IMG/VR virus record: IMGVR_UViG_3300021142_000007
Span: 1 to 64,000 of that record
Length of the DNA stretch: 64,000 nt
Strand: one strand, 5' to 3'
From: a virus
Shown here: piece by piece, positions 1 through 64,000 of the stretch
Position numbering within the stretch: position 1 is the stretch's first letter
Layout of the letters: every line of letters begins with the position of its first letter
Program-made: the position numbers and the translations under genes
The notes under the pieces: generated by a model
The model's input: the letters and a program-made list of their open reading frames with translations, nothing else
Told to the model about the DNA's origin: nothing
Database searches by the model: none

Positions 1-14
1 TATCCCAAGGAGGT

Positions 15-662
15 TTGGTTGTCAACCCTGGTCAGCGTATATTTCTTGACCGATATATCGATATCGCTAAAAAGTTCTTATTTGATACTTATGAAGTATC
101 AAGTTCCGATGAAGTTAAAAAAGCAATCGAACACAATGGTGATATAAAGATAGAATTCTACAAAGAAAGGGTATATATTCCAAGGCCCACTTATAGACCT
201 CATATTTTTTGGGATACCAATGGGTTAAAAAAATTCTCTTCAACTAACGATATTGTTTATGGTGATAACACAAGCCTACTAAGAACAAATATAGCGGGGT
301 CATATTATAACTCCACCGATGAATTAAATATGAGCAACACATATACTAGCACTTCTAATTATGTTGACTCAACTATCAGTACAACACTTGATTTTCTAAG
401 TCAAGAAACAACATCTCCAATTAAAAAACAAAAGCTAGAAACTGGACGTGTTGAAGCAGGGTCTGATTCTGACCAAAAATTTGAATATGTCAGCAAAACA
501 TTTGAATACAGCCCATTTCATACCATAGAGTATAAGTTGCTACCTGTATCTCAAAAAATAAACACCACAGCCGATTTAAACGTTAAATTATACTGTACTC
601 AGTGTGGTGCTAAACTCGGTAAAACAGATAAGTTCTGTTCCCAGTGTGGCCATAAGGCCTAA
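15..662 (+). CDS. Hypothetical protein with C-terminal zinc ribbon (probably 5'-truncated by the window)
   Basis: C-terminal CTQC...CSQC motif; frame is open from the window edge. Confidence 0.7.
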   Translation: MVVNPGQRIFLDRYIDIAKKFLFDTYEVSSSDEVKKAIEHNGDIKIEFYKERVYIPRPTYRPHIFWDTNGLKKFSSTNDIVYGDNTSLLRTNIAGSYYNSTDELNMSNTYTSTSNYVDSTISTTLDFLSQETTSPIKKQKLETGRVEAGSDSDQKFEYVSKTFEYSPFHTIEYKLLPVSQKINTTADLNVKLYCTQCGAKLGKTDKFCSQCGHKA

Positions 663-686
663 ATAAATCATAAAGTTAACGCAAAT

Positions 687-718
687 AAAAACCCGAACTT
701 GACAATTCGGGTTTTTTT
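687..718. terminator. Intrinsic terminator
   Basis: AAAAACCCGAA-CTTGACAA-TTCGGGTTTTTTT inverted repeat. Confidence 0.75.
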
Positions 719-740
719 ATGTATATTTGAAATAAAAATT

Positions 741-887
741 ATGAATACACTAGAAGCAAGAGTTTTACAGGAAATACTTAAATTGGTTGAAACAACGCCT
801 AACGATTATGACCTAGGAAAGGTTGTAAGAATTGTTTACCATGATTACAAAGAAGGTAAGCTAAACGATAAGGTTGAAAACCCATAA
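741..887 (+). CDS. Small hypothetical protein (MNTLEARVLQ...)
   Basis: ATG at 741 follows TATATTTG promoter motif near 723; PNDYDLG motif. Confidence 0.6.
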   Translation: MNTLEARVLQEILKLVETTPNDYDLGKVVRIVYHDYKEGKLNDKVENP

Positions 888-901
888 GCATTACACAAAA
901 C

Positions 902-932
902 AAAAAAGCCTAGATTTCTCTAGGCTTTTTTT
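902..932. terminator. Bidirectional terminator downstream of the capsid gene
   Basis: AAAAAAGCCTAG-ATTTCT-CTAGGCTTTTTT between convergent genes. Confidence 0.8.
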
Positions 933-953
933 ATATAAGATATTCGTTTAAGA

Positions 954-2846
954 TTATCTCAATTCTGCTACGTTAAATGTAGGTACACCATCAACACGCA
1001 CGTGTCCGTAGAATCTGTTGTTAACAGCCTTCTTAGCGTAACGAGTCATGATACCCTTAACTGGAGCAAAGTTAAATGGATTGTACATTGTTGGAGTCAA
1101 TTGCAATGGCACGTATGGTGCGTAGATGTAACCTGTATCCAATAATGACTTACCTTTGTGACCTACGATAACTGAGTAAGCTGGTGAATAAGGGTCACGG
1201 TATACTTGATAACGACCACCCAAAGTACCAATTCTTTCGATACCCATGTTATATTGGTCTTGCTCTGGGTTAGCATCACTTACGTGGAAGTATTCAAGGT
1301 CATCGAATACAGCTGATATCTCAGAAGATACAACTACGAAGTTAGCACCACCACGAAGAGTTGACTTGTGGATTTGAGCAGACAATTGGTTAACTCTTGT
1401 GATAAGAGTTTGGTTCCAGTCTTTTTGTGTATATGGGCTAGCAGCTGAAGAAGCTTTTCTCCAACCATTGTAATCCCAACGTAATTGCCATGCAGCCAAT
1501 TTACGCAAATCTCTAAGGATTTCACGGTCAATTTCAGCAGCAACTTGTTCTGACAACATAGCTGTCAATTCAGCTTCAGCATCGATGTTGTGGAATGCAC
1601 TAACGTCTTGTGCCAACTCTGGAGACCAAGTGGCTCTTAATTTTCTTTCTTCAACAGCAACTACAACTTCAGCAAGGTTGAAAGATACTTCACCAAGTTC
1701 AGTTTCAAGTTCCAATGAAGAGTATTCAGCCCAAGCAAATGTCATACCGTTTGTAACAGCACTTACTGAGTTTGCAAGACTAGAACTTGTAGCACCAGTT
1801 GTACCTACATAACCATCATAAGTTGATGTACCAGCTTTAGCTACACCAGATGCAGTTGTACCTACTGGGTGACGGAAGTCAAGTTCAAGGTAGATAAGAC
1901 CTTGGTCAGTTACCAAGTTACCACTTGTATTTTGAACGATACCTTTACCATATTGTTGAGTAACTACACGGAAAGGAACTTCTTTGTTAGCTGCGATTAT
2001 TGTGTTACCGTCTGCATCCAAAAGAGCATTTGAAGTAACTACGTGCAATGAAGCCAAGAATGATTCTGTATCCATGTTGTTACCATCTGGACCAGTTAAT
2101 ACTTCACGTCCACTTGAACCAGCACCTCCAGAGAAACCAGAAAGACCAATAATCGCATGTCTTACTGAACCGTCAGTTGCCAATGGCAATATAGTTGCAC
2201 CGTAAGCAGGTGATAGAGTACCATCTGTGTTAAATGTAAATGTAGTGTAAGTTGTTTGGGTTTTGATTGTAAGGGTACCCTTAGAGTTATCAAACATACC
2301 GTCATTGTAGAATATATCATACAAGTTTTTAGCCATGAACTTAGTTACAGGATAAGAATGTGCAGCAGCAGCAACAGGAAGTGCAGCAGCAGTAGCTGAA
2401 CCATTGTGTTCACCGTTAAGACCAGTGTGAGCTGAATAGATAGTACCGTATACATCGCTAGAATCACTAGTTGCATAGTCGTTACCAGCATTACCTAAAC
2501 CGTCTTGACGGCTAGAAGTTTGAGGTACGAAATAGAACAATTTACCGATAGGCATATTCATCGCTTGTACTGATACGATATCATTTGCAAGTAATTTAGA
2601 GAATACACGTCTTACGATAGGGAATACAACTGTTTCGAATGAACCAGATGAAGTTGCCGATGTAGATTCAGTCAACAAAGCAGAAGCTTCGTTTTCATAC
2701 AATTGAGCAATGTTTTCTTTTACATGGCCTTTAAGACCATCAAGGAAACCTAGGGCTTCCCATTTTGCTTGGGTTTCTTGGCGAATCGCTTTCATGTGAT
2801 TCAAACCGATGTTACCCACTTGTCCAGATGTTAATAAATGTGACAT
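954..2846 (-). CDS. Major capsid protein, T4 gp23-like
   Basis: IVSVQAMNMPIGKLF, RKLRATWSPELAQD, DAEAELTAMLSEQVAAEIDREI, YAPYVPL and KGIMTRY motifs. Confidence 0.95.
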   Translation of the reverse strand: MSHLLTSGQVGNIGLNHMKAIRQETQAKWEALGFLDGLKGHVKENIAQLYENEASALLTESTSATSSGSFETVVFPIVRRVFSKLLANDIVSVQAMNMPIGKLFYFVPQTSSRQDGLGNAGNDYATSDSSDVYGTIYSAHTGLNGEHNGSATAAALPVAAAAHSYPVTKFMAKNLYDIFYNDGMFDNSKGTLTIKTQTTYTTFTFNTDGTLSPAYGATILPLATDGSVRHAIIGLSGFSGGAGSSGREVLTGPDGNNMDTESFLASLHVVTSNALLDADGNTIIAANKEVPFRVVTQQYGKGIVQNTSGNLVTDQGLIYLELDFRHPVGTTASGVAKAGTSTYDGYVGTTGATSSSLANSVSAVTNGMTFAWAEYSSLELETELGEVSFNLAEVVVAVEERKLRATWSPELAQDVSAFHNIDAEAELTAMLSEQVAAEIDREILRDLRKLAAWQLRWDYNGWRKASSAASPYTQKDWNQTLITRVNQLSAQIHKSTLRGGANFVVVSSEISAVFDDLEYFHVSDANPEQDQYNMGIERIGTLGGRYQVYRDPYSPAYSVIVGHKGKSLLDTGYIYAPYVPLQLTPTMYNPFNFAPVKGIMTRYAKKAVNNRFYGHVRVDGVPTFNVAELR

Positions 2847-2876
2847 AGTTTTTTTTTATTTTTTTTTTTGTTAGGG

Positions 2877-4058
2877 TTATTTTGTTTCAACTCTCTTGAT
2901 TAGGTCAAGAATTCTTTTAGTTGAAGGGTCTACATACGCAGTACTTTCATTTAATTGTTTTGAAGTACTTGTAGTAGCCTCTTTGATTATTTTATTCTCT
3001 ACCGATTCAGCGATTGGCTTTCTTGAAGTCAATTCATTCTCGATAGTTTTATATAACTTTTTGGACTCTTTAAGGGTTGTAACCTCTTCATCAAATCTCT
3101 TGATGATAGTTTGTTTTTCTCCCTTGGTTGTCGCATGTTCCATAAACAACTTTGTTACGTAAGTAAGGTTGCTATTGAACACCACAGTTTCTACCAACTT
3201 GTTTCTAAATTCTTTAAGAGCCTTTCTGAATTCTTCGTTCTCGGTCTTAAGCTTTTTAGCTTCGGTTAATAGTGTATTGTATTTTTTTGTTGTTTCAGAA
3301 ACAAGTTTCTTAGCCGCAACAGATTCTTCTAACTTAGACTTAGGATTTTCAGGTGCACCAATTGACTTAGGACCTTCACCACGGTGGTTACCAACACTTC
3401 TGCCAATACCAACGCTAATCTTTTCTTCAATAGTTTCTTCTTCCTCTGTTTCAACTTCAGTCAGTTCGCTTTCTTCTTCTGATTCTTCTTCGTCATCAAC
3501 TGGCTTAAATTCGTCTGAACCTTCTTCTGATTCACCGTCTTCATCACCGTCAAGTTCGATTTCATAATCAACATCATCTTCTGATTCTTCATCATCATGG
3601 TGTCCACCAATTTCAGAAGCTTTAACGATATAATCGCCTGGTTCCGCGATGTGTAAGTGAACTTCGTCACCTACGATTTCGATTTCATCATCTCCACTCA
3701 ATTTCTTGTAGATTTCGATAACGTCATCATCTGATGCGTGTGTCATGTCTAGTTCTTCTGATGTAGTATCATCCATTCCTTCTTCGTATATATCTTCATG
3801 CATGTCTTGTTCTTCCATGCCTTCTGTTTCCATACCTTCTGCTGACATTTCACTTTCAGTCATTTCTTCAGATTCAGTTTTGGTTTCTTCCATAACTTCC
3901 TCTTCTTCGTAATCTTTGTTTAAAGATTCTTTCACAACACTGTCAATTTCTTCCTTAGCTACGCTACGAAGTATTTCTTTTGTGTTGGCATTAAGAGCGT
4001 TTTTGATATTTTGTATGTCAAGTAACGCTTCTTCAAGTATTGTCTTTTTATCTGCCAT
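2877..4058 (-). CDS. Prohead core/scaffold protein (gp22-like position)
   Basis: Acidic, coiled-coil protein between protease and capsid genes. Confidence 0.75.
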   Translation of the reverse strand: MADKKTILEEALLDIQNIKNALNANTKEILRSVAKEEIDSVVKESLNKDYEEEEVMEETKTESEEMTESEMSAEGMETEGMEEQDMHEDIYEEGMDDTTSEELDMTHASDDDVIEIYKKLSGDDEIEIVGDEVHLHIAEPGDYIVKASEIGGHHDDEESEDDVDYEIELDGDEDGESEEGSDEFKPVDDEEESEEESELTEVETEEEETIEEKISVGIGRSVGNHRGEGPKSIGAPENPKSKLEESVAAKKLVSETTKKYNTLLTEAKKLKTENEEFRKALKEFRNKLVETVVFNSNLTYVTKLFMEHATTKGEKQTIIKRFDEEVTTLKESKKLYKTIENELTSRKPIAESVENKIIKEATTSTSKQLNESTAYVDPSTKRILDLIKRVETK

Positions 4059-4171
4059 TTGTGTTTATTTATTTTGAATTATTAATAGATAAAAAATTCG
4101 AGTTTATTTGATAATAAATATGCGTATTTTATTGAAAAGACACATATTCAATAAAAAAATCTTATTTTTGA

Positions 4172-4894
4172 TTAGTCTAGCAAAAATTTATCCAATTTGG
4201 TTACCAAGTTTTCGGTCAAAGTTGGCTTAACCACCTCTACGCTTTCAGTATAAGGCTTAGCTTCCTCAACACTCTTGAATATCCAAGCGTCTGGTGTTGA
4301 TGGTGCCGTAACAACGTCCCAACAAATAATCTCGAAATCGTCTTGTACTATTTGTTCCCCGTTACGACCTTCTTTCAATGAACCAACACCTCTTGAAGAA
4401 ACACCAATCTTAATTCTGTTTCTTAATAGGTTTGCAACTTCATCACCTTTCGTTGATACGATACCGTAGTTTATAAAACCTGGCGACATGAGGATTTCCA
4501 TCTTACCCATAAGCGTTTTGCCTTCCCACCATGTTTCAATGATATTGTGTGATATTCTATCACCAGCAATGATACTAGATTCTGGGTGGTCCAATTCACC
4601 TACAGCTGCACGTTCCTTTATTAGTTTTTGATATAGTCTATCTTGTTTAACCAACACATGTTCTGGGTATATTCTTCCATTACGGTTAAGAACACCATAC
4701 TTCTGTAGAATAACATAAACCACGAGAGGTTCAGCTATTACCAGTTTTTTGCTATCAAGCTTTTGTATTTCGTTAATGAAGGCTTGGTTTCTTGGTTCAT
4801 CAGGGCTGATGAATCCAGCATCGTGTTCAATCAAATAACCAAAACCGCTGTCACCGCGTTTAAGTACCTTTATATCTTTATAGTTTATATCCAT
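4172..4894 (-). CDS. Prohead protease, T4 gp21-like
   Basis: NRNGRIYP, GELDHP, IGVSSRGVGS and WDVVTAPSTPDA motifs. Confidence 0.93.
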   Translation of the reverse strand: MDINYKDIKVLKRGDSGFGYLIEHDAGFISPDEPRNQAFINEIQKLDSKKLVIAEPLVVYVILQKYGVLNRNGRIYPEHVLVKQDRLYQKLIKERAAVGELDHPESSIIAGDRISHNIIETWWEGKTLMGKMEILMSPGFINYGIVSTKGDEVANLLRNRIKIGVSSRGVGSLKEGRNGEQIVQDDFEIICWDVVTAPSTPDAWIFKSVEEAKPYTESVEVVKPTLTENLVTKLDKFLLD

Positions 4895-4957
4895 GATAGT
4901 CTGTTATAGATATAAATATATCCCTAGAATAAAAAAGCCCCGATATCGGGGCCTTTG

Positions 4958-5401
4958 TTATTTCTTTCTTTTGTGAAATTCAAATGTTTCGTCTTTTTCA
5001 AACACATTCTTGATGATATCTTCGGTAATCCACTCTAGCTTTCCTTGCATGAACTCTGTATTTACCGATATTTCTTCTTCCAAGAATAGTGTTAATTCGC
5101 AATTCATAAAGCTTCTTTTACCGAACTTGATACCTGATTCTCTGATATCCAAATCAACGATGGTTCTTTCTTTTACAAACTTGCTGGTTATGTCTGTAGA
5201 TAGCAAGTTGTAAGTCTGTTGCTTAATGAGCTTATTGATGTTTCGTATGACCCTTAGATAACTAACGTCATCATTTTCTTTGGGTGCCGCCCAAGCTGAA
5301 ATATTGATATATACAGCCTTTGGGTTTTTGTTATTTACGCTACCGAATACAACGCTGTATTCTTTAAATTTGTTTGTTTTTACTTCTTTTCCTGTTTTCA
5401 T
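4958..5401 (-). CDS. Conserved hypothetical phage protein
   Basis: 147-aa ORF co-oriented in the head module. Confidence 0.75.
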   Translation of the reverse strand: MKTGKEVKTNKFKEYSVVFGSVNNKNPKAVYINISAWAAPKENDDVSYLRVIRNINKLIKQQTYNLLSTDITSKFVKERTIVDLDIRESGIKFGKRSFMNCELTLFLEEEISVNTEFMQGKLEWITEDIIKNVFEKDETFEFHKRKK

Positions 5402-5454
5402 AATACCTGGTGTTTTTAAGACTAAGTATAATGAAAATAATTCAATAGGTCAAA

Positions 5455-5790
5455 TTATTTTTTTAGGTTTGCCCAGATTGAAATTGCTATGGTTAAGGCT
5501 AATTGAGCAAAGCCTAGAATAGCCATTGCAGCTATCCAACGATTTTTTTGTTTGTATATTTCATCCTTTGCTTCTTTCATTTGAGTTGGTGACCAAACGT
5601 CATTAACCTTCTCTATCCATTTAGCATGAGTATCCACCTTACCTTCGACATTTTTAAATTCGGTAAGCTTTTGGTTAAGTTCAGAGAAACGATTATCCAT
5701 ATCGCTTCTCATTTTATCATAATTATCGTTTAGTCTTTCTAATTCCTTAAGTACTAGTTTGCTATAGTCCCCCCAAGTTTCTTCAGCCAT
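5455..5790 (-). CDS. Coiled-coil protein with C-terminal transmembrane helix
   Basis: WIAAMAILGFAQLALTIAISIW segment. Confidence 0.7.
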   Translation of the reverse strand: MAEETWGDYSKLVLKELERLNDNYDKMRSDMDNRFSELNQKLTEFKNVEGKVDTHAKWIEKVNDVWSPTQMKEAKDEIYKQKNRWIAAMAILGFAQLALTIAISIWANLKK

Positions 5791-5792
5791 CT

Positions 5793-6014
5793 TTATAAAT
5801 TTACGGTTGTTAGAATGTTAGTTATTGTGGTACACATTTGTTCGTAACACTTTATTTTGCTTTGCGGAGTCTCAGAATTTCCTATTTCAGTTTTACCTTC
5901 ACTCACTACTTTTTTTAATCTACGTAAAACACTTTCATATTCATTTTCTGAGCTACTGCATAATTTTTCGGTTAATTGTCTTAATTTTAAGATGTTTTCA
6001 CTCATTTCAGCCAT
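5793..6014 (-). CDS. Hypothetical protein
   Basis: Tightly packed ORF in the operon. Confidence 0.65.
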   Translation of the reverse strand: MAEMSENILKLRQLTEKLCSSSENEYESVLRRLKKVVSEGKTEIGNSETPQSKIKCYEQMCTTITNILTTVNL

Positions 6015-6015
6015 A

Positions 6016-6804
6016 TTAATTTTCTTTTAGGTTACTTCTTAATTCTACCAACTTAGAAATATTCTTAACATAGTCTTCGTTAATTTCTAACTTATCGTTA
6101 AGAAGCTTATCTTTTACCTTCAGCAATTTATCTTTTGCGTCTAGGTCTTTGGTGTCAAGCTTTTCGTCAATCAAGTTAAGACACTCTCTAATCATGCTAG
6201 AGTATACATCTTTCTTGGTGTCATCACCTTCAACAAAGCTTTTAATAACCGATTGCTCGATTGTATCAAGCTCTGAGTATTTGCTGTTGTATTTTTCTAC
6301 CAATAAGCCCAATAACATACTATTAGGTACATCGTAGCTTTCAAGTATTTCTTTTGGTTTATTATTAACCAAATGGTTAACTATCTTGCTGGTAGACTCA
6401 ACAATAACATCTATTGTCTTTGGTGTTTTTTCTGTGAAGATAAGATTGGTTATAGATTCGTGAAGTTCCGCTAAATCGCTAGTAGTATCTTGTTCGAATG
6501 AAACTTTTTCAGCCAATTTTTTATTGGCTTCATATATATCTTTTTTGCTGTATTTATTTAGCAAAGCTATTGATTCATTAACATATAGGGTAGCCTTGTT
6601 AAAGTCTGGCTCTACCTTATTTTCAAGGTTGGTATAAACCTCAAATAGTGTTCTTAGAATCTTGCTTTCGTTTATGGTATCAACATAGTGCTTAAACAAC
6701 TTCTTTTTATCTGTGCTTTTGTCTATTAGACTCTCGCTTAACAAGTGGTTGTAAACTGATTTTATCGTACCAAAGTTTTTTATATTTGACTGTAATTCTG
6801 ACAT
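6016..6804 (-). CDS. Hypothetical helical protein, probably head-associated
   Basis: 262-aa ORF after the portal gene, preceded by ATATTTATA. Confidence 0.7.
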   Translation of the reverse strand: MSELQSNIKNFGTIKSVYNHLLSESLIDKSTDKKKLFKHYVDTINESKILRTLFEVYTNLENKVEPDFNKATLYVNESIALLNKYSKKDIYEANKKLAEKVSFEQDTTSDLAELHESITNLIFTEKTPKTIDVIVESTSKIVNHLVNNKPKEILESYDVPNSMLLGLLVEKYNSKYSELDTIEQSVIKSFVEGDDTKKDVYSSMIRECLNLIDEKLDTKDLDAKDKLLKVKDKLLNDKLEINEDYVKNISKLVELRSNLKEN

Positions 6805-6844
6805 TTTTGAATTTTATTATAAATATCGTTATTTAACACAAAAA

Positions 6845-8914
6845 CTATTGGTCACCCAACATTTTATCGATGTCATTAATCATGTCATCAACTTCCGCAT
6901 TAATTTTTACATTTTTATCTAGGATTCTTGTCTTGGGTTCCTTAAGTTCTTTTGTTGGTTGTATTGATTCTATTAGCCTATTAACGAAGACATTTTTGTA
7001 TTTTTTCGTCCTATCATCAAGCTTCTTAGCCAAGACTGCCTTTTCTTCTTTTAGAATCTTACTAACCTTTTTGAACGATTCTGTTACGTTTTCTGGTGCT
7101 GCTTCTCCTTCTGCTCCAGTTTCGGTAGCAGTTTCTTCTGCTCCAGCTTCAGCACCAGCTTCGGTAGCCGCTTCTGATTCACCTTCTTCTCCAAAGTTCA
7201 AGTCTTCACCTCCAACGCCGCCGCCCCCGAATGAACCTCCTCCAGCAGGGCCTCCAGAAGGACCTCCAGATGGACCTCCAGATGGGCCTCCTTCTTCGTT
7301 TCCAGCACCTTCTCCAGCACCACCGCCGCCTTTAAGAGCTAATTTAAAGTCACCATAAACACGGTCAACGATATCGAACATACCTGTATGTTTAATAACA
7401 TTTGCCGAATTTGCTAATTCAGCAGCAGCTGCTTTTTCCATACGTTGTTCAAGCAAGTCTTGTTTGATATCATCATCTGACATACCAAGTATATCTCTCT
7501 TAGCACGTGTCATTGACATAGCACCAAATCCGTTACCAGAATCAGATACAGCGTCTTTATATAGGGTAACCTTGGTCTGCAAGTGTTCAACCTTAAGCAT
7601 TTCGGCTTGTGTTGATGGGTTATTAAGCGTAAGGGTAAAGTTATCGAAGTCTTCTTCAAATCCAAGAATGTACAAGTGAATCATAGCTATCTTGTTAAGC
7701 TCTTGAAGCATTGCTTGTTGTATACGATTTATGGTTCTTGAGAAACGAATATCTTGTAATGCAAGGTTTTTGCCTTCACCAGTTGTATCATCAAAACCCA
7801 AGAATGGCTTAGGTACGCGTAATGCTGTAAACAAATTGTGTTGCAAGTATTGTATATCCGCAATTTGGTCTAGGTTCGAGGCACCTGGCAACGTATCAAT
7901 TGGATTTGGTGCGCTTTCATCACGAACTGGGATGAAGAAGTCTTGGTCATTTGATAACTGATTATATCTCAAGTCTATTTGACCTGTATTAGGGTCGGTA
8001 ATAGGCATACGTTTAAACCTATCAGCGATTTGGTTTACATATGCTTCAACGTCACCGTCATCAATGTTACCAACATATATCTTGTATACACGTCTTTCTG
8101 GAGCACGGGTAACACGGTAAACAAGCATCGAGTCTTCAGAAAGAATAAGTTGCTTCCAAATACGTCTTGCTTTTTCAAGAACGCTGGTACCATAAGGTAG
8201 TCTTCTATCATCTCCCAACAAACGGAAGTGAGCAATTTGCCATGAGTTAAATTCAACGTCACGACCTCTCCAGTAGAACTTTATCTTATCACCAGTACTT
8301 ACTTGACCATTAACCGTATCACGACCAGTAATCATATCAAATAGACCGCTTTCTCTGCGCTCCATTTCGTAGTTAGGCATTTGCTTGGCACTTAAGATAC
8401 CATGCTTATCATCAATGTTTAAATATACGAAGTTATCACCGTATTTGCAGGTGTTTCTTGTCCACATCGGAAGCGATACGTGAATATCCAAACGGTTAAA
8501 GAATAAGTCTTCAAGAATACCCTTAACACGCTTGCTATCTGAGTATATATTCATTACCCTACCCTTATCATTTATGGTTGTTGATTCTTCCATCATGATA
8601 TCCAAAGCAGCTGCAATAGTTGGGTAGAACTCCATAGCCTCGAAATCAGAATATGAACCTATACGTGTTGTTTCATAGTTGATAGATTGTTGAAACAATC
8701 CGCTCTCAACCTTTTTCCACATTTGACCCAAGTACTTAACTTGTTGAGCCTGTAGCTTAGCTCTTTCGAAATCAGCTTTATTATCTGTCTTTAATAATAC
8801 ATCACCACCTATGTTATATCTTTGTGGTTGTTTTGCTGGTTCTTTTAGTCTTACCGCATCTGGACTAATTATTTGTCCTAGTCGTTGAAAGACCGTTAGT
8901 TTTTTTTCTGCCAT
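6845..8914 (-). CDS. Portal protein, T4 gp20-like, with Gly/Glu-rich C-terminal extension
   Basis: YRVTRAPERRVYKIYVGN, DFFIPVR, IDTLPGASNL and LFTALRVPK motifs. Confidence 0.93.
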   Translation of the reverse strand: MAEKKLTVFQRLGQIISPDAVRLKEPAKQPQRYNIGGDVLLKTDNKADFERAKLQAQQVKYLGQMWKKVESGLFQQSINYETTRIGSYSDFEAMEFYPTIAAALDIMMEESTTINDKGRVMNIYSDSKRVKGILEDLFFNRLDIHVSLPMWTRNTCKYGDNFVYLNIDDKHGILSAKQMPNYEMERRESGLFDMITGRDTVNGQVSTGDKIKFYWRGRDVEFNSWQIAHFRLLGDDRRLPYGTSVLEKARRIWKQLILSEDSMLVYRVTRAPERRVYKIYVGNIDDGDVEAYVNQIADRFKRMPITDPNTGQIDLRYNQLSNDQDFFIPVRDESAPNPIDTLPGASNLDQIADIQYLQHNLFTALRVPKPFLGFDDTTGEGKNLALQDIRFSRTINRIQQAMLQELNKIAMIHLYILGFEEDFDNFTLTLNNPSTQAEMLKVEHLQTKVTLYKDAVSDSGNGFGAMSMTRAKRDILGMSDDDIKQDLLEQRMEKAAAAELANSANVIKHTGMFDIVDRVYGDFKLALKGGGGAGEGAGNEEGGPSGGPSGGPSGGPAGGGSFGGGGVGGEDLNFGEEGESEAATEAGAEAGAEETATETGAEGEAAPENVTESFKKVSKILKEEKAVLAKKLDDRTKKYKNVFVNRLIESIQPTKELKEPKTRILDKNVKINAEVDDMINDIDKMLGDQ

Positions 8915-8964
8915 ATCTTTTAATTTATATTATAAGTGTTTTTTAACCAAAATAAATGATAACG

Positions 8965-10752
8965 CTATTTTGTTCCGCTAAATAACCACAAGAATTGTCC
9001 TGTTGGGTCTTGCATATTTTTAGCCACCGTAGGGTTGAATTTTGGTTTTGGCATCGCTGCCTTATTTCTGTTATTTTTACTTACAAATCCACTTCCTTTT
9101 TCAAGTTCAATCTGTTCTAGTGTCTTGGTATTACCTATCACCCAACTATTTAAGATTGCTTTGTTTTGCTTTTCAAGACGCTCAAGATTTTTGAATGAGT
9201 GTTCGAGAACCCATAGACACATAGCCAGTGACATCAACAAGTCATCATGGTATCCATCCATGTGGTCAGGTCTACCATTCTTGTAAACAAATGTTTTCAT
9301 CTCCATAGCAAGTCTCATCGAACGAATCTTAACCGCATTGGTTCTTATCTTGTATTCAAGATTTGAAACCATAGGAAGCCTTACGTTTGTTGCATGGAAA
9401 CCTGGCGTTTTGCTGTTCGTATCGTATCTTGATAGTTCTCTTTGTCTAGCGGATAGTATCTTACCATTGGTTGTTTCGTAGTGTAGTCTCTTGTAGTTAA
9501 ATTCCATGAGCTTTAATACGGTAGAAACACCCATACCACCAGTTACATCCACTACGGTATATGCCTTGTATTGTTCTCCGTATTCCTCGACCAATTGAGC
9601 CAATAAGTCTGGTTGTATCTTTCCTTTGTACTCCAATACCTGTTCCATGGTCGTGAAATCAATGATTACAATGGTTGATGAATCCTCTCCATCACCCCTT
9701 GAAACGTCTACGCCCATAATATACTGATGACCCTCTTGTGGAAGTTCCCATATCCAAGTATCCTTATCGGCACCAAGCATTATTATTGGTTCCTTTACGT
9801 TATTTTTTATCTGTAGGTCTATGAATTGTTCATCAATAACGTTACCTCCCGAACCAATAAATGACACATCAAGCTCTTGTGCAATCATCTTAGCATCGTT
9901 GTTCATACCTTCGCACATTTCTTCATACCAACTAGATGTTGGTTTCCAACCATCTGATATTCTCTTTTCGTAAGATGCAAATGTAAACTCGGTTTCTAGT
10001 TCAATAACATCATCTTTTACCCAACGCAAATCCTTATTATATCTCAAGTCTTCATACCATTTCATTTCAATGATATTAAAACCGTTCTTTTTTTGTTTTG
10101 CAAGGTCGTATGTTTTGTAGTAGAGTTCGTCCATACCACGTGGAGTAGATATAAGCATCGCTCTACCACCCGTACCCAACGCTGTTAATGCAGCACCAAA
10201 CACTTCGGCACCGTTATCGATATATGCTGCTTCATCCATAACAAGATACGTAGGTGTAAAACCTCTTAACGCATCCTTAGAGGTTGCAACGGCCTTAACA
10301 CGACTACCATTAGGTAACTTTATTTCTTGTTTAGAATCTGTAAGAAAAATGGTTTTCTTTTCGTTTTTAGGGTTACCGTAGTAATCTGGTCCCCAAATCC
10401 ATCTGGGTAGCTGGTCTAGGAAGTCTTTAATCTTGCTTAAGAATTCAAAAGCCAATGCTTGTTTGTTGGCGATAATCAATACGTTCTCTGGGTTATCTGA
10501 ATCTGCTAATCCAACCTTTACGGCCATGTAAGCTGCTGTTGTGGTTGATACACCAGCCTGTCTTGGTTTGGTAATTAGATTAAACCTATTATTCTCGTAA
10601 GCGTATATGATTTCTTTTTGTTTTGGAAATAACTTGAAAGGAACAAAGCCCTCTTGGGTCTTGTCGAACGTTTCAAAGAATGTCTCGATTGCGTATACTG
10701 GACTTGCCAAACACTTTGCGTATTCTTTAAGTATTTCACCTCTTGTTAGCAT
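8965..10752 (-). CDS. Terminase large subunit, T4 gp17-like
   Basis: KPRQAGVST (Walker A), LVMDEAA (Walker B), ISTPRG, GVDVSRG and HDDLLMS nuclease motifs. Confidence 0.95.
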   Translation of the reverse strand: MLTRGEILKEYAKCLASPVYAIETFFETFDKTQEGFVPFKLFPKQKEIIYAYENNRFNLITKPRQAGVSTTTAAYMAVKVGLADSDNPENVLIIANKQALAFEFLSKIKDFLDQLPRWIWGPDYYGNPKNEKKTIFLTDSKQEIKLPNGSRVKAVATSKDALRGFTPTYLVMDEAAYIDNGAEVFGAALTALGTGGRAMLISTPRGMDELYYKTYDLAKQKKNGFNIIEMKWYEDLRYNKDLRWVKDDVIELETEFTFASYEKRISDGWKPTSSWYEEMCEGMNNDAKMIAQELDVSFIGSGGNVIDEQFIDLQIKNNVKEPIIMLGADKDTWIWELPQEGHQYIMGVDVSRGDGEDSSTIVIIDFTTMEQVLEYKGKIQPDLLAQLVEEYGEQYKAYTVVDVTGGMGVSTVLKLMEFNYKRLHYETTNGKILSARQRELSRYDTNSKTPGFHATNVRLPMVSNLEYKIRTNAVKIRSMRLAMEMKTFVYKNGRPDHMDGYHDDLLMSLAMCLWVLEHSFKNLERLEKQNKAILNSWVIGNTKTLEQIELEKGSGFVSKNNRNKAAMPKPKFNPTVAKNMQDPTGQFLWLFSGTK

Positions 10753-10826
10753 AGTTTTAACTATAAATATGTAAAACTACGCTAAAACGCCTTTTTTTAA
10801 ATAATAAAGGCCCTTTCGGGCCTTTG

Positions 10827-12119
10827 TTATTCTATATCATTTATACCTAAGTCATCAAAGCTAAAACCATCGCCATCACCTTCATCAGTATCTTTGGTTC
10901 CGAATATTTCATCAAATGAATAACTAGATTTTGGTTGGGTAGCATCTTCTGGACTTCCAACTTCATCAATCTCTTTCATCGCAGAATTAAATTCGTCTTC
11001 TTGAAGACCAGCCTTAACATCGTTAAGTATTTCTTTTACTATCTTTTTACCTTCTTTCGTACCAGCCATTATCTCGCGCATCTTAGCGTTGAATTCTTTT
11101 ACTGGCAAAGCCGCTAATTCAGCATATACATGATGCTTAAGACCAAAGTCATCAGCACCGACAGCTTCGGTAAATCGCTCCCAGAGGCCTGGCCCCATAC
11201 GCATATCCCATGGTTCAGCGGCCAAAAAGTCAGCCTTATTTATTACGTATTCACCTATTCTTTTGTTTTTAGGTAAACCGTGAGCTGATATCAACTCCAT
11301 AACACCCTTAACCAATTCATGGATAAGAACAGGGAAAACCATTGCTTGTGCGTATATCACAGCTTTAGGGTTTGATTCGGTAGGGAACTGAACCCTAACA
11401 ACGCCACCACTAACACCATTTTCCATTTCTGGCATGATATAATACATGTAGTCAGCGGCTGACATCATTTTTGAATACTTATTTGGAAGCCTTGGGTCAA
11501 GTTCCATCAATTCTTCATCAACCATATGAAACATATGGTTTGTTTTTTTAGCAGCACCTTGAATCATGGCGTTCAAAAACCTACGCTTGTAGACTTCATC
11601 TTTTGCATTTACCATTTCTTCGTGATTTTTGAACTGAGTTTCGGTAGTCATCGGCTTAGCATTCTTCTTGGTACCTTCCATGTTAATATGCGGTGTCAAT
11701 TCAGCATGTATCTCAACAACATCTTTGCTCATATCAAATTCTTCACGAATCATTTCTTCAGCCAATTTTTCGAGAGCTTTTTTGTGGTTAGCCTCCAATT
11801 TCATAGCTTCTGTCACCATTGGCATCATTTCTGACATCACCTTACGATTATCGATTGACTCGCTATCGTAAGCTCTTTTAAGTCTATTTACAACTTCGCT
11901 AAAACGCTTACCCATGATTTTTTGCTCAAAGGTTGTTTCGTCACTTTCTGGAAATATAGGGTGAGCACCAAGAGAATGCGAACGATTAATCAAATCCTCT
12001 TCCAATTTTGGATGCATTCTTTCGGTTAATCCTTCTGGATAAACTACGCTTTCATTAAGTCTCTTGCCTTGTTTCGATTTTTTCAAAGCGGCCTCGGCTA
12101 TTTTTCTGTAATCGCTCAT
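10827..12119 (-). CDS. Conserved hypothetical protein, probably virion/head-associated
   Basis: 430 aa; N-terminal RLNE site; LIHELVKG segment. Confidence 0.7.
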   Translation of the reverse strand: MSDYRKIAEAALKKSKQGKRLNESVVYPEGLTERMHPKLEEDLINRSHSLGAHPIFPESDETTFEQKIMGKRFSEVVNRLKRAYDSESIDNRKVMSEMMPMVTEAMKLEANHKKALEKLAEEMIREEFDMSKDVVEIHAELTPHINMEGTKKNAKPMTTETQFKNHEEMVNAKDEVYKRRFLNAMIQGAAKKTNHMFHMVDEELMELDPRLPNKYSKMMSAADYMYYIMPEMENGVSGGVVRVQFPTESNPKAVIYAQAMVFPVLIHELVKGVMELISAHGLPKNKRIGEYVINKADFLAAEPWDMRMGPGLWERFTEAVGADDFGLKHHVYAELAALPVKEFNAKMREIMAGTKEGKKIVKEILNDVKAGLQEDEFNSAMKEIDEVGSPEDATQPKSSYSFDEIFGTKDTDEGDGDGFSFDDLGINDIE

Positions 12120-13114
12120 TTTATGTCTTTTACTTTTATTACTTTAATTACGTTTTCTGTTACTTGTTGTGCTTGTTGCTGTGGTTGTGCTTGTTGCTGT
12201 GATTGTGCTTGTTGCTTGGCCAAATCCTTCAAGTTATTAATCAATTGCGGTAATTGATTTCTTTTTACACCAACCAATTCAGCAAATGCTGCAATAACTT
12301 CTCTTTGAGCAACTGGAGTCTTAATAGTACCAATGATGTTATTTATTCTGCTATTTGATTTGATAACATCCATTAGCTTTTGCGCCTTTGCGTTCATCTC
12401 TTCATCAGACTCAACACCAGTTGGCATAACTTCTTTAAGGCTTCTATGCTTAGAACCAAATAGTCTTTCAGCCACGTGTTTTTTGAACTGAGGAAGATTC
12501 ATATAGCTCTCATCTTCGGTCATATTAGCTTTAGCCAATTCTTCTATTGACTTAAACTTTCTAACCTTTCCGTTTTTCTTGTTTATGATATAGTGCTTAA
12601 ATTCGCTTAGATTAGAAGCCTTTTCTGGTATTGGTTGAATGTCTTGACCCATAGGTGCCGCCATAGCTTCTTTCATCGGTCTTGCTATGGTTTCTTCGAA
12701 GTGGTCCACTGGGTGAATAATATTTTCACCAGATTCATTCAAGTCATCAAAACAATATACACCCATAACAACTTCTCTGTTTGGAGTTATACCTCTAACC
12801 ATTTGATACTTCTTATTAGCTATTTCAAATGGCTTAGATACTTCACCAGTTTCACCATCAACAACATTTGATAAGTACTTTATAGTTTCTTTATCTTGAG
12901 GCTTGATTACTGCTTCTGGTTGTTCAGTCATAGTTGGAAAACCGCCACTAGTACCACTAGTACCGCCACCTTTTGCGGTAACGTTAAGCTTAACTTTTTT
13001 TTGTTGTTGTAGTTTTTTTAACGCATCTAAGTCACCAGTTGGCATCTTTTCTATGTCTTTAAGACCAAGATTTAGGTTTAGTGAGTTATCCTCGTTTATG
13101 TTTTTATTCTTCAT
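12116..13114 (-). CDS. Hypothetical protein, probably virion-associated
   Basis: 332 aa; several xxE sites; Gln-rich C-terminus. Confidence 0.7.
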   Translation of the reverse strand: MKNKNINEDNSLNLNLGLKDIEKMPTGDLDALKKLQQQKKVKLNVTAKGGGTSGTSGGFPTMTEQPEAVIKPQDKETIKYLSNVVDGETGEVSKPFEIANKKYQMVRGITPNREVVMGVYCFDDLNESGENIIHPVDHFEETIARPMKEAMAAPMGQDIQPIPEKASNLSEFKHYIINKKNGKVRKFKSIEELAKANMTEDESYMNLPQFKKHVAERLFGSKHRSLKEVMPTGVESDEEMNAKAQKLMDVIKSNSRINNIIGTIKTPVAQREVIAAFAELVGVKRNQLPQLINNLKDLAKQQAQSQQQAQPQQQAQQVTENVIKVIKVKDIK

Positions 13115-13511
13115 GATATTGTTTATTATAGATTAGTGTTAGGTCTTTTTCATAAAGCTTGTCTGAAACGATTTGTAACGAGTCTCCAAATCTAAAACAT
13201 AGTCTTTTATCTGGATACGCATCATATGCGTTTATGTTCTCCCAAGCCAAGGCTATTACACCATCAACGGCATCCCAAACAGCGAAGGTATCGCTATTTT
13301 GAACCACATCAAGCTTTAGTGATGACTCCAAACGACCAACTTTTTTTATAAATTCGTCATGAGGAGCTTCTGGTCGGCCTGAAGCTGGGAACGTATCCCA
13401 TTCATTACCGTCAATATTTTTGGTCGTATCAGAAAAGATAAACTCATAAAGGTAATTACCTTCATAGTTTTTTCCAATCATATTAACGTATACCAAAAAT
13501 AACTTATCCAT
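13104..13511 (-). CDS. Conserved hypothetical protein
   Basis: 135-aa ORF overlapping both neighbours. Confidence 0.75.
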   Translation of the reverse strand: MDKLFLVYVNMIGKNYEGNYLYEFIFSDTTKNIDGNEWDTFPASGRPEAPHDEFIKKVGRLESSLKLDVVQNSDTFAVWDAVDGVIALAWENINAYDAYPDKRLCFRFGDSLQIVSDKLYEKDLTLIYNKQYHEE

Positions 13512-15130
13512 TACTTACTAGCTTTTGGGTTTGGTTGAACCTTAGGTGTTGGTAAAAATGGCTTATCCTTTCTACTTGGCGTTGCTGGTGCTTCCTTTGG
13601 CTTAGTTGTTGGCTTTACAACTGGTGCAGTTTCGGTATCTCTAAATGTTTCTCTAAGCATATTCTTAATCTTGTTTTTATTTTCAAATATACTATTATTT
13701 TTCGAATTATTCAAGTCCTCTACTATTTTTGATACTGGTTTTCTTGACCACATTCTGCATGACCAATACTTAGGTGTTGTTCTATCCTTGGCTTGAGAAC
13801 ACTTATGTCTCGCTCTGAATGATTTTCTTCTCTCTGGATTATCTCTCTTGATTTCCATGTTAGGGTCACCGAAGTTAACCTTTACAACATTACCAGATTT
13901 ATTTTTAACATAAACCTTGAACTTCTTAACGTCACCTTTAGTAGGCTTACCTAGCTTTACTTCTTTTCCATGATATTCAGCTTCGCTCATAGATATGTTT
14001 TCTACGCTACCGTATTCATCGCTATATCCACCTTGTGTTTCGCCATCATAAACATCCAATTCAGCTTCCAAGAAGTGATATACGTGTTCAATCATTTCTC
14101 TAACCTTAGAAATGTGGTCAATAGCCCAACCATGACCGTTAGCCAATAATCCATCTATTTGTTCGTGATTCATTTCTAGAATTCTACCACTAGCATGATT
14201 AATGGTTTTAAGGTCTTGCCAAAACATGTAGTTATTGGTTTCGCCTTTTGTTTCCATGTTTTCATCAAGCGTACCCTCTATAAAATGATAAACTTGTTCC
14301 ATCGATTCAGCGGCTCTTGCGATGTGGTCCAAAGCCCAAGCATTACCATCTGATAATAAGGTATCAACGTGGTTAAAGCTCATGTGAAGAATTTGACTTG
14401 CATCCTCATGTATCCCTTTCATGTTTGACCAAAACATATAGGTTTGATTTTCATTCATTTGATTTGTTTCTTTTAGGTCCTCTTCTTTAAGACCTTTCCA
14501 AATCTTACCTTTTCTACACTTAACAACAGCACCAGACGCATAAGCAGATGGCCAAACATCATATTTTCTTTTTGCTATGTTTGTGCATCTGTCTTCATCA
14601 AGTATATCGTTTGAACCCTCTTGAAACATATTATTTTTCTTAGGGTCGACAAATAAATTATCCATGTTTTCGTAAATATACAATTCATCCAAGCCTTCTT
14701 CATCAGATGGTTCAGATTCTGGTGTTGGTTCTTTACTAGGTGTTTCATCGCTTTCTGGGGCAACATCTTCATCACCTTGACCAGCTTTCTTGACTTTGCT
14801 TATGATATCTTTTTGGTCTTCAGCATCCATTTCACCAGTATGCGTTGCTGACAATAAAGAGTTAATTGCGAACTTTTCTAGCTCGAAGTCTGGCTGTCCT
14901 TGTTCGTCAGTATATTTTCTTAGGGATTGTCCTAATTTACCTGTAAGTTGTTCTATGAATTTTTTTGGGTCTGATTCTTCATCAGCCTCTACACCAGCAT
15001 CAAATGGCTCGTCATCAAACGGCTTATCATTAGCTGGCGGTGTTTTAGCTTCTGGCTCAGGCATTGGAGCAGCCTCTGGAGCAGCCGCTGGAGTTGGAGC
15101 AGCAGGTTCTGGTGAACCTGCAACTTTCAA
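13511..15130 (-). CDS. Multi-module protein, probably the -1 frameshift extension of 15151-15984
   Basis: Only a TTG start; frame is open through the A10 run; WPSAYASG module, duplicated YMFW module and basic RRKSFRARH module. Confidence 0.75.
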   Translation of the reverse strand: MKVAGSPEPAAPTPAAAPEAAPMPEPEAKTPPANDKPFDDEPFDAGVEADEESDPKKFIEQLTGKLGQSLRKYTDEQGQPDFELEKFAINSLLSATHTGEMDAEDQKDIISKVKKAGQGDEDVAPESDETPSKEPTPESEPSDEEGLDELYIYENMDNLFVDPKKNNMFQEGSNDILDEDRCTNIAKRKYDVWPSAYASGAVVKCRKGKIWKGLKEEDLKETNQMNENQTYMFWSNMKGIHEDASQILHMSFNHVDTLLSDGNAWALDHIARAAESMEQVYHFIEGTLDENMETKGETNNYMFWQDLKTINHASGRILEMNHEQIDGLLANGHGWAIDHISKVREMIEHVYHFLEAELDVYDGETQGGYSDEYGSVENISMSEAEYHGKEVKLGKPTKGDVKKFKVYVKNKSGNVVKVNFGDPNMEIKRDNPERRKSFRARHKCSQAKDRTTPKYWSCRMWSRKPVSKIVEDLNNSKNNSIFENKNKIKNMLRETFRDTETAPVVKPTTKPKEAPATPSRKDKPFLPTPKVQPNPKASK

Positions 15131-15150
15131 CTTATATTTTGTGTCTTCAA

Positions 15151-15984
15151 TTAGACTTTTTTTTTTGAGCTTTCGTTTACGCTATATTCTTTTCCGTCTA
15201 CGTTAAACTTAGACTTACCAGCTTCTTTAGCTTTTTCTAATTCACCAGAAAATTTGTTACCTTCACCTATTTCTTTTTCCATCTTTGAAGCTTCAATCAT
15301 TTCATCGATAGCTTTTTCGTATTCAGTCATGTGTGGTTCTTCTTCCATGTATCCGCATTCAGCCATCCAACCTTCTTCGGTCATAGACTCATCCATACCC
15401 ATTTTCTTCTTAACGTCCATAACGCAAGATTCGTATTTTTCTGAATTTCTACCAACACTAGCTGTGCAAATAGCCCATGGGTTTTTTGCTTTACCTTCTT
15501 CCATCCAAGTCTCTTCCATTGGTCTGTTGTTCTCAAGATTGCCATGACCACTAAAGCCATTACCTTCCATTTGAGAGAATCCACCAGCCATTGGCATAGA
15601 TTCGTTCAATAGGTTATCGTTTAAGAATACATTGATTTCACCTTCGAAGTCATAGGCTTCAGCAAGACTTCTGAACTTAAGATTTAAGTGCTTCAAAGCA
15701 TTTGCATATGAAGGATAAGCTTCAGATTTTTTGTTTTGTAGACCTCCGATATACTTGAAGTCTTCAGCAACCAAATTAGCTGTCTTATCAGCTTTTTTGA
15801 TGTACCATTCGTGGTTTTCTCTTATGATTGCATAAGCTTTTCCATCTGGACCCATCTTGGTTGTTTCAACAACTATCTTAGATTTATTTTCATTGATAGA
15901 TTGTATTCCCATCAATTCTTTCATACGTTCGGTAATCTGGTTACCTTTAAGCCCTAGTGGGTTGATTAATACTTGTTTTTTCAT
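15151..15984 (-). CDS. Putative head-associated protein ending at a slippery A10 site
   Basis: 277 aa; INE/LNE sites; preceded by ATATTTATA. Confidence 0.75.
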   Translation of the reverse strand: MKKQVLINPLGLKGNQITERMKELMGIQSINENKSKIVVETTKMGPDGKAYAIIRENHEWYIKKADKTANLVAEDFKYIGGLQNKKSEAYPSYANALKHLNLKFRSLAEAYDFEGEINVFLNDNLLNESMPMAGGFSQMEGNGFSGHGNLENNRPMEETWMEEGKAKNPWAICTASVGRNSEKYESCVMDVKKKMGMDESMTEEGWMAECGYMEEEPHMTEYEKAIDEMIEASKMEKEIGEGNKFSGELEKAKEAGKSKFNVDGKEYSVNESSKKKV

Positions 15985-16024
15985 CCTAAGTTTTTTTATA
16001 TAAATATAAGCGTTTTATTGAAAA

Positions 16025-16270
16025 TTAATACATATTTGGTGAACCTTGGAATACATTTTGATTATCACCCAATAAGTAACAACCTGTACCTCCACTTATG
16101 CTTCTTACCCAAATCTTTATATTTGTACAGCCAGCTACTTGTACTAGTGTTCCATTAAGAACCATCGTACAACCACTAGCTCCACCATATACTTCGTTAT
16201 AAGTATGTGCGGTGAAGTTTGGTGCATCGGCAGAAACTATTATGCTATGTATGTCGGTTATATTTGCCAT
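16025..16270 (-). CDS. Small beta-rich protein, probably structural
   Basis: Preceded by ATATTTATA; Gly/Thr/Cys-rich. Confidence 0.6.
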   Translation of the reverse strand: MANITDIHSIIVSADAPNFTAHTYNEVYGGASGCTMVLNGTLVQVAGCTNIKIWVRSISGGTGCYLLGDNQNVFQGSPNMY

Positions 16271-16333
16271 GTTTATCTTTTTACCTTATAAATATCGCTT
16301 AAAATAAAAAAAGCACCTATTAGGTGCTTATAT

Positions 16334-17809
16334 TTATTGTTTTGTGTAAAGAATCTTTCGACCCACTCCATTGATTACTTCGATATAAAACTTGTATGGT
16401 AATAACTCGTGTTCTTGTATTCCTAATAGATTATAGTATTTCACATCTGTATCATTGGTTATTGATATGATATCAGAATAAGCATACTGGCCGTCTATAT
16501 CCACTTGCTTTAACCTGTAGTAGTTACTTCCTTGTATCGGCAAACCATCTATAAAAGAATACTCCGTTTGACTTGTTGTAGTACCCATTCCCTTAACAAT
16601 CCCTATGCTTGACCAATTTAACGCAGAATCGGCCCTTTCCACCTCAAATCTATCGTTATCTATCTCTGATGCTGTTACCCAGTATAAAACGTTCTTATTG
16701 CCGTATTTTTGCCCGTAAAATGCCGTTAGCTTAACTGGTAGTTCTGTGGCTATCGATAGCGTTCCAGAACTTGAATAAGCAACGCAAGGCGAATTTGTTG
16801 AAGCTATTCTATAACGATAACCGTTTATTCCATGATTTGCTGGATAAATCTTCAAGGTATCGCCACGAGTTGAATAAGGCGAAGCTATCGTTAAGCTAGA
16901 CCAACTTGACCCTCCATTGGTTGAAACCTGCCAAACAAATGGATAGTTTGCGTGAGCTATAAACCAATAAGTTGCGCCAACATGTACCGCAGTAACACTT
17001 GATGGGTTTATACTAATCGTTGGCATGGAATTTATAACCACCGAAAAGGTATCTGTCTTTGACCATACGCTTGTACAGCCAGCCACTACCGAAACCGTTC
17101 TTGCGTAGTATGTTCCAGACGATGAAATTGTTGTTGATACAGATGTGCTAGTTCCTGATGATGTTGTTTCAATATAAGAGTTAGACGGAAGACTTATAAC
17201 ACTTGAAGTACAAGCTGGTGTAGTATAAGTTGGTGTGGGAGAAGATGGTATTAAACATCCAACCAATTTAATATCATCCAATCTAAATTGAGTTCCGTTG
17301 TTAGTACCTAAACGGAATCTTATTCTTAAATTAGATGTTGCTGGAATGGCTCCTGTTGGTGAAACAAGTGTCCAAACGCTTGTTCCACTACCAGTAGCCA
17401 TTGTGTAAGATAAAGCAGTGTATGTTGTTCCATCAGAACTTGTCTCGATTACCATTTCAGAACCATTAGAAGCTATTGTTGACTTCAGTATCCCAAGACT
17501 CAATGCTAGGTTGGTATAGTTTGTTGTATTTATACCACTTATTTGGACATATATACCTAATGAATTGGTGAAGAATATATTACCACCTCCAGAAGCTCCC
17601 GTATAGGTAGATGATGGACTTGTGGTTCTGACATCGGGTGATGTTGCTGAAGCTGTATAGGTTAAACTAGCGTTGTTTTGCCATCCTGTATATGTTGCAG
17701 CAGAGGTTGTGGCTGCTGGATTTCCACAATTTTCGGTGAATATAGTTGTTTGTGCCATAATAAAGAATGGCATAAGAACTAGGATAAGAATTCGTAAGAC
17801 TTTTTTCAT
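16334..17809 (-). CDS. Secreted Ser/Thr-rich protein with Bacteroidota T9SS-cargo-like C-terminus
   Basis: Signal peptide MKKVLRILILVLMPFFIMAQ; LPVKL...WVTASE...FEVER...YYRLKQVDIDG domain; YNLLG...RKILY tail. Confidence 0.75.
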   Translation of the reverse strand: MKKVLRILILVLMPFFIMAQTTIFTENCGNPAATTSAATYTGWQNNASLTYTASATSPDVRTTSPSSTYTGASGGGNIFFTNSLGIYVQISGINTTNYTNLALSLGILKSTIASNGSEMVIETSSDGTTYTALSYTMATGSGTSVWTLVSPTGAIPATSNLRIRFRLGTNNGTQFRLDDIKLVGCLIPSSPTPTYTTPACTSSVISLPSNSYIETTSSGTSTSVSTTISSSGTYYARTVSVVAGCTSVWSKTDTFSVVINSMPTISINPSSVTAVHVGATYWFIAHANYPFVWQVSTNGGSSWSSLTIASPYSTRGDTLKIYPANHGINGYRYRIASTNSPCVAYSSSGTLSIATELPVKLTAFYGQKYGNKNVLYWVTASEIDNDRFEVERADSALNWSSIGIVKGMGTTTSQTEYSFIDGLPIQGSNYYRLKQVDIDGQYAYSDIISITNDTDVKYYNLLGIQEHELLPYKFYIEVINGVGRKILYTKQ

Positions 17810-17810
17810 T

Positions 17811-18044
17811 TTAAGGTATATTGTTTAATGTGATTGAAATTTTATACTTTGTTTTTTCAGAGTCTTTAACACCAAAAAAAACACCATTACTTTCAATATC
17901 TATTATTGGAGGAGTAATTTCTATATCAGGCATGTTTTTAAGAGCTGTTTCTATTTGTGTGACTAACATATCTGGTATGTCGGTTTCTACTTCAGTAGGT
18001 GTAAAATCTTTAGGGTTGTAGTGTGTTGCTTTGTACTTTTTCAT
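17811..18044 (-). CDS. Hypothetical protein
   Basis: ORF packed between neighbours. Confidence 0.6.
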   Translation of the reverse strand: MKKYKATHYNPKDFTPTEVETDIPDMLVTQIETALKNMPDIEITPPIIDIESNGVFFGVKDSEKTKYKISITLNNIP

Positions 18045-18047
18045 GTT

Positions 18048-19229
18048 TTAATTACTTAATGGTGCGTTTATCTTAGGATGTGATTGATAATTTTCTATCG
18101 TAAAATCATCAATCTCTATTCCTTTTATTAATGATTCAAAATTTTCGGTAAGATTTCCAATTCCACACTCTCCAGATTCGGTAAGCCAAAATTCTGTGTT
18201 GATGTTTAATTTTGGAAGCGGATATGGTTCTCTACCAATTTGTTCTTTTGCTTGTTCTACATGATTAAGATATAAGTGTGTGTCACCCAAGTTTCCGATT
18301 AGTTCGTCTGGAACCATGTTTGTAATCTTTGCAAGTATCTTTAAAAGTAGGCCATAAGAAGCTATATTGAACGGAAGGCCAAGGAATGTATCAACTGAAC
18401 GCTGGCTCCACATTAAAGAAATTGCTCTGGTTGGAATATTCTTTTCATCTAAACATTCTTTGATTTTTTTTCTTCTAACATTTTTAAAACTTTGAATTTC
18501 TTCATAAATTAGCCTTTGTTCATTTTGAGTAAGAGCGTCCATTCTTTCTTTTTCACTCAATTCTCTTGTATAAACTTGAAAACCATAATGGCAAGGTGGC
18601 AAAACGCAAGTATCAACTTCATCTGGATTCCAAGCCGTAACGAGCATCCTACGGTCATCTGGATTTGTTTTTAACTTGGTTATGAGGTTTTGTATTTGGT
18701 CAATGCCATTAAAATGCACACCGCTTGTTCCGTTGTGGTTTTGGTGCTTATTAGAAACCCTTCCACCCCAGTCTCGCCATTGTGCCCCGTATATCCGACC
18801 CAAACTCCCCCACTTAACAGCAAACTCATCATCAGTTTTGATTTTATTGATGAATTCTTCTTGAGTATATGCTCTATTAGAAGAACCATTCATTCCATTA
18901 ATAACAACATCTTCTTTTACATTATCCTTATTAGAGAACCTGTCTCTATTCTTTAGATAATTAGCAAAGGAATCTCCGTCCCAAATATGACAATTGTTAT
19001 CAACCAAGAACTTAATATTTGTGTCTCCTCTTAAAAACCACAACAATTCTACTACTATTGATTTCCAAGCCATTTTTTTAGTGGTCAAAAGTGGAAATCC
19101 TTCTGACATAGAATGTCTTATTTGTCTTCCGAATACTGAAATGGTTCCCCCATTTCTTGTTTCTTTTTTTGTACCGTTATCAAGAATGTCTTGAAGCAGG
19201 TCTGTGTATTTTTTGTCTAAGTTATTCAT
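18048..19229 (-). CDS. thyA: Thymidylate synthase
   Basis: FPLLTTKK, ELLWFLRG, LPPCH, QRSVD..LGLPFN and GDTHLY motifs; start placed at MNNLDKKY. Confidence 0.95.
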   Translation of the reverse strand: MNNLDKKYTDLLQDILDNGTKKETRNGGTISVFGRQIRHSMSEGFPLLTTKKMAWKSIVVELLWFLRGDTNIKFLVDNNCHIWDGDSFANYLKNRDRFSNKDNVKEDVVINGMNGSSNRAYTQEEFINKIKTDDEFAVKWGSLGRIYGAQWRDWGGRVSNKHQNHNGTSGVHFNGIDQIQNLITKLKTNPDDRRMLVTAWNPDEVDTCVLPPCHYGFQVYTRELSEKERMDALTQNEQRLIYEEIQSFKNVRRKKIKECLDEKNIPTRAISLMWSQRSVDTFLGLPFNIASYGLLLKILAKITNMVPDELIGNLGDTHLYLNHVEQAKEQIGREPYPLPKLNINTEFWLTESGECGIGNLTENFESLIKGIEIDDFTIENYQSHPKINAPLSN

Positions 19230-19527
19230 ATAACCATTTATTTGCGAAGGCCTTATTGTTCTTTGTTTCGATTGCAAACCAGTCTTTTGTTGGTATATCG
19301 TCATATCCTATAAAGGTATTTACGTATTCTGTATATGCCTTATCGATAAGGTCTTCGAGGGTAGGTTCTTTAGCGTCTATTTCATACCAGCCCCCACGCA
19401 AAAAGTACGGGCCATTATCAAGTACTTCGTGCGCTTTTTTGCATAAGTGACATTCATTATCTTCGCTTGAATGAACACAAACGATTCTTTCATGTAGAGA
19501 ATCCCATTTTACGTAAACTCTTTCCAT
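19222..19527 (-). CDS. Hypothetical protein
   Basis: Overlapping ORF in the operon. Confidence 0.6.
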   Translation of the reverse strand: MERVYVKWDSLHERIVCVHSSEDNECHLCKKAHEVLDNGPYFLRGGWYEIDAKEPTLEDLIDKAYTEYVNTFIGYDDIPTKDWFAIETKNNKAFANKWLYE

Positions 19528-19781
19528 TAGTATTTTTTTAACATCGGGTATTCGGTTATTATAACATGCTTTTTGCTGGTCTTATAAACCTCATCTAACA
19601 CGGTAGCAAGCAAATCTTCTTTATTGCTTTTACTATAAGATATCCAATTTGTATCACCAAACCCAACGGGTATACTCCTACCAAGTGTTTTCCAACCAAA
19701 AAGAGTTTTTTTCTGGATAGTATATATCGGATTATCTTCACCTATTTGGATAAATCTGATGCTTAGCTTTTTCTTTTTCAT
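19527..19781 (-). CDS. Hypothetical protein
   Basis: IQKKTLFGW segment; packed ORF. Confidence 0.65.
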   Translation of the reverse strand: MKKKKLSIRFIQIGEDNPIYTIQKKTLFGWKTLGRSIPVGFGDTNWISYSKSNKEDLLATVLDEVYKTSKKHVIITEYPMLKKY

Positions 19782-19782
19782 A

Positions 19783-20262
19783 CTATGCTTGCGCTTCTTC
19801 CTCTTTAGGTTCTACTACCTTTGTGTAGTCTTCTATTTTGGTCTTGATAGTTTCAAGACTTGTCTTTTCAAGAGAACCAGTCTTTATGTATTCACCTATT
19901 ACGGTATGCATAGCTTCTATGATAGCTTTTGAGTTAGCAATCAAGATATTTTTTTCTTCGGCAGCTGTTATTTCTGATACTTCATCAAGAATGCCTTTAA
20001 GCACTTCATCGCTAAGCTTATCTAGCTTTTCAAAGTTTGTATATTTCTTTTTGATATAGGTGTTGAAGGTAGTTCCATTGCTGTCAGCAATTTCAAATCT
20101 AGTATAGTCTGTTAGAGATACGCTAGGATACTTGTATTGTCCACCGTTATTGAAGATAACTATCAAGTCGTTAGTTGTTGTGTCAAAGATAGAAGCGCAT
20201 ATAGTTGACGAAGAATACATGGCTTTGATTTTTCCGTTTTTTTCTTGTTTTTTAACAATCAT
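19783..20262 (-). CDS. KTSC-domain protein
   Basis: SSTI...DLIVIFNNGGQYKYPSV...SNGTTFNTYIK pattern. Confidence 0.75.
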   Translation of the reverse strand: MIVKKQEKNGKIKAMYSSSTICASIFDTTTNDLIVIFNNGGQYKYPSVSLTDYTRFEIADSNGTTFNTYIKKKYTNFEKLDKLSDEVLKGILDEVSEITAAEEKNILIANSKAIIEAMHTVIGEYIKTGSLEKTSLETIKTKIEDYTKVVEPKEEEAQA

Positions 20263-20271
20263 TTTGTTTTT

Positions 20272-20481
20272 TTAATTTTGTGTTTTATATGAAGAAATTT
20301 GAGTGAGTTCAAAAACTCTATTATTTTCAATCACATTTTTATTTTCATCTATTAACTGTGTTGTTATTATTAGAAAATTACCAGTTATTTCTAAGCTACA
20401 ATTTTCAAATTTTTGTTTAGCAGTGTGATATGTCTTATTATTAAAGATTATTTCAACACTATTATACTTGATACCAACCAT
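20272..20481 (-). CDS. Hypothetical protein
   Basis: First ORF after TATATTTG promoter near 20500. Confidence 0.6.
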   Translation of the reverse strand: MVGIKYNSVEIIFNNKTYHTAKQKFENCSLEITGNFLIITTQLIDENKNVIENNRVFELTQISSYKTQN

Positions 20482-20574
20482 GATTTACTTTTATACAAAT
20501 ATACAAATATTTATTGAATAAATCAAGTCCTTGCGGATTTAAAAATAATTTCGTAACTTTGTAAAAAACAACGC

Positions 20575-23079
20575 ATGAATAGAGAAATTTATCCGAAGGT
20601 TAAGATTATAATGTCAGAAGCAATGAAGGAAGCTAAAAACTTCGATGACGTTAAGGTAAGACCAGAACACATAACCTTGTCCATTTTATTGGACAACGAT
20701 AATGAAGCTGTGAGTGTTTTTAATTACATAAATCTAAACAGACTAGACCTTTGCGAAAGAATTTCTGACCATCTCAGAAAAAGTGACCTAACACCTCGTG
20801 TTGGCAATACATCAAAAAGAACGCTTCCGTTTTCAGATGAAACCAAGATAATCATCAAAGGCTTGGATAAAGAATGTGATGAACTAAACGATGCTATGAT
20901 TGATACTACTCATATCATATTATCAATACTAAAAAACAATACGCCTGTGACAGAGACTCTTCTTGAGGTCTATGGGATTGATTATAATAAATTTAAAAAC
21001 GCAACAATTAAAATGAGAGAAGGTTTTAAAAATAATGCTTTTGAGGATGATGATGTCCAAGAACAAGAGCCTTTCAAAAAGAAGCCAAAACAAGGTGAAG
21101 GTAAAACAAAAACACCAGTATTGGATAACTTTTGTAGAGACGTTTCAAAAGCAGTAGAAAAAGGTGAAATCGACCCAGTGGTCGGTAGAAGTGTTGAAAT
21201 CAAAAGAGTTTCACAAATCCTTTCACGTAGAAAGAAAAATAATCCGATTCTAATCGGAGAACCTGGCGTCGGTAAAACCAGTATTGTAGAAGGTCTTGCA
21301 ACGCTTATCAAAGAAGGTGGTGCGCCAAGACCTCTTACCAACAAAAGAATCTTCACACTGGATTTGGCCAGCCTAGTCGCTGGTACCAAGTATCGTGGCC
21401 AGTTTGAAGAAAGAATGAAAGCCGTTCTGGAAGAATGCAAAGCAAACCCAGACATCATTCTTTTTATAGATGAACTTCACACCATCGTAGGTGCTGGTAA
21501 CGCCAGTGGTTCGCTAGATGCATCTAACATATTTAAACCAGCATTGGCTCGTGGCGAAATACAAATCATAGGTGCAACAACCCTTGATGAATATCGTGAA
21601 CACATTGAAAAGGACGGTGCCCTTACAAGACGTTTCCAGCAAGTATTGGTCGAAGAACCAAGTCTTGATGAAACGAAAGAAATCCTTATGAACATCAAGG
21701 AAAAATATGAAAAGCACCATAGGGTAACATATACCCAAGACGCTATTGATGAATGCGTTAAGCTATCAGCGAGATATATCATGGAACGTAGTATGCCAGA
21801 CAAAGCAATAGACGTTATGGATGAAGCTGGAGCAACAACCAATGTTAATCTTGAAAAGCCTGAGAATATCAAACAACTTGAAGCTCAAATCAGAGAAATC
21901 AATGATAGGAAAAAAGAAGTTGTTGAAAAACAAAAATATGAAGAAGCTGCTAAGCTCAGAGACGAAGAGAAAAAGATTAAAGACAAGCTTGAAGCTTCTT
22001 TGAACGAATGGAACAAAAGCCTTGAAGGAAAAACCACCGAAGTAGGTGTTGAGTTGATATCTCAAGTTGTATCCATGATGACTGGTATTCCGCTTACAAA
22101 GATTTCTACCCAAGAAAGCAAACGTCTTATGAACTTGGATAAAGAACTCATGGGCAAAATAATAGGTCAAGATGACGCTGTTGCTAAGGTTGTTAAGGCA
22201 ATCAAACGTAACCGTATAGGTATCAAAGACAAAACCAAGCCTGTCGGTTCGTTTATATTCTTGGGACCTACTGGTGTCGGAAAAACAATGCTTGCTAAGC
22301 TCCTAGCTGAAAACGTATTCGGTGATGCGGATGCTTTGGTAAGAATGGATATGTCTGAATACATGGAAAAACACAGCGTATCTAGGATGATTGGTAGCCC
22401 ACCAGGTTACGTGGGATATGAACAAGGTGGTCAACTTACAGAAAAGGTTCGTAGAAAGCCACACTGCGTTATATTGTTTGATGAAATCGAGAAGGCACAT
22501 GAAGACGTGTTTAACCTATTGCTTCAATTATTGGACGAAGGACAATTAACCGATGGCTTGGGACGTAAGGTGAACTTCAGAAACTCATTGATTATCATGA
22601 CATCTAACATCGGTGTTAAAGAAGTCAATTCATTCGGAAAGTCGCTTGGTTTTGAAACAGCCGCTTCAATCGTAAACGAAGAAAACAAAGCTCGTGATAT
22701 CATAGAAAAGGCCTTGAAGAAGAAATTCAGACCAGAATTCCTTAACCGTATCGATGAAGCCATCATCTTTAGAAGCCTAACCGAAGAGGATATCCACAAA
22801 ATCATCAGTCTTGAGGTTGGTAAGCTTGAAAAACGCTTGAACGAAATGAAGTTCAAGCTAAAGATTTCCCAAGATGCTATTGAATTCTTGGCTAGACAAG
22901 GATATGACGAAAACTACGGTGCCCGTCCTCTAGCCAGAGCTATCCAACACTATGTTGAAGATGCGGTGGCCGATGAAATCCTTAATGGTGAAATATCAGA
23001 GGGGGATACGTTAAACATAGGGTTTAACAAAGAAAAAGATGAAATCACTATCAAATACTCCAAACAAAAAGCCAAATAA
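20575..23079 (+). CDS. clpC: ClpC-like AAA+ chaperone ATPase
   Basis: Clp N-domain; two AAA modules ([16 protein letters not shown]); UVR-like YEEAAKLRD; LGF loop; PPGYVGY. Confidence 0.93.
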
Positions 23080-23081
23080 TC

Positions 23082-23110
23082 AAAAGGTCCGATTTTTCGG
23101 ACCTTTTTTT
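23082..23110 (+). terminator. Intrinsic terminator
   Basis: AAAAGGTCCGA-TTTT-TCGGACCTTTTTTT-type hairpin. Confidence 0.8.
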
Positions 23111-23123
23111 ATATTTATAATAT

Positions 23124-23852
23124 ATGATAGAGGATATTCTTAAAGAAAAATATGGTGAGTATTTGGATGGGTTAGACATTTATGAAAACCCCAATAGCAT
23201 AACTCTGTCAAGAATAGTGATAAAAAAAGACCTCAGAGAAAAAGGACTAGGCAAACAAATCATGACAGATTTAGTTAGCTATGCTGACCAACATAAAAAG
23301 ACAATCGTGCTAACGCCGTCTTCTGATTTTGGTGGAAACGTAAACAGACTAGTCCAATTCTATAAGGGTTTCGGATTTGTACCTAATAAGGGTAAGAACA
23401 AGAATTTTGAATTTCGTGATACCATGATTAGGTCTCCAAAAATAAATGAAAACATGAAACCACTAATAAAACAATTACTAAGAGAAGCCATTCTTAGTAA
23501 AGATGAAAAAGACATAAGAATCGTATCCGATTTCATCAACTTCGCCAAGGATTTCTTAGGTATCGATGACGGCATAAAGGTTGACTTGGCTTTCGAGCGA
23601 ACACCAGACCTTAAAACAACCGCTTATTACAACTTATTGGGTCATGTTAAGGTATATGCCAAAGACAGAGCGATAATAGACGTATGTCGTTCTATAGCGC
23701 ACGAATTGGTTCACCATAAACAAAACCTAGAAGGTCGTATCACACAAAATAATGATGGTGATGATGGTAGCCCAATAGAAAATGAAGCAAATGCTGTGGC
23801 AGGCGTTATAATCAGAAAATACGGGAAAATAAACCCAAGTATTTATATCTAA
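23124..23852 (+). CDS. GNAT acetyltransferase fused to a HExxH metallopeptidase-like domain
   Basis: REKGLGKQIM and FYKGFGF; AHELVHHKQ...ENEANAVAG. Confidence 0.8.
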   Translation: MIEDILKEKYGEYLDGLDIYENPNSITLSRIVIKKDLREKGLGKQIMTDLVSYADQHKKTIVLTPSSDFGGNVNRLVQFYKGFGFVPNKGKNKNFEFRDTMIRSPKINENMKPLIKQLLREAILSKDEKDIRIVSDFINFAKDFLGIDDGIKVDLAFERTPDLKTTAYYNLLGHVKVYAKDRAIIDVCRSIAHELVHHKQNLEGRITQNNDGDDGSPIENEANAVAGVIIRKYGKINPSIYI

Positions 23853-23864
23853 ACTTATAAACAC

Positions 23865-24722
23865 GTGTATAATACAAAACAATTATTAAGAGAAGAAATT
23901 TATTTGTTTGATAGGAAAAAATTACTGTCAGAACATTCTTTATCGTTACTAGAAGACAAATATTATGTGGATATAGTTTTGGGTGTTGATTTAAACTTAC
24001 ATGAAAACAACAATTTTGAATATAAAAAATTAATCATAGAACAACAAATAATAATTGAAACGGTATTAGATTCGATAAACAGTTATTTAGGTAATTTAGT
24101 TCAAAAGGGTAAAGAAAAATCTTTGCAATTAATAAATGATATTAAAAATTTAAAAGAATTGGCAATATTATTTAAAAACATTTTATTGGACCCAAAATTA
24201 ATGGAGGAAGCTATTAACAACGTTAAAACCGCTATTAGTAATGAATTAAATAAGATTAAAGAGTTGATAAATAAACTTATTCAAAAAATTTCTGTAAACT
24301 TAGTGGGTTTTACAGATAAATTAAAAATTTTTTTAGATAATGTTTTAAAACATGGACAAGAATTCCTTAATAAGAAAGGATGGGTTGGTTTTATAATGGG
24401 GCTAGGGTTGGCTGTGTTATTAACATGGGTCAATACAAATTGGTTGGAAAAATTACAGAATCTAGCTTTGGAAAAAATAACAGAGCAAATTAAAAATGTT
24501 GATTCAGTTGTAAAAATTTTTAATAGCTTAAAAGATTTATCAACATATGTTGCCAGTGATTTAGGTATTGAAAATATTCTAACATGGTTTATAAACTTTG
24601 GTACGAAGACCCAATTAGTTGGAGTTGCGTTTTTAGCGGCTGAAATAATTAAAATAATTTACGAAATTCTAGTGCCAACGGTTAAAGATATAAAAAAAAG
24701 GTTTAATCTATCAAAAACATAA
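23865..24722 (+). CDS. Hypothetical protein with hydrophobic helices
   Basis: 285 aa; GWVGFIMGLGLAVLLTW; GTG start after TATTTATA. Confidence 0.65.
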   Translation: MYNTKQLLREEIYLFDRKKLLSEHSLSLLEDKYYVDIVLGVDLNLHENNNFEYKKLIIEQQIIIETVLDSINSYLGNLVQKGKEKSLQLINDIKNLKELAILFKNILLDPKLMEEAINNVKTAISNELNKIKELINKLIQKISVNLVGFTDKLKIFLDNVLKHGQEFLNKKGWVGFIMGLGLAVLLTWVNTNWLEKLQNLALEKITEQIKNVDSVVKIFNSLKDLSTYVASDLGIENILTWFINFGTKTQLVGVAFLAAEIIKIIYEILVPTVKDIKKRFNLSKT

Positions 24723-24733
24723 AATAAACAAAA

Positions 24734-26074
24734 ATGCCATATACTCATAGAAAAGTAGGGGATAAACAATGCGTGTATAAAAAAGATGGTGGTACCAAAG
24801 TAGGTTGTACCAAAGGGTCAGTAGAAAAATATCTAGCAGCTCTACATGCAAATGCCAATGAATCAATTTCAGAAATAAACACAATCAAAGGTGGCAAAGC
24901 TGATAAGATGTCTGTTGAAGATATCGCTAAGAAGTTTAATGTATCAGTTGAAAAAATCAAAGCCCAAATAAAAAAAGGTATTGAGGTTGAAAAGGAACAT
25001 ACCAATGACAAAGAAAAAGCAACTGAAATTGCTATGGACCATGTTAGTGAATTCCCAGATTACTACGATAGAATACAAAAAATGGAAAAAGGGGCTGAAA
25101 AAGAATGGGGTAAAACTAACGAAGGTGTGAAAAATTATCTTGCTGCAACAGCGTTAGGGTTAAGTTTAATGGGTACACCCAATATTACAAAGGGTTCAAA
25201 TTTAATACAAACTGGTCAAAATCAAACTCAAACACAAAAAGTTTTAAGTAGGGTAAGTTTTGATGCGTATCAACCAACATCAAACCCAGATTTAGACTTA
25301 GTTCATGGTGCTTTAGGTTCAAAAAGATTACAAGATGATTTTGAAAAAAGAGTAGAAGATGAATTATCAAAGCAAGTGAAAAATGGTAATACACCTAGTG
25401 TATCTAACATACAAGTAAAAACATATGTACAAGACGATAAAATAATAACCAAAGCATCTTGTGATATCGTTCAATCTGAAGATGGAATTGCCTATACACA
25501 CTTTACTACTAGAGGTTCAATAGGTTCTGATTATGATAAAAGACATGATGCTCAAGTAAATGGACTAGTTAGTAGATTAGAAAATTACTATGGGGGTGTT
25601 GCTAAACAAATTGGTAAACCAATTGATATTTCTTTTAAATTAAATGGTAGCGTTATAACCTATAGACAAAGTTTCTTTGCTGCGTCTGACACTAAAAACT
25701 TCACAAAAGCAAGTGTTGAAAATAAAGAAATTATAGGTTCCGACATTAACGATTTGAGAAGCAAATTAAATTCAGAAACAAAAGACATTTATATAGATAT
25801 TAATTCTGTTAAGGTTGATATGAATAATTACAAAATATCCTACAAAACTGGTAATATTAAAATACATAAAATTTCTTTATTGTTTGATGACTCTGGTAAT
25901 TTACAAAACAGATTGAAAAATGTGAAATTACAAAACCAAACTTTTAAAGAAATTAAAACAGGTAATATAGGTAACGTAGAATGGGTTGTTGGTTTAATAC
26001 CTTATGAAGAAAATGTTAATGAAACTACCAAATCACTTATTAAACGTCTTATTCGTGAGAATTTAGGTCTATAA
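24734..26074 (+). CDS. Multi-module hypothetical protein, probably head-packaged
   Basis: GIEVEKEHT...IAMDH...DYY module; modules separated by xNE sites. Confidence 0.7.
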   Translation: MPYTHRKVGDKQCVYKKDGGTKVGCTKGSVEKYLAALHANANESISEINTIKGGKADKMSVEDIAKKFNVSVEKIKAQIKKGIEVEKEHTNDKEKATEIAMDHVSEFPDYYDRIQKMEKGAEKEWGKTNEGVKNYLAATALGLSLMGTPNITKGSNLIQTGQNQTQTQKVLSRVSFDAYQPTSNPDLDLVHGALGSKRLQDDFEKRVEDELSKQVKNGNTPSVSNIQVKTYVQDDKIITKASCDIVQSEDGIAYTHFTTRGSIGSDYDKRHDAQVNGLVSRLENYYGGVAKQIGKPIDISFKLNGSVITYRQSFFAASDTKNFTKASVENKEIIGSDINDLRSKLNSETKDIYIDINSVKVDMNNYKISYKTGNIKIHKISLLFDDSGNLQNRLKNVKLQNQTFKEIKTGNIGNVEWVVGLIPYEENVNETTKSLIKRLIRENLGL

Positions 26075-26491
26075 TTTGATTTCACCAATATACTCGAAGC
26101 TACCACATAGTCTTTTATTATCAGCATAATGACCTTTAAATACGTTTTTATGTTTAACATCAGTCCTCAATTTCTTGTGTTTACTAGTTGTTTTCCATAA
26201 TGGTGATTTTTCTCTATAACTAATTAATCTAGGGTGTGCTGTTCTAGAAAAAAATCTATGACCTTGGTCCAAATGAATCTGACCTATTGCATCTGAAAAT
26301 CTTGGACCAATACCCATTCCTTGATAATCTGGTAATATGCAAATTCGATGACCTCTCCAGCCATTTTTAAAAGCACCGTTGGGTTGAGTTAGGCTTGCAC
26401 CAAACGCAACTACTTGGTCTTCCCAAATACCCAAATAACATCTAGCTGCTTTATTTATATTACCATCTAAATAGTGATGGTCTTTAAACAT
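26069..26491 (-). CDS. GNAT/Mom-like acetyltransferase, C-terminal part of a -1 frameshift fusion
   Basis: HHYL and RICILPDYQGMGIG motifs; frame open up to the T9 run. Confidence 0.8.
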   Translation of the reverse strand: MFKDHHYLDGNINKAARCYLGIWEDQVVAFGASLTQPNGAFKNGWRGHRICILPDYQGMGIGPRFSDAIGQIHLDQGHRFFSRTAHPRLISYREKSPLWKTTSKHKKLRTDVKHKNVFKGHYADNKRLCGSFEYIGEIKL

Positions 26492-27156
26492 TCCCCAACT
26501 ATCATAGTTTGTCCGATATATTTTGACAATGATTTTTGGTCGGACAAAAAAAAACCGTGAAGCAATTCACCTGTGTCGGTATTAATCACCCAATCTGGTT
26601 CCAACCAATCAACAATATCATGATGACATGTTGATATAACAACATTATGTATGTCATTGTTTTTGATATATCTTGATAAGGCGATGCTGGCGGCTTTAGC
26701 TACCGTTCGGTCAACAACACTGGTATATTCATCAATAACAGCCCCAGATTTAATCTTTCTGGCCAAATCAGCTCTAAATTTTTCACCGTTGGATAAAACA
26801 CCATATGGCTTATACCATGAAGGTATTGAATTAAAACCCACAGAACCCAATTTATTTATTCCATCATCTGGGTCTTCAAAATGTGATATGATAGCTTTAC
26901 TGTGGTCCCAAATTGGTTGTTCTTCTTGTCCGAACTTTTTTAATAGTGTTGATTTACCAGAACCGCTGGAACCGACTATTACACCTATTTTAAAGCTCTT
27001 TGGTAGCTTGGTTGGTGTTGACCATGGGAAGAAGGTAGAAGTGCCGTTAAAAGCACAATCAAATGCTTTTTCGCTGGCTTGTATGAACTCGTCACGTTCT
27101 ACGGTTGAAATCAAAGGATTGATTTCACGTTCTAGTTTTTCTATTAGTCTTTCCAT
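26467..27156 (-). CDS. ABC-type ATPase
   Basis: GSSGSGKS, LSNGEKFR, VIDEYTS and TCH motifs. Confidence 0.88.
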   Translation of the reverse strand: MERLIEKLEREINPLISTVERDEFIQASEKAFDCAFNGTSTFFPWSTPTKLPKSFKIGVIVGSSGSGKSTLLKKFGQEEQPIWDHSKAIISHFEDPDDGINKLGSVGFNSIPSWYKPYGVLSNGEKFRADLARKIKSGAVIDEYTSVVDRTVAKAASIALSRYIKNNDIHNVVISTCHHDIVDWLEPDWVINTDTGELLHGFFLSDQKSLSKYIGQTMIVGECLKTITI

Positions 27157-27254
27157 GCGTAAAATATAAGGTAGGGTTTACCCATGTAAAGGGGAAATAA
27201 AATAGCTAGGCCGTCCTAAAAGATGACCTAGCCAAGTTATTCCTAGAGAAGTAA

Positions 27255-27455
27255 TTACTTCTTGCTTTCTGTTAGTCTCTTAACTGAAGCTTCTAATTTC
27301 GCTATTTTGCTTTCCAAAACTGCTGTTTTTTCAGCGTTTTTCTTAGCTTGTTCGTTAATCCAATCTTTTTTTTGTTTAGCAACTGTTTCTGTAACGATGT
27401 TGTCAATCATATCTACTAATTGGCTTTCTTTGATGTTTACGGTCTTTTTTGACAT
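27255..27455 (-). CDS. Small coiled-coil protein with IKESQ N-terminal motif
   Basis: MSKKTVNIKESQL...IVTE; upstream ATATTTAT. Confidence 0.65.
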   Translation of the reverse strand: MSKKTVNIKESQLVDMIDNIVTETVAKQKKDWINEQAKKNAEKTAVLESKIAKLEASVKRLTESKK

Positions 27456-27575
27456 GGGATAAGGTTTTATTAAAGCTTATTTTGTTATTAATAAATATAT
27501 AGATTTAGCAAAAAGACTCACCAACGGATAAAAAAATTATCCATCAATAAGTCTTTTAACTAAAAAGGATTTTAA

Positions 27576-28082
27576 TTAAAGAATATTATCGGCGCAATAT
27601 GAGCTTGCGAAAGCGTCTGGCTTAATCTTGAATTCATAACCCATACCTAGTATATAACCAACAGCTTGTTGCATAGCTTTGTTAGATTCAAACATTGGGT
27701 TTGGGTTTATATCCGCGTGAACTTCAAGAGGTATTTCATATAAATCCAAAAGCGAAGCAATTTCATATGCAACTTCTACAGACTTACCTACTTCATAAAT
27801 CATTCTCTCGTTTACAGCCTCTTTGTTTCTTGCTTTGAACTTATGAACGTGAGTTGATGCCATAACCAATCCACCACGACCCACTTCTACACCATCACCT
27901 AGGTCTTCGGTTCTAGCCAATATGATTACCGTAGCAAACTTATAGGCAGTACCATACTTTTGAGAGTCGGTACCCACAAATACTCTAAGCTTATAGCCTT
28001 TCTCGGTTTCCTCGTTTATGAGGTCTTCCAAGTATTCCAGTATTGGCTTTTTAATCACTTCGTTGTTTCTTTTCCATTCCAT
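27576..28082 (-). CDS. RNase H-like YkuK (DUF458)-type protein
   Basis: FVGTDSQ, EVHADIN and IKPDAFASSYCAD motifs. Confidence 0.8.
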   Translation of the reverse strand: MEWKRNNEVIKKPILEYLEDLINEETEKGYKLRVFVGTDSQKYGTAYKFATVIILARTEDLGDGVEVGRGGLVMASTHVHKFKARNKEAVNERMIYEVGKSVEVAYEIASLLDLYEIPLEVHADINPNPMFESNKAMQQAVGYILGMGYEFKIKPDAFASSYCADNIL

Positions 28083-28142
28083 AATTGTTTCGTTTAAAAC
28101 TTGTTATATAAAAAAGGCCCTAGTTTAGCTAGGGCCTTGATT

Positions 28143-29564
28143 TTAATTTATTGACGTTTGTGGTAACAAACGTTTTATCTTATCAAAATTATTAGCTCCT
28201 ATGTCTTCCTTATTTACACCAATTCTCACTAGCGACCCACCATTGCTTTTATCTAAATACGTCAACTCATCGGGTATTTCAGTAATCTGATTCCCGTTGA
28301 TATTCAAAAATTTTAAATTCGTTAACATACCTATTTCTTTTGGTAGCGTTTTTAATTTGTTATCTGTTAATGCCAAAATTTCAAGACTTTTCAAGGCTCC
28401 TATTGATGGATGAATTTCGACTAGTTTTGCGCTCGTTATTATAAGCGTTTCTAGCTCTTTAAACCTTGATATGTCTGGAAGCTTTGGTATCTCCTTTTTC
28501 ATTATCCTAATAATCGGCGTTTCTTCAGGAAACAACTCAAAATAGCTTTCGGTAAAACCGAACTGTATCAGATAGTCAAGATATATATTTGTTTCTATAC
28601 CTTGTTTGTTAGTCTTAGCCATTTCCATCAATTCCTCGTAAAAGAAATTGCTTAAGCCTTCGCTCTGAGATAAAACGCTTTCAAAAATGCTAACGTTTTG
28701 TCCGTTCTTTCTATCTTTTAGTTGCCTTGTCTCAAAGTGTATTTGAAACAATTCATCCGATTCACCAGAGAAAAACCTATTATCTATAATGATATAAATA
28801 TCTGAGTTTTTCCCATTGGGTTTTCTATTATTTTCGGTATATGATTTAAACATACCGTTACCCTCTCTTGCCGTACACCAGTTCGCAAACTTGTCGAAGA
28901 CAACGCTGGCAGCTGTGGTCTTGGGAATATAAAGCGTAAACTTCCTATCCCTTACTGGTATCAAGGCTTGACCGCCATCAACATACTTCTTTAGCGTTCT
29001 TTCGATAGCACTTGGTTCACGTTCAATGAACGGGTCAACCGCATCAAATAATTGCGCCAGTGATTGATACTGGTTTATATTCGTAGGGTCGGTCACATGC
29101 TTCAAGCTATAACTTGCAGTTGACAAATCCTTGAACTTCTTTTTTCTCTTGTTATCTTCAAATAACAAGAGATAATTGCTGGCTTGCGGTAAGTCTTCGT
29201 CCACAAATCTTATCGCCGCTTCTACGCTTGTAACATCCCCAGCCTTAAGCAACCTAACAAATACATTAAGCATCCATTGAAGATACATCTTGTTTTCGGT
29301 TGGGTCAGCACTAATCATATCTGAAAAAACACTATCAGATACGCTGGTCTTAATCAAAAAACGATTCTTTTCGTTCTTCTTGCTTGAAATTAATGCGATA
29401 ACAGAATCCTTAGCGTTTTTTATCGGTCTCGTTTCGTAGCCCTCTTTTTTCAATTCGGAAAGCTTAACCTCAATAGGACTCGAACCATTATCACTTGATG
29501 TTTCAAATACATCAAATGTCTTGGCCAAAAACGTAAGTCTATCTGTTATGTTATTATTTTTCAT
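28143..29564 (-). CDS. Leucine-rich repeat protein with N-terminal WCT-motif (PcfJ-like) domain
   Basis: ANWCTA and FQIHFE; LxLxxNxL repeats at the C-terminus. Confidence 0.75.
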   Translation of the reverse strand: MKNNNITDRLTFLAKTFDVFETSSDNGSSPIEVKLSELKKEGYETRPIKNAKDSVIALISSKKNEKNRFLIKTSVSDSVFSDMISADPTENKMYLQWMLNVFVRLLKAGDVTSVEAAIRFVDEDLPQASNYLLLFEDNKRKKKFKDLSTASYSLKHVTDPTNINQYQSLAQLFDAVDPFIEREPSAIERTLKKYVDGGQALIPVRDRKFTLYIPKTTAASVVFDKFANWCTAREGNGMFKSYTENNRKPNGKNSDIYIIIDNRFFSGESDELFQIHFETRQLKDRKNGQNVSIFESVLSQSEGLSNFFYEELMEMAKTNKQGIETNIYLDYLIQFGFTESYFELFPEETPIIRIMKKEIPKLPDISRFKELETLIITSAKLVEIHPSIGALKSLEILALTDNKLKTLPKEIGMLTNLKFLNINGNQITEIPDELTYLDKSNGGSLVRIGVNKEDIGANNFDKIKRLLPQTSIN

Positions 29565-29611
29565 ATTAAACAATACACAAAGGTACGTAATATTTTTCAA
29601 ATAGACAAGGT

Positions 29612-29956
29612 TTACAACAAAAATCTTTTAAAGAAGTCTTCTTCCAAGTATTCTTCGATTCTAGCCTTAAGTCCCCAAGCCAAAGAATTCAAGTTATCTG
29701 ATTCTTTTTCAATTATGCTCAAGATAACCTCGTTAGGGTCTTCGCCGTCTGTTAGTCTGTATTTTATTTCCTTTAAATAATGGTCCTTGCCACTATTTAT
29801 CAAGTCTTCTAGTATTAAGCTATATATTTCCCATCTTTCAGTATGTTCCTCGTCAAGCGTGTTAATCAAGTTTTTTACATGTTGGCTATAAGCCTTGTCA
29901 AGAGTCGTTCTCTTACTATGACTAGGGTTTAATAAGAGTATATTAGGTCCCATCAT
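29612..29956 (-). CDS. Hypothetical protein, paralog of 31034-31354
   Basis: EIKYRLTDGEDPN motif. Confidence 0.7.
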   Translation of the reverse strand: MMGPNILLLNPSHSKRTTLDKAYSQHVKNLINTLDEEHTERWEIYSLILEDLINSGKDHYLKEIKYRLTDGEDPNEVILSIIEKESDNLNSLAWGLKARIEEYLEEDFFKRFLL

Positions 29957-29996
29957 TGTAATATTTAATAGTAGTCGTTATTTACTATAAATATCT

Positions 29997-31034
29997 TTAA
30001 ACCAGCAATTCACCTAACTTTTTCAATACCGTTTCAACATCAGTAACCTCAACAGCTTCATAGTCAACACCATTTAATTTATTGGCACAAAACCTAGTGA
30101 TATTCGTATGAAATTCATGCCAAGTTGGTGTTACATCGCTTATCATCACCACAGGTGTTCCAACGGCCCAAGCAAGCCAACTTAACCCAGAACTCACCCC
30201 TAAATGCATCTTGGCATTCATTATTTCAAACGCTCTATTGGTAAGCGGTATATTCCCTGTATGGTCAATAACATCGGTCAAATTGGTTGGTTCTTTTGAT
30301 ATCACAATAACTTCATAACCCTTGCTTTTTATGAAGTCAACTACCTTTTTCCATCCATCAATACATTTCCATTCTTTGGTATTGGCACTACCAAATTCTG
30401 CTATGGTAACATATTTTTTATCGACCCTAACGTCTTCAGGAAACATTTTGGTTAAGTCTGGTCTTATTTCCGTGTGTTCTAAGCCTAGTATGCTTGATGC
30501 AACGTGTTGTAACGCCGTTTCGTTTGACTTAACTGGCGAGTAATGAGGGTTTTCATCATTGCTGGCCCCTATATAGTATTGCGCATATATGTTTTCTATT
30601 ATTGTATTTGGTTTAACGAACATGATGTCTGGATAATTCTCAACAAATAAATCATTGAAAAAGGTTGAACATATTACGTTACACTCATGCTTGTCTTTGA
30701 ACGCTTGAACATACGGAATCCATGCTATATTATCACCCAGCGCATAAGCGTCCATCTTTATGAACACGTTCTTTCCTTTAAGCGAAAATAAGTCTTTAAA
30801 TACTAGGCTGCCGTTTTCATCAAAAATAAATACGCCCCATGAAGTATACCATTGATTGGCATTTGCCATTATTACTTGATTGTTCCTACACGTCCCAGAA
30901 CTAATAAGGTGTTGGGTTTGTGTGTCTATAAAGGCTACGGTGTATTCTTTATCTTCGTTACCTTTAATCGTAACTCTAGGCGCATTACCTTCTTTTGGCA
31001 GCGTTGTGACATAACTTACTTTAAAACTATTCAT
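29997..31034 (-). CDS. Aah/TibC-like heptosyltransferase (GT-B fold)
   Basis: ALGDNIAWIPY and HLGVSSGLSWLAWAVGTPVVMIS motifs. Confidence 0.8.
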   Translation of the reverse strand: MNSFKVSYVTTLPKEGNAPRVTIKGNEDKEYTVAFIDTQTQHLISSGTCRNNQVIMANANQWYTSWGVFIFDENGSLVFKDLFSLKGKNVFIKMDAYALGDNIAWIPYVQAFKDKHECNVICSTFFNDLFVENYPDIMFVKPNTIIENIYAQYYIGASNDENPHYSPVKSNETALQHVASSILGLEHTEIRPDLTKMFPEDVRVDKKYVTIAEFGSANTKEWKCIDGWKKVVDFIKSKGYEVIVISKEPTNLTDVIDHTGNIPLTNRAFEIMNAKMHLGVSSGLSWLAWAVGTPVVMISDVTPTWHEFHTNITRFCANKLNGVDYEAVEVTDVETVLKKLGELLV

Positions 31035-31354
31035 CAGAAATTCTTTATCTTATAATATAGTCTTTCAAGTTCTGGAGTAAATGTTTTTATATCTTCTATG
31101 GCCTCGATTACCATATCATTTGGGTTTTCATCTTCGGTGAGCTTATATAGTAATTCTTTCACCTTAAGCATGTCTTTCAGAGAGTATTTGATTTCAAGAA
31201 TTATTTGGTTATACGTAGCCCATTGGCTTCTTTTTACCAAGGGACCATCAACAAGTTTTTCGGTTATAACATCTTCGTATTGATGCTCCAGAATGCTATC
31301 GAAATTGCCATAGCGTTTTCTTAATTCTTCTCGTATTTTAACCTTCAGGTTCAT
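31034..31354 (-). CDS. Hypothetical protein, paralog of 29612-29956
   Basis: ELLYKLTEDENPN motif. Confidence 0.7.
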   Translation of the reverse strand: MNLKVKIREELRKRYGNFDSILEHQYEDVITEKLVDGPLVKRSQWATYNQIILEIKYSLKDMLKVKELLYKLTEDENPNDMVIEAIEDIKTFTPELERLYYKIKNF

Positions 31355-31356
31355 GG

Positions 31357-31698
31357 CTATTTCATTGATACGGTCTTTGATAACATATATTCATCTGTTA
31401 TCTTTCCGCTAACCCAATCACGAATAACTTGTTTGGTAAATTCTTCGCCCATCTTGTACTTGTATTTCAAATACTCATAAAGTGACTTGGGACTTATAAC
31501 TTCTTTATCCGCATTTACTTGAATCATCGGTCTTTCAAAATACTCACCACCTTCACGCATATATTTTTTGATTGGCGTGTAGTTTTTATCCAAATCAGCC
31601 TTCATCTCTTTAACCATGTATGAATGAGCTGTTGTTTCGTTTAACTTGGTCTGTAAACGGCTGAATTGACTTTCTGTTATGATTATTTTCTTCTTCAT
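31357..31698 (-). CDS. Hypothetical protein with IITESQ N-terminal motif
   Basis: MKKKIIITESQ...LNE; upstream ATATTTATA. Confidence 0.7.
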   Translation of the reverse strand: MKKKIIITESQFSRLQTKLNETTAHSYMVKEMKADLDKNYTPIKKYMREGGEYFERPMIQVNADKEVISPKSLYEYLKYKYKMGEEFTKQVIRDWVSGKITDEYMLSKTVSMK

Positions 31699-31746
31699 AT
31701 CTATAAATATTCCGATAAAAATAAAAGGCCCTTATCGGGCCTTCTT

Positions 31747-32061
31747 TTATGCTAATAATTCATTTATCTTAGCTTGGATATTTTCTTTGGTTGCAAGCCC
31801 TACTAGCTTATGTGCTACCTTTCCATTTTTGAAGAATATCATGGTTGGAACACCTCTAATACCCAATTCAACAGCGGTTTCTTTGTTTTCATCAACATTG
31901 ATTTTTACAATCTTTGCTTTCGTGTTTTCATCGGTCAACTTATCTATGATTGGAGCTAGTGCTTTACATGGACCACACCATGTAGCATGAAAATCTGCCA
32001 ATACGACTTCGTTGTTATTTATTAGTTCGGTTAATTCGGTTGCGTTAATGTCTTTACTCAT
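31747..32061 (-). CDS. trxA: Thioredoxin
   Basis: WCGPC active site; GIRGVPT. Confidence 0.93.
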   Translation of the reverse strand: MSKDINATELTELINNNEVVLADFHATWCGPCKALAPIIDKLTDENTKAKIVKINVDENKETAVELGIRGVPTMIFFKNGKVAHKLVGLATKENIQAKINELLA

Positions 32062-32122
32062 TTTAAAAATTTTTTTATTATTGTTATAGTTATAAATATA
32101 CAAAAAGATTCTTAAAAAATCA

Positions 32123-32374
32123 ATGACGGATTCAGAAATAATTTGGAAATACCTTTCAGGATTGATACAAGATGACCACTTGGTTGTTTACTTGTATTGC
32201 TGTGGACAAAAATTTAGCCAAGAAAACGCTAAAAAAAAGGTATTTGATGATATATACCCTGTATTTAAAAAAGCAATGCCAGATAGCCTACTGAAAACCA
32301 GCATAAAGGCCTTCTTGGACTACAAGAAAACACAATACATAAATGCTGAAATTACCGTCAAATCAATTTATTGA
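32123..32374 (+). CDS. Hypothetical protein
   Basis: 83-aa ATG ORF. Confidence 0.55.
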   Translation: MTDSEIIWKYLSGLIQDDHLVVYLYCCGQKFSQENAKKKVFDDIYPVFKKAMPDSLLKTSIKAFLDYKKTQYINAEITVKSIY

Positions 32375-32687
32375 TGTCGTCATTTATCGGTAAGCAAGAC
32401 TTCATTTGACGTACTGGTGATTCAAAGATTAAATACTTTTCTTGAATAAAGAATTTGTAGATATAGTCTACGCTCATTTGACGGTCAAATGCGAATAGCT
32501 TACCGATAACCTTAGCAATGAATAAGACTTGAGACTCAACAACCTTATCGATATCATTGTTCTCCAGCTTTATTTTTATTATCCTACAGAAGTTTAAATA
32601 TGTGCTATATCTCGTCTTTTCAAAGATACCATAAGACGATTCACATATATTCATATAAACATGGTTTTCAAATTTTCTCATTTGCAA
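32358..32687 (-). CDS. Hypothetical protein
   Basis: 109-aa ORF; start uncertain. Confidence 0.5.
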   Translation of the reverse strand: MQMRKFENHVYMNICESSYGIFEKTRYSTYLNFCRIIKIKLENNDIDKVVESQVLFIAKVIGKLFAFDRQMSVDYIYKFFIQEKYLIFESPVRQMKSCLPINDDINKLI

Positions 32688-32700
32688 GATATTTATTGAT

Positions 32701-32955
32701 ATGTATACACAGTATGAAAAAGACTTTATATTAAGGTTTCTTGTTAAGAATTATCCAGTTATTAGATACAAAAACGGTGTCCACTTCAAGAGAGCCATCA
32801 ACACTGGGTTTCATGTTTATTTCCTTAGCGAAGAAGACTCATATGATAAATTGAGATATGAATTAGCTTCTTTATTGAACATTATATTTGGTTATGAAGA
32901 ACCATTCTTAATGCCTATCGTAGATAAGTACTTACCATCAAAGCGCAAAAAGTAA
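32701..32955 (+). CDS. Hypothetical protein
   Basis: 84-aa ORF preceded by ATATTTAT. Confidence 0.6.
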   Translation: MYTQYEKDFILRFLVKNYPVIRYKNGVHFKRAINTGFHVYFLSEEDSYDKLRYELASLLNIIFGYEEPFLMPIVDKYLPSKRKK

Positions 32956-33116
32956 TTATTTTTTTTATATTACTTAGTATAATCATCAATGGTGTTAGTG
33001 TAAAAAACAATATGCTTGGATGTCCTTCACCACATAATCCAAATAAGTGTTTAATAATTTCTGTCATGTATCTTTAATTTGATACAAAGGTACGGAATTT
33101 TTTTGACAATGTCAAA

Positions 33117-33563
33117 TTAAAATGTCTGCGTTCCAACTTCGACTCTCCTGAAATCCTTGAATACATCAGCACTATCGTTACTTGTGTATCTATCAGAAAC
33201 ATCCTCTAGGTCACTAAGCATCAAGGCCAACGTATCTATCTTAGGACTTACCTTATCCCTAGCGTTGTACATCTGCATGTCAAAATTGTCCTCTGGAAGA
33301 GTTTCTATATACGCTGAACACTCATCATAGGCTTTATCAACCAATCCCTCAATACTACTTAATTCTTTTTTTAACTTAGGTATTAAATTATTGTCGTGTA
33401 TTATCTCATCTACGCTTAATACTAGTATCTTTCCGTATAATTTATTAACCTCAATAGCAAGCTTATTACATAATGCTATGAATTTGGTTAATGGATTTTG
33501 CGCTTCTTCTTCTTTCATGAAACCTAAACGCATGGCCTGGCTTTCTGTAATCTTAATTTTCAT
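33117..33563 (-). CDS. Hypothetical protein with MKIKITESQ N-terminus
   Basis: N-terminal motif shared with neighbours. Confidence 0.7.
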   Translation of the reverse strand: MKIKITESQAMRLGFMKEEEAQNPLTKFIALCNKLAIEVNKLYGKILVLSVDEIIHDNNLIPKLKKELSSIEGLVDKAYDECSAYIETLPEDNFDMQMYNARDKVSPKIDTLALMLSDLEDVSDRYTSNDSADVFKDFRRVEVGTQTF

Positions 33564-33568
33564 GTCTT

Positions 33569-33937
33569 TTATTTTTGTTTAATTATCAATTCGCCTAATG
33601 CTTCCAACTTACCAACTAATTCTTGAAATGCTATTTGTTCTATATTCATAGAGTCTTTGGTTGATGAGTATAACTTTTCTAGTAATTTTTTATATTCAGC
33701 TTTGGCTTCATCTAGCTCCATCTTTCCGCTGGCGGCTTTTTTATAATAGGGTAATTTTACCTTGAAATGATGATATGTTAACATAGAAGGACCACCTTTC
33801 TTTTCAGCGTTATCAGCTATCTTTTCGGCACCATTCAAACGAGTTTCAGCAAATTCTTCGAATGCATCTAGCGTCTTTGCTTCCAATAAAGCATTCATCG
33901 TTCTTTTATACTGTTCTTCGGTTATTTTAATCTTCAT
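33569..33937 (-). CDS. Hypothetical protein with MKIKITEEQ N-terminus
   Basis: Shared N-terminal motif; upstream ATATTTATA. Confidence 0.7.
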   Translation of the reverse strand: MKIKITEEQYKRTMNALLEAKTLDAFEEFAETRLNGAEKIADNAEKKGGPSMLTYHHFKVKLPYYKKAASGKMELDEAKAEYKKLLEKLYSSTKDSMNIEQIAFQELVGKLEALGELIIKQK

Positions 33938-33992
33938 GTCTTTTTTTAGTATAAATATCTTGATTTCTCAAAAATTTTTAGTATATTTGATT

Positions 33993-34460
33993 ATGGCAAA
34001 TCTTAATTTTAAAAAAGACCTAGAACTATCTAGCGTAGGTGAACTAAAGGTAAAAGAATTTTTGGAATCGAAAGGATGCATTTACCAAGCTTCCAACAAC
34101 GATAATAAGTTTGATTTGAAGATGACCAAAAATAATAAAGATACAACATACGAAATAAAAACCGACTTCAAGTGCGCTCCGCTTTTTGATACTGGAAACC
34201 TATTTATTGAGTATGAATGCCGTAACCGACCTTCTGGTATTAGCGTAACACAAGCTGATTGGTTTGTAACACATTTCCTTTATCTCGATGAATTATGGTT
34301 CATAAAGAGCGAAGACCTCAAAAAACTTATATTCGATAATAATTTTCCAGTATTTATCGATGCTGGTGATATAAACAGCGAAACCAAGGGTTACCTAATA
34401 AACAGAAAAAATTATCGAAACTACTTTCATGTCTACAAAACCCAAACAACTACTAATTGA
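33993..34460 (+). CDS. PD-(D/E)XK nuclease-like protein
   Basis: FDL...YEIKTD...TGNLFIEY...PSGISVTQADW pattern. Confidence 0.7.
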   Translation: MANLNFKKDLELSSVGELKVKEFLESKGCIYQASNNDNKFDLKMTKNNKDTTYEIKTDFKCAPLFDTGNLFIEYECRNRPSGISVTQADWFVTHFLYLDELWFIKSEDLKKLIFDNNFPVFIDAGDINSETKGYLINRKNYRNYFHVYKTQTTTN

Positions 34461-35022
34461 ACTAATCCCCAAAACCTGTCACTTCAGCAATGTCCGAACA
34501 ACCGTTTCCGCTAAGGACTGGGACACCATAAGACTAATATCATACGAAGCCGCTGGCCATAAGTGCGAAATATGCGGAGACTCTGGCCTTAATCAAGGTT
34601 ATAAGCACAGAGTTGAATGCCACGAAATATGGGAATATGATGACGAAAAACACGTTCAAAAATTAGTGGGTCTCATATCCCTATGCCCTACGTGCCACCA
34701 AGTAAAACACTTCGGACGAGCAGTCATGATTGGAAAGAAAACCATCTGCGTCAAACAAATGGCTAAGGTAAATAAGTGGACACTAGCTAGGGTGGAACAA
34801 CATATCCTAGAATCATTTTCGGTGTATTCTGAGCGTTCTAAGCACGAATGGCTGCTGGATATATCAATGCTGGCTAAACCGCCCTATAACATCGTTCTAA
34901 AGCCTCAAAAAAAAAGAATATTCGAGGTTAAGAAATACAAGAAAAAGAAAGCAACCAAAAAGAAAACAGCCGCTAAAAAAGCAGCTGCTAAAAAGACCAA
35001 CAAGCGTCCTAAGAAACGCTAG
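34429..35022 (+). CDS. HNH-like nuclease with Lys/Ala-rich tail
   Basis: CEICG...ECHEIW...LCPTCHQVKH. Confidence 0.75.
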   Translation: MSTKPKQLLIELIPKTCHFSNVRTTVSAKDWDTIRLISYEAAGHKCEICGDSGLNQGYKHRVECHEIWEYDDEKHVQKLVGLISLCPTCHQVKHFGRAVMIGKKTICVKQMAKVNKWTLARVEQHILESFSVYSERSKHEWLLDISMLAKPPYNIVLKPQKKRIFEVKKYKKKKATKKKTAAKKAAAKKTNKRPKKR

Positions 35023-35380
35023 TTAGCATATTTTCTTGGTACCAGATAACAAACTTAACAACAAGCTTCCAAGCTGCTTGTATATCCGATTGTTCTTGTG
35101 TGATGTATTCTGCATGACTAAATGAAAAGTGCTTATAGAACTTGCCACCACTTTCAACCGTACAAGACACATAGGTCTTAAAGATGGCAAACTGTGTTGC
35201 CTTGTTAAGAGAATTTATCTTTCTTATTACTGGCATCAAAGAATCCCAAGAAGTATCATAACTAAATGATACTGCTGAAAAGGTCTGAGAAGCATTGTTG
35301 GGGTTTAATAAAAATCCCTTATGATACTCCCAACCCATGAACTTAGCTATTTCTATGTTATTTTGTGTTATTTCGTTCAT
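35009..35380 (-). CDS. Conserved hypothetical phage protein
   Basis: IAKFMG...YDTSWDSLMPVIRKI pattern. Confidence 0.7.
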   Translation of the reverse strand: MNEITQNNIEIAKFMGWEYHKGFLLNPNNASQTFSAVSFSYDTSWDSLMPVIRKINSLNKATQFAIFKTYVSCTVESGGKFYKHFSFSHAEYITQEQSDIQAAWKLVVKFVIWYQENMLTSVS

Positions 35381-35721
35381 TATTTGTATTTTTTGAACCA
35401 TAAGTTTCGGTTCTGGTTAATAATGATATACAAGTCTTCATCAGATAAAGCTACGCTCTTATCACCGCTTTCCTTGTACTTGTCTCTGTAGTCCCCCTGT
35501 AGTAGTATCTGAAACTTAGAGGATACATCAACGGTAAAGCTAATCACCATCGTAAATGGATTAAAAAACTCGGCACTTGGATTGCTTACAATCTTGGTTC
35601 TGTTTTCTTCGATTAATTCGTTAGCTTTATTGTAGATTGGTGTCGTTATCTTTAATAATAACTGACCCAACCAAAGCAAAGGCGTATTGCCTCTTACTCT
35701 ATTCATTGGTAACTTGCTCAT
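35380..35721 (-). CDS. Hypothetical protein
   Basis: Coupled ORF. Confidence 0.6.
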   Translation of the reverse strand: MSKLPMNRVRGNTPLLWLGQLLLKITTPIYNKANELIEENRTKIVSNPSAEFFNPFTMVISFTVDVSSKFQILLQGDYRDKYKESGDKSVALSDEDLYIIINQNRNLWFKKYK

Positions 35722-36086
35722 TTCGTTTTTCTTTCGTTTATCAATCCAACCAAAAATCTCTCGAATTGATGCTTACACGCCAATTCCATATCCGATACCA
35801 TCATAGATGCCCTTATCTCATGCAATGAAATAAGATACTTATCGTCTTCTTTATAGGACGATATATCCAAGCCACTTGGCTTGGGTCTTTCCACCTTAGC
35901 CTCTGGCTTAGACGGCGAACCCTTTAATTGACCATATAATTCCCCGATTCCAATTTCCACGGAACCAGTCTTCATACCCTTGAGCTTCATGGATATCTTT
36001 TGCGTGGGGGTTAGCGTAATTTGAATCTCTCGCTCGTCAACCCTTATGGTTGTTTCCCTGCTTATGTCTTTGTCTAATGGGGTCAT
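35718..36086 (-). CDS. Hypothetical protein
   Basis: ORF after TACCTTTG promoter motif near 36105. Confidence 0.65.
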   Translation of the reverse strand: MTPLDKDISRETTIRVDEREIQITLTPTQKISMKLKGMKTGSVEIGIGELYGQLKGSPSKPEAKVERPKPSGLDISSYKEDDKYLISLHEIRASMMVSDMELACKHQFERFLVGLINERKTK

Positions 36087-36134
36087 TATCCTTTATTTTT
36101 GACAAAGGTACGAAATGTTTTTGTATTTTCCAAA

Positions 36135-36854
36135 TTAAACTTCAATTACCGACCAACTTCCATCGTGGTTTTCAACCAAAGCAGTCTTTGATTCTACCCA
36201 ATCACCAGAGTTCTTGTACTCCATTCCATCGATATCTCTTATCTCGGCCTTGTGTATATGACCGCAAATCACACCATCATATTCTAGGTTTTTTGCATGT
36301 TTAACCATATGACTCTCAAAGTCACCAACATACTTCGTTGCTTGCTTTACACTATCCTTTATTACCTTCGATAACGAGAAGTACTCAAGACCCCTCCAGC
36401 GTCTATACGTATTATAGTGCTTATTTATCCATAAGCACAAGTCATATCCTAAGCTTCCAAGCATTGCTAACCATTTCATATTTGTTATGAATACATCGAA
36501 TATATCGCCATGTATCACAAGATACCTCTTGCCATTGACCCCGATGTGTTCTATTTCAGATTTAATGCTAATATTACCTAAAGTAAACCCAATGAAATCC
36601 ATCAAGAACTCATCATGGTTCCCCTTGACCCAAATTACTTCGGTGTCCCTAGAAATCTTAAGTATCTTTCTTACAAGCTTCATATGCTCTTCCGTCCACT
36701 TGCTACCAGACTTCAAGGCCCATCCATCAATGATATCGCCATTTAGTATTAGCTTTTCACACTGGTTGTTAGCCAAGAATTCTGTTGCGTCACTGGCCCT
36801 TGAATAAGCGGAACCCAAGTGAATGTCCGATAGTATGATTGTTTTGTATTTCAT
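36135..36854 (-). CDS. Calcineurin-like metallophosphoesterase, LpxH-like family
   Basis: SDIHLG, GDIID, GNHD, HGD, GHIH and NSGDWVE motifs. Confidence 0.88.
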   Translation of the reverse strand: MKYKTIILSDIHLGSAYSRASDATEFLANNQCEKLILNGDIIDGWALKSGSKWTEEHMKLVRKILKISRDTEVIWVKGNHDEFLMDFIGFTLGNISIKSEIEHIGVNGKRYLVIHGDIFDVFITNMKWLAMLGSLGYDLCLWINKHYNTYRRWRGLEYFSLSKVIKDSVKQATKYVGDFESHMVKHAKNLEYDGVICGHIHKAEIRDIDGMEYKNSGDWVESKTALVENHDGSWSVIEV

Positions 36855-37543
36855 GACCAATAACCGATGTCTTTTTTAAATGCCTTTTTATTATTTCGTT
36901 GTAGTATGTTGAAAAAGAAGTATCTAGCCATTCCTAGCTTACCCATCTTCTTAAACCTCCTGTCATCCGTATATATGTACTTGTTTATTATTGCGAACTT
37001 TTTGTTGCTTATTTCCCTGCTCAAGAAGTAATCCTCGCAATGCATCAGCGATTCATCAAAACCCCCAAGCCTTTCGAAAGCCTCTTTTGTTATCATGAAA
37101 TAAGCCCCAACAACAAATGGCTTCTCCAACTTCGAAAACCTCATGACCATATTGGATAAGAAATACAAAAAGCGTATAAACGAATTCTTTTTTATGCTCA
37201 ATAAGGCACCAACCAATTCGTTACCCTCCTGTATCTTAATCAAAGACTCACGTATGAGTTCTGGGTCCTCGAACGTGGTGTCAGCATCCAAGAATAACAA
37301 GACATCACCCTTCGCAACCTCGGCTCCATTATTCCTTCCTACGCTAGGTAACCCACCAGATACCTTCTTTATTGGTAAAACATGGGAATAGGCTGAAATT
37401 ATCAACGGAGTCTTATCGGTGGAATCCGCGTCAGCCACTATGATTTCAACGTTTTTAGGTAGACGCTGCTTCTGTATTGCAGAAAACAACTTGCCTATAT
37501 AACGCTCTTCATTTTTACAAGGAATTATGATAGATAGTTTCAT
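36851..37543 (-). CDS. Glycosyltransferase family 2
   Basis: SIIIPCKNE, FLDAD and GGFDE...ED motifs. Confidence 0.9.
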   Translation of the reverse strand: MKLSIIIPCKNEERYIGKLFSAIQKQRLPKNVEIIVADADSTDKTPLIISAYSHVLPIKKVSGGLPSVGRNNGAEVAKGDVLLFLDADTTFEDPELIRESLIKIQEGNELVGALLSIKKNSFIRFLYFLSNMVMRFSKLEKPFVVGAYFMITKEAFERLGGFDESLMHCEDYFLSREISNKKFAIINKYIYTDDRRFKKMGKLGMARYFFFNILQRNNKKAFKKDIGYWS

Positions 37544-37643
37544 ATTAATAAATATCTTTTATTACCAAGTAATCTAATCAATTTACATACATAACGATTT
37601 TTTAAACCAAGTCTAAGTATTTATACTAAAAGCTTCAGATACT

Positions 37644-38933
37644 ATGCAATTTATTATAAAACCCTCTGGGTTTATCTTGGAAAACGCTAAGCCACATCCA
37701 ACCAAATTGGATGAGTATGATTCATTATATGAAGTCGTTGAAGCAAGCCTAAGCCAAGAATTAACCATTCCAAAGGATGTCATGGATTCATTCAGAATCA
37801 AGGATACCCTAAACCCAGAAATATGGCCCAAAGGAAAGCTTGATGAAAAGGTAAAGAATCAACTAATGAAGATTGCTAGAGCCTTCATGAAAGATATAGG
37901 CATTCCGAAAGGAACCAAGATAAAAGATATCATCTTCACAGGTAGCCTAGCTAACTATAATTGGTCTAGGTTCTCTGATATAGACCTTCACATTGTGCTG
38001 GACCTAAATAAGTTTACAGGTAATCCACAAATGATTAGAGACTTCTTTACCGCACAAAAAACCCTCTGGAATAACCAACACGATATCAAGATAAAAGGCT
38101 ACCCAGTTGAATTATACGTACAAGATACCAACGAAAAGCTACACGCAACCGCCATTTATTCAATCGCAAGAGACAAATGGATTAAAAAACCCATAAGAGA
38201 AAAGCTCAGGGTCGATAAACAAACCATAAAAAACAAAGCCAAGCAATTCATTTCCAAGCTTAGAAACATACGCGATGCCTATAAGGACCATAAGTACCAA
38301 CAAGTCATCGATGACTCCACCAAGCTCAAGGATAAGATAAAACAAATGAGAAAGGCTGGCCTTGAAAGCGGTGGCGAATATAGCATAGAAAACCTCGTAT
38401 TTAAGGTGCTTAGAAGAACAGCCTTCATGGATTTGCTATCCGACCTTAAGGCCAAGGCCTATGATAAGCTCATGACCATATCAGAACAAGACCTAAATGA
38501 AGGCGAAGTTCTGAATAACACAGAGTTTAGGGTCAATAAGGGTCACGAAGATGACTACAACATAAGCGCAGAGTATAACGGTGACGAAATTGGTGTATTG
38601 GTTATATACGAAGTCGTTAACGGCTACTGGATGTTCGATGATGTGCTTAGCGAAGATGAATACGAAAAGATATTCCCAAATGACAAGTTCATAGACTTCA
38701 ATTACTTGAATATCCCAGATGCCAATATGAGAGGAGAAGGAATAGCTAAGAAACTTGTTAGTCTAGGTATAGAAGAAGCTAAGAAGCTAGGATATGCAAC
38801 CATATACCTAAACGCAAGCCCCATGGGTGGCAATGGACTTCCATTAAACGACCTAGTTGGATTCTATAAGCCCTTCGGCTTCAAGGAATTTAAGCACCAA
38901 GGAAATAATGTACTTATGGTAAAATACATATAA
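37644..38933 (+). CDS. Pol-beta-type nucleotidyltransferase fused to a GNAT acetyltransferase
   Basis: GSLANYNWSRFSDIDLH and VELYVQD; RGEGIAKKL...FYKPFGF. Confidence 0.8.
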   Translation: MQFIIKPSGFILENAKPHPTKLDEYDSLYEVVEASLSQELTIPKDVMDSFRIKDTLNPEIWPKGKLDEKVKNQLMKIARAFMKDIGIPKGTKIKDIIFTGSLANYNWSRFSDIDLHIVLDLNKFTGNPQMIRDFFTAQKTLWNNQHDIKIKGYPVELYVQDTNEKLHATAIYSIARDKWIKKPIREKLRVDKQTIKNKAKQFISKLRNIRDAYKDHKYQQVIDDSTKLKDKIKQMRKAGLESGGEYSIENLVFKVLRRTAFMDLLSDLKAKAYDKLMTISEQDLNEGEVLNNTEFRVNKGHEDDYNISAEYNGDEIGVLVIYEVVNGYWMFDDVLSEDEYEKIFPNDKFIDFNYLNIPDANMRGEGIAKKLVSLGIEEAKKLGYATIYLNASPMGGNGLPLNDLVGFYKPFGFKEFKHQGNNVLMVKYI

Positions 38934-39617
38934 ATGAAAGACATAATAAAAAAATTGCTCCGCGAAGCAATAATCAACCTACCAGATACAACCCATAAAC
39001 AAGAACTTAGGTATGCTTCGTACCCAAGCCTTAGCGACCCAAAGAAAAGAGCTGACTTGAACGATATACGTGCTAGGATTGCAAGAGCTTCAAGTATCGC
39101 AAGCTCCAGTGATAAAGAATACTTCAACTCCCCACAAGAAGGTGATGGCTTTTATCAAGTCGAATTCAGACACGATGGCAAGATAACAACCAAACACATA
39201 ATGCCAAGCGCAGATATGCTGCAACAAAGCGGCAAGTTCCAACCTAGTGATGTGGGAACATGCAAGGACTTCCAAAACATAGCTAGATACTGCTTCGTTA
39301 AGGCTGGAAAAGAAAACAAATCCATAGGAAAAAGCCCAGCAGAAGATGCCGCAAATAAAGCCTTGATTATATTTGCGGACCAAATACTAAGCTTCTACGG
39401 AGACTCATACATAGACCCAGAAAAATCAGCCCAGATATCCAAAGAAAAGATGTCCCAACAAATGGCTAAACACAAGGATACCAAAGATGCCTTCGATAAT
39501 AGAGAACGCAAGTCAACCATAAGCATGGACCCAACACAAGCAGCCGACATAGAAGCAAAACAAGCTGCCGCAAAAGCAAGACTAGAAAAGGCTATGGCAA
39601 GACTCAAGAAGTCCTAG
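38934..39617 (+). CDS. Hypothetical protein with MKDIIKKLLRE N-terminus
   Basis: 227-aa ORF abutting the upstream gene. Confidence 0.7.
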   Translation: MKDIIKKLLREAIINLPDTTHKQELRYASYPSLSDPKKRADLNDIRARIARASSIASSSDKEYFNSPQEGDGFYQVEFRHDGKITTKHIMPSADMLQQSGKFQPSDVGTCKDFQNIARYCFVKAGKENKSIGKSPAEDAANKALIIFADQILSFYGDSYIDPEKSAQISKEKMSQQMAKHKDTKDAFDNRERKSTISMDPTQAADIEAKQAAAKARLEKAMARLKKS

Positions 39618-39829
39618 TAGCCCTTGACTTCCTTGAATATCAAGAATAACTCCTCTAGGCTGAATTCATCATGACCATCATGTGTCTCGAAATCCCCATC
39701 CGATGTAAGTATCTTATAGGTATTGCAGTCTGGTTGCTGTAATACACAACGAGTAATCCATTTATGCATGGGCAGTATCTTGAACATAGGCTCGTTCATC
39801 CACTTGGCAAATTCAATAGCTATTTCCAT
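39614..39829 (-). CDS. Hypothetical protein
   Basis: Own TATCTTTG promoter near 39845. Confidence 0.65.
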   Translation of the reverse strand: MEIAIEFAKWMNEPMFKILPMHKWITRCVLQQPDCNTYKILTSDGDFETHDGHDEFSLEELFLIFKEVKGY

Positions 39830-39875
39830 ATTTGATTTTTATGCAAAGATACGATAAATAATTCAAACAAACAAG

Positions 39876-40346
39876 CTAATAAGTCTTATTAGCATAGAAT
39901 CGCATATATGATAATAAGCAACCGCCTCGCAAGTTATGCCACTTATCATCGTTAATCCTTATGCCCATACGCCTACCAAGCCTATAACCCTCGTCCCATG
40001 CCTTGAATTCCTCTTCAAGACAAGATACTTGATACACAACCCTGCGCTTATACTTGTCATCCCCTTCGTTGAAATGCTTGTCCTCGGCTTCAGCACTTAT
40101 GGGAAGCAATTCCTTGAACCTCGTCCAATCCTTGCGCAATACATGATGACCCAACTCGTGCAATAATAGATAAACCATGGTCTCCACTGGATTCTTCTGG
40201 ATGTATATCTTATTTGGCCAATTAAGTGTACGGTTAACCCAAGTTATCTCCGATATGCTATCATGGTCAAGTATAACCTCGTAACCCTCCTTGTTAGCCC
40301 AAGTGGTTAACCTATCCAGTGCTTTGGTGTAGTTATAGCGTCCCAT
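39876..40346 (-). CDS. HExxH metallopeptidase-like protein (ImmA/IrrE-like motif)
   Basis: LLHELGH...EEEFKAWDEG. Confidence 0.7.
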   Translation of the reverse strand: MGRYNYTKALDRLTTWANKEGYEVILDHDSISEITWVNRTLNWPNKIYIQKNPVETMVYLLLHELGHHVLRKDWTRFKELLPISAEAEDKHFNEGDDKYKRRVVYQVSCLEEEFKAWDEGYRLGRRMGIRINDDKWHNLRGGCLLSYMRFYANKTY

Positions 40347-40440
40347 AACCATAAATATATCGTAATCGATATACATCGATTAATTTCATATAGAAATTAA
40401 AGCCTTTGATAAGTATTCACGTATTTATAACAAAAACACC

Positions 40441-40656
40441 ATGAAAACCCAAAGACAAACCATAAAGGAAAACCTAGATGCACTTAAGGACCAACCTAAG
40501 CTGGTTAATAAAGAAGAAACCCTTGGAGGACTAATGCAAAAAAAAGACCGATTAATTGCTGAAAGAAACGCTATTAACGCTCAAATCAAAGAGGTGGAAA
40601 AACAAATCCGTATATGGGAAAAACAAATCTCCCCTAACCAAACAACCATGTTCTAA
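40441..40656 (+). CDS. Small coiled-coil protein
   Basis: Preceded by GTATTTATA. Confidence 0.65.
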   Translation: MKTQRQTIKENLDALKDQPKLVNKEETLGGLMQKKDRLIAERNAINAQIKEVEKQIRIWEKQISPNQTTMF

Positions 40657-40682
40657 ATCCTAGAGCAAAATTTCTAGAAATA

Positions 40683-40780
40683 TTTTTTTTTGAAATAGGG
40701 GTGGTCTTATTTTTAAGGTCAAAAATCCTAAAAAAATTTTTTTTTGAAATGGGGTAGGCCTCTTTTTAAGGTCAAAAAAA
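40683..40780. repeat. Two imperfect tandem copies (period about 54 bp) of a T9-GAAAT-GGGGT...TTTTTAAGGTCAAAAA unit
   Basis: Direct reading of the sequence. Confidence 0.85.
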
Positions 40781-40810
40781 ATTCCAGGAAAATTTCGCGT
40801 AAATCATCAT

Positions 40811-40900
40811 GCCCCCTATATAGGCGTGGTACGGGGGGGTATGTAAGGGGGGTAACGGGGGGAGGGGTACGTAGGGGGGTCTAACGGGGGGAGGGGTTAT
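40811..40900 (+). other. Poly-G tract with G-quadruplex potential; candidate origin or terminus
   Basis: Seven runs of 4-7 G; TAACGGGGGGAGGGGT occurs twice. Confidence 0.65.
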
Positions 40901-40972
40901 TCATAGGACAAAGATAAAAAAAGCCCCTCACATTTGCAAGGGGCTTTTTGTTAAAGAATGTTAAAAAACATA

Positions 40973-41854
40973 TTAGTTAAGATTCTCATACACAAGCTGG
41001 TGGGCAGTTGTGTTTAGTTCGTTCGCCCTCGCATATAGGATTTTTTCCATATCTCCGCTTGCTATGTCGTGGGTCGTATACCTTGTAACGCCTTGCAATA
41101 AGCTAAACATATTCGCGCCTGTATTTTGCACTTCGATAGCCACCGCGCCATTTATAGCGTCTATAATGTTTCTTTTACGCGAAGTCAATTCGCTGTATTG
41201 GGCTACATTATAGCCTGTTAACTCGGTTATGAAGCTATCTATCTGTTTTTGCGTTACTGCCTTTAGAGACGCTGTATTGAGCAAATTTACATAGTTTTCA
41301 GTTTCGGCTACTACCTTTAAAATTTCGTTGGTAAAAGTTAGCAAACGGGCCTGGTTATTGGTCGTGTTTTTCATAGCTATATCCACATCTTTTTTCCAGT
41401 TTTTAGCACCGTTCGCGCACCATAGACGCAGGGCGTAGAAGCCTAGTGACATTTTGGTCTTACCGTCAAAGCCTGTGCGAAATTCGAGGGCTGTTTCGAG
41501 GGTATCACCTACCATAGGCGATTGTATTTCATATTTTTTTAATGGGAGGCGAAATACTACCTTTGACCCCTTTTGGTATTCGTTGTATGTTAATTTAGAC
41601 AGGTCAACATCTATACCTGAAGCTAATACGCTATTTTCGATAGCGTCCAGAAAAAGGGACAAATCGGTAGGCTCAAAAACGTCCCCCACCACGCCCAAAC
41701 AGTCCCCGCCTGTGTGCTTATATATACCGTAGCTTTTAGGGCTGTTAAAGCCTTCTAAGCCTGTATGTAGCTGTATTTTTTTAGCGTTAAATACTTGGCT
41801 TTTGAGGTTTGCAATGTGTGAACCTTGTGTTTCAAGAAAATTGAGAATTTCCAT
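40973..41854 (-). CDS. DUF932/DUF945-like phage-plasmid protein
   Basis: LGVVGDVFEP, GFDG, RLWCANG and LLQGVTRYTTH motifs. Confidence 0.75.
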   Translation of the reverse strand: MEILNFLETQGSHIANLKSQVFNAKKIQLHTGLEGFNSPKSYGIYKHTGGDCLGVVGDVFEPTDLSLFLDAIENSVLASGIDVDLSKLTYNEYQKGSKVVFRLPLKKYEIQSPMVGDTLETALEFRTGFDGKTKMSLGFYALRLWCANGAKNWKKDVDIAMKNTTNNQARLLTFTNEILKVVAETENYVNLLNTASLKAVTQKQIDSFITELTGYNVAQYSELTSRKRNIIDAINGAVAIEVQNTGANMFSLLQGVTRYTTHDIASGDMEKILYARANELNTTAHQLVYENLN

Positions 41855-42000
41855 TGTTGTGTGTTTTTTTTTGATTAATTAATGATGCGAATGTAAGTAA
41901 ATTAATTTAATTATGCAAGTCCTATCTTAATTAATTTCGTTTTAATTTACTTTTTAACATATTAGTAATTTAACATATATGTTAATTTTTTTATTTATAT

Positions 42001-42056
42001 GTATAGACGTAGTGGAGTATACCTCCCGACCCTTAGTGTCGTCCCGTCTGAATGAC
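42001..42056 (-). ncRNA. Putative structured small RNA, copy A
   Basis: Follows TATCTTTG promoter; hairpins CGAC/GTCG and GGAG-GTATA-CTCC; no ORF. Confidence 0.6.
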
Positions 42057-42123
42057 AATACAAAGATAAAAAAAAGGCTTGGATTTCCAAACCTTTTTTT
42101 GTTAATAGATGTTAATTTTTATC

Positions 42124-42642
42124 TTAGCCAAACATTACGGTAACTCCACATTTGATATGTTTGATATTGTCCATTTTAACGGTACGTACAATTATTGCCT
42201 CGTCTGTGCCTTGATTGGTCGGTGCTGTTGTTTTGGGTCTGAATTGCTTTATAGTGGCAATTTCGCTCTCGCTTGCTTCTATACCATCTATGTAGTATTT
42301 CAGTGTCTCGGACGTATTACAAGCAAATAGCAAATATAATTCTGTCGGGTCGCTTTTTTTGGCTACTATCGAACCGTTAAAGCTATCATTTACCTTTTGG
42401 AACCAATTTTCTTTAGCTGTGAAGTTAGCTTCTTTGCCCTCTTTAGCTAGTCTGTTGTTTACCATGTTAGCATAGTTAGCATTTAGAAGCATATTATAGC
42501 TAACTAGCTTGGTCACTTTTGACTTTGCGAAAGGATTGCCAGTTTTAAGTTGTTTTTGTTCAACTTCGGCTATCATTTGAGCGAATTTCGCTGAACCGCC
42601 ATCATTAATAAGTGTCTCGATTACTTGTGTTTTGTTGTTCAT
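42124..42642 (-). CDS. Conserved hypothetical phage protein
   Basis: 172-aa ORF with own promoter. Confidence 0.75.
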   Translation of the reverse strand: MNNKTQVIETLINDGGSAKFAQMIAEVEQKQLKTGNPFAKSKVTKLVSYNMLLNANYANMVNNRLAKEGKEANFTAKENWFQKVNDSFNGSIVAKKSDPTELYLLFACNTSETLKYYIDGIEASESEIATIKQFRPKTTAPTNQGTDEAIIVRTVKMDNIKHIKCGVTVMFG

Positions 42643-42719
42643 AACAGTGTGTTTTGATTGATTAATGATACAAATATAGGTTAATTAAATTAGAATAGCA
42701 AATTTTATTTGTTAAAAAA

Positions 42720-42995
42720 TCAAAGATTTTTGATAAATTGCTTTATCTTATCATATTCTTTTTTTCCATAATAAAAGACTACCGTTTTATCTTCGTGTAG
42801 CTTGCTTTTATAGCTGTGGCTATCTTCGATAGCTTGTGCTATATTTGCGCTCGTAGTACGTACATAAACGCCTGTTTGAGTACGTACCAATATAGTGCTA
42901 TGTGTGAGGGTATCTCTGCTTATTATTGTCGGTGCTGTGGCGTAGCTTGTTATTGATACAAGTATTAAAGTTAGTGTTAATAGTGTGTTTTTCAT
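42720..42995 (-). CDS. Small secreted protein
   Basis: Signal peptide MKNTLLTLTLILVSITSYA. Confidence 0.65.
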   Translation of the reverse strand: MKNTLLTLTLILVSITSYATAPTIISRDTLTHSTILVRTQTGVYVRTTSANIAQAIEDSHSYKSKLHEDKTVVFYYGKKEYDKIKQFIKNL

Positions 42996-43104
42996 TTCGT
43001 TTGATTGATAGGGCAAAGATAGTAATTTAAAATTACCAAACAAGTCCCTTAACATTTTTAACATATTAGCTATTTAATATATATGTTAATTTTTTTATGT
43101 ATAT

Positions 43105-43157
43105 GTATAGGCGTGTCGGAGTATACCTCCCGCTTCGCAGCGTCCCGTCTGATTGAC
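43105..43157 (-). ncRNA. Putative structured small RNA, copy B
   Basis: Follows TATATTTG; CGCT-GCGA-AGCG and GGAG-GTATA-CTCC hairpins. Confidence 0.6.
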
Positions 43158-43222
43158 AATACAAATATAAAAAAAGGATTTGGAATTACCAAATCCTTTT
43201 TGTTAATAGATGTTAAAAGACC

Positions 43223-43453
43223 TTATTTATTTGCATTGCGGTAGTGATAGTGTTTTTGTTTAATATGTGGCGTTGCATAGGGAGTTTTTGAGAAACGACC
43301 ACTAAAAAGACTTTCGTGTCCATGTACCAATTTTGCGCCATGTCCTCCATTTGAGTAACATGGAGATTCTTTGGTATGTGCTGAAGCAGATAGGGCAATG
43401 AGAGACAGAACAACTACCAATACGAAGATTTTTACCAATACTAAATTTTTCAT
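43223..43453 (-). CDS. Small secreted His-rich protein
   Basis: Signal peptide ending in ASA; own promoter. Confidence 0.6.
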   Translation of the reverse strand: MKNLVLVKIFVLVVVLSLIALSASAHTKESPCYSNGGHGAKLVHGHESLFSGRFSKTPYATPHIKQKHYHYRNANK

Positions 43454-43516
43454 TTGTGTGTTTTTTTTGAGTGATTAATAGGACAAAGATAGTAATTAAT
43501 TTGATACTTGCAAGGA

Positions 43517-43687
43517 CTAATTTGTTAATTTTTTAGGTCTATAACCTACTGAGTATACCGTACCATGATTTATACACATACGAAGATGTTTCCATATCTT
43601 CGTTTGTTTTGGACGTTTACAAGTTTGTGCCCCTACAATATTTTCTTTGCTCTTATTTGTTTCGTAGTAATAAAATTCGTATACCAT
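43517..43687 (-). CDS. Small protein not in the ORF track (MVYEFYYYETNK..., 56 aa)
   Basis: Hand translation; own promoter near 43711. Confidence 0.55.
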   Translation of the reverse strand: MVYEFYYYETNKSKENIVGAQTCKRPKQTKIWKHLRMCINHGTVYSVGYRPKKLTN

Positions 43688-43801
43688 GATGTGTGTTTTG
43701 ATTGATAGGACAAATATAAATAAAGTAATTTAAACCACCAAATAATATTTGTTAAAAAAAAGGACTACTTTCGTAGTCCTTTCTTAACCTATAAACACAC
43801 A

Positions 43802-44026
43802 CTATTTTACTTTGGTGCCATCCCATGTGCCGTATGCTTTAGCGTATGGATTACCACCTGAATATTTTTCAAATACCTTTATAACCGTGCCTTGTGGCAA
43901 GTCTGAATTTAGTTCATATCTACCACCACCGCCAAACATGGAGTAGTTTGTGCCGTATACCTTTTGTTTAGCAGTTAATGCTTCATTGATTGCTTTTTTA
44001 CTTTTAGCTTGTACGTAGATTTCCAT
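43802..44026 (-). CDS. Hypothetical protein
   Basis: Own promoter and downstream hairpin. Confidence 0.7.
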   Translation of the reverse strand: MEIYVQAKSKKAINEALTAKQKVYGTNYSMFGGGGRYELNSDLPQGTVIKVFEKYSGGNPYAKAYGTWDGTKVK

Positions 44027-44105
44027 TGTGTGTTATTTTTTGATTGATTAATGATACAAAGATAATGCTTTTTTTGAGACTTGCAAGTAATTTTTTGTTA
44101 AAAAT

Positions 44106-44315
44106 TTACATATGGTGACTATACTTGTTAATTAATGCTTTTGCTTCAGATATGAACGAAAGTCTGTCAATAGTTGTTTCGCATAAGCTACCATGTGTTT
44201 CTTCTTCGTATTGGACGCGCTTATCCGCTAGTTTATCTAATTTGTTAAGCCTATCCAAAATAAGGCTCATTTCCTTTGCCATCTTTAGTCTTAGTTGTGG
44301 TTCTTTGTTTGTCAT
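44106..44315 (-). CDS. Hypothetical protein
   Basis: ATG downstream of a promoter cassette. Confidence 0.65.
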   Translation of the reverse strand: MTNKEPQLRLKMAKEMSLILDRLNKLDKLADKRVQYEEETHGSLCETTIDRLSFISEAKALINKYSHHM

Positions 44316-44366
44316 GTGTGTTTTGATTGATAGGGCAAAGATACTAATTAAATTCATATTTCCAAA

Positions 44367-44567
44367 TTAATTTGTTGCTAATTTGAAGATTATTTTTTGC
44401 ACCTTTTTATGTCCTGAATGATAGCTGTCTCCGAATAGGCTTTTACCCATAAATGAGTCCCCTTTTATATTATTGCCTGAGACGGTCTTCATTTCGTCAT
44501 TATGTAGAATTGTGTCGCCAGCTTGGATATTTGAGATGTGTGTTTCTAGTATGCTATAATTGTACAT
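44367..44567 (-). CDS. Hypothetical protein
   Basis: HISNIQAGDTI...SLFGDSY; own promoter. Confidence 0.65.
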   Translation of the reverse strand: MYNYSILETHISNIQAGDTILHNDEMKTVSGNNIKGDSFMGKSLFGDSYHSGHKKVQKIIFKLATN

Positions 44568-44695
44568 GATTGATTGATTTGATAGGGCAAAGATACTAAT
44601 TAAATTCATATTTCCAAATTAAAATGAATTTATTTTTTTTTAAGATAAATTGTTAAATACTTTGGTAGTCTCAAATAAATAGCTATCTTTGTTGG

Positions 44696-44751
44696 GTCAT
44701 TCAGACAGGAGGTCGTCACCGACTTGAGGTAGACTCCGTCACGTCCCTATA
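44696..44751 (+). ncRNA. Putative structured small RNA, diverged copy D
   Basis: Follows TTTG...TATCTTTG; GGTCG-TCAC-CGACT and GAG-GTAGA-CTC hairpins. Confidence 0.55.
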
Positions 44752-44845
44752 TAAGGTAATTTTTAAATTTGTTAAAAAGTGTTAATTGGTTTGGTTTTTA
44801 AATTAATTAATTTATCTTTGCCCTATCAATCAAAACACATAATAT

Positions 44846-44986
44846 ATGAGCAAAGCACAAAAGAAGACGATGAAAGCGGTTTATCAAGTCCATATCGGGA
44901 TGAATGTCCTAGATGAGCATGGTATGTATAACTATGACCGAGCGAAGCGTAGAGCGAAATCCTATCATTACTGGAGGTCTAAATAA
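44846..44986 (+). CDS. Small basic protein (MSKAQKKTMK..., 46 aa)
   Basis: Hand translation; own TATCTTTG promoter at 44813. Confidence 0.55.
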   Translation: MSKAQKKTMKAVYQVHIGMNVLDEHGMYNYDRAKRRAKSYHYWRSK

Positions 44987-45047
44987 CTTCAAAAAAAGTG
45001 GGGCTACTATTTGGTAGTCCCATTTCTTTTTCATATATTTGCATTAT

Positions 45048-45179
45048 AATCGGGTGGCGAAATTGGTAGACGCACATAGAGTCATGGTGAAGCACTTTGT
45101 AAAAAGAAAGCCCATGTTTAAGTTTAAAGCTATCTATGATTGGTTGCAAACAATGCAGGTTCGAGTCCTGCTCCGATTA
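45048..45179 (+). tRNA. tRNA-Leu-like RNA with anticodon loop enlarged to about 52 nt
   Basis: Acceptor AATCGGG/TCCGATT; D arm GCGAAATTGGTAGACGC; stem CATAGA/TCTATG; T arm GCAGG-TTCGAGT-CCTGC. Confidence 0.7.
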
Positions 45180-45194
45180 CTTAAATCAATCAAT

Positions 45195-45332
45195 ATGTTA
45201 CTACTAGGTAAAAACCCAGAGATAACAGCTATCTTTGATTGTCAGCTTCAGTACTATATCGTTTATAAGAATGGTCAGGTATTGGTCAGTCACAAGTATC
45301 GCTACCGAGACATCGAGAGTTATCTTAATTAA
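45195..45332 (+). CDS. Small protein (MLLLGKNPE..., 45 aa)
   Basis: ATG after AATCAATCAAT leader; followed by terminator at ~45337-45365. Confidence 0.55.
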   Translation: MLLLGKNPEITAIFDCQLQYYIVYKNGQVLVSHKYRYRDIESYLN

Positions 45333-45421
45333 AATGAAAAGGCCCGAATTTCTTCGGGCTTTTTTGTTTGATATCTAGCCGAGCCTTCGCTGTCCGAGGT
45401 CGGTGTACACAATTGTGTATA

Positions 45422-45568
45422 CTAGGGCATTGGGAAGAAATGAAGGAGCAGACCGAATACTATTATGGTGCCAGTTGCACCGATTATAAGACCTACATTG
45501 AAGCCTTCGTTTAAGCCTTGTCTGTGGGCTTTTTCTATTTGTTGTTTGTAGATTGAATTTGTTTGCAT
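45422..45568 (-). CDS. Small membrane protein (48 aa)
   Basis: Hand translation; VGLIIGATGTIIVFGLLLHFF segment. Confidence 0.5.
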   Translation of the reverse strand: MQTNSIYKQQIEKAHRQGLNEGFNVGLIIGATGTIIVFGLLLHFFPMP

Positions 45569-45813
45569 GATTATTTTTTAAAGATAAACGGATAATAGAT
45601 GAATTTATACCAATAGACCTTAATCCAAGTCTTGATATTAACGTATCTCTCTATGAGCAATTGTCTTACACCTTTCCATCCTTTGGTGTTCTGTCTTTTA
45701 TAGTCTTGAATAAATGTGTTCATCTTAATTTATTTTTTTGTGAATAACTAAAAATATCAGTCTTCCATATAAGACCCCGATTGCTAGGCATATAAACCAA
45801 TATAGTAGTTCTA

Positions 45814-46056
45814 TCATGATTTATGAGTGTAGTAATTAGTGATTTCAACGAAGTTCTCCATAGAAGAGATGAATTCTGTTTTGATACGTAGAACGTCTTT
45901 TGGCGACTCTGATATACGATTATACTGCATAATAACAGGCAGTTGTGTTTGAGCGTCAATAATGACTATGAGGTCTTGACCAGCTTCTTTAGCGTTTTTA
46001 GCCTCGCGGTACATCATGTGTATGTTCAACTTAATGAACTCAAGTATTCTTTTCAT
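45814..46056 (-). CDS. Hypothetical protein
   Basis: Own promoter near 46076. Confidence 0.65.
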   Translation of the reverse strand: MKRILEFIKLNIHMMYREAKNAKEAGQDLIVIIDAQTQLPVIMQYNRISESPKDVLRIKTEFISSMENFVEITNYYTHKS

Positions 46057-46109
46057 GTTTGATTGATTTATGGTACAAATATAATACTTTTTTTGGTATC
46101 TCCAAATTC

Positions 46110-46310
46110 TTAGTCAGGTATTTTTTCAAATATTTCACCCAGTGATTTATAACCAAACATGTGGTTCAACCATAGATTACCAAAGACCCCACCATTATCA
46201 CCAACGAATCTAACTTGTGTTTCTTTGATAGATACGTCATAGACCTTATTTCGGCTGAGGATGCCAGCTTGTATTGGCAGTTCGTTTTTTGCTATGTATT
46301 TTACTTTCAT
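46110..46310 (-). CDS. Hypothetical protein
   Basis: Own promoter. Confidence 0.6.
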   Translation of the reverse strand: MKVKYIAKNELPIQAGILSRNKVYDVSIKETQVRFVGDNGGVFGNLWLNHMFGYKSLGEIFEKIPD

Positions 46311-46535
46311 GGTACAAATATAAGCATAAAAAACGAAACCCCCAAATTTCTTTGAGAGTTTCGTTCCTTTTTTATTACTATAATTTCAATGCTTATGACA
46401 AGATGTTTTATTTCATACCTTATAGAGTTTTGGGGTTAATTAATACTTATAAATTTTAACATTAATTCTCTTGATATTCCAGTTACTTATTTACTGGGAC
46501 TGCCTTTGTTTCGTGCCATTTTTCAGAGTTGTGAG

Positions 46536-46727
46536 TTAATTACTTTGTGCGAAGCTAAACGGATATGCTTTCTTGCCTTTGAGATTGCATACGCGGATGA
46601 AGGACTTGACCCTTTCGTCAGTGCCTTTGATGTACATGGTATTCGTACCACCTGAATAGCTTGCGTTTACACCGTATGCTTGCGCTGAAGCTTGCAGTGC
46701 TTTTTTTGGGCTTGTTGTTGTTAACAT
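46536..46727 (-). CDS. Hypothetical protein
   Basis: Own promoter. Confidence 0.65.
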   Translation of the reverse strand: MLTTTSPKKALQASAQAYGVNASYSGGTNTMYIKGTDERVKSFIRVCNLKGKKAYPFSFAQSN

Positions 46728-46794
46728 GATTTATTGTTTTTTGATTAATGATACAAAGATAAGACTTATTTTCGTATTTCCAAATCTTTATTTC

Positions 46795-47079
46795 TTAAAA
46801 GTTTGAATAAGTGTGTATGAAGCTTTCAACCATGATTCTTTCTTTTACCGACTCATATACGATTTCACCGCTAAATGATTCAGGTATTAGATATGAATCA
46901 AACATATTAACCATATCATCACCTATTTTTGCGGCATCATCTTCTGAATCACACATGATGATTGCATCTACACGATGCACCAAAGCTTTTTCACCTTCGG
47001 GTTTAGAGAATAGCTTCAATTCTTTTTCATCGAAATGGTGGAAGGTAATGTTTCCGAGGATTAGCAGTACTTTTTTCAT
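46795..47079 (-). CDS. Hypothetical protein
   Basis: Own promoter. Confidence 0.65.
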   Translation of the reverse strand: MKKVLLILGNITFHHFDEKELKLFSKPEGEKALVHRVDAIIMCDSEDDAAKIGDDMVNMFDSYLIPESFSGEIVYESVKERIMVESFIHTYSNF

Positions 47080-47122
47080 GATTGATTATTTTGTTAGGAC
47101 AAAGATAAGAATATTATCCGAA

Positions 47123-47434
47123 TTACCAATAAAGATTGATAGGAAATTTTACCTTGCTTTTGACCCATTTGAGTATTTCGTCAGCGTAGTAGCTTGTAGT
47201 TTCTTCGCACAGGTAGTCCAGCAATGCTCTTTCAGCCTTGCCACTATTATTGTCAGGGTTGATGGTTACTTCGATACGATGAACTTCTTTGGCTTTGCTT
47301 TGGTCGCTGTTTTTATTTGTGCCAGCTGATACGTCCCATAGCTTGCTGATTATGGTTACTTTGTTTTTGGTAGTTATTGCGGTGATAACTCCATTCTTTG
47401 CGTATTCGCCAATCTTGAATGTTTTGGTTGCCAT
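47123..47434 (-). CDS. Hypothetical protein
   Basis: TFKIGEY...TSYYADEILKWVKS; own promoter. Confidence 0.7.
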   Translation of the reverse strand: MATKTFKIGEYAKNGVITAITTKNKVTIISKLWDVSAGTNKNSDQSKAKEVHRIEVTINPDNNSGKAERALLDYLCEETTSYYADEILKWVKSKVKFPINLYW

Positions 47435-47470
47435 GATATGTGTTTTTGATTAATGATACAAAGATAAGAC

Positions 47471-47971
47471 TTATTTTCGTATTTCCAAGTCTTTTAGCTT
47501 ATTTTTTAGCAAATTCCAAAATAATTCATGGTCTTTCGCATTGAAGGAGAATATTTCGATTATAAAACAATTTATATTCGTATACTTCTCAAGGTTAGAA
47601 ATAACATCTAACCGATACTTATTTCTTAATTCATTTGGAGTCTTTCGCTTGTATTGACTAGCAGTCAGATACTCAAGGTTACCACTTATGTAGTTTTCTT
47701 TTAATACATCGATTATCTCTCCGAGCGTTTCCATTATTGCTTTGAAAGACTCTTTGGTATAGGTAAAGTGTAGATAACTTACGTTATCCCTTAGTAGATT
47801 TTCGCTACGCTTTGATAAGATGGTCTGTAGATTTGGATTGGCATTTATGGCATCCAATACCTCTAGCAAACCTTCATCTAGGTCCCAATCCTTATCGGTG
47901 AATTTCTTTGCCTTGTCCAATTCAGCCATATAATAGGTTTTGCTAGTGGCTGTCAGATATATCTCTTTCAT
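47471..47971 (-). CDS. Hypothetical protein
   Basis: 166-aa ORF. Confidence 0.65.
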   Translation of the reverse strand: MKEIYLTATSKTYYMAELDKAKKFTDKDWDLDEGLLEVLDAINANPNLQTILSKRSENLLRDNVSYLHFTYTKESFKAIMETLGEIIDVLKENYISGNLEYLTASQYKRKTPNELRNKYRLDVISNLEKYTNINCFIIEIFSFNAKDHELFWNLLKNKLKDLEIRK

Positions 47972-47972
47972 A

Positions 47973-48299
47973 TTATAGTTGTTCAGGTAGATAAGAAAAT
48001 ATGTATCCGTTCTCTTCGATAGCTAGGTCTACTATATCCTTTGCTTTTTGTTTTGCTTTATCTATAAAGCGTTTAAGGATAGGTTCTTGTTCCTCATAAT
48101 TAAAACCTATTGCTGTTAGGGTTCTTTTAAACTCAATTTGTGTTCTCATGTAGTATGTGACCAAATCTAATATTGCTTGTTCCTTTTCTTCTATTCGACA
48201 ACAAAGAACATCGTCAAATTCTATGTCATTACCAATGGTTATGAACTTGTGGCTTGTTGAACGGATGCTTACTTTTGTGTTTGCTATTCCCAGTATCAT
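47973..48299 (-). CDS. Hypothetical protein
   Basis: Own promoter near 48324. Confidence 0.65.
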   Translation of the reverse strand: MILGIANTKVSIRSTSHKFITIGNDIEFDDVLCCRIEEKEQAILDLVTYYMRTQIEFKRTLTAIGFNYEEQEPILKRFIDKAKQKAKDIVDLAIEENGYIFSYLPEQL

Positions 48300-48423
48300 T
48301 GTATTTGTTTTTGATTGATAGGACAAAGATAAGACTTATTTTCGTATTTCCAAATCCTAGCACAACTTTTTTTAAATAAAAAAGGAGGTACAAGTACCTC
48401 CCTTCTTAACAATCAATAAAACA

Positions 48424-49101
48424 CTAGCTTTCAGCTACAAGTAGCTCTATATATTCTTTTTCTGTCAGATGTCGTGGTGCTGTCAGAGGTTCATACTTTC
48501 CTTTCGGCTTTATGAGTATGCAGTCTCCCTGTCTTAGTACCTCTTTAATATGACCCTTCGGCACGTTGGTCTGTATCGTCCATGCAATAGCTTGTATTGC
48601 AGTTATCGGACAATCACTTAGACTATAAAACCACCTATCTTCATTTGTGGTATATACGCTTGCAGGGTCAACCCAAATAAAGTAGGTTCTATCTGTCGAA
48701 GTATCTTTGCACTTCACATAGTAGCAGTCTCTCATTGTCTGCCATGAATCCAAGCCTTCGTTGAAGTACGACCCATCTACTTCGTAGAGTTCGTATATAT
48801 CGTTGAACTTATGTTCGACCCTTTCGCCCTTTTCGTTCACCCAGTTAGTTGTCTTTTCGATGTTTTGGCGACTGATTAGTCTCGGCTTTACTTCATTTAC
48901 GAGACGTTCCAAGCCCAAGCATACTACGCCTACCCTTCTTTGTTCAAGGTTTGGTAGCCTTGCTATTTCTTTGAAGGTCAAAGGCTTGATACTATCCCAA
49001 GTATCTTTTAGTTCAGGAAAAGGACACTCGCTGTTTTTTAGCTTCAATAAACGACTTCCTATTTCGTGTGGAAACTTTTGGCTGTTTACAATGATATTCA
49101 T
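48424..49101 (-). CDS. Conserved phage protein, DUF6745-like
   Basis: NLEQRRV, VKCKDTSTDRTYFIWV, AIQAIAWT and RQGD motifs. Confidence 0.65.
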   Translation of the reverse strand: MNIIVNSQKFPHEIGSRLLKLKNSECPFPELKDTWDSIKPLTFKEIARLPNLEQRRVGVVCLGLERLVNEVKPRLISRQNIEKTTNWVNEKGERVEHKFNDIYELYEVDGSYFNEGLDSWQTMRDCYYVKCKDTSTDRTYFIWVDPASVYTTNEDRWFYSLSDCPITAIQAIAWTIQTNVPKGHIKEVLRQGDCILIKPKGKYEPLTAPRHLTEKEYIELLVAES

Positions 49102-49171
49102 TTATATGTTTTTTATGTTAGGCAAAGATAAGGAAGTATTCGGAATTTCCAAATACTTCCATGATTTTTTT

Positions 49172-49795
49172 TTAGTCGCTTTCTTTATAAACGTAGCCTT
49201 GTTTGCTAACGCTTATGGTCAACATATTGTCAGATAACTTAATATCTCCTTCGCCTGTGGTGAAGGTGAACCACCCACCTGATTCATCTTCAATCGCTTT
49301 TAGGCAGAAACCTTCGGCTGTGTCTCTTATTTTATCCACTATGCTTTTGGCTCTTGCTTCGTCTTCATCGGTTATAATGAAGTCATGCTTATATAGCACC
49401 GCTTCGTTATCATCATCACCGTTTATGTTTCGGATATGATTAGCCACAAATTCAGCTTCTTCTTTCGATAGTTCTACGGTAGTGTCTTCGGTGAAGGTTT
49501 CGCTAAATTCAGATGTAGCATCCTTGCTAAAGGACAGGTCATCTTCGTCCAATTCGATTGTAACCACACCGTTTTCGCCTATGTAGTGTCCATCTGAATT
49601 TACATAGAAGTCTACCTTGTCATAGATTACTTCATTTATGTATTCATCTATTTCAGGTACTTGTATTTCTTCTCCATCCTTATTGAGGATTGTAATGTCT
49701 GTATCGCCCATGCTATCACCACCGCAGTCAAAAGTGAAGTCTACGTGGTCTACGTTTTTTTCTTTCCAAAGACTGATTATTTCTTCTTTACGCAT
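49172..49795 (-). CDS. Acidic conserved phage protein, DUF6878-like
   Basis: FDCGGDS motif. Confidence 0.6.
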   Translation of the reverse strand: MRKEEIISLWKEKNVDHVDFTFDCGGDSMGDTDITILNKDGEEIQVPEIDEYINEVIYDKVDFYVNSDGHYIGENGVVTIELDEDDLSFSKDATSEFSETFTEDTTVELSKEEAEFVANHIRNINGDDDNEAVLYKHDFIITDEDEARAKSIVDKIRDTAEGFCLKAIEDESGGWFTFTTGEGDIKLSDNMLTISVSKQGYVYKESD

Positions 49796-49953
49796 TTTCT
49801 TGTTTTAATTTATGATGCAAATTTATGTAAATAAAATTAAACCACCAAATTTATTTGCTTATTTTTTAAATTATTTTCTAACTCAGGTACGAATCTTATT
49901 CTAAAATCTTGACTTTTACACAAAAATAATATATTTATTGTAAAAACAAAATT

Positions 49954-50739
49954 ATGGATACAAAAATTTGCAATAAGTGTAATCTGGATAAGCCAGTCAA
50001 TGAGTATTATAAAGACAAAACAAAAAAAGATGGTTTAGCTTCTTTTTGTATTGAATGTAAAAAACGTAGCGGTAAATTGTCATATGAAAAAAATGCTGAG
50101 AAAAGAATAGCAAAAGCTAAACAATATCGTGAGCAAAATAGAGATAAAGTAAACAAAAAAAATAAGCTCTATTATCTTAAAAATAAACAAACTTTTTCTG
50201 AAAAATCCAAAATTTATCGTGAGGCAAATTCAGATAATATAAAGAAGATGAGTAAACAATACTATGAAGAAAATAAGCATAAGGTACTGGAGCGTTATTT
50301 TAAAAATAGAGAAAACGAATTAAAAAGAATGAAAGATTGGAAAAAAGACAATCGAAAAAGACTAGCAGAGTATCAAAGAAACTATTATCAATCTCGAAAG
50401 AAAAAAGACCCATTGTTTAAATTAACTCTAAACATTAGAGGGTTAATAAGATTATCAATTAAAAATAAAGGGTTAAAGAAAAACTCTAAAACCTCTGATA
50501 TACTTGGCTGTTCGTTTGAAGAATTTAAAATCTATTTAGAATCTAAGTTTGAGTCTTGGATGAATTGGGATAACTATGGGCTTTATAACGGGGAGCCAAA
50601 CTATGGTTGGGATATTGACCATATAATACCTTTAGCTACTGCCTTAAAGGAAGAAGACTTGCTAAGTTTAAACCACTACACTAATCTTCAACCATTATGT
50701 AGTTATTTGAACAGAGACGTTAAAAAAGATAATTATTGA
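49954..50739 (+). mobile_element. Free-standing HNH homing endonuclease-like gene
   Basis: CNKC...CIEC; LGCSFEEF...WMNWDNYG...WDIDHIIP...HYTNLQPL; antisense to its neighbours and AT-richer. Confidence 0.85.
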
Positions 50740-51134
50740 ACATTCTCTTTTAATTTCTCTTTAAATTCTTTTGCTGTTTCATATGCTTCAGGGTTATCTA
50801 AAGGTTTTACTCCGTTACACATCCAAGGTTGCACTTGCATATGTTTTAGATAATCCTGCGGTGTTGGTATGAAGGTTCTGAAGTCTTCAAGAATATGTAG
50901 CATTGCTATATCTACCGTATCAACGCTACGACCATCTGAATTTACTATGTTGTAGCCAAATACCTTTGGTATGATATTATATGCAAACCAAGTATTATGT
51001 GTCAGGAAACGTGAAGTATTGTTGTTCATTGCACCCTTAGGACTATCAAGTAGTTCATGAAGTTGTAGGTAGTCTTCGGGCTTACCACCCCAACGCTTAA
51101 CGCTTGACTTTGAATGTAAGTATGGATTTGCCAT
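50733..51134 (-). CDS. Conserved phage protein, DUF6915-like
   Basis: HSKSSVKRWGGKPEDY...HILED...IPTPQDYL. Confidence 0.75.
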   Translation of the reverse strand: MANPYLHSKSSVKRWGGKPEDYLQLHELLDSPKGAMNNNTSRFLTHNTWFAYNIIPKVFGYNIVNSDGRSVDTVDIAMLHILEDFRTFIPTPQDYLKHMQVQPWMCNGVKPLDNPEAYETAKEFKEKLKENVQ

Positions 51135-51201
51135 GTTTGATTGATTGATAGGACAAAGATACAAAAAGTATTTGAATTTGCAAGAACTAATTTGTTAAAA
51201 A

Positions 51202-51462
51202 TTAATCCCAAACTTGGCTAATGCTACCCTCAAAAGGATTGTATTCTACTTGCTTTCCTAGTACATAGTTTCCTTTTTTTACGAAAAGAGCCATGTGTTC
51301 AGCTTGCGAACCATCAGGCTTTTCGTGCTTTAGTATGCTATCTTCGTTCACCTTTATAGGTGCGAAGTCAGCAGGTTTCTCGTCTACGGTCAGGCTTCCA
51401 TAAAGGGTATGTTGGTGCGAACCTTCGCCTTTAAGTAGGATTTGTCTTTTTGTTTTTGGCAT
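51202..51462 (-). CDS. Conserved phage protein
   Basis: LKGEGSHQH...EH...QVEYNP pattern. Confidence 0.7.
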   Translation of the reverse strand: MPKTKRQILLKGEGSHQHTLYGSLTVDEKPADFAPIKVNEDSILKHEKPDGSQAEHMALFVKKGNYVLGKQVEYNPFEGSISQVWD

Positions 51463-51514
51463 GAGTATTTTATTTATGATGCAAATATACTAATTAATTT
51501 TGAAAAAACAAATC

Positions 51515-51697
51515 TTATTCGATTTCTTTTATTTCCATTATATCAACATCAGCACCGTATTGTTTTGATAGCACTGGCGCAATCGTTGAATTAAATTCAT
51601 TTCTTGCCATTTCTTCATCACTGGCTTTAACCGTTACATTTCCTGTGGTGAACCCTTCATCACAATGATAATTGAACCTTATATTAAACTTTTTCAT
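51515..51697 (-). CDS. Hypothetical protein
   Basis: Start at MKKFNIRF after promoter near 51715. Confidence 0.6.
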   Translation of the reverse strand: MKKFNIRFNYHCDEGFTTGNVTVKASDEEMARNEFNSTIAPVLSKQYGADVDIMEIKEIE

Positions 51698-51814
51698 GTT
51701 GGTTTCTTTTAATGCAAATCTATGAATAAATATCCGAAAAAACAAGCATTTACCTAAATAAAAATAATTTGTTAAATGCTTGGTGAATTCAAGTCTTTTG
51801 CTTATGTTTGTTTT

Positions 51815-51868
51815 GTCATTCAGACGGGACGCTGCAAAGCGGGAGGTATACTCCACTACGTCCCTATA
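51815..51868 (+). ncRNA. Putative structured small RNA, copy C
   Basis: Follows TATGTTTG; CGCT-GCAA-AGCG and GGAG-GTATA-CTCC hairpins. Confidence 0.6.
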
Positions 51869-51938
51869 TTAAATACTACATAAAATAAAAAAGGGGGCAA
51901 GGATGCCCCCGCGAACCCTAGGCGGTTCGGTTAATCAA

Positions 51939-52133
51939 TCAAAATTTATCAGTAATGGCTTTCGCCTTGAGGTCTGTTAGTTTTTTCTCAGCAATTGCTA
52001 TGACCATACTAGAAGCGACTTTAACGTCTATTTCATTTTCGTATGCTATTTGTGCCAGAAGGTCGGCGCATTTACCTATGTTAGATAACTTAGTTATGTT
52101 ATCCATTTCTTCTTGTGTTAATTTGTTTACCAT
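51939..52133 (-). CDS. Hypothetical protein
   Basis: Own promoter. Confidence 0.6.
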   Translation of the reverse strand: MVNKLTQEEMDNITKLSNIGKCADLLAQIAYENEIDVKVASSMVIAIAEKKLTDLKAKAITDKF

Positions 52134-52207
52134 GATATGTGTGTTTTGATTAATGATACAAAGATAATAAAAGGTTTGGAAATTCCAAACCTTTTATCAT
52201 ATTTTTT

Positions 52208-52645
52208 TTATTTTGATAGGTTTGCTATCATTTTCTCCAATGCTTCAATACGTTTGTTTTGAGCGTCAAACATCTCTCTGATTGGCTTGGGTACAAGTAT
52301 ATTAAATTCTTTTACCCTTAGTGCTTCTTTTACTTTATTTCGACCCTCAAAGGTAGGTATATCTAGCTTTAGTTCGCTACCAAAGGTTTTTTTATACTCC
52401 CTTGATATACTGGCTTTGATACCTGTTGTCTTAGCTTCAAGGTATTGTCTGATTAGCCTATCCTTATCCATAGTAAGGTGTGCCTTATGCTGTGGACTTA
52501 GTTTTTCTCTCTTAGGCATGAGATTTGCGCTAGTTAAGATACTCCATACCTTGTGGTATGTAAGACCCAAAGAAGCTGAAATTTCTTTGGCTTTTTTGCC
52601 TTTGTTAGCGTATTCGATTACTTTGTCTTTGATTTCTGCTGACAT
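52208..52645 (-). CDS. HTH-domain protein
   Basis: GKKAKEISASLGLTYHKVWSIL. Confidence 0.65.
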   Translation of the reverse strand: MSAEIKDKVIEYANKGKKAKEISASLGLTYHKVWSILTSANLMPKREKLSPQHKAHLTMDKDRLIRQYLEAKTTGIKASISREYKKTFGSELKLDIPTFEGRNKVKEALRVKEFNILVPKPIREMFDAQNKRIEALEKMIANLSK

Positions 52646-52705
52646 GATTTGATTGATTTGATTAATGATACAAAGATAGTGCTTTTTTTGAGACTACCAA
52701 ACTTT

Positions 52706-53341
52706 TTATGAATTATTTTTACGTACTCTAAAGATATACTGCACCATAGGTAGAGACTTTAGCTTATTCTTATATACGACCATGTGTACGCTAGGGTCAA
52801 CGCTGACATCTTCGTTATTCAACGCTGTGCCTATGTAATAGCCCATTTCTTGCATATATTCTTCGTGTTCGTCTTCATTGTCAAATAGCTGTCTTATACC
52901 TTCATTTTCTGTTCTGCTATGTAGGGTATAGGTTACTGCAAATATAGTATCTTTTGTTAATGGATTGTTGCTTATCCATTCAAGTAATTCACCTATATTT
53001 TCGGGACGCAAACAAGTCATAAAGTCAAACCAAATAAAGTCTTCACCTGAATACTTGTGAGTGAAGATATTTTTATTTATAACACTAATTCCGCTAGGCG
53101 CATTTTTACTAGCTATTTCAGCTGTCTTTGGGTTAAATTCATACGAAATACCCGATAGCTTATATGTTATATTAAGTAGTTTTTCCATTTCTAGGTCTAT
53201 ACCACCCAGTGTAAATGTACGTAGTGTTTTGACCTTAGATTTAGGAAACATCTTTCGTATCTCTGAAAATATCATGTAACGGCAGTCTTCTTTGGCTACT
53301 GCTTTGCTATGTACGTATGTGTTATTGTCTATTGCTACCAT
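52706..53341 (-). CDS. Hypothetical protein, possible SAM-dependent methyltransferase-like fold
   Basis: TLGG...SYE...NIF...FIWFDF strand pattern. Confidence 0.45.
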   Translation of the reverse strand: MVAIDNNTYVHSKAVAKEDCRYMIFSEIRKMFPKSKVKTLRTFTLGGIDLEMEKLLNITYKLSGISYEFNPKTAEIASKNAPSGISVINKNIFTHKYSGEDFIWFDFMTCLRPENIGELLEWISNNPLTKDTIFAVTYTLHSRTENEGIRQLFDNEDEHEEYMQEMGYYIGTALNNEDVSVDPSVHMVVYKNKLKSLPMVQYIFRVRKNNS

Positions 53342-53485
53342 GATTGATTTGATTATGAAGGCAAAGATATATAACTTTTTGGACTTTCCAAATTTCAGCA
53401 ATACTTTTTTTCAAGTATTTTTTTCATCAAAAAGCTTGTAGCATTCGAAACTAATTCGTATCATTGCATCGATAATCAATCAACC

Positions 53486-53734
53486 ATGAATATATCTATA
53501 TAAACAAAAATAAAGTATCTCGAACGAACGGTTAAACTTGAAGGTCACAGTGTTGTAGCTATCAACCCAAAATCCATTCGTGTTGCATATGATTTAATTC
53601 TTGGTGGTGTAGTTGGTTTATTAAATACTAGATATGGCTCTGAATCCGATAACTACGTAGCCGCACATAGATGGGCTACCAAACAAAGACTAAAACGTAT
53701 TCAACACGGAAAAAAGGGTAAATTGATAAACTAA
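53486..53734 (+). pseudogene. ORF with in-frame TAA at codon 6
   Basis: ATG AAT ATA TCT ATA TAA, then 76 further open codons ending in TAATG coupling. Confidence 0.55.
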
Positions 53735-53850
53735 TGAGACACTGGCATCCCAATCAAACCCGTTTAATACTGGCTACACTGGTATGGGCTATGATATGTC
53801 TTGCTATCCTATTCAAAGGCATCGATATAATCCTTAGAAAAAAGAAATAA
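53734..53850 (+). CDS. 38-aa membrane peptide
   Basis: MRHWHPNQTRLILATLVWAMICLAILFKGIDIILRKKK; followed by a terminator. Confidence 0.55.
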   Translation: MRHWHPNQTRLILATLVWAMICLAILFKGIDIILRKKK

Positions 53851-54003
53851 ATTAATCTGCCCCAACTTCTGGGGCTTTTTTGTCATGGCTAGTCGGTTGA
53901 CGCTGGCCAGCACCTAGCCATGTACACAAATGTGTGCATATAAAAGGGGTCACCAGTTACCCAGTGACCCCAGTCTATGCCCAGTCATTAACCAAAAAAA
54001 TAG

Positions 54004-54075
54004 TACCGCGTAGGGAATTCGAATCCCTGACTTCTCCGTGAAAGGGAGACGACTTAACCACTTGTCGAACGCGGC
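54004..54075 (-). tRNA. tRNA-Glu (TTC), CCA not encoded
   Basis: GCCGCGT/ACGCGGT acceptor; TCTCC-CTTTCAC-GGAGA anticodon arm; AGGGA-TTCGAAT-TCCCT T arm. Confidence 0.92.
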
Positions 54076-54092
54076 GTGTAAAAATTGATGAA

Positions 54093-54314
54093 TTATTCTT
54101 CGTCTTGGAAATAAACCACCACCACTGGGCAATTTATCATTTCGGCTAAAAGTCCATCCTGATTGTAGATGTGAAACGTAATATCTTCATCACCTTCTGT
54201 TTTGATGATGTCGGTTACTATTTCCCCCTTCGGGAAAGGATAGCGTGTTCCTACTTCAAAAAAATAAGTCGGTTGCATACCGCACTCTGCAATACTCTTG
54301 ATTTTATGTGCCAT
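54093..54314 (-). CDS. Hypothetical protein
   Basis: Packed ORF. Confidence 0.6.
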   Translation of the reverse strand: MAHKIKSIAECGMQPTYFFEVGTRYPFPKGEIVTDIIKTEGDEDITFHIYNQDGLLAEMINCPVVVVYFQDEE

Positions 54315-54328
54315 TGTTTTTATTTTAA

Positions 54329-54562
54329 TTAATTCCAACCCTCTTTGATTATCTCTAGCTTTCCGTTATTGGCTTCTGACCAGTGCTCAAACCATTCTCC
54401 CCACTGCCCTCTGCGAGAGCGTGTAACGCTTATCACATTATCATTGCTTACCTTTAACATAGCCCTTAATGCTTTCTTTAGCTTGGTGTATGTATCATAG
54501 GTATTGATATGTTCTTTACCCTTATCATCGGTGAAGCTTGCTTGTGGTTTAAAACTTGCCAT
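54329..54562 (-). CDS. Hypothetical protein
   Basis: RSRRGQWGEWFEHW; own promoter. Confidence 0.7.
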   Translation of the reverse strand: MASFKPQASFTDDKGKEHINTYDTYTKLKKALRAMLKVSNDNVISVTRSRRGQWGEWFEHWSEANNGKLEIIKEGWN

Positions 54563-54612
54563 TGCGTTTATTTGTTGATGCAAACATAAGAAGTATTTTT
54601 GAATAAACCAAA

Positions 54613-54882
54613 TTAAATTCGATATTTTTTTTCGATGTCATCTGGTCCTATTTCATGACCATAGGATAGCTTATGTAGCGTACTTGTATTTGGATGCTGA
54701 CGATGTAAAAACTCGCTTACCGCTTTATTCCCCTGCAAATACGTTCCCATATACTCCCAAGCATATCCTTCGTTTAAAGCCACGCTAGGCTCTTCTAAGC
54801 CTTGATTGATGGGATGACTGGCTACCCAGTCCCACATTTCGTCCCACTTAGGGGATGTCATCTTAATTAGTATAAAATCCAT
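54613..54882 (-). CDS. Hypothetical protein
   Basis: WEYMGT...EFLHRQHP motif. Confidence 0.7.
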   Translation of the reverse strand: MDFILIKMTSPKWDEMWDWVASHPINQGLEEPSVALNEGYAWEYMGTYLQGNKAVSEFLHRQHPNTSTLHKLSYGHEIGPDDIEKKYRI

Positions 54883-54894
54883 ACCCCAATGATA

Positions 54895-55128
54895 CTACGA
54901 TATAGGTGTTAAGTCAAGCTTTAATTCATTTCTGCCTTTGTTGCTCTTCAATGGAAATCCGTGACGATTCCATTGACAGGAGCAAAAACCATCATGCAAG
55001 CTGGGCTTTCCGAACACTGGGTCTTTTACTTGACCGACAATGATATTATCCAAAGCAATCCAACGCAAGTTACGAACTTCGTGTCCGTCTATGGTCTGCG
55101 TTACTTTATTTAAAGCTTCTTGTTCCAT
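54895..55128 (-). CDS. Hypothetical protein
   Basis: Own promoter near 55133. Confidence 0.65.
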   Translation of the reverse strand: MEQEALNKVTQTIDGHEVRNLRWIALDNIIVGQVKDPVFGKPSLHDGFCSCQWNRHGFPLKSNKGRNELKLDLTPIS

Positions 55129-55189
55129 GATGCAAATATAAAAAGACCCCTCGATATATGCAAGGGGTCTTTTGTTAAAGAGTGTTAAA

Positions 55190-55726
55190 TTAGTCCATTT
55201 CAAAACTAGGCACAAGTTCCGTATACCCGTCAGGTATTTTTTTGTCTACGCTGATTAGGTCTCTAGCCCATATACCAATATGAGGATTTTCTTCTCTGCG
55301 GTAGTCACCACCACCTTGTCCGTTACCTTCGCAGGTCAATAGTGGTAGCGGATGCACTTGATAGTCCGACCACTCACCTTTGCCAAATGGACAAATTAAT
55401 TTATCTACAAATTGCTTTTTGGTATGGTTAATGATATACCTTGTTTCAGCAAGCGTATAAGGGTTTTCATGTCCCCCTTTGTTTTTGTCATTGCAACGGT
55501 CATAAACATTGCTTTTACGACCCTTGCACTTTTCGGCATAGTCGCCAGCCCATACAAGCCTTTGAGGTGCTTGCTTTAGATGCGCTTCCACCATAGCAAC
55601 GAAGTTATTACCCATGTATGAGTGTTCCATTAGCTTTAAACCATTTCGGTAGTCATGGCTATAAAACCAAGCAAGAACTGTCTTTTTGTTTCTAGCTAAG
55701 AACGCTGGATGATAGTATTGTCCCAT
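55190..55726 (-). CDS. Conserved hypothetical phage protein
   Basis: MGQYY...GLKLMEHSY...WAGDYA...HPLPLLT...GGGDY. Confidence 0.75.
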   Translation of the reverse strand: MGQYYHPAFLARNKKTVLAWFYSHDYRNGLKLMEHSYMGNNFVAMVEAHLKQAPQRLVWAGDYAEKCKGRKSNVYDRCNDKNKGGHENPYTLAETRYIINHTKKQFVDKLICPFGKGEWSDYQVHPLPLLTCEGNGQGGGDYRREENPHIGIWARDLISVDKKIPDGYTELVPSFEMD

Positions 55727-55782
55727 TGTTTTTTGTTTTTGATTAATGATACAAAGATAATACTTTATTTGGAAATTCCAAA

Positions 55783-56103
55783 TTAATTGGAAATTCTTTT
55801 TTCAGTTTTTAGCTTTTCAGCTTCATAGAACTCACAGATGATAAGAATATCCTGTAATTCATCTTTGGTCATAAGTTCATAGTCCTGTTTATAGCTATGA
55901 ATACTATCATCATTGCTACTGGTAGTATCATACACTTCAACGTCAGCACCGTTCAAATTAAAGTGTTCAGCTAAGGCAATAAGGTCGCCCATTTGTCCAA
56001 CACCTACTGATTGCCCATCATTCTGTTCAACTTCGCCAGCACTAAAAGAACCAAACTTATTGATGATGCGTTTGATGTTCTTGATGATTGTTTTCTTTTG
56101 CAT
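55783..56103 (-). CDS. Hypothetical protein
   Basis: Own promoter. Confidence 0.7.
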   Translation of the reverse strand: MQKKTIIKNIKRIINKFGSFSAGEVEQNDGQSVGVGQMGDLIALAEHFNLNGADVEVYDTTSSNDDSIHSYKQDYELMTKDELQDILIICEFYEAEKLKTEKRISN

Positions 56104-56178
56104 AAGTTTTGTTTTTGATTAATGATACAAAGATAAAAAAGGATTTGGAAATTCCAAATCCTTTTTTGTTAAAATATC

Positions 56179-56694
56179 CTAGTCGTGCATATCCATTAGT
56201 ACCACCCACTTTTTGCCTTCGTATTGCTCGACTACATTGGTTACACCAAATTCTGTATAGTCATATTCGTTGTAGCTTTCGGTCAATACGTCAAATGTAG
56301 CGTCTATTGGCTTATCGCTAATGGCTCTACCCTCTTCAAATTTACGCTTTTCCATAAGGTCTTCGATGTACTTAGCATACGACCATAATTCATTTGAAGT
56401 CATGGTTTCGATAGTCTTACCCTCCTTTAGTGCTTGTAGGGCTACATCAGCTTTCCATGAAGTACCAATGGCTTTTTGTACCATTTCATTGATTTTTTCA
56501 ATGGTATCGCTTTTTTCATCAGGTTCGTAACGACCTTCGCCATTCAGATAGACTTCGTTGTCCTCGCTGACAGCCCCACACATGGAACGCCAGTTGTTCT
56601 CTGTTCCGAAGTCAAATAATAGGTCTTCCGCTTCATTACAAGCGTCTAAGCCACTTTCGGCTCTTACTACGATTAAATGCAGATTATGCGCCAT
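56179..56694 (-). CDS. Hypothetical protein
   Basis: Own promoter; ends in DMHD. Confidence 0.7.
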   Translation of the reverse strand: MAHNLHLIVVRAESGLDACNEAEDLLFDFGTENNWRSMCGAVSEDNEVYLNGEGRYEPDEKSDTIEKINEMVQKAIGTSWKADVALQALKEGKTIETMTSNELWSYAKYIEDLMEKRKFEEGRAISDKPIDATFDVLTESYNEYDYTEFGVTNVVEQYEGKKWVVLMDMHD

Positions 56695-56780
56695 TGTTTT
56701 TTTGTTTTGATTAATAATAGGACAAATATAAAAAAACCCCTAGACATACGCAAGGGGTTTTTTGTTAAAGAGTGTTAATT

Positions 56781-57521
56781 TTATTTGTTGTAGATTTCCA
56801 GCAGTTGAGCATATAGCTTACCTTCGCTGGTGCTAAAAATGAATTTATCTTTGATAGCACTTTTTATTTTCTTCACCATTGCCTTTTGATTGTAGGCTTC
56901 CACCGTAAGCATAAGCTTTATCAGTGCTTCGTTCATCGGGCGAGTATTCGGCAAGCTATACGATAGTTCTCTGATATAGCCCAGCAGTTCTTCACCGCGT
57001 AATTTATTTACGATTTCAAAAGTACCTTCTTTTACCATCTTGGTTACTTTTGACCTCGTTTTTTGAGAATAGGCTTGCATGATTACAGTTACCTGTATAT
57101 CGGAAAATGCACCCTTGTAGTCAGAACGAAGTTGACCATAGTGTTTTTTACCACTTTCAGCCCAGCTATGGATATAGTCATCCAGCTTCCATGATTTGCT
57201 GGTATTATTGAGGTCTATCATCAGCTGTGTGATGTCTTGTTCGGTTTCACACTCTATTACTTTGCAATGAATGCTCCATTTTAGTTCTTTGATTGCTTCG
57301 GTCAAATGCTGTCCATCTACGATATAGAAGTTGTTATTGTACTTCACCACGATTACGTAGCGCAATACACCATGCTTCAATATAGAAGACTTCATTTTTG
57401 CCACGTGCAATTTGCAAATAGCACGGTTTTTTGCAAAGGTCTTTAGCAGGTGATACATATCAGGACTGATTACCAATACGCTCTCTAGCGTGTTTACCAC
57501 TTGTTTTGTTAGTGTTGACAT
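56781..57521 (-). CDS. ParB/Srx N-terminal-like domain protein
   Basis: NR...HV...YIVDGQHL...LNNTSKSW pattern. Confidence 0.7.
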   Translation of the reverse strand: MSTLTKQVVNTLESVLVISPDMYHLLKTFAKNRAICKLHVAKMKSSILKHGVLRYVIVVKYNNNFYIVDGQHLTEAIKELKWSIHCKVIECETEQDITQLMIDLNNTSKSWKLDDYIHSWAESGKKHYGQLRSDYKGAFSDIQVTVIMQAYSQKTRSKVTKMVKEGTFEIVNKLRGEELLGYIRELSYSLPNTRPMNEALIKLMLTVEAYNQKAMVKKIKSAIKDKFIFSTSEGKLYAQLLEIYNK

Positions 57522-57590
57522 TGTTTTTTGTTTTGATTAATAATAGGACAAAGATAAGACTATTTTTTAGATTTCCAAGTATAAATGAAA

Positions 57591-57902
57591 TTATTTTTTA
57601 CCAATGATTGCTTTGATGATAAAGCCCATTTCATACTTGGTACCATACATTGTCATGAATACCAAAGCATTGATATGTGTCTGTGACCCTTCCGAAGCTT
57701 TCTGAACCACAAATCTAACGGCATCAGCATCGGTCTCGAATACTTGGTCGTCATCAACCTTCTCGATACGAAACTCGCTACCATTGGCTGTTCCATGTGA
57801 TTCAAATATGCTCCAACCCTCGCCCCTTATTGCTTCATGAATGTCATTAAGCATAGTTACGTGTTCAATACTAACGTTCTTTTCTTGTTGTAGTTGTGTC
57901 AT
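57591..57902 (-). CDS. Hypothetical protein
   Basis: Own promoter. Confidence 0.7.
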   Translation of the reverse strand: MTQLQQEKNVSIEHVTMLNDIHEAIRGEGWSIFESHGTANGSEFRIEKVDDDQVFETDADAVRFVVQKASEGSQTHINALVFMTMYGTKYEMGFIIKAIIGKK

Positions 57903-57952
57903 TGTTTATTGATTATGATGACAAAGATAATGATATTTTTCGGATTTCCAAA

Positions 57953-58360
57953 TTATAGTTGTTTTATCAGTACTTTTTTTCCTTCGTATTCCTTTACGAC
58001 CTCTAAAAGGTTTTTATTCTCTGCGTTGAATCTTAGATGCTCTCCATCAGGAACAACCGTAACACAGATATGGATAGACATATCGCCAAAGGTTTCACCT
58101 TCTTTTATTTGATAGTCTATCAAGACTTCTTTGATGATACCCAAGAAACATATAGGCAGTTTTTTAATTTCTTCGGCTATCACCAATGTCATATTCATCC
58201 TACTTAATTTCTGAATAGGTACTTCAAACGTAGACGTTACATAAAACCCATTAGCACTACCAATACGTAGTGAGCCTAGATTGGTTATACCTAATTCTTC
58301 TTTGATTACACCAGTGATTGCTGAAATCATATTAAAATACATAGTGTTTATTCTTTCCAT
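57953..58360 (-). CDS. Hypothetical protein
   Basis: Own promoter. Confidence 0.65.
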   Translation of the reverse strand: MERINTMYFNMISAITGVIKEELGITNLGSLRIGSANGFYVTSTFEVPIQKLSRMNMTLVIAEEIKKLPICFLGIIKEVLIDYQIKEGETFGDMSIHICVTVVPDGEHLRFNAENKNLLEVVKEYEGKKVLIKQL

Positions 58361-58390
58361 TGCTTATTGTTTATGAGGACAAAGATAATA

Positions 58391-58855
58391 CTATTTTTTA
58401 GATTTCCTAGTTTTTTCTTGATTTTTTTTGTAATTGATATGCTCCTTAAGCTTATCGCTCATCCATGTATGAGTCGCCATATCATCAACATCCTCCATGA
58501 ATGATGAATACGCGAAGTAATTATCGCTCACCAATTCGCGTTTTCGGTTAAACATCTTCACACACGCATTCTCGTCACACTCTTCGAAGTTAACGTAATA
58601 GATGTGGTTCTTGGTCTCCAGTACCCTTTCAAATGTACCTAGTAGTGTTTTGATATATCGCTGAGAACTTAGTTTCATTATATAGTCTTTTTTTGCTTTT
58701 TCGAACTTAATTAAATACTCTTCGTATTGCCCTATATTACTTTGTTTAAGCTTAGATAAAGCATAAGACGCATTCGTATCTTCAGGTGCTGTCCCTAGAT
58801 GTATCGAACGTATAGAATTTTCTATGTTACGTATTAGTAACTCCTCATTCTTCAT
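58391..58855 (-). CDS. Hypothetical protein
   Basis: Overlap-coupled ORF. Confidence 0.6.
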   Translation of the reverse strand: MKNEELLIRNIENSIRSIHLGTAPEDTNASYALSKLKQSNIGQYEEYLIKFEKAKKDYIMKLSSQRYIKTLLGTFERVLETKNHIYYVNFEECDENACVKMFNRKRELVSDNYFAYSSFMEDVDDMATHTWMSDKLKEHINYKKNQEKTRKSKK

Positions 58856-59174
58856 CCTCACATATTTCGTCATAAGATACCTCCATATCGATTTTCCCAT
58901 CCAATACCAATTGCCAGAAATTCTGGGAATTACTGAACGTTCCTTTCGTCCCAGCTTTTAAGACATCTCTACTGGGTATACGATTGCCATAATAGTCCTT
59001 GCGGAATACCTTCGGTAGCATACACGCACCGCTCTCAAGCAAACGCATTGCTTCGCGACCTACGCTACCCTCAAAGAGCCATGCTTGACCTGAATCGATG
59101 TTTTTTTGCATCCCGTCAAGACCATATTGTTTCTGTAGCTTTTTTATGCTTGCAAATGATAATGCTTTTGTCAT
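58845..59174 (-). CDS. Conserved hypothetical phage protein
   Basis: SGQAWLFEGSVGREAM...DYYGN. Confidence 0.7.
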   Translation of the reverse strand: MTKALSFASIKKLQKQYGLDGMQKNIDSGQAWLFEGSVGREAMRLLESGACMLPKVFRKDYYGNRIPSRDVLKAGTKGTFSNSQNFWQLVLDGKIDMEVSYDEICEDEE

Positions 59175-59461
59175 ATAGATATTTTTATACGTGAATCAAT
59201 ACTACCTCTCCAATTAACACTTACTCCGTGCTGTTCCAGTACCTCGACTATTTCTTTTCCATTACCGTTCCACGCTAAGTAACATGAACCATTTTCCTTT
59301 AGGTCGTTAGCATCTTGATTATGATAAAATACAGCCTTTTCAGCTTTTGCATCAGGAATACTAGCCCATGCGCATGATTGACAGCACCAAAAGTTTTGTC
59401 TAGCGAAGTAACCCTTTTTTCTTAGGGCTTTAAAAGCATTTGTTAGATTTGATTTTGACAT
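59171..59461 (-). CDS. Conserved phage protein, DUF6891-like
   Basis: ARQNFWCCQSCA...VFYHNQD. Confidence 0.65.
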   Translation of the reverse strand: MSKSNLTNAFKALRKKGYFARQNFWCCQSCAWASIPDAKAEKAVFYHNQDANDLKENGSCYLAWNGNGKEIVEVLEQHGVSVNWRGSIDSRIKISI

Positions 59462-59530
59462 GATATTTTTATTTTATGGAACAAATATAAGAAAAGGATT
59501 TGGAATATCCAAACCCTTTTCCATTTTTAT

Positions 59531-60016
59531 TTACGCTGTTTGTACTTTGTATTCCTTCACGATTTCATAGATGTTTCGGCATATACGGTCATTGTACGCG
59601 AAACGGTCTTTCATGTAGTCTTCGAGCGATATTTCAGGCAACGCATATTCTTCGAGCATTTCCGATAGCTTACAAGAATTTGTATACGATGGAAACATAC
59701 CAAAGCCTTTCAAGCCTCCATCTTCCTTGCGCTTTTCAGAATACACATCTAGCTTTACCTTGCCATCCTCGATGATTTGTCCAACACACTCGGTGTCCAC
59801 AAGCATACTCGTACCCTTTATGAGCGCAAGACTACCACGTATAGCAAAGTATTCATCAGGCTCTGCTTGCTTTACCAGTGTGCTTTCTTTGCATTTCTCC
59901 AACTGGTCTTTGATAGCCTTGTCAATGTCAGCGTTTAGCTTCTTGACATCTATTGGTATAACCATGATACCATTTACGTTTTTGCTTAGGTTTTGTCTTT
60001 CTTCTTTCGTTACCAT
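59531..60016 (-). CDS. Hypothetical protein
   Basis: Own promoter. Confidence 0.7.
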   Translation of the reverse strand: MVTKEERQNLSKNVNGIMVIPIDVKKLNADIDKAIKDQLEKCKESTLVKQAEPDEYFAIRGSLALIKGTSMLVDTECVGQIIEDGKVKLDVYSEKRKEDGGLKGFGMFPSYTNSCKLSEMLEEYALPEISLEDYMKDRFAYNDRICRNIYEIVKEYKVQTA

Positions 60017-60093
60017 TTTGATTTGTTTTGATTAATTAATGATGCAAAGATAATAAGAAAAATGATACTACCAAATCCCAGCACAACTTTTTT

Positions 60094-60564
60094 TTAGGCT
60101 TCTTCTTTTTCTTTCATCGCGTCCAAAAAGTCTTCGGCATTGCCCTCAAACAATACACGCTTTTTATGCACATATTTGTTTTTCTCGTTATAGTAGCCAA
60201 ATTCATAGCAACGTAAGATTACTTCACGTGTATCGCTATTCACTTCGATTTCATACGTGTAGGCTTCACCACAGTCTTTGGCGTTCGCCTTATTTATGTA
60301 GAAACCACCAACGCCTTTTTTGAAATGAGCAATCAGTTGAGCCGCAAGACAACCTGCGCCGTTGAAAACGCGTTGTTTGCTTTCTATGTCGTCTGGTGAA
60401 AAACCATCAACTACCTTACTGCCATTCAAGAACTCCACAAGGTCAGCACCATGTCCAAGTGGATAGCCATCATATTGGCGATACATGGTGAGAAGTGTTT
60501 GTTTTTTCTTTTTACCTTCTTCGTTCCAACTTTCGATAATGTGTGTTAAACTACGTGTACCCAT
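60094..60564 (-). CDS. Conserved hypothetical phage protein
   Basis: MGTRS...YRQYDGYP...NGAGCLAAQL. Confidence 0.75.
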   Translation of the reverse strand: MGTRSLTHIIESWNEEGKKKKQTLLTMYRQYDGYPLGHGADLVEFLNGSKVVDGFSPDDIESKQRVFNGAGCLAAQLIAHFKKGVGGFYINKANAKDCGEAYTYEIEVNSDTREVILRCYEFGYYNEKNKYVHKKRVLFEGNAEDFLDAMKEKEEA

Positions 60565-60620
60565 GATTTATTTGTTTTGATTAGTGATGCAAAGATAATG
60601 CTTTTTTTCGTATTTCCAAA

Positions 60621-60941
60621 TTATTTTTCAGAAATGTTATCGATTCTATGCTTTGTTGATAAATCGGAACGCTCATGCCAATACAAGTCTTCAAACATCT
60701 TACGCGCGTGTTCTTCGTTATTGGCTTCGATATACATATCCGACTTATACGTTATAAGATACTTCTTCTTAGGCGGTTGAGTGTCGTCTATACACTTCTC
60801 CACCACAAGTACCCATGACCCACTAGGGTCTTCCTCTTGTGCGCTCGGATAGGCTTCAAGCACCTTTTGTATATGGTCTTCGCTTAGTACAGCACCTAAA
60901 AGACTGGCAACGTGTATAACGTCTTCTTTTTGTATGTTCAT
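60621..60941 (-). CDS. Hypothetical protein
   Basis: Own promoter. Confidence 0.65.
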   Translation of the reverse strand: MNIQKEDVIHVASLLGAVLSEDHIQKVLEAYPSAQEEDPSGSWVLVVEKCIDDTQPPKKKYLITYKSDMYIEANNEEHARKMFEDLYWHERSDLSTKHRIDNISEK

Positions 60942-60992
60942 TGTTTATTGATTTATGACCACAAAGATAATACTATTTTTCGTATTTCCAAA

Positions 60993-61241
60993 TTATTGTA
61001 ACATAATAATATAGTTATCATCAAAAAAAGCCAGTAATAAATTATAACGACATAACTTATCACACATTTCACATATATCATTATATTCTTCTGTTTCAAC
61101 CCATTCGGTTGAAAATTTTTGTTGCCAAATATTCCATATATCCGATTCTATCTTATTCACCAACGCTCTAGCCTCAGATACGGTTCTTGGAGTATTAACC
61201 GCTGAATAAAAACGCTTTTTAAAAGGATTGTTTTTTGTCAT
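60993..61241 (-). CDS. Hypothetical protein
   Basis: Own promoter. Confidence 0.65.
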   Translation of the reverse strand: MTKNNPFKKRFYSAVNTPRTVSEARALVNKIESDIWNIWQQKFSTEWVETEEYNDICEMCDKLCRYNLLLAFFDDNYIIMLQ

Positions 61242-61349
61242 TGCTTATTGATTTATGACCACAAAGATATGGCTTATTTCCGAATTTCCAAATAAATATA
61301 TAAAAAAAAGAGAGACCCTAGGGTCTCCCATCAATCAAAACAAGTTACT

Positions 61350-61619
61350 TTATTCTTCGATGAACATCATCGGTTCATCCAAATGCTCGTTACATAGCTT
61401 ATCAGCATCCATGCCAATTTCATCATCAGCAACATAGTAATAGATACCTTCATCCACAGATGTTGTCTCGGCATCAGCCTTGTTGGTATGAACACCATTG
61501 ATAATCAAAGCATCATATAGCGAAGCCGTTGAAATGGTAATGGTTTCTTCTTCGTTACCACGCAATACCGTTAGAGTTCTTGTAGGGTATTCTATCCCCT
61601 TGTAGGTTATCTTATCCAT
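61350..61619 (-). CDS. Hypothetical protein
   Basis: Own promoter and terminator. Confidence 0.7.
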   Translation of the reverse strand: MDKITYKGIEYPTRTLTVLRGNEEETITISTASLYDALIINGVHTNKADAETTSVDEGIYYYVADDEIGMDADKLCNEHLDEPMMFIEE

Positions 61620-61671
61620 TGTTTATTGATTTATGACTGCAAAGATAATTCTTATTTCCGTATTTCCAAAT

Positions 61672-62172
61672 TTAATTTGAAAGATACTTCACACAATGCC
61701 AGTAGTCGGTTTCGGTATTTTGAGCGTTCATATCTATGTCATATATACTTACACTATCGTGGTCTTCACAGTAATGAACATCGAAGAACACATCACCTAG
61801 ATTTATAGTATACCAATAGTCGTCTTCGGGTATTTCAAGAACCTTAGTATGAACCACACCATTTGGTTTGAATTTCATCCTTATATCCAACAAACGCTTC
61901 TTCTTATCAAACCTAACATCGAAGAAATGTATCTTTTGCTTAAACTCAAAAGCCTTATCTACGATACGTCTAGGACTATCATCAGCACATATACGCTGGG
62001 TCTGCTTTTTACCACTCATGGTATACCCACGATGCGTTATTTCGTATATGCCCAATCCACGATTATGAAGGAAGTAACCTAAATCCTTGTCTCCACATAT
62101 CAACCACGTAACCGAAGATATACGGGTCAGTCCAGCTTTTTCAGCCAATTCTGTTAGTCTTGATTTTTTCAT
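61672..62172 (-). CDS. Hypothetical protein
   Basis: Own promoter. Confidence 0.7.
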   Translation of the reverse strand: MKKSRLTELAEKAGLTRISSVTWLICGDKDLGYFLHNRGLGIYEITHRGYTMSGKKQTQRICADDSPRRIVDKAFEFKQKIHFFDVRFDKKKRLLDIRMKFKPNGVVHTKVLEIPEDDYWYTINLGDVFFDVHYCEDHDSVSIYDIDMNAQNTETDYWHCVKYLSN

Positions 62173-62227
62173 TGCTTATTGATTATGAATACAAAGATAA
62201 TGGTATTTTCCGTATTTCCAAATAATT

Positions 62228-62443
62228 CTATGAATTATTTTGCATTTCTTTTAACCTACCTTGAATTAACTCCTGTGCAAATTCATCCGTCTCCGCATCA
62301 ATATCTCGATACTCGACACTACCATCAGGATATATCTTAGCGATTACACGACCATCTTCGTTATCGTCAGATGTCGTCCAAGCATCAATATGAATTACTC
62401 CATCTTCAATGAAGTCGGCATGTATTTCTGTCCATTTACTCAT
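62228..62443 (-). CDS. Hypothetical acidic protein
   Basis: Packed ORF. Confidence 0.65.
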   Translation of the reverse strand: MSKWTEIHADFIEDGVIHIDAWTTSDDNEDGRVIAKIYPDGSVEYRDIDAETDEFAQELIQGRLKEMQNNS

Positions 62444-62447
62444 ATGA

Positions 62448-62663
62448 TTATGAATTTAATTTATTTAAAAAACTTATAGCGTCAGTTTCACTATGGAAAG
62501 CATAACGGGTCATTTCTTTACCCCTATATGGCTTTAGACTTAGTCTATCTATCGTTTGACCCTTCTCGTTGGTTATATACCAATAAGTAGCGCAAGCTGG
62601 CAAACCACTAGGTAGTCTCTTGCTTTTGTAAGGTATGTATTGATTTGAATTTAGTGTATACAT
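62448..62663 (-). CDS. Hypothetical protein
   Basis: Packed ORF. Confidence 0.55.
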   Translation of the reverse strand: MYTLNSNQYIPYKSKRLPSGLPACATYWYITNEKGQTIDRLSLKPYRGKEMTRYAFHSETDAISFLNKLNS

Positions 62664-62836
62664 CTTATCTTAATTTAGTTGTGAAACAGCTTTCTTCTCC
62701 AATTCATCCAGTATGACATAAACCGCTACGCCACGCCTCTTAGCTTCCAATTCTAATTCCTCTATGGTTACATGAATAACCCCTTCATCCTTTACGCTCA
62801 TATGGCTATTTGTTTATGCAAAGTTAATAATTATTC

Positions 62837-63085
62837 CTAGACTTCCAAGTCTTTTAACAAATCAGTATCAAAATCTACTAATGGTAATTCAAAAACCTCA
62901 TTGGTTAAAGGCTCATGAACCCTTACCTTTTCAGCATACGTGTCACAATGGTCAGGAGCAATTCCAGCATTGTTAGCAGAACTTCTAATAGCATAGGCTA
63001 TATTTCTAGCTACTTCCATTACATCATTATCATCATCGATACTCGATTCAAAAGTAACCGTAACGCTAAATGTTAATTGTTTCAT
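62837..63085 (-). CDS. Hypothetical protein
   Basis: Own TAACTTTG promoter. Confidence 0.65.
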   Translation of the reverse strand: MKQLTFSVTVTFESSIDDDNDVMEVARNIAYAIRSSANNAGIAPDHCDTYAEKVRVHEPLTNEVFELPLVDFDTDLLKDLEV

Positions 63086-63114
63086 GACCTTGTTTGTTTA
63101 TGCAAAGTTAATAA

Positions 63115-63888
63115 TTATTCCGATACTACCAAACTTTTATTGGTCTTTTTTTCAACCAAAGGCTTTGTTCGTATGGCAAAGCCACTTTCGAACGCTAGGC
63201 TATTGTTCGCACCGCGTCCTGTCATTTTCTTATACTTCAACCCACAAATAACTCCCTTTTTATCCAAAAATCTTAGGTCGTCATTGTCCGCGTTAATTAC
63301 TTCGTACCCCTCATACATACTAGGCAATTCATCAAATACCATAGCTACATTGTAACCCTTAGAAAGTATCTCCAATGCCTTGTCATGATTGGTTTCCGAC
63401 CTGCTAAAGGTCAAGTGATAGTTGCTAGGCAAAGGCTTATTAAACCTTGTATGATTCTTGGTGTAGTCATAAAATTGTACGCTAGGAAATACCTCAAAGA
63501 TATTCTTGCCATCAAATACCTTATGGCTCTCATAGGATATATCAGATGTGCCGTTCAAACGAAACGTTACAATTGTATCGTTATCGTTAGCATACTTCTT
63601 AATTGCTTTCTCGATTTCACCACGCAATTTATTCAGAAATTCAATACGATTGCTCAACCAGTATTCAGTCTTAGCAATACGTCCGTTTTTAACACTTAAA
63701 TACATACCGCCAAAACCACTGCCAGTTAAACAACTTTCAGCACAACCCTTAGACGCATACGCACATACATTCTTGCCAGTGCTGTTAAAGGTATAGGGAG
63801 ACATATATAGGATATATGTTTTATATCCAAGCTTCTCGCCTTTCATTGTTTTGGTATTGTTTGTCGTTAGTAGTGGTCTGTTATACAT
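63115..63888 (-). CDS. GP88-like phage protein (Cys cluster, radical-SAM-like)
   Basis: CAYASKGCAESCL, RLNGTSDI, FYDYTK, NYHLTFS and DDLRFLD motifs. Confidence 0.75.
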   Translation of the reverse strand: MYNRPLLTTNNTKTMKGEKLGYKTYILYMSPYTFNSTGKNVCAYASKGCAESCLTGSGFGGMYLSVKNGRIAKTEYWLSNRIEFLNKLRGEIEKAIKKYANDNDTIVTFRLNGTSDISYESHKVFDGKNIFEVFPSVQFYDYTKNHTRFNKPLPSNYHLTFSRSETNHDKALEILSKGYNVAMVFDELPSMYEGYEVINADNDDLRFLDKKGVICGLKYKKMTGRGANNSLAFESGFAIRTKPLVEKKTNKSLVVSE

Positions 63889-64000
63889 GATTACGTGTTT
63901 TGATTATGAATGCAAAGATAAACCTTTTTTCCGTATTTCCAAATGTTTTAACAAAAAAAATGCCCTAGCGAATATTCACTAGAGCATTACCATTAAAACC

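Follow-up and report, generated by a model that had tools for sequence, protein, structure and literature searches.

The locus considered here raises a simple question: How does a phage express a long, intact reading frame that opens in the wrong register, at the very point where a shorter gene ends in a run of ten adenines? It lies on the minus strand of the window, by which we mean the whole stretch of 64,000 nucleotides that was analysed (positions 1 to 64,000 of IMG/VR virus record IMGVR_UViG_3300021142_000007, from a genome of 135,399 bp), and belongs to a lineage of widespread, uncultured freshwater T4-like phages. An earlier reading, made from the sequence alone, had proposed a programmed -1 frameshift at the adenine run (A10), which would join an ORF of 277 amino acids (ORF277) to one of 539 amino acids (ORF539). 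We consider that A10 is a site of programmed recoding giving products of 277 and 824 amino acids, the shift being made mainly by slippage of RNA polymerase, and assign to this explanation as a whole a probability of roughly 0.6. The arguments for it, and those for the ribosome and for other ways of accounting for the two frames, are presented below.

The recoding site and its frame relation among relatives

Direct reading of the minus strand gives the codons AGC TCA AAA AAA AAA GTC TAA at the 3' end of ORF277 (table 1), matching from TCA onwards what the sequence-only reading had reported. The -1 frame is open from position 15181 and encodes K-K-K-S-L-I-E-D-T-K-Y-K-L-K-V-A-G-S-P-E-P, the same peptide that had been written down before as the continuation into ORF539. 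Five runs of at least ten A or T occur in the whole genome; the A10 under discussion is the only one inside a coding sequence, while those at 2859, 77017 and 133742 lie just 5' of gene starts. TTG is indeed the sole start listed for ORF539 (13511-15130), as had been remarked, but what it encodes is the leucine of the conserved motif K-Y-K-L-K; it is not a start codon, and the two ORFs of this family should be joined in annotation.

Table 1. Features of the recoding locus and its transcription unit, in window coordinates
Feature	Position	Strand	Basis or detail
Terminator-like hairpin then T run, upstream boundary of the unit	16311-16329	-	Hairpin and T run
ORF277, frame-0 short isoform, 277 aa, ATG start	15151-15984	-	ORF list; conserved N-domain
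-1 reading frame, 548 codons past the run; listed as ORF539 from TTG	13511-15181	-	ORF list and relatives
A10 run, putative slip site of the recoding	15157-15166	-	Sequence; A9-A12 at the homologous place in 96/96 run-bearing relatives
Frame-0 stop TAA, one codon past the run	15151-15153	-	Sequence
K-Y-K-L-K motif codons in the -1 frame, including TTG at 15128-15130	15125-15139	-	Motif carried by 90/94 -1 contigs
RNA hairpin	15092-15132	-	Core stem GCAGGTTC / GAACCTGC at 15114-15121 and 15102-15109, loop ACCA
Two helical repeats of the predicted long isoform (-1 part residues 232-370), DinB/YfiT-like as a lead only	14048-14464	-	pLDDT 85-93
Terminator-like hairpin, downstream boundary of the unit, just before TerL	10806-10825	-	Hairpin

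The frame of the conserved downstream core was scored against that of the conserved N-domain in 105 distinct related contigs. The core lies in the -1 frame in 94 of them and in the +1 frame in none, and all 94 carry a run of A9 to A12 in the overlap; two further contigs have an A11 run and are in frame, and the nine members of a distant sister clade are all in frame and have no run. Homologues uniformly in frame, which the earlier reading had named as the mark of a homopolymer error, are thus not what the family contains. The run-bearing set comprises 42 clusters at 80% identity of the N-domain and 17 at 70%. Because about 100 diverged relatives keep the arrangement, the frameshift appears to be genuine and programmed, and the comparison strongly supports the view that the site is a conserved site of programmed recoding. 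The length of the run in the window itself, A10 rather than A11, had also been put forward for checking: it is spanned without an indel, and as A10, by three bridging assemblies from three studies, one of which represents a strain with 17 substitutions. Contig X1, which extends just 16 nt beyond the run on one side and may come from the source sample itself, was left out of this count.

The architecture around the run is equally constant. In all 45 junctions that were aligned, frame 0 stops 1-8 codons past the run and the +1 frame 1-7 codons past it, and the -1 frame continues without a stop for 321-930 codons. It opens within the run itself in nine of these junctions, so that in them the shift is possible only there. 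The ORF277 half and the -1 half are both intact, conserved ORFs. The in-frame A11 relatives (L301-L303) come from three metagenomes; two of them, L301 and L302, have the remaining two frames closed after 1 and 3 codons. According to a quick-search tree, these relatives nest within the run-bearing clade (98% support); the two that were counted form one small clade, and the 94 out-of-frame contigs are scattered across the remainder of the tree.

Possible slippage in transcription, on the ribosome or in DNA

What distinguishes the candidate mechanisms is first of all the length of the run, which is A10 in 82 of the 96 run-bearing contigs, A9 in nine, A11 in four and A12 in one, hence always at least nine. 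Bacterial RNA polymerase slips efficiently on nine A or T, a property that the account in PMC5009743 describes as being used by Thermus dnaX, and two-ORF dnaX genes with A10 are assigned to transcriptional slippage in PMC3711429. The threshold of at least nine for a slippery homopolymer is taken from what PMC5009743 reports. By this measure the locus has an intracoding homopolymer of sufficient length, A10 in the window and A9-A12 in 96/96 relatives, with the other frames closed nearby in 45/45 junctions as well as in L301 and L302. The run begins at codon position 3, 1 or 2 in 33, 9 and 3 of the 45 junctions, respectively; it is therefore kept in three codon registers, and it is kept also where no shift is needed, namely in the in-frame A11 relatives. 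AAA is the usual lysine codon in these genes (79%; 3152 AAA vs 826 AAG), so three successive AAA codons are not very improbable in a single lineage, and what gives the argument from the run its weight is consequently how many lineages keep it, together with the flanking A. Slippage of RNA polymerase fits better than a ribosomal shift because the run has at least nine adenines, is found in three registers and is retained by the in-frame A11 relatives, and because no structure lies at the distance expected of a stimulator. From these sequence features we infer that the slip occurs in transcription instead of on the ribosome.

The proposed sequence of events would be as follows. Standard decoding of the DNA would yield the 277-aa protein, with its stop one codon past A10. 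Since the run matches the RNA-DNA hybrid of 9-10 bp in length, the nascent RNA could realign on the template run, and a fraction of the transcripts would acquire an additional A. From these transcripts normal translation would produce the 824-aa form, and transcripts with other run lengths would end within a few codons, since both other frames are closed.

The same two products would be obtained if -1 frameshifting on the ribosome were the main mechanism, the tRNA-Lys in the P and A sites moving back by one base on A_AAA_AAA, and this we regard as a possible explanation, though clearly a less probable one. Of the two heptamers that had been singled out by the sequence-only reading, A_AAA_AAA alone is in register, because the frame-0 codons are TCA AAA AAA AAA GTC; A_AAA_AAG, the efficient motif in Escherichia coli, is out of register. 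The in-register heptamer, which is contained in any run of at least nine, and the -1 relation of 94/94 out-of-frame contigs are the elements of a ribosomal cassette that the locus does possess. A ribosomal slippery site, however, requires only 7 nt, and the heptamer leaves unaccounted for both the nine or more adenines in 96/96 contigs and the A11 of in-frame relatives in which the other frames are closed. The ribosomal mechanism proposed in the earlier reading thus keeps one of its two heptamers and its -1 direction, while the long run, the three registers, the A11 retention and the lack of a stimulator structure speak against it.

The last of these points deserves to be considered together with the hairpin that is found further downstream. 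Stimulators of frameshifting are usually spaced by 5-9 nt from the slippery sequence, and no structure begins within a few nucleotides of the heptamer: the region from run +1 to +50 gives no signal when compared with codon-resampled controls (mean z -0.5, with 8/96 contigs below -2 and 40/96 above 0). A selected hairpin is nevertheless present, and in favour of the ribosome it can be said that it is confined to the run-bearing clade and absent in the nine run-less relatives. In the window its MFE is -23.6 kcal/mol (z -5.49), and 0/200 dinucleotide shuffles are equally stable; in the family, judged against synonymous-codon resampling, the mean z is -2.09, with 84/90 values below 0 and 52/90 at p<=0.05. 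Its start lies 26-269 nt past the run, at 26-49 nt in 73 of 90 cases, and hence not at the usual spacing of a stimulator.

Transcriptional slippage, too, leaves the co-occurrence of hairpin and run unaccounted for, an observation that goes against a view of slippage only. Part of the shift, or even all of it, could be due to the ribosome, because the window has A_AAA_AAA in register and -1 shifting on this heptamer is proven for certain IS elements, which are among the clusters with this heptamer reported in PMC4066793.

Slippage might alternatively occur in DNA replication, toggling the run between A10 (off, or short form) and A11 (long form) in phage populations, so that the long form would come from A11 genomes only. 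Both states are indeed natural, with A10 out of frame in most relatives and A11 in frame in L301-L303, and poly-A/T runs are described in PMC3711429 as slippery for DNA polymerase too; yet we hold such phase variation to be highly improbable. The two states appear unmixed among close relatives, the pair of in-frame A11 contigs forming one small clade against 94 contigs out of frame, and the contigs of three studies are all A10, though contigs hide rare variants. Moreover, a simple on/off switch would not be expected to have both other frames closed when the genome carries A11.

Even less credible is the notion of two separate genes, in which the downstream ORF would start by itself, either at the TTG of position 15130 or by re-initiation past the frame-0 stop, the -1 offset reflecting translational coupling. 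This TTG lies 23 nt past the stop in the window, and coupled genes that overlap or adjoin each other are often in -1 offset. However, neither ATG nor GTG nor TTG occurs in the -1 frame ahead of the conserved block in 76 of 90 contigs, and the leucine codon of K-Y-K-L-K is TTG in 39 of the 90, the other 51 having TTA (22), CTG (15), CTA (10), CTT (3) or ATA (1). The peptide between the run and this codon is conserved, and single-ORF relatives (P0003, P0010, P0028, P0001, P0009 and P0012-16) carry the junction K-K-K-S/R/I/T-L... in one frame, the same peptide as is encoded by the -1 frame of the window. Relatives of the P0012 group have an A11 run in their DNA; for P0001 a search for the DNA of the fused gene found none, the best identities being 72% among viral contigs and 68% among metagenome contigs, and for the KKK-bearing fusions P0001, P0003, P0009, P0010, P0018 and P0028 the state of the run lies outside the sampled DNA.

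Finally, a homopolymer error of sequencing or assembly, or a decaying pseudogene, is close to refuted, for even if homopolymers are error-prone and some relatives encode the joined protein in a single ORF, many assemblies contribute to the 94 distinct contigs whose runs of 9-12 are always followed by the -1 frame and never by the +1 frame, independent assemblies agree on A10, and both halves are intact and conserved.

Predicted products and gene context

That one site may give a short isoform of 277 aa and a long one of about 820 aa, as first proposed, is strongly supported by the comparison with relatives; both isoforms are presumably made, in a ratio that is likewise presumed. ORF277 consists of a conserved N-domain (residues 1-125), with 30 invariant columns across 45 aligned relatives, followed by variable modules and the ending S-K-K-K-V-stop; the AlphaFold2 model has pLDDT values of 72-89 at roughly residues 14-112. 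The predicted long isoform of 824 aa combines 276 N-terminal residues in common with the short form and a 548-residue extension of linkers and modules. In the model of this -1 part, 234/548 residues have pLDDT below 50, and it appears to be mostly linker with few compact modules. Two helical repeats stand out among these modules, with an internal sequence repeat and histidines in both copies. They align with 8f5v_B in VIA-align at a Z of 9.4 (rmsd 4.1 Å, 133 aligned residues), a value below the caution line of the tool for helical bundles, and many DinB-family rows are found among the top 25 matches. The DinB/YfiT superfamily is characterised by a four-helix bundle that arose by internal duplication and by a conserved metal-binding His triad; Pfam gives no DinB/YfiT match for the repeats.

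Searches for function returned little beyond uncharacterised proteins. Pfam has no match for ORF277, ORF539 or five neighbours, and PHROGs only families of unknown function for short modules of ORF539. In tblastn against annotated phages, ORF277 has no match at E 1e-3, and ORF539 matches 44 phage records by short modules only, which span no more than 28% of its length. Foldseek against PDB gives no match at E<=0.001 either for the ORF277 model or for that of the -1 part; the ORF277 model retrieves two uncharacterised phage proteins in BFVD and reaches a best Z of 5.1 in VIA wide, and the N-domain finds unnamed viral clusters only in the protein atlas, with a best score of 0.79.

As to its surroundings, the site lies between thyA and TerL, its neighbours being thyA, an 81-aa ORF, three further ORFs and TerL, in a gene order that is conserved. 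ORF277 and the -1 ORF sit in a separate unit upstream of the terminase gene, bounded by terminator-like hairpins and comprising the 81-aa ORF, ORF277/-1 ORF and the ORFs of 135, 332 and 430 aa. The earlier reading had called the two ORFs head-region ORFs; nothing that was found marks them as head proteins. The suggestion that the shift would operate outside the usual tail-chaperone context has held up well: the neighbours are thyA and TerL and not the tail tube and tape measure genes that flank G/GT, the products of 277 and 824 aa are not of chaperone size, and neither PHROGs nor Pfam yields a chaperone match.

Promoter scans were also made. The T4 late-promoter consensus TATAAATA has 19 matches vs 10 expected, but those 5' of minus-strand genes are on the plus strand and hence do not represent the T4 motif in its written orientation. 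A scan for sigma-70-like promoters gave 22 matches vs 25.2 in shuffles, thus no excess.

Significance and relation to known systems

Annotated programmed frameshifts of phages are nearly all of the tail-chaperone kind, and here a well-conserved site lies in a different gene, one that current gene callers split into two hypothetical proteins; in the SEA-PHAGES data given in PMC10885494, tail chaperones make up 2397 of the 2476 joined genes. The family offers a natural series for telling slippage of polymerase from that of ribosomes, with A9-A12 out of frame, A11 in frame and a sister clade devoid of the run, and its downstream hairpin fits neither textbook model. A bolder interpretation, which we advance tentatively and consider rather unlikely as it stands, is that this may be the first family-wide programmed transcriptional slippage in a dsDNA phage, in which A10 would set the ratio of short to long form, toggling between A10 and A11 would tune it, and the hairpin would be a new accessory element. 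Under this interpretation the long form would be in the minority with a genomic A10 and in the majority with A11, and the hairpin, which would have co-evolved with the run and lies 26-49 nt downstream, would exert its effect beyond the slip site and not as a frameshift stimulator, for instance by deciding the fate of transcripts with ribosomes halted at the frame-0 stop.

Among known systems, the -1 frameshifting of E. coli dnaX and of IS elements (on A_AAA_AAG or A_AAA_AAA) resembles the present case in its slippery sequence of lysine codons, its -1 direction and its two products. There, a stimulator follows the slippery sequence within a few nucleotides, and dnaX has in addition an SD-like element upstream of it, whereas here there is no structure signal past the run, all runs exceed the heptamer, and A_AAA_AAG is out of register. 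In Shigella spa13, mxiE and related genes of type III secretion, slippage on an A/T run adds a C-terminal part from another frame to the product of a short ORF, as proposed here, and the extension is present in 25-30% of the spa13 product (PMC5009743); these, however, are genes of bacterial plasmids, for which the account in PMC5009743 describes no comparable breadth of conservation. Phage lambda G/GT, as presented in the same source, is likewise a conserved programmed -1 site of tailed phages with a short and a C-terminally extended product, but it differs from ours in that the present site lies between thyA and TerL, has predicted products of 277 and 824 aa with no PHROGs or Pfam homology, and uses an A9-A12 homopolymer as the putative slip sequence. 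The methyltransferase gene of the T4-like Campylobacter phage CPt10 is broken by a poly-A run, and its authors suggest a rescue by transcriptional slippage; it is presented in PMC2853527 as a frameshift mutation in a single gene of one phage, and the account shows no family-wide conservation. With dnaX of Thermus thermophilus (9 A) and its two-ORF counterparts that carry A10 (Antonov et al. 2013; PMC5009743, PMC3711429), finally, the phage family contrasts in its unrelated protein, its phage context, a slippage that is predicted from sequence and a long form that would be the slipped product in most members. It has in common with them, as they are described in these papers, an intracoding run of 9-10 A, the closure of both non-target frames nearby and a shared N-terminal part of the products; and the layouts with the run in frame and out of frame that dnaX-type genes display have their matching states here in A11 and A10, respectively.

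The A run and the frame downstream of it

Across the A10 run that precedes the stop codon of ORF277, the 277-aa product of frame 0, the -1 frame (open from 15181) reads K-K-K-S-L-I-E-D-T-K-Y-K-L-K and continues into ORF539. The genome, a single contig of 135,399 bp with 35.9% G+C, contains five A or T runs of at least 10, and this one alone lies within coding sequence. The first sample came from two viral-contig scans with 97 loci in all, 63 of them with tblastn matches to both ORFs; requiring an ORF277 match starting within residue 40 and an ORF539 match within residue 60, which removes loci with internal modules only, and deduplicating on an identical 120-nt junction left 45 junctions, the window included, at 39 to 96% amino acid identity to the window. 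At all 45 an A run lies just upstream of the frame-0 stop (A9 in five, A10 in 37, A11 in two and A12 in one) and the second ORF is in -1; after the run, frame 0 closes in 1-8 codons and +1 in 1-7, and -1 stays open for 321-930 codons.

After deduplication on 200 nt of the DNA encoding the N-domain (the conserved residues 1-125 of ORF277), the full sample numbered 105 distinct contigs, each classed according to the frame that its conserved downstream core takes relative to this domain. The sequence-only reading had set its programmed frameshift against the possibilities that reads support A11 or that homologs are uniformly in frame, and neither is what we found: 94 of the 105 are in -1 (A9 in nine, A10 in 82, A11 in two, A12 in one), none in +1, two in frame with A11 and nine in frame without a run. 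Contigs of three studies also span the run without an indel, extending 31 nt or more beyond it on either side; one of these is a strain carrying 17 substitutions plus, elsewhere, a 15-nt insertion. L303, the third in-frame A11 contig, stands outside the count of 105, probably having been filtered out. At identity levels of 90, 80 and 70%, the N-domains of the 96 run-bearing contigs group into 66, 42 and 17 clusters, respectively. Random homopolymer error cannot yield the pattern seen across the 105 contigs together with the bridging in three studies. Extra A8-A9 runs occur within or near the same gene region in three related contigs, L305 (3105-3169), L306 (3095-3159) and L307 (2105-2179).

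The predicted long protein and its modules

No ATG, GTG or TTG lies between the opening of the -1 frame and the conserved block in 76 of the 90 -1 contigs having the K-Y-K-L-K motif, the other 14 carrying an internal conserved Met or Leu within a longer insert. The TTG once taken for the start of ORF539 turns out to be the Leu codon of this motif, and is TTG in only 39 of the 90. The -1 frame begins within the run at nine of the 45 junctions, which leaves the run as the sole possible shift site there. Searching for longer proteins with the N-domain returned 38 matches: P0003, P0010 and P0028 are single ORFs that read K-K-K-S-L...T-K-Y-K-L-K, the peptide of the window's -1 frame, in one frame; variants of this junction peptide occur in the single ORFs P0001, P0009, P0012-P0016 and P0018; P0002, P0005-P0008 and P0011 are long frame-0 forms still ending K-K-K-x-stop; and P0019-P0033 belong to a distant group fused without K-K-K.

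L301-L303, the in-frame contigs, come from three metagenomes and show about 80% identity to P0012. With A11 at the homologous place, they read L-K-K-K-R-L-T-E in one frame, and their nearest out-of-frame relatives have A10; thus, their genomic A11 corresponds to A10 plus one A. A quick maximum-likelihood tree built on 125 columns of the N-domain, midpoint-rooted for drawing only, separates the no-run clade from the run-bearing clade by a branch of 100% support and nests the A11 pair in the latter with 98% support. Hence, the run has been retained even without the need for a shift.

The K-Y-K-L-K codons are followed immediately by a hairpin (MFE -23.6 kcal/mol, z -5.49, 0 of 200 shuffles as stable), with compensatory synonymous changes in some relatives: GCAGGTTC/GAACCTGC in the window, GCTGGTTC/GAACCAGC in contig L006 and GCTGGCTC/GAGCCAGC in contig L010. 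Against a control in which synonymous codons were resampled and the peptide held constant, its stability is above expectation in the run-bearing clade (mean z -2.09 over 90 contigs, of which 84 lie below 0 and 52 reach p<=0.05) and not above expectation in the nine no-run relatives (z -1.09 to +1.05, none at p<=0.05). Its start varies from 26 to 269 nt after the run (26-49 nt in 73 of 90), so the hairpin goes with the K-Y-K-L-K motif, not with the slip site. Such a spacing does not fit a classical stimulator.

The -1 part is modelled mostly as low-confidence linker with a few modules; its two helical repeats (residues 232-370) have a predicted likeness to the DinB/YfiT bundle (Z 9.4), a lead only. 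Residues 377-461 of ORF539 form a small module (phrog_7595, E 1.5e-12) which recurs at 42-76% identity in phages of Pelagibacter, Synechococcus, Roseobacter, Flavobacterium and Methylophilales and in Nitrosopumilaceae spindle-shaped viruses; to judge from these matches, it is a very mobile module of aquatic viruses. The model of the N-domain has pLDDT 72-89 over approximately residues 14-112 (helix, three-stranded sheet, long helix), and structure searches returned no convincing neighbour for it. Between the N-domain and the run, the alignment of the ORF277 family is highly variable, with frame-0 lengths of 182-603 aa and swapping of small modules, including one with N-P-W-A-I-C-T-A-S and EF-hand-like D-x-N-K-N-G-K-L-D repeats; module shuffling thus flanks the recoding site on both sides.

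The conserved unit and its phage lineage

Among the - strand genes of the window are those of a T4-like head and packaging module, namely the Gp23-type capsid protein, S77 prohead protease, Gp20-type portal and TerL. ORF277 and the -1 ORF lie upstream of TerL in a unit flanked by terminator-like hairpins, together with ORFs of 81, 135, 332 and 430 aa. Gene order is kept among the 43 classified relatives with 4-kb flanks, where the 81-aa ORF is found in 39, the 135-aa ORF in 38, the 430-aa ORF in 34, TerL in 29, and thyA and the 332-aa ORF in 28 each. Because TerL is at most about 31% identical to that of any annotated phage and ORF277 has no match among 50,697 phage records, the lineage is uncultured; metagenomes containing the stretch are labelled mostly freshwater.

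Other genes of the window deserve mention. A 491-aa ORF with a hydrophobic N-terminus and no Pfam or PHROG match is present in only two of the 43 relatives, which makes it a variable insert separating thyA from the conserved unit; towards the C-terminus it may resemble the sorting domains of type IX secretion in Bacteroidota, a possible hint of the host. In thymidylate synthase (418 aa) the 266-position Pfam model is stretched over residues 31-416, implying an insertion of roughly 120 residues, and in the Gp23-type protein (630 aa) the Pfam match starts only at residue 345, hence a large N-terminal extension; T9 and T11 runs sit immediately upstream of the start codon of the latter. The phage also encodes a full-length ClpB/ClpA-like double AAA+ protein (834 aa; AAA_2, AAA_lid_9, ClpB_D2-small, Clp_N). 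Five - strand genes (those of ORF277, the 81-aa ORF, TerL, a 262-aa ORF and the prohead protease) have the word ATATTTATA 10-20 nt before their ATG. This word, the T4 late consensus TATAAATA in reverse, may be a late-promoter or translation-start signal of the lineage.

Positions of the features discussed, in window coordinates
Feature	Position	Strand	Remark
Codons AGC TCA AAA AAA AAA GTC TAA	A10 15157-15166; stop 15151-15153	-	sequence
ORF277	15151-15984	-	ATG start; ends at stop after A10 run
ORF539	13511-15130	-	-1 frame; TTG is sole start codon
phrog_7595 module	13748-14002	-	
Hairpin	15132-15092		
Terminator-like hairpins	16329-16311; 10825-10806		
ATATTTATA	15999-16007; 16287-16295; 10762-10770; 6818-6826; 4911-4919	read on -	word occurrence
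491-aa ORF	16334-17809	-	
Thymidylate synthase	18048-19304	-	
Gp23-type capsid protein	954-2846	-	
T9 and T11 runs	2849-2869		A-rich on - strand
ClpB/ClpA-like protein	20575-23079	+	

Slippage by polymerase or ribosome

Which machinery slips on the run? Whether polymerase slips and adds one A or the ribosome slips by -1, the outcome would be the same 824-aa protein, and therefore sequence alone proves neither. RNA-polymerase slippage would be the main route with a probability of about 0.6. The run is never shorter than 9, which favours polymerase over ribosome: according to PMC5009743, 9 is both the length of the RNA-DNA hybrid and the run length at which bacterial RNA polymerase slips efficiently. 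The same preference follows from the varying codon register of the run, from its persistence in the in-frame relatives, where the other two frames close (after 1 codon and 3 codons in L301 and L302), and from the lack of a structure signal in the 50 nt downstream of it (mean z -0.5 versus synonymous-codon resampling, 40 of 96 above 0). Of the two heptamers proposed in the sequence-only reading, A_AAA_AAG is out of register with the frame-0 codons TCA AAA AAA AAA GTC, again favouring polymerase, whereas A_AAA_AAA is in register and, in the portion of PMC4066793 dealing with it, a proven ribosomal site in some IS elements. Counted against the polymerase reading, too, is the fact that AAA is the common Lys codon here (79%). 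On balance, we regard ribosomal -1 slippage as the less likely main route; the two processes may also act together.

Full-text literature searches, supplements aside, turned up no account of this family or of any conserved poly-A site for recoding in T4-like phages. Closest is a methyltransferase gene of Campylobacter phage CPt10, a single case of a broken gene (PMC2853527). Known, then, is the kind of event; new are the gene family, the phage lineage and the natural series of A10, A11 and no run. In retaining the run with both other frames closed, the in-frame relatives resemble Thermus dnaX, to whose mechanism Antonov et al. (in the relevant part of PMC3711429) also ascribe two-ORF dnaX genes with A10.

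What the first reader, a model, noticed from the sequence alone, without database searches (positions are those of the whole stretch)
42001..51868. Four promoter-driven copies of an unassigned structured ~55-nt non-coding element
Seen: copies at 42001-42056(-), 43105-43157(-), 44696-44751(+) and 51815-51868(+). They share GTCAWTCAGACRGGA-[hairpin 1]-GAGGTAKACTCC-N3-ACGYC(CC)TATA. Hairpin 1 changes sequence but keeps pairing: CGAC/GTCG, CGCT-GCGA-AGCG, CGCT-GCAA-AGCG and GGTCG/CGACT, two of them with GNRA tetraloops. Hairpin 2 keeps a GTAKA loop. Each copy starts about 5 nt after its own TAnnTTTG promoter and has no ORF. Each is GC-rich in an AT-rich genome. Inference: a multicopy early small-RNA family, possibly a defence-protein decoy, an antitoxin mimic or a replication primer RNA. 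I recognise no known family.
Basis: partly seen in the sequence, partly recalled or inferred. Interest (0 to 1): 0.88.

Follow-up and report, generated by a model that had tools for sequence, protein, structure and literature searches.

The report
Multicopy small RNA genes of Bacteroidota phages
The four repeats are real, self-promoted genes for a short folded RNA that matches no catalogued family and recurs, often in several copies, in many uncultured lake phages of Bacteroidota; what the RNA does is still unknown.

Summary
All four copies are at the stated places (4 hits against 0.26 expected). A fifth lies just past the window end, at G000:64690-64746.

Each copy starts 4 nt after a TAnnTTTG box. 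That places +1 on its first G.

The RNA has three hairpins:
- P0 sits at the 5' end.
- P1 varies in sequence but always pairs.
- P2 is invariant, GGAG-GUAKA-CUCC, followed by a C-rich tail.

Covariation supports P0 and P1 in 31 distinct sequences from about 30 viral or metagenome contigs.

There is no match in Rfam, in one genome each of 185,579 prokaryote species, or in GenBank phages.

In 10 of 29 copies the RNA faces the 3' end of the next gene, and several have a terminator. It is therefore a stand-alone small RNA gene, not only a leader.

A DUF932 gene is its neighbour in four lineages.

Function is unproven. My best guess is a trans-acting RNA recognised through P2 and the tail. Decoy, antitoxin-mimic and primer roles are untested.

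Earlier agents of this scan described what is probably the same family on other DNA.

The parts
41997..42056 (-). Copy c1 of the small RNA. P0 GUCAUUCAGAC, J GGGA, P1 CGAC-ACUAAGG-GUCG, P2 GGAG-GUAUA-CUCC, tail ACUACGUCUAUAC.
   Evidence: (63.4 bits, E 7e-16)
42061..42100 (-). Promoter box TATCTTTG (42068-42061), preceded by a terminator-like hairpin (42100-42069) that also carries the -33 TTTG. Together they form a PeSL-like cassette ahead of c1.
43101..43157 (-). Copy c2. P1 CGCU-GCGA-AGCG, tail GACACGCCUAUAC.
   Evidence: (75.5 bits)
43162..43201 (-). Promoter box TATATTTG (43169-43162) and terminator-like hairpin (43201-43171) ahead of c2.
44684..44754 (+). Promoter box TATCTTTG (44684-44691) and copy c3 (44696-44754). 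P1 GGUCG-UCAC-CGACU, P2 loop GUAGA.
   Evidence: (59.1 bits)
51803..51871 (+). Promoter box TATGTTTG (51803-51810) and copy c4. P0 51815-51825, J 51826-51829, P1 51830-51841 (CGCU-GCAA-AGCG), P2 51842-51854, tail 51855-51869. It lies on the strand opposite to both flanking genes.
   Evidence: 74.4 bits
51893..51910 (-). GC hairpin with a T run on the - strand. It is the terminator of the convergent gene 51939-52133(-) and lies 22 nt beyond the end listed for c4 (51871), so it may also stop c4.
40973..41854 (-). DUF932 gene (293 aa), 149 nt downstream of c1 on the same strand. It is the recurrent neighbour of this RNA in four lineages.
   Evidence: (PF06067)

Best explanation
These are stand-alone genes for a small non-coding RNA of roughly 60-110 nt. 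The host sigma-A polymerase transcribes them from strong early-type promoters of a T4-like phage of Bacteroidota.

The RNA starts with a 5'-terminal hairpin (P0). A short purine junction (GGGA) follows, then a hairpin of free sequence (P1). P1 abuts, with no unpaired base between them, the invariant hairpin P2 (GGAG-GUAKA-CUCC), whose loop fits the G-N-R-(N)-A pentaloop pattern. A C-rich tail (RACCUAC, or ACUAC in this phage) ends the conserved part.

Shown: the copies, their promoters, the covarying P0 and P1, the invariance of P2 and tail, the stand-alone gene contexts, and the restriction to viral contigs.

Inferred: P0 and P1 serve as structural or protective scaffolding. P2 plus tail is the working part. 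It is read sequence-specifically in trans by a partner that is most likely a protein, of the phage or of the host, so that abundant early RNA binds or titrates that partner. The partner is not identified.
For: 1. Copies and promoters. Four copies plus a fifth. TAnnTTTG ends 4 nt upstream. In Flavobacterium psychrophilum that box lies at -12 to -5 (PMC9723704, passage read), so +1 falls on the first G of P0.

2. Structure.
- In 31 distinct sequences, 92.0% of cells pair against 86.2% in shuffles (0 of 500 reach it). Covariation score is 0.159 against 0.070 (0 of 500). Slid controls give 37-51%.
- P0 pair 3 is CG in 23 and UA in 7.
- P1 has 21 distinct sequences, and 29 of 31 fold as a closed hairpin.
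- In L125 both closing pairs change from CG/CG to AA/UU.
- An independent MAFFT plus RNAalifold run on 18 sequences recovers P0, P1 and part of P2, with 5 of 9 pairs changed on both sides.

3. P2. The only changes are G to A in the 5' strand. The 3' strand ACUCC never changes, and the loop varies only at its 4th base, U or G.

4. Stand-alone status.
- The nearest downstream ORF is on the opposite strand in 9 of 29 copies. c4 makes 10, because the - strand ORF 51939-52133 has its own promoter and terminator.
- Terminator-like hairpins or U runs follow L057:848, L057:223, L073:2884 and the L060/L052 group.
- One copy (L127) lacks P1 but keeps P2 and tail.

5. Distribution. Records held 1 to 7 copies at E <= 0.1. 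The RNA was found only in viral or metagenome contigs. Bacterial genomes gave 0 hits and then 6 chance-like hits.
Against: - No transcript data exist, so the 3' ends and even expression are inferred.
- c1, c2, c3 and c5 have no recognisable terminator before the next promoter. In this phage read-through into the next gene cannot be excluded.
- No partner protein was found. The WYL_2 (Sm-like) neighbour occurs in only 1 of 5 records. The DUF932 model (pLDDT 76.7) matches no solved fold.
- P2 does not covary, so its pairing rests on sequence complementarity alone. Its invariance would equally fit base-pairing with a conserved nucleic-acid target.
- A5 was fitted to the model, which biases pair counts. 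One search is the unbiased check, and it uses 18 of the 31 distinct sequences plus 3 found later.
Confidence: 0.4

Rival explanations
1. A cis-acting leader element of the nut/put type. The nascent hairpins, with P2 acting like boxB, would modify the transcribing polymerase or stabilise the 5' end of the downstream mRNA.
For: The element starts at +1 of a promoter. Two hairpins directly abut. The P2 loop GUAKA fits the G-N-R-(N)-A pattern of lambda boxB, which varies at the same 4th loop position (recalled knowledge). Copies point outwards from about 44.65 kb. c1, c2, c3 and c5 are followed by co-oriented genes with no clear terminator in between.
Against: 10 of 29 copies face the 3' end of the next gene and have nothing to antiterminate. 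Several are followed at once by terminators or U runs. Every downstream gene has its own promoter. A 94%-complete 253-kb phage has a single copy. No boxA-like word or N-like gene was identified.
Confidence: 0.13
2. A base-pairing regulatory RNA whose conserved P2 3' strand and tail pair with an mRNA, for instance that of the neighbouring DUF932 gene.
For: DUF932 lies within 200 nt of a copy in four lineages: window c1, L050, L061 and L073, where two copies bracket it. In this phage the segment ACUCC plus tail of c1, c2 and c4 pairs with codons 51-58 of DUF932 mRNA at -24 to -27 kcal/mol, reached by 0-1% of 200 shuffles. This was also the best non-self site in a scan of the whole record.
Against: The complementarity is absent in the five other lineages tested; 24-84% of shuffles do as well there. 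The target stretch is G-rich and pairs through G-U. 8 of 11 DUF932 loci fetched from viral contigs have no copy within 2.5 kb. The three copies tested (c1, c2, c4) are paralogues, not independent trials.
Confidence: 0.15
3. A DNA-level element: either a mobile promoter/terminator cassette that drives modular shuffling (PeSL-like), or a promoter-primed R-loop replication origin.
For: The upstream half is a terminator hairpin fused to a strong promoter, as in PeSLs (PMC2839356, abstract read). Gene content between copies differs from the near-identical relative L033: the c2-c3 gap is 531 nt shorter there and the c3-c4 gap 2,373 nt shorter. Some genes are bracketed by inverted copies. AT-rich palindromic DNA follows c1, c2 and c5.
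Against: Compensatory changes in P0 and P1 across distant phages point to selection on a folded single strand. The transcribed part, not the promoter, is what is conserved between lineages. The AT-rich stretch is explained by the upstream half of the next promoter (TGTTAA and TTTGG words).
Confidence: 0.1
4. A small ligand-binding or catalytic RNA, meaning an aptamer 'sponge' or a ribozyme.
For: Invariant junction, loop and tail bases sit around helices of free sequence. High copy number and strong promoters would suit a titrating role.
Against: No match to any riboswitch or ribozyme model, even at E up to 10. One helix and junction are lost in L127. There is no tested ligand and no cleavage evidence.
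Confidence: 0.05

Closest known systems
Lambda-type nut sites (boxA + boxB) and HK022 put RNA
   Same: Short structured RNA right after early promoters. Several copies per genome point in diverging directions. The hairpin loop fits the GNR(N)A pentaloop pattern and varies at the 4th base (pattern seen; the boxB comparison is recalled). Two hairpins abut, as in put.
   Different: A third of the copies have no downstream gene in their direction. No boxA and no N-like protein were found. The P2 stem sequence is invariant. Copy number ranges from 1 to 7.
PeSL (promoter-early stem-loop) cassettes of T4-type phages (Arbiol et al. 2010, PMC2839356; abstract read)
   Same: A T4-like phage (TerL and major head hits). 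A region of small non-essential genes. Repeated strong promoter plus stem-loop terminator units. Gene content differs between close relatives at these units.
   Different: Here a conserved, covarying RNA of about 55 nt is transcribed from the cassette promoter, and it is shared by distant phages. PeSLs as described are promoter plus terminator only.
RNA anti-CRISPRs / solitary repeat units (Racr; Camara-Wilpert et al. 2023, PMC10651486; abstract read)
   Same: Solitary, promoter-driven small hairpin RNAs in phage genomes. The GUAUA pentaloop also occurs in the type I-F repeat hairpin (recalled).
   Different: No CRISPR repeat resembling it was found. The strict pattern gave 0 hits in one genome of each of 185,579 species. 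The P2 13-mer occurs at most once per genome in 21 of 401 Bacteroidota genomes, against 12 hits for the reversed control.
FopS / GibS multicopy small RNAs of Bacteroides (Rfam RF04319)
   Same: Paralogous small RNAs with sigma-A promoters in Bacteroidota.
   Different: No model match at any copy. The only RF04319 hit in 41900-44900 is at 43752-43798(-), scoring 24.5 bits against a gathering score of 56. Those RNAs are host-encoded, whereas this one was found only in phage contigs.

Membership tests
Any Rfam 15 family | cmscan score at or above the family's gathering score | tested here: not met
   The whole window gives only tRNA-Glu at 54004-54075. At E up to 10 over 41900-44900 nothing matches the element itself; the weak STnc40 and SpF03 hits sit on the terminator hairpin. 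14 related loci and 6 genome loci give only a tRNA and a TPP riboswitch elsewhere.
Lambda nut / N antitermination | The site lies in the transcript of an operon whose downstream terminators are to be read through | tested here: not met
   10 of 29 copies are convergent with the next gene.
Lambda nut / N antitermination | boxB hairpin with a GNRA-like pentaloop | tested here: inconclusive
   The loop GUAUA/GUAGA fits G-N-R-(N)-A by sequence. The fold itself was not tested.
Lambda nut / N antitermination | boxA word and an N-like arginine-rich protein | not tested
HK022 put | Two adjacent stem-loops just after the promoter, acting in cis on the polymerase | tested here: inconclusive
   The adjacency of P1 and P2 is met. 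Cis action is not testable here and is unlikely for the orphan copies.
PeSL cassettes | Strong sigma-70-type promoter joined to a stem-loop terminator, repeated in a hyperplastic region | tested here: met
   Hairpins at 42100-42069 and 43201-43171 are followed at once by TATCTTTG or TATATTTG. There are 37 promoter-consensus hits against 5.8 expected. The conserved RNA downstream is not part of the PeSL definition.
Racr / solitary CRISPR repeat unit | Sequence and hairpin mimic a CRISPR repeat of a host | tested here: not met
   The test was limited to exact-word searches.
FopS/GibS small RNAs | Match to the RF04319 covariance model | tested here: not met
Type III antitoxin RNA (ToxI-like) mimic | Tandem short repeats beside, or mimicking those beside, an endoribonuclease toxin gene | tested here: not met
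   The copies are dispersed, 1.1 to 13 kb apart, and not tandem. Host toxin loci were not searched.
Promoter-primed (R-loop) replication origin, T4 oriF/oriG type | Promoter followed by an AT-rich unwinding element, with the RNA used as primer | tested here: inconclusive
   AT-rich DNA follows c1, c2, c3 and c5, but it is also the upstream half of the next promoter. Priming is not testable here.

The most novel reading that the evidence does not exclude
The RNA is one half of an undescribed phage RNA-protein module built around DUF932 and other small 'early island' genes. Copies that bracket a gene would either control it or form a complex with its product. Alternatively, the abundant RNA could be a decoy that titrates a host defence or RNA-processing protein through the invariant pentaloop hairpin. 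Either case would be a new class of phage counter-defence or takeover RNA, specific to Bacteroidota phages.
Probability: 0.2. Interest if true: 0.85.

Novelty: new variant of a known kind. Interest (0 to 1): 0.62.

Why it matters
Small RNAs of phages that infect Bacteroidota are almost unexplored. That phylum lacks Hfq and ProQ and does not use Shine-Dalgarno pairing (recalled knowledge).

This is a well-supported, widespread and uncatalogued RNA family. It has a clear architecture, strong promoters and variable copy number. It also has a recurrent gene neighbour of unknown function, DUF932, a family that tblastn here also found in crAss-like phages and actinophages; its presence on plasmids is recalled.

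Identifying its partner would give a function to both the RNA and perhaps DUF932. The covariance model built here could annotate the RNA in metagenomes.

Tried and rejected
- Rfam at gathering and at E up to 10 found nothing at the copies.

- GenBank phages:
  - Megablast of 41000-46000 gave no match.
  - blastn with two copies gave only chance hits at E about 7-8.

- Cultured relative:
  - The closest cultured TerL hit from Bacteroidota is Flavobacterium phage immuto.
  - Its whole record has no R2 hit (best E 0.385) and no hit to a loose promoter-hairpin pattern.
  - The 'lab-grown phage' named in earlier scan notes could therefore not be identified.

- Bacterial genomes:
  - The strict pattern gave 0 hits.
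  - The looser pattern gave 6 loci, all in GC-rich, coding-looking sequence with R2 scores of 10-23 bits. I judged them chance.

- Chance matches dropped before counting:
  - 24 of 25 loci (seen).
  - 8 of 12.
  - L058 and L067, i.e. 2 of 26.

- Host RNA mimic or target: the P2 13-mer is at chance level in 401 Bacteroidota genomes.

- Closing helix GGGAC/GUCCC: it forms in the folds of c4 and, in part, c1. It is absent in c2, c3 and the other lineages, so I rejected it.

- Pseudoknot between the P2 loop and the tail (GUA/UAC): the loop variant GUAGA shares its tails with GUAUA, so there is no covariation and no support.

- Partner proteins:
  - WYL_2 occurs in 1 of 5 records.
  - The DUF932 fold search found no match at E <= 0.001.
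  - Other neighbours are DUF6011, GP88 and DUF6576 or have no family, and none is an evident RNA binder.

- No RNA holder was listed among 24 sequencing runs, and read laying was not used.

- Literature: searches (listings only) found no paper on this RNA or on a function for DUF932. One search was rejected for a bad term and not repeated.

- Supplementary files were not consulted. The promoter tables of PMC9723704 could refine the +1 spacing.

- The first genome-wide duplex scan timed out. It was repeated with two copies and a coarser step.

Full report
**Observation**

The 15-nt 5' word hits four places and no others in the window: 42042-42056(-), 43143-43157(-), 44696-44710(+) and 51815-51829(+). 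The shuffle expectation is 0.26. The hairpin-2 word is exact only at those four places.

The window is the first 64 kb of a 135,399-base IMG/VR virus record, estimated 36% complete, and the 5' word occurs nowhere else in it. A covariance model built from the copies found a fifth, more diverged copy at G000:64690-64746(+), 690 bases past the window end.

**The phage**

It is T4-like: major head, portal and large terminase PHROG hits, and TerL hits to T4-type phages. It uses Bacteroidota-type promoters.

An extended consensus, TAnnTTTG-N5-TCAATCA, occurs 37 times against 5.8 expected. Nearly all sites lie on the - strand between 40.9 and 64 kb, ahead of small genes. Many of these promoters are fused to a terminator-like hairpin that also supplies the -33 TTTG.

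**Start point**

In all five copies TAnnTTTG ends 4 nt before the first G. In Flavobacterium psychrophilum the sigma-A box lies at -12 to -5 (PMC9723704, passage read). Transcription should therefore start at that G.

**Relatives**

Pattern scans gave the following.

| Scan | Collection | Loci returned | Loci judged real |
|---|---|---|---|
| | viral contigs | 25 | 1 (L022) |
| | metagenome contigs | 12 | 4: L030 and L033 near-identical phages, L034 and L036 distant |
| (5' word dropped) | viral contigs | 26 | 24 |
| (P2 plus tail) | viral contigs | 25 | all previously seen or new members; 5 new loci |

With model R2, 49 hits at E <= 0.01 in 30 sources gave 31 distinct sequences.

Copy number per record at E <= 0.1:

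| Record | Size | Copies |
|---|---|---|
| 94%-complete phage | 253 kb | 1 |
| Second large phage | 217 kb | 1 |
| Fragment | 124 kb | 3 |
| Fragment | 87 kb | 4 |
| Fragment | 64 kb | 7 |

Nothing credible was found elsewhere:
- One genome each of 185,579 prokaryote species gave 0 hits, then 6 chance-like hits in coding-looking DNA.
- GenBank phages gave nothing.
- The closest cultured Bacteroidota relative by TerL, Flavobacterium phage immuto, gave nothing.

**Structure**

The common architecture is P0, J, P1, P2 and tail.
- P0 has three closing pairs or more: GUC...GAC, GUUAUC...GAUAAC, GUUGA...UCAAC.
- J is GGGA, with variants GUGA, GAGA, AAGA and AGGA.
- P1 is a hairpin of 4-8 pairs, closed by C-G and G-C.
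- P2 follows P1 with no unpaired base between them and reads GGAG-GUAKA-CUCC.
- The tail is RACCUAC, or ACUAC in this phage.

On the model-fitted alignment A5:
- 92.0% of cells pair, against 86.2% in shuffles (0 of 500 reach it) and 37-51% when partners are slid.
- The covariation score is 0.159 against 0.070 (0 of 500).
- Five pairs change on both sides.

Further support:
- P1 has 21 distinct sequences, and 29 of 31 give a closed hairpin as the minimum-energy fold.
- L125 swaps both closing pairs to A-U.
- L127 lacks P1 altogether but keeps P2 and tail.
- MAFFT plus RNAalifold on 18 sequences, not fitted to my model, recovers P0, P1 and part of P2.

P2 does not covary. Its 3' strand never changes, its 5' strand shows only G to A, and its loop varies only at the 4th base. 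That loop fits the G-N-R-(N)-A pentaloop pattern known from lambda boxB and the type I-F CRISPR repeat hairpin; this comparison is recalled and not tested here.

**Coding excluded**

P1 lengths differ by non-multiples of three while the flanks are identical.

**Gene or leader?**

I oriented 29 copies and called the flanking ORFs.
- In 9, the nearest downstream ORF is on the opposite strand.
- c4 is a tenth. The - strand ORF 51939-52133 has its own promoter (52147-52166) and terminator (51910-51893).
- In L057 one copy is followed by a U9 run. Another shares a clear bidirectional terminator with the gene it faces.
- L073:2884 is followed by a hairpin plus U run.
- The L060/L052 group has an AU-rich hairpin plus U run 10-45 nt after the tail.

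These copies cannot be leaders, so the family is best read as stand-alone small RNA genes.

In this phage c1, c2, c3 and c5 have no recognisable terminator before the next promoter. Read-through here remains possible.

**Neighbours**

- A DUF932-like protein of about 300 aa lies within 200 nt of a copy in four lineages: window c1, L050, L061 and L073, where two inverted copies bracket it.
- A DUF6011 protein is likewise bracketed in L057.
- The link is not general for DUF932. Of 11 DUF932 loci fetched from viral contigs, 3 have an R2 hit within 2.5 kb, and L115 carries a second, weak one.
- The DUF932 model (pLDDT 76.7) matches no solved structure.
- A WYL_2 (Sm-like) neighbour occurs in only 1 of 5 records.

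**A lineage-specific lead**

A duplex scan of the whole record with c1 and c4 gave codons 51-58 of the DUF932 mRNA as the best non-self site. The segment ACUCC plus tail of c1, c2 and c4 pairs there at -24 to -27 kcal/mol, reached by 0-1% of shuffles.

The five other lineages show nothing comparable. I treat this as an unconfirmed lead.

**Comparison with known systems**

- It works most like a phage small RNA with a protein-recognition hairpin. It is not a member of any Rfam family.
- It shares its promoter-terminator housing with the PeSL cassettes of T4-type phages (PMC2839356, abstract).
- It shares a promoter-proximal pentaloop hairpin with nut sites. The orphan copies argue against antitermination.
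- It is not a CRISPR-repeat mimic by the tests possible here (PMC10651486, abstract).

**Earlier notes of this scan**

These notes describe multicopy, promoter-driven small RNAs of T4-like Bacteroidota phages that bracket DUF932. That is very probably the same family.

I had found the fifth copy and the DUF932 link before reading them. I could not compare sequences.

**Verdict**

- The interpretation as a multicopy small-RNA family is supported.
- The specific roles proposed are untested.
- The function is open. My committed guess is a trans-acting RNA read through P2 and the tail by a protein partner (confidence 0.4).

Noticed in passing
window 40811-40916 (-), and L115 downstream of its DUF932 gene: Directly after the DUF932 terminator sits a TATCTTTG promoter, followed by about 90 nt of C-run-rich sequence with no ORF (poly-G on the + strand). 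A similar promoter plus C-rich stretch follows the DUF932 gene of L115. It contains CCUCCC words complementary to the GGGAGG of the small RNA.
   Followed up: partly
window 40900-64000, mostly - strand: An extended promoter consensus TATCTTTG-N5-TCAATCA gives 37 hits against 5.8 expected. It is often fused to a terminator hairpin that carries the -33 TTTG, a PeSL-like design. The near-identical relative L033 has 531 and 2,373 fewer bases between copies.
   Followed up: partly
window 41696-41707 (DUF932 codons 51-58) against c1, c2 and c4: There are 12-14 contiguous pairs, with G-U, between the P2 3' strand plus tail and the DUF932 mRNA. This is seen only in this lineage.
   Followed up: partly
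window 45155-45171: A T-arm-like hairpin (GCAGGTTCGAGTCCTGC on the + strand) appears where neither ARAGORN nor Rfam calls a tRNA. Another first-stage note reads a tRNA-Leu-like RNA with an insert here.
   Followed up: no
L049 1560-2322 (G000 64749-65511): About 350 nt of non-coding DNA and then a 139-aa ORF follow copy c5. The same layout and a conserved block TTGACTTTTGTG...CACATATTTATAG occur after copies in L061 and L079. The ORF has no Pfam or PHROG hit. By eye it carries an H-N-H-like motif, which was not tested.
   Followed up: partly
L127 3778-3816: A family member that lacks hairpin P1 entirely but keeps P0, P2 and the tail.
   Followed up: no
window 49954-50739 (+): A 261-aa ORF with endonuclease VII / endonuclease PHROG hits (E 1.4e-15), oriented against its neighbours in the small-gene region. 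It is a likely free-standing homing endonuclease.
   Followed up: no

What the first reader, a model, noticed from the sequence alone, without database searches (positions are those of the whole stretch)
45048..45179. tRNA-Leu-like RNA with a ~52-nt structured insert replacing the anticodon loop
Seen: intact acceptor, D and T arms and a long variable region. The CATAGA/TCTATG stem closes 52 nt (45081-45132) containing a CATGG...CCATG pairing. The RNA has its own TATATTTG promoter at 45034. The insert is far shorter than bacterial group I tRNA introns. Inference: a tRNA with a short protein-spliced intron, a tRNA-mimic decoy (e.g. for anticodon nucleases), or an RNase P/Z processing signal for the downstream 45-aa ORF.
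Basis: partly seen in the sequence, partly recalled or inferred. Interest (0 to 1): 0.75.

Follow-up and report, generated by a model that had tools for sequence, protein, structure and literature searches.

The report
Anticodon-less leucine-tRNA-shaped phage RNA gene
This phage gene encodes an RNA with the ends and elbow of a leucine tRNA but a 52-base insert in place of the anticodon loop; it is one more member of a large, little-studied family of phage tRNA look-alikes, and a near-identical sister strain lacks exactly this gene.

Summary
Window 45048-45179 has an intact acceptor stem, a leucine-type D arm, a class II variable arm and a T arm. A 6-bp stem closes 52 nt (45081-45132) where a 7-nt anticodon loop should be. 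Default ARAGORN and Rfam do not call it.

- **Intron reading not supported.** ARAGORN's intron mode calls it two different ways. It also of 300 constructs with a shuffled middle.
- **Family membership.** It matches tRNA-Leu-framed, anticodon-less phage RNAs: 68 IMG/VR loci, with covarying acceptor and T stems. Phage T5 RNA1, annotated as a 'tRNA-like stable RNA with unknown functions', matches the family model. This scan has met the family before on other DNA and elsewhere in this genome.
- **New here.**
  - A contig from another lake metagenome joins 45046 to 45182, with 98.8-99.4% identical flanks, so the whole element is a precise presence/absence unit.
  - It sits between a TAnnTTTG promoter box and a 45-aa ORF.
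  - The family keeps A73 and U48, two LeuRS identity elements that my search pattern did not fix.

No RNA data exist and the function is unknown.

The parts
44996..45032 (+). Intrinsic terminator of the upstream 46-aa ORF (44846-44986). It marks the 5' border of the transcription unit.
   Evidence: 13-pair stem at 44996-45025 followed by a T run. The region has 4 terminator-like sites against 0.5 +/- 0.9 in shuffles.
45034..45041 (+). TATATTTG box (TAnnTTTG), the likely promoter. It ends 6 nt before the element's first base.
   Evidence: 147 TAnnTTTG matches in the window against 88.95 +/- 10.18 expected, with 0 of 100 shuffles reaching 147; the same box plus leader is repeated 10-11 times in front of small ORFs between 41.5 and 52.5 kb. 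Its identity as a Bacteroidota -7 element is recalled.
45047..45181 (+). 135-nt segment missing from a near-identical strain. It covers the whole tRNA-like gene, with 3 nt of ambiguity at the joint.
   Evidence: table 5: run X4 has one contig of 3607 nt at depth 7.95 that joins 45046 to 45182 ('skips 135', 255 letters on the shorter side, 3 letters fit both sides). Its flanks differ at 4 of 347 and 2 of 319 positions (table 8).
45048..45074 (+). 5' part of the tRNA frame: acceptor 5' strand 45048-45054, U8 G9, and the leucine-type D arm 45057-45073 (loop AAAUUGGUAGA with G18 G19 and A20a).
   Evidence: Base numbering follows the E. coli tRNA-Leu layout, which is recalled. The identity elements are from passages of PMC9976931.
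45075..45138 (+). Stem CATAGA/TCTATG (45075-45080 with 45133-45138) closing a 52-nt insert (45081-45132). The insert has an inner CATGG/CCATG helix and a GUAA-capped hairpin, and there is no 7-nt anticodon loop.
   Evidence: The fold z-score is not significant. The insert has no relative among 72 family inserts, in IMG/VR or elsewhere in the record.
45139..45154 (+). Class II variable arm (16 nt), ending in U48 at 45154.
   Evidence: The base 5' of the T stem is at least 90% T in alignment A1, and T in 76 of 82 members.
45155..45180 (+). T arm (45155-45171), acceptor 3' strand (45172-45178), discriminator A73 (45179) and C (45180). No CCA is encoded.
45195..45332 (+). 45-aa ORF that starts 15 nt after A73. 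It is co-transcribed with the element by layout.
   Evidence: It has no PHROG match.
45342..45368 (.). GC-rich hairpin with T runs on both strands. It is the terminator at the end of the unit.
   Evidence: One search lists it on the - strand at 45359-45342. The + strand T run after the hairpin is read directly.

Best explanation
Element 1 is a non-decoding RNA gene. It belongs to the phage family of tRNA-Leu-framed, anticodon-less RNAs, whose one catalogued member is phage T5 RNA1.

Proposed working, with every step inferred:
1. Transcription starts a few bases after the TATATTTG box. It runs through the element and the 45-aa ORF to the terminator at 45342-45368.
2. The frame (acceptor stem, D arm, T arm) folds into a tRNA L-shape.
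3. The host's tRNA enzymes trim the frame: RNase P at 45048 and 3' trimming after A73, followed by CCA addition.
4. This releases a stable RNA of about 133 nt and leaves the ORF with a 15-nt leader.
5. The frame keeps the elements that bacterial LeuRS needs and the anticodon is not among them, so the RNA is probably leucylated.
6. It cannot read a codon, because a 52-nt insert replaces the anticodon loop.

The frame would then serve as a processing and stability chassis, and possibly a charging chassis, for the insert, much like the engineered 'tRNA scaffold'. The target of the insert is unknown. The gene is dispensable and behaves as a discrete cassette, because a sister strain lacks exactly it.
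For: Not a canonical tRNA:
- Default ARAGORN and Rfam RF00005 do not call it, even at E <= 10.

Family:
- A pattern made of its D arm, a 58-88 nt gap and a T loop finds 68 IMG/VR loci, giving 56 distinct sequences.
- None of the 58 aligned sequences is called by default ARAGORN.
- All 7 acceptor pairs and 3 of 5 T-stem pairs show changes on both sides. 97.4% of cells pair, against 35-42% when slid, and 0 of 500 shuffles reach the observed values.
- The covariance model finds 127 matches in those loci, often in arrays.
- It matches T5 RNA1 over the model's full length at 47.6 bits, E 2.8e-12.

Leucine identity:
- Features not fixed by my pattern are conserved: A73 in 65 of 82 members, U48 in 76 of 82, U8 in 80 of 82.
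- Element 1 has all three.
- E. coli LeuRS needs A73, A15-U48, G18G19 and A20a. It does not need the anticodon or the variable arm, and tRNA-Leu variants lacking the anticodon arm are still charged (passages of PMC9976931).

Processing like tRNAs:
- The base after the discriminator is C in 70 of 82 members.
- It is C in 92 of 113 canonical tRNAs from the same loci.

Insert treated as cargo:
- Only 6 similar pairs occur among 72 inserts.
- One of these pairs has the same insert in different acceptor stems (L023 and L066).
- Two members share flanks and acceptor stem but carry different inserts (L037 at 1773 and L054 at 5600).

Cassette behaviour and transcription unit:
- One search shows the precise absence in a sister strain.
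- define the promoter box and the terminators.
Against: - No RNA evidence exists for this element. No RNA run was listed.
- The family was gathered with a pattern taken from this element's own D arm, so D-arm invariance is by construction.
- Element 1 was part of the model's training set, so its 81.7 bits are partly by construction.
- Its insert is an orphan. It has no relatives and no significant predicted fold (z = -0.71 and +0.30).
- Family inserts as a whole fold only slightly better than shuffles: median z is -0.73 and only 5 of 72 fall below -2. Neutral drift of an unconstrained middle is therefore possible.
- Unlike many members, element 1 keeps a closed anticodon-type stem and a normal variable arm. 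Its 3' part also holds a UUUAAAG stretch that could be a tRNA-Leu(UAA) anticodon loop, so an interrupted tRNA-Leu is not excluded.
- T5 RNA1 has U, not A, at the discriminator position. Leucylation therefore cannot be a universal property of the kind.
- A sister strain does without the element.
Confidence: 0.6

Rival explanations
1. It is a real decoding tRNA whose short intron (43-52 nt) is removed by a protein-based or otherwise unknown pathway. The product would be tRNA-Leu(UAA), or a leucine-bodied tRNA with anticodon CAU.
For: - ARAGORN -i proposes both forms.
- The closing stem, the variable arm and the frame are all intact.
- UUUAAAG near the 3' end of the insert has U33, anticodon UAA and a purine at position 37.
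- Lak megaphages of Prevotella are reported to have tRNAs with 'enigmatic' introns (abstract and passages of PMC6784885).
- Three genome contigs (MAGs by their titles) carry tRNA-Leu-like genes followed by CCA, with 27-29 nt inserts by ARAGORN's intron mode inside an extended anticodon stem (L111, L116, L123).
- The complete relative G001 encodes Rnl2-type RNA ligases.
Against: - The ARAGORN intron call carries no weight here. It of 300 shuffled-middle constructs (25 as Leu, 2 as Met) and 33 of 58 family members.
- Only 4 of those 33 calls are Leu, about what chance gives.
- The two parses of element 1 contradict each other.
- The UAA parse needs a C-C mismatch in the anticodon stem.
- The CAU parse places the 5' splice site inside a helix, so there is no bulge-helix-bulge motif.
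- No splicing endonuclease or RtcB is found in G000 or G001.
- Group I is excluded by the insert's size and by the absence of an Rfam match.
- No intron-less allele was seen, only an allele lacking the whole gene.
Confidence: 0.1
2. It is a selfish or decaying element: a mobile or recently inserted tRNA-like unit, or a tRNA-Leu gene broken by an insertion, that does nothing for the phage.
For: - The whole element is precisely absent from a near-identical strain.
- The insert is an orphan without a significant fold.
- It is solitary rather than part of an array.
- The orthologous neighbourhood in the relative G001 lacks it. So do all 9 metagenome relatives, which gave 0 of 9 model matches.
- Related loci are mosaic around such elements.
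Against: - The frame shows no decay. It scores 81.7 bits, inside the range of the 82 family members taken at 50 bits or more (50.6-91.7), and it keeps U8, U48 and A73.
- The filled form is identical over 45065-45500 and 45075-45500 in two other runs.
- It sits in a clean promoter-to-terminator unit.
- Family-wide covariation shows that the frame is under selection.
Confidence: 0.15
3. Its job is in cis. It is a tRNA-shaped processing signal, like the t-elements of plant mitochondria, that lets RNase P and RNase Z set the 5' end of the downstream mRNA. The released RNA would be a by-product.
For: - The element lies 15 nt upstream of the ORF start.
- 30 of 81 family members have an ORF of at least 30 aa starting 5-45 nt downstream, and 24 of those start at 13-24 nt. 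A uniform spread would put about 9 there.
- Element 2 lies between two same-strand ORFs.
Against: - The sister strain expresses the same ORF from the same promoter without the element.
- A processing signal needs only the acceptor and T arms, not a strictly conserved leucine-type D arm, U48 and A73.
- It does not explain the long and diverse inserts or the arrays.
- The downstream ORFs are unrelated to one another: 1 similar pair among 31.
- 51 of 81 members have no such ORF.
Confidence: 0.15

Closest known systems
Phage T5 RNA1 (AY543070, 30501-30644; misc_RNA annotated 'tRNA-like stable RNA with unknown functions')
   Same: - It has a leucine-type D arm (GAAUUGGUAGA loop), a T arm and an acceptor stem.
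- 80 nt lie between the D and T arms and there is no anticodon loop.
- It matches the family model over the model's full length at 47.6 bits.
- It has a 6-bp variable-arm-like hairpin just before the T arm, as element 1 does.
   Different: - The discriminator is U and pair 1:72 is a U-U mismatch.
- Its insert folds well (z = -3.2) and is unrelated in sequence.
- It lies inside the T5 tRNA cluster, whereas element 1 is solitary.
- Its host is E. coli.
- Its expression is known only from the record's annotation. I read no primary paper.
Canonical class II tRNA-Leu (Rfam RF00005), for example T4 tRNA-Leu
   Same: - The acceptor, D, variable and T arms are the same.
- The LeuRS identity set A73, A15-U48, G18G19 and A20a is the same.
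- T4 tRNA-Leu scores 40.1 bits with the family model.
   Different: - There is no 7-nt anticodon loop. 52 nt take its place.
- Neither Rfam nor default ARAGORN calls it.
'Enigmatic' tRNA introns of Lak megaphages (Devoto et al. 2019, PMC6784885)
   Same: - These are oversized phage tRNA genes that bacterial tRNA finders miss and that can be read as intron-bearing.
- Presence and absence vary between strains.
- The hosts are Bacteroidota (abstract and passages).
   Different: - There the insert alone is present or absent and the tRNA keeps an assignable anticodon.
- Here the whole gene is present or absent and no consistent anticodon exists.
- Their intron sequences are in supplements that I could not open.
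Engineered tRNA scaffold for recombinant RNA (Ponchon and Dardel; method recalled; PMC3753655 seen only in the listing)
   Same: An RNA of interest replaces the anticodon stem-loop of a tRNA. The cell's tRNA enzymes then process and stabilise it. This is how I think the element works.
   Different: It is man-made, and it is an analogy of working, not a family.
Minimal tRNA-Leu lacking the anticodon arm (Larkin et al. 2002, as summarised in PMC9976931)
   Same: It shows that LeuRS charges leucine-type frames that have no anticodon arm, provided A73 and the D/T-loop contacts are kept.
   Different: These are laboratory constructs of E. coli tRNA. Charging of element 1 has not been tested.
T4 species 1 RNA (rnaC, AF158101 70908-71046)
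   Same: It is a small stable phage RNA of unknown function next to tRNA genes, and it has a T arm.
   Different: It gives only a weak, partial match of 18.9 bits and has no leucine-type D arm.

Membership tests
Phage tRNA-Leu-framed anticodon-less RNAs (T5 RNA1 type) | 7-bp acceptor stem and 5-bp T stem with a GGTTCRANTCC loop, both covarying across members | tested here: met
   One search shows 7 of 7 and 5 of 5 pairs in element 1. One search shows family covariation: 97.4% of cells pair and 0 of 500 shuffles reach the observed values.
Phage tRNA-Leu-framed anticodon-less RNAs (T5 RNA1 type) | Leucine-type D arm: 3-bp stem and an 11-nt loop with G18G19 and A20a | tested here: met
   This feature was used to collect the family, so its invariance among members is by construction.
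Phage tRNA-Leu-framed anticodon-less RNAs (T5 RNA1 type) | U8, U48 and A73 kept | tested here: met
   Element 1 has U at 45055, U at 45154 and A at 45179. In the family the counts are 80 of 82, 76 of 82 and 65 of 82.
Phage tRNA-Leu-framed anticodon-less RNAs (T5 RNA1 type) | Long middle between the D and T arms (43-100 nt, against about 38 in tRNA-Leu), with no canonical anticodon loop, and missed by default tRNA finders | tested here: met
   The middle of element 1 is 81 nt. Searches show no default call, and 0 of 58 aligned sequences are called by default ARAGORN.
Phage tRNA-Leu-framed anticodon-less RNAs (T5 RNA1 type) | Made as a stable, processed RNA | not testable with these tools
   No RNA run was listed. 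The only expression evidence for the kind is the T5 record's annotation.
Canonical elongator tRNA (RF00005) | 7-nt anticodon loop on a 5-bp stem, and a score above the Rfam gathering threshold | tested here: not met
   There is no RF00005 match even at E <= 10 and no default ARAGORN call.
tRNA with an archaeal or eukaryal-type intron | Intron at 37/38 with both splice sites in the 3-nt bulges of a bulge-helix-bulge motif | tested here: not met
   In the CAU parse the 5' site lies inside the CATGG/CCATG helix. The 3' site lies in a 16-nt unpaired stretch (read by eye).
tRNA with an archaeal or eukaryal-type intron | A splicing endonuclease and an RtcB-type ligase are available | tested here: inconclusive
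   PF01974 and PF01139 are absent from G000, which is 36% complete, and from the complete relative G001. The host genome is unknown.
Group I intron in tRNA-Leu(UAA) | Ribozyme core of about 200 nt or more that matches Rfam group I | tested here: not met
   The insert is 52 nt. Rfam gives no match.
tmRNA | Alanine-type acceptor with G3-U70, a tag reading frame, and detection by ARAGORN -m | tested here: not met
   ARAGORN -t -m finds no tmRNA in the record. Pair 3:70 is U-A.
Y RNA-like tRNA mimics (YrlA) | RNA ends lie in the Ro-binding stem, the tRNA-like module is internal, and Rfam Y RNA models match | tested here: not met
   There is no Rfam match. Here the ends lie in the acceptor stem. 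The YrlA topology is recalled.

The most novel reading that the evidence does not exclude
The element is a mobile, tRNA-sized RNA gene cassette. It is a leucylatable tRNA-Leu chassis that displays an exchangeable cargo RNA. It is gained or lost as a unit exactly at its RNA ends, and here it has landed at the transcription start of a promoter-ORF module. Phages would keep changing sets of such chassis-borne RNAs as decoys or aptamers against host factors, with leucylation or EF-Tu/LeuRS binding as part of how they act.
Probability: 0.15. Interest if true: 0.85.

Novelty: new member of a known kind. Interest (0 to 1): 0.55.

Why it matters
Phage tRNA genes are usually explained by codon supply or by escape from tRNA-cutting defences. 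This element cannot decode, yet it keeps what LeuRS, RNase P and the CCA enzyme recognise.

It belongs to a family seen in at least 68 viral contigs and a few bacterial contigs. I found only a database annotation for one member (T5 RNA1) and no paper.

The new points for this member make the family testable:
- There is a natural filled versus empty pair of near-identical strains.
- The transcription unit is defined.
- There is a clear prediction that the RNA is processed, CCA-tailed, leucylated and not spliced.

If the charged, cargo-bearing reading holds, it would be a natural counterpart of the engineered tRNA scaffold and a new use of aminoacylation by viruses.

Tried and rejected
**Close relatives of element 1: none found.**
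- BLAST of the 2.5-kb region (near mode) and of the 171-nt element (distant mode, E <= 0.01) against 50,697 phage records gave no match.
- IMG/VR pattern scans gave no hits for the anticodon-type stem with a gap, the insert core and the variable arm.
- The acceptor plus D arm pattern hit only L096, which is not an orthologue.

**Neighbour gene (80 aa, 44367-44609).**
- IMG/VR held 1 relative, L071/G001 at 64% identity. It has no tRNA-like gene within 8.2 kb.
- Metagenome contigs held 9 relatives at 46-66% identity. None of the 9 has a model match at E <= 1.

**Empty sites for two other family members.** The flanks of the L004/L007 group and of the L021 group, searched with a 0-20 nt gap, gave 0 hits each. 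The precise indel therefore rests on one contig of one run.

**Expression.** No RNA holder was listed.

**Antisense target of the insert in the 135-kb record.** The best matches are 13-mers at E 0.12, which is chance level.

**Conserved downstream protein partner.** The 31 downstream ORFs gave 1 similar pair. The 45-aa ORF has no PHROG match.

**Promoter box close upstream as a family feature.** Only 5 of 82 members have TAnnTTTG within 12 nt.

**Anticodon-stem plus variable-arm layout as a family rule.** It is weak: 11 of 72 members against 5.6% of shuffles.

**Genome contigs.** Of the 19 loci:
- 4 are a 5' tRNA fragment followed by a full tRNA-Leu (candidate-phyla bacteria).
- 1 is a normal tRNA-Leu followed by a second T loop.
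- 1 is masked by N.
- 1 has a giant variable arm.
- 3 are followed by CCA and have inserts in the anticodon arm.
- About 9 look like the family (by eye).

**Literature.** Six searches found no description of this family.
- PMC10690425 reports tRNA-like candidates in IMG/VR only in general terms (passages). Its supplementary list may contain this family.
- Supplementary Table 6 of PMC6784885 holds the Lak intron sequences.
- I could not open either supplement.

**Rows dropped.**
- 1 match at a locus edge (L061).
- 13 of 85 members that my regular expression could not split.
- Matches under 50 bits and the duplicate-sequence rows.
- 1 of 82 members without room downstream.
Full report
**What is there.**

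The window is the first 64 kb of a 135,399-bp IMG/VR virus record that CheckV rates 36% complete. It encodes T4-type capsid (Gp23), portal (Gp20) and large terminase proteins. A neighbour gene has a 64%-identical relative in a complete 371,504-bp phage, G001. The element therefore belongs to a very large freshwater phage; the holders listed are freshwater metagenomes.

- acceptor stem 45048-45054 with 45172-45178
- A73 at 45179
- D arm 45057-45073, with the loop AAAUUGGUAGA typical of bacterial tRNA-Leu
- stem CATAGA/TCTATG closing exactly 52 nt (45081-45132)
- a 16-nt variable arm ending in U48 (45154)
- T arm 45155-45171

Default ARAGORN finds only a tRNA-Glu in the window. Rfam's tRNA model gives nothing here, either at the gathering threshold or at E <= 10.

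**Intron or not.**

ARAGORN in intron mode does call the element, but inconsistently. In genomic context it reports tRNA-Met(CAT) with a 45-nt intron after position 37. On the isolated element it reports tRNA-Leu(TAA) with a 43-nt intron.

I ran two controls:
- The same mode of 58 related elements, with 18 different specificities counting one Stop. Only 4 are Leu, about what chance gives.
- It of 300 constructs in which the element's ends were kept and its 81-nt middle was shuffled (25 as Leu, 2 as Met).

With an intact frame, an 'intron' call is therefore the default outcome and is no evidence.

Other points against an intron:
- In the CAT parse the 5' splice site lies inside the CATGG/CCATG helix, so there is no bulge-helix-bulge motif (by eye).
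- The TAA parse needs a C-C mismatch in the anticodon stem.
- 52 nt is far too short for a group I intron, and Rfam finds none.
- Neither this record nor G001 encodes a tRNA splicing endonuclease or RtcB. G001 does have Rnl2-type ligases.

The intron reading is not excluded without RNA data. I give it 0.1.

**The family.**

The record holds a second such gene at 81506-81608 on the minus strand. It has the same D arm, and a GGAA-capped hairpin and another hairpin replace the anticodon arm. Rfam's tRNA model scores it 34.4 bits only by skipping that region.

A pattern made of the D arm, a gap of 58-88 nt and a T loop finds 68 IMG/VR loci. A normal tRNA-Leu has about 38 nt in that gap. The loci yield 56 distinct sequences.

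In the alignment of these with the two elements (A1):
- The ends align and the middle does not.
- All 7 acceptor pairs and 3 of 5 T-stem pairs show changes on both sides.
- 97.4% of cells pair, against 35-42% when partners are slid by 1-3 columns.
- There are 176 double-change cells against 45 +/- 7 in shuffles, and 0 of 500 shuffles reach the observed values.

A covariance model of the frame (R1) gives these results:
- In this record it finds only the two elements, at 81.7 and 70.8 bits. The next match scores 12.1 bits. Both elements were in the training set.
- In the 68 loci it finds 127 matches, often several per locus.
- It matches phage T5 RNA1 over the model's full length at 47.6 bits. 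T5 RNA1 is annotated in AY543070 as a 'tRNA-like stable RNA with unknown functions'.
- T4 species 1 RNA matches only weakly, at 18.9 bits.
- Genuine T4 tRNA-Leu scores 40.1 bits, so the model recognises the leucine frame and not the absence of an anticodon.

This scan has described the family before on other DNA, and has described the second element of this genome. I reached the second element and the family before reading those notes. I tested the T5 lead myself.

**What the frame conserves.**

My pattern fixed the D arm and the T loop, so their invariance means nothing. Three positions were not fixed by the pattern:
- the base 5' of the T stem (U48) is T in 76 of 82 members
- position 8 is T in 80 of 82
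- the discriminator is A in 65 of 82

According to passages of Giege and Eriani 2023 (PMC9976931), E. coli LeuRS needs A73, the A15-U48 pair, G18G19 and A20a. It does not need the anticodon or the variable arm. tRNA-Leu variants lacking the anticodon arm are still charged as long as A73 and the D/T-loop contacts are kept. Element 1 has all of these. That it is leucylated is an inference from this.

T5 RNA1 has U at the discriminator position, so charging cannot be universal in the kind.

CCA is encoded in only 5 of 82 members. The base after the discriminator is C in 70 of 82 members. It is also C in 92 of 113 canonical tRNAs of the same loci, taking ARAGORN's end coordinate, which for element 1 lies one base past A73. 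This suggests the same 3' processing as for ordinary tRNAs.

**The inserts.**

- Among 72 members that my script could split (13 of 85 were dropped), only 6 pairs have similar middles. Elements 1 and 2 have no relative.
- L023 and L066 carry the same insert (98.7% over 75 nt) in different acceptor stems.
- L037 at 1773 and L054 at 5600 share flanks and acceptor stem but carry unrelated inserts.
- L005 and L033 differ by what looks like a compensated stem (by eye).
- Inserts fold only a little better than shuffles: median z is -0.73 and 5 of 72 fall below -2. T5 RNA1 is at -3.2 and element 1 at -0.71.
- The insert of element 1 has no copy in IMG/VR and no antisense target in the record beyond chance.

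The inserts behave as exchangeable cassettes. Whether they are effectors or unconstrained filler is open, and for element 1 the evidence for a functional insert is weak.

**Context and the empty site.**

The element lies in a short plus-strand island among minus-strand genes:
- terminator at 44996-45032
- TATATTTG box at 45034-45041
- the element
- a 45-aa ORF starting 15 nt after A73
- terminator at 45342-45368

TAnnTTTG is enriched in the window, 147 matches against 89 +/- 10, with 0 of 100 shuffles reaching 147. With a short leader it is repeated 10-11 times in front of small ORFs nearby. I recall this motif as the -7 element of Bacteroidota promoters. No call supports that attribution.

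I laid contigs of four other freshwater metagenome runs on 44700-45500:
- One 3607-nt contig of run X4 (depth about 8) joins 45046 directly to 45182. It skips 135 nt with 3 letters of ambiguity. Its flanks differ at 4 of 347 and 2 of 319 positions.
- Runs X2 and X3 hold the filled form without any difference over 45065-45500 and 45075-45500.

The whole gene, and nothing else, is therefore present in some strains and absent in another. The empty form is an ordinary promoter-leader-ORF module. This shows the element is a discrete, dispensable unit placed at about the transcription start. It does not say whether the element was inserted or deleted, and it rests on one contig.

Two attempts to find empty sites for other members found none.

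In the family, 30 of 81 members have an ORF of at least 30 aa starting 5-45 nt downstream, against 27% at random positions. 24 of the 30 start at 13-24 nt. The downstream ORFs are unrelated to one another.

**Distribution.**

The same pattern hits 19 contigs among genomes of 185,579 species. By eye, about 9 look like the family. They come from Bacteroidota (Bacteroides, Saprospiraceae, Arcicella, Maribacter, Ohtaekwangia), Proteobacteria and a cyanobacterium. Three are followed by CCA and have inserts inside an extended anticodon stem. The rest are tRNA fragments next to a full tRNA-Leu, or other cases.

**Verdict.**

The element is a new member of the T5 RNA1 kind of phage tRNA-like RNA: a leucine-tRNA frame without an anticodon.

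I commit, at 0.6, to a processed, stable, non-decoding RNA, probably CCA-tailed and leucylated, whose frame serves as a chassis for the insert.

The rivals are:
- a functionless mobile or decaying unit (0.15)
- a cis processing signal for the ORF (0.15)
- an intron-bearing tRNA (0.1)

Six literature searches found no description of the family.

Noticed in passing
G000:C1:81506-81608 (-), outside the window (L002:1424-1526): A second tRNA-Leu-framed RNA gene of 103 nt has the same D arm. A GGAA-capped hairpin and a second hairpin replace the anticodon arm. It lies between two same-strand ORFs. Rfam tRNA scores it 34.4 bits and R1 scores it 70.8 bits.
   Followed up: partly
window 44684-44767 (+) and 51803-51884 (+): A TAnnTTTG box is followed by a structured element of about 55 nt with no ORF. 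Two copies appeared as repeat families D8 and D10. One copy lies only 300 nt upstream of element 1. The scan's own notes list more copies.
   Followed up: no
window 41500-52500, e.g. 44313-44370, 44565-44622: A promoter-plus-leader module is repeated 10-11 times in front of small minus-strand ORFs (families D1 and D3). It consists of a TATCTTTG or TATATTTG box, about 20 nt rich in ATCAATCAA, and then ATG. A 43-nt piece of the plus-strand copy (44797-44839) recurs on other metagenome contigs (table 8).
   Followed up: partly
G000:C1 about 127170-127320 (-) and 125850-126000 (-), outside the window: Two more T-loop-bearing, tRNA-like stretches lie in the phage's tRNA cluster. ARAGORN does not call them, and their regions between the D and T arms are odd or oversized.
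   Followed up: no
G001 (complete 371,504-bp relative), e.g. 323543-323719 (-), 188323-188569 (-), 190208-190335 (-): Many oversized tRNA-like genes of 105-177 nt are present. One is a leucine-type frame with a middle of about 125 nt, and others use a class I D arm.
   Followed up: no
L005, L008, L022, L062 (4178), L064, L066: the 20-25 nt just upstream of the element: Six family members are preceded by a similar small hairpin whose loop reads GGAAAGAC or a near variant. It ends 4-6 nt before the first base of the element (by eye).
   Followed up: no
L111, L116, L123 (contigs titled Amylibacter, Saccharimonadales and Acidobacteria MAGs): These are tRNA-Leu-like genes followed by CCA. Each has a 27-29 nt insert by ARAGORN's intron mode inside an extended anticodon stem. 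Default ARAGORN does not call them. They may be short interrupted tRNA-Leu genes of bacteria.
   Followed up: partly
L037 versus L054 (IMG/VR arrays): Two related arrays of these elements are mosaics. Their similarity blocks begin and end inside or at the elements, as if the conserved D and T arms were recombination points.
   Followed up: partly
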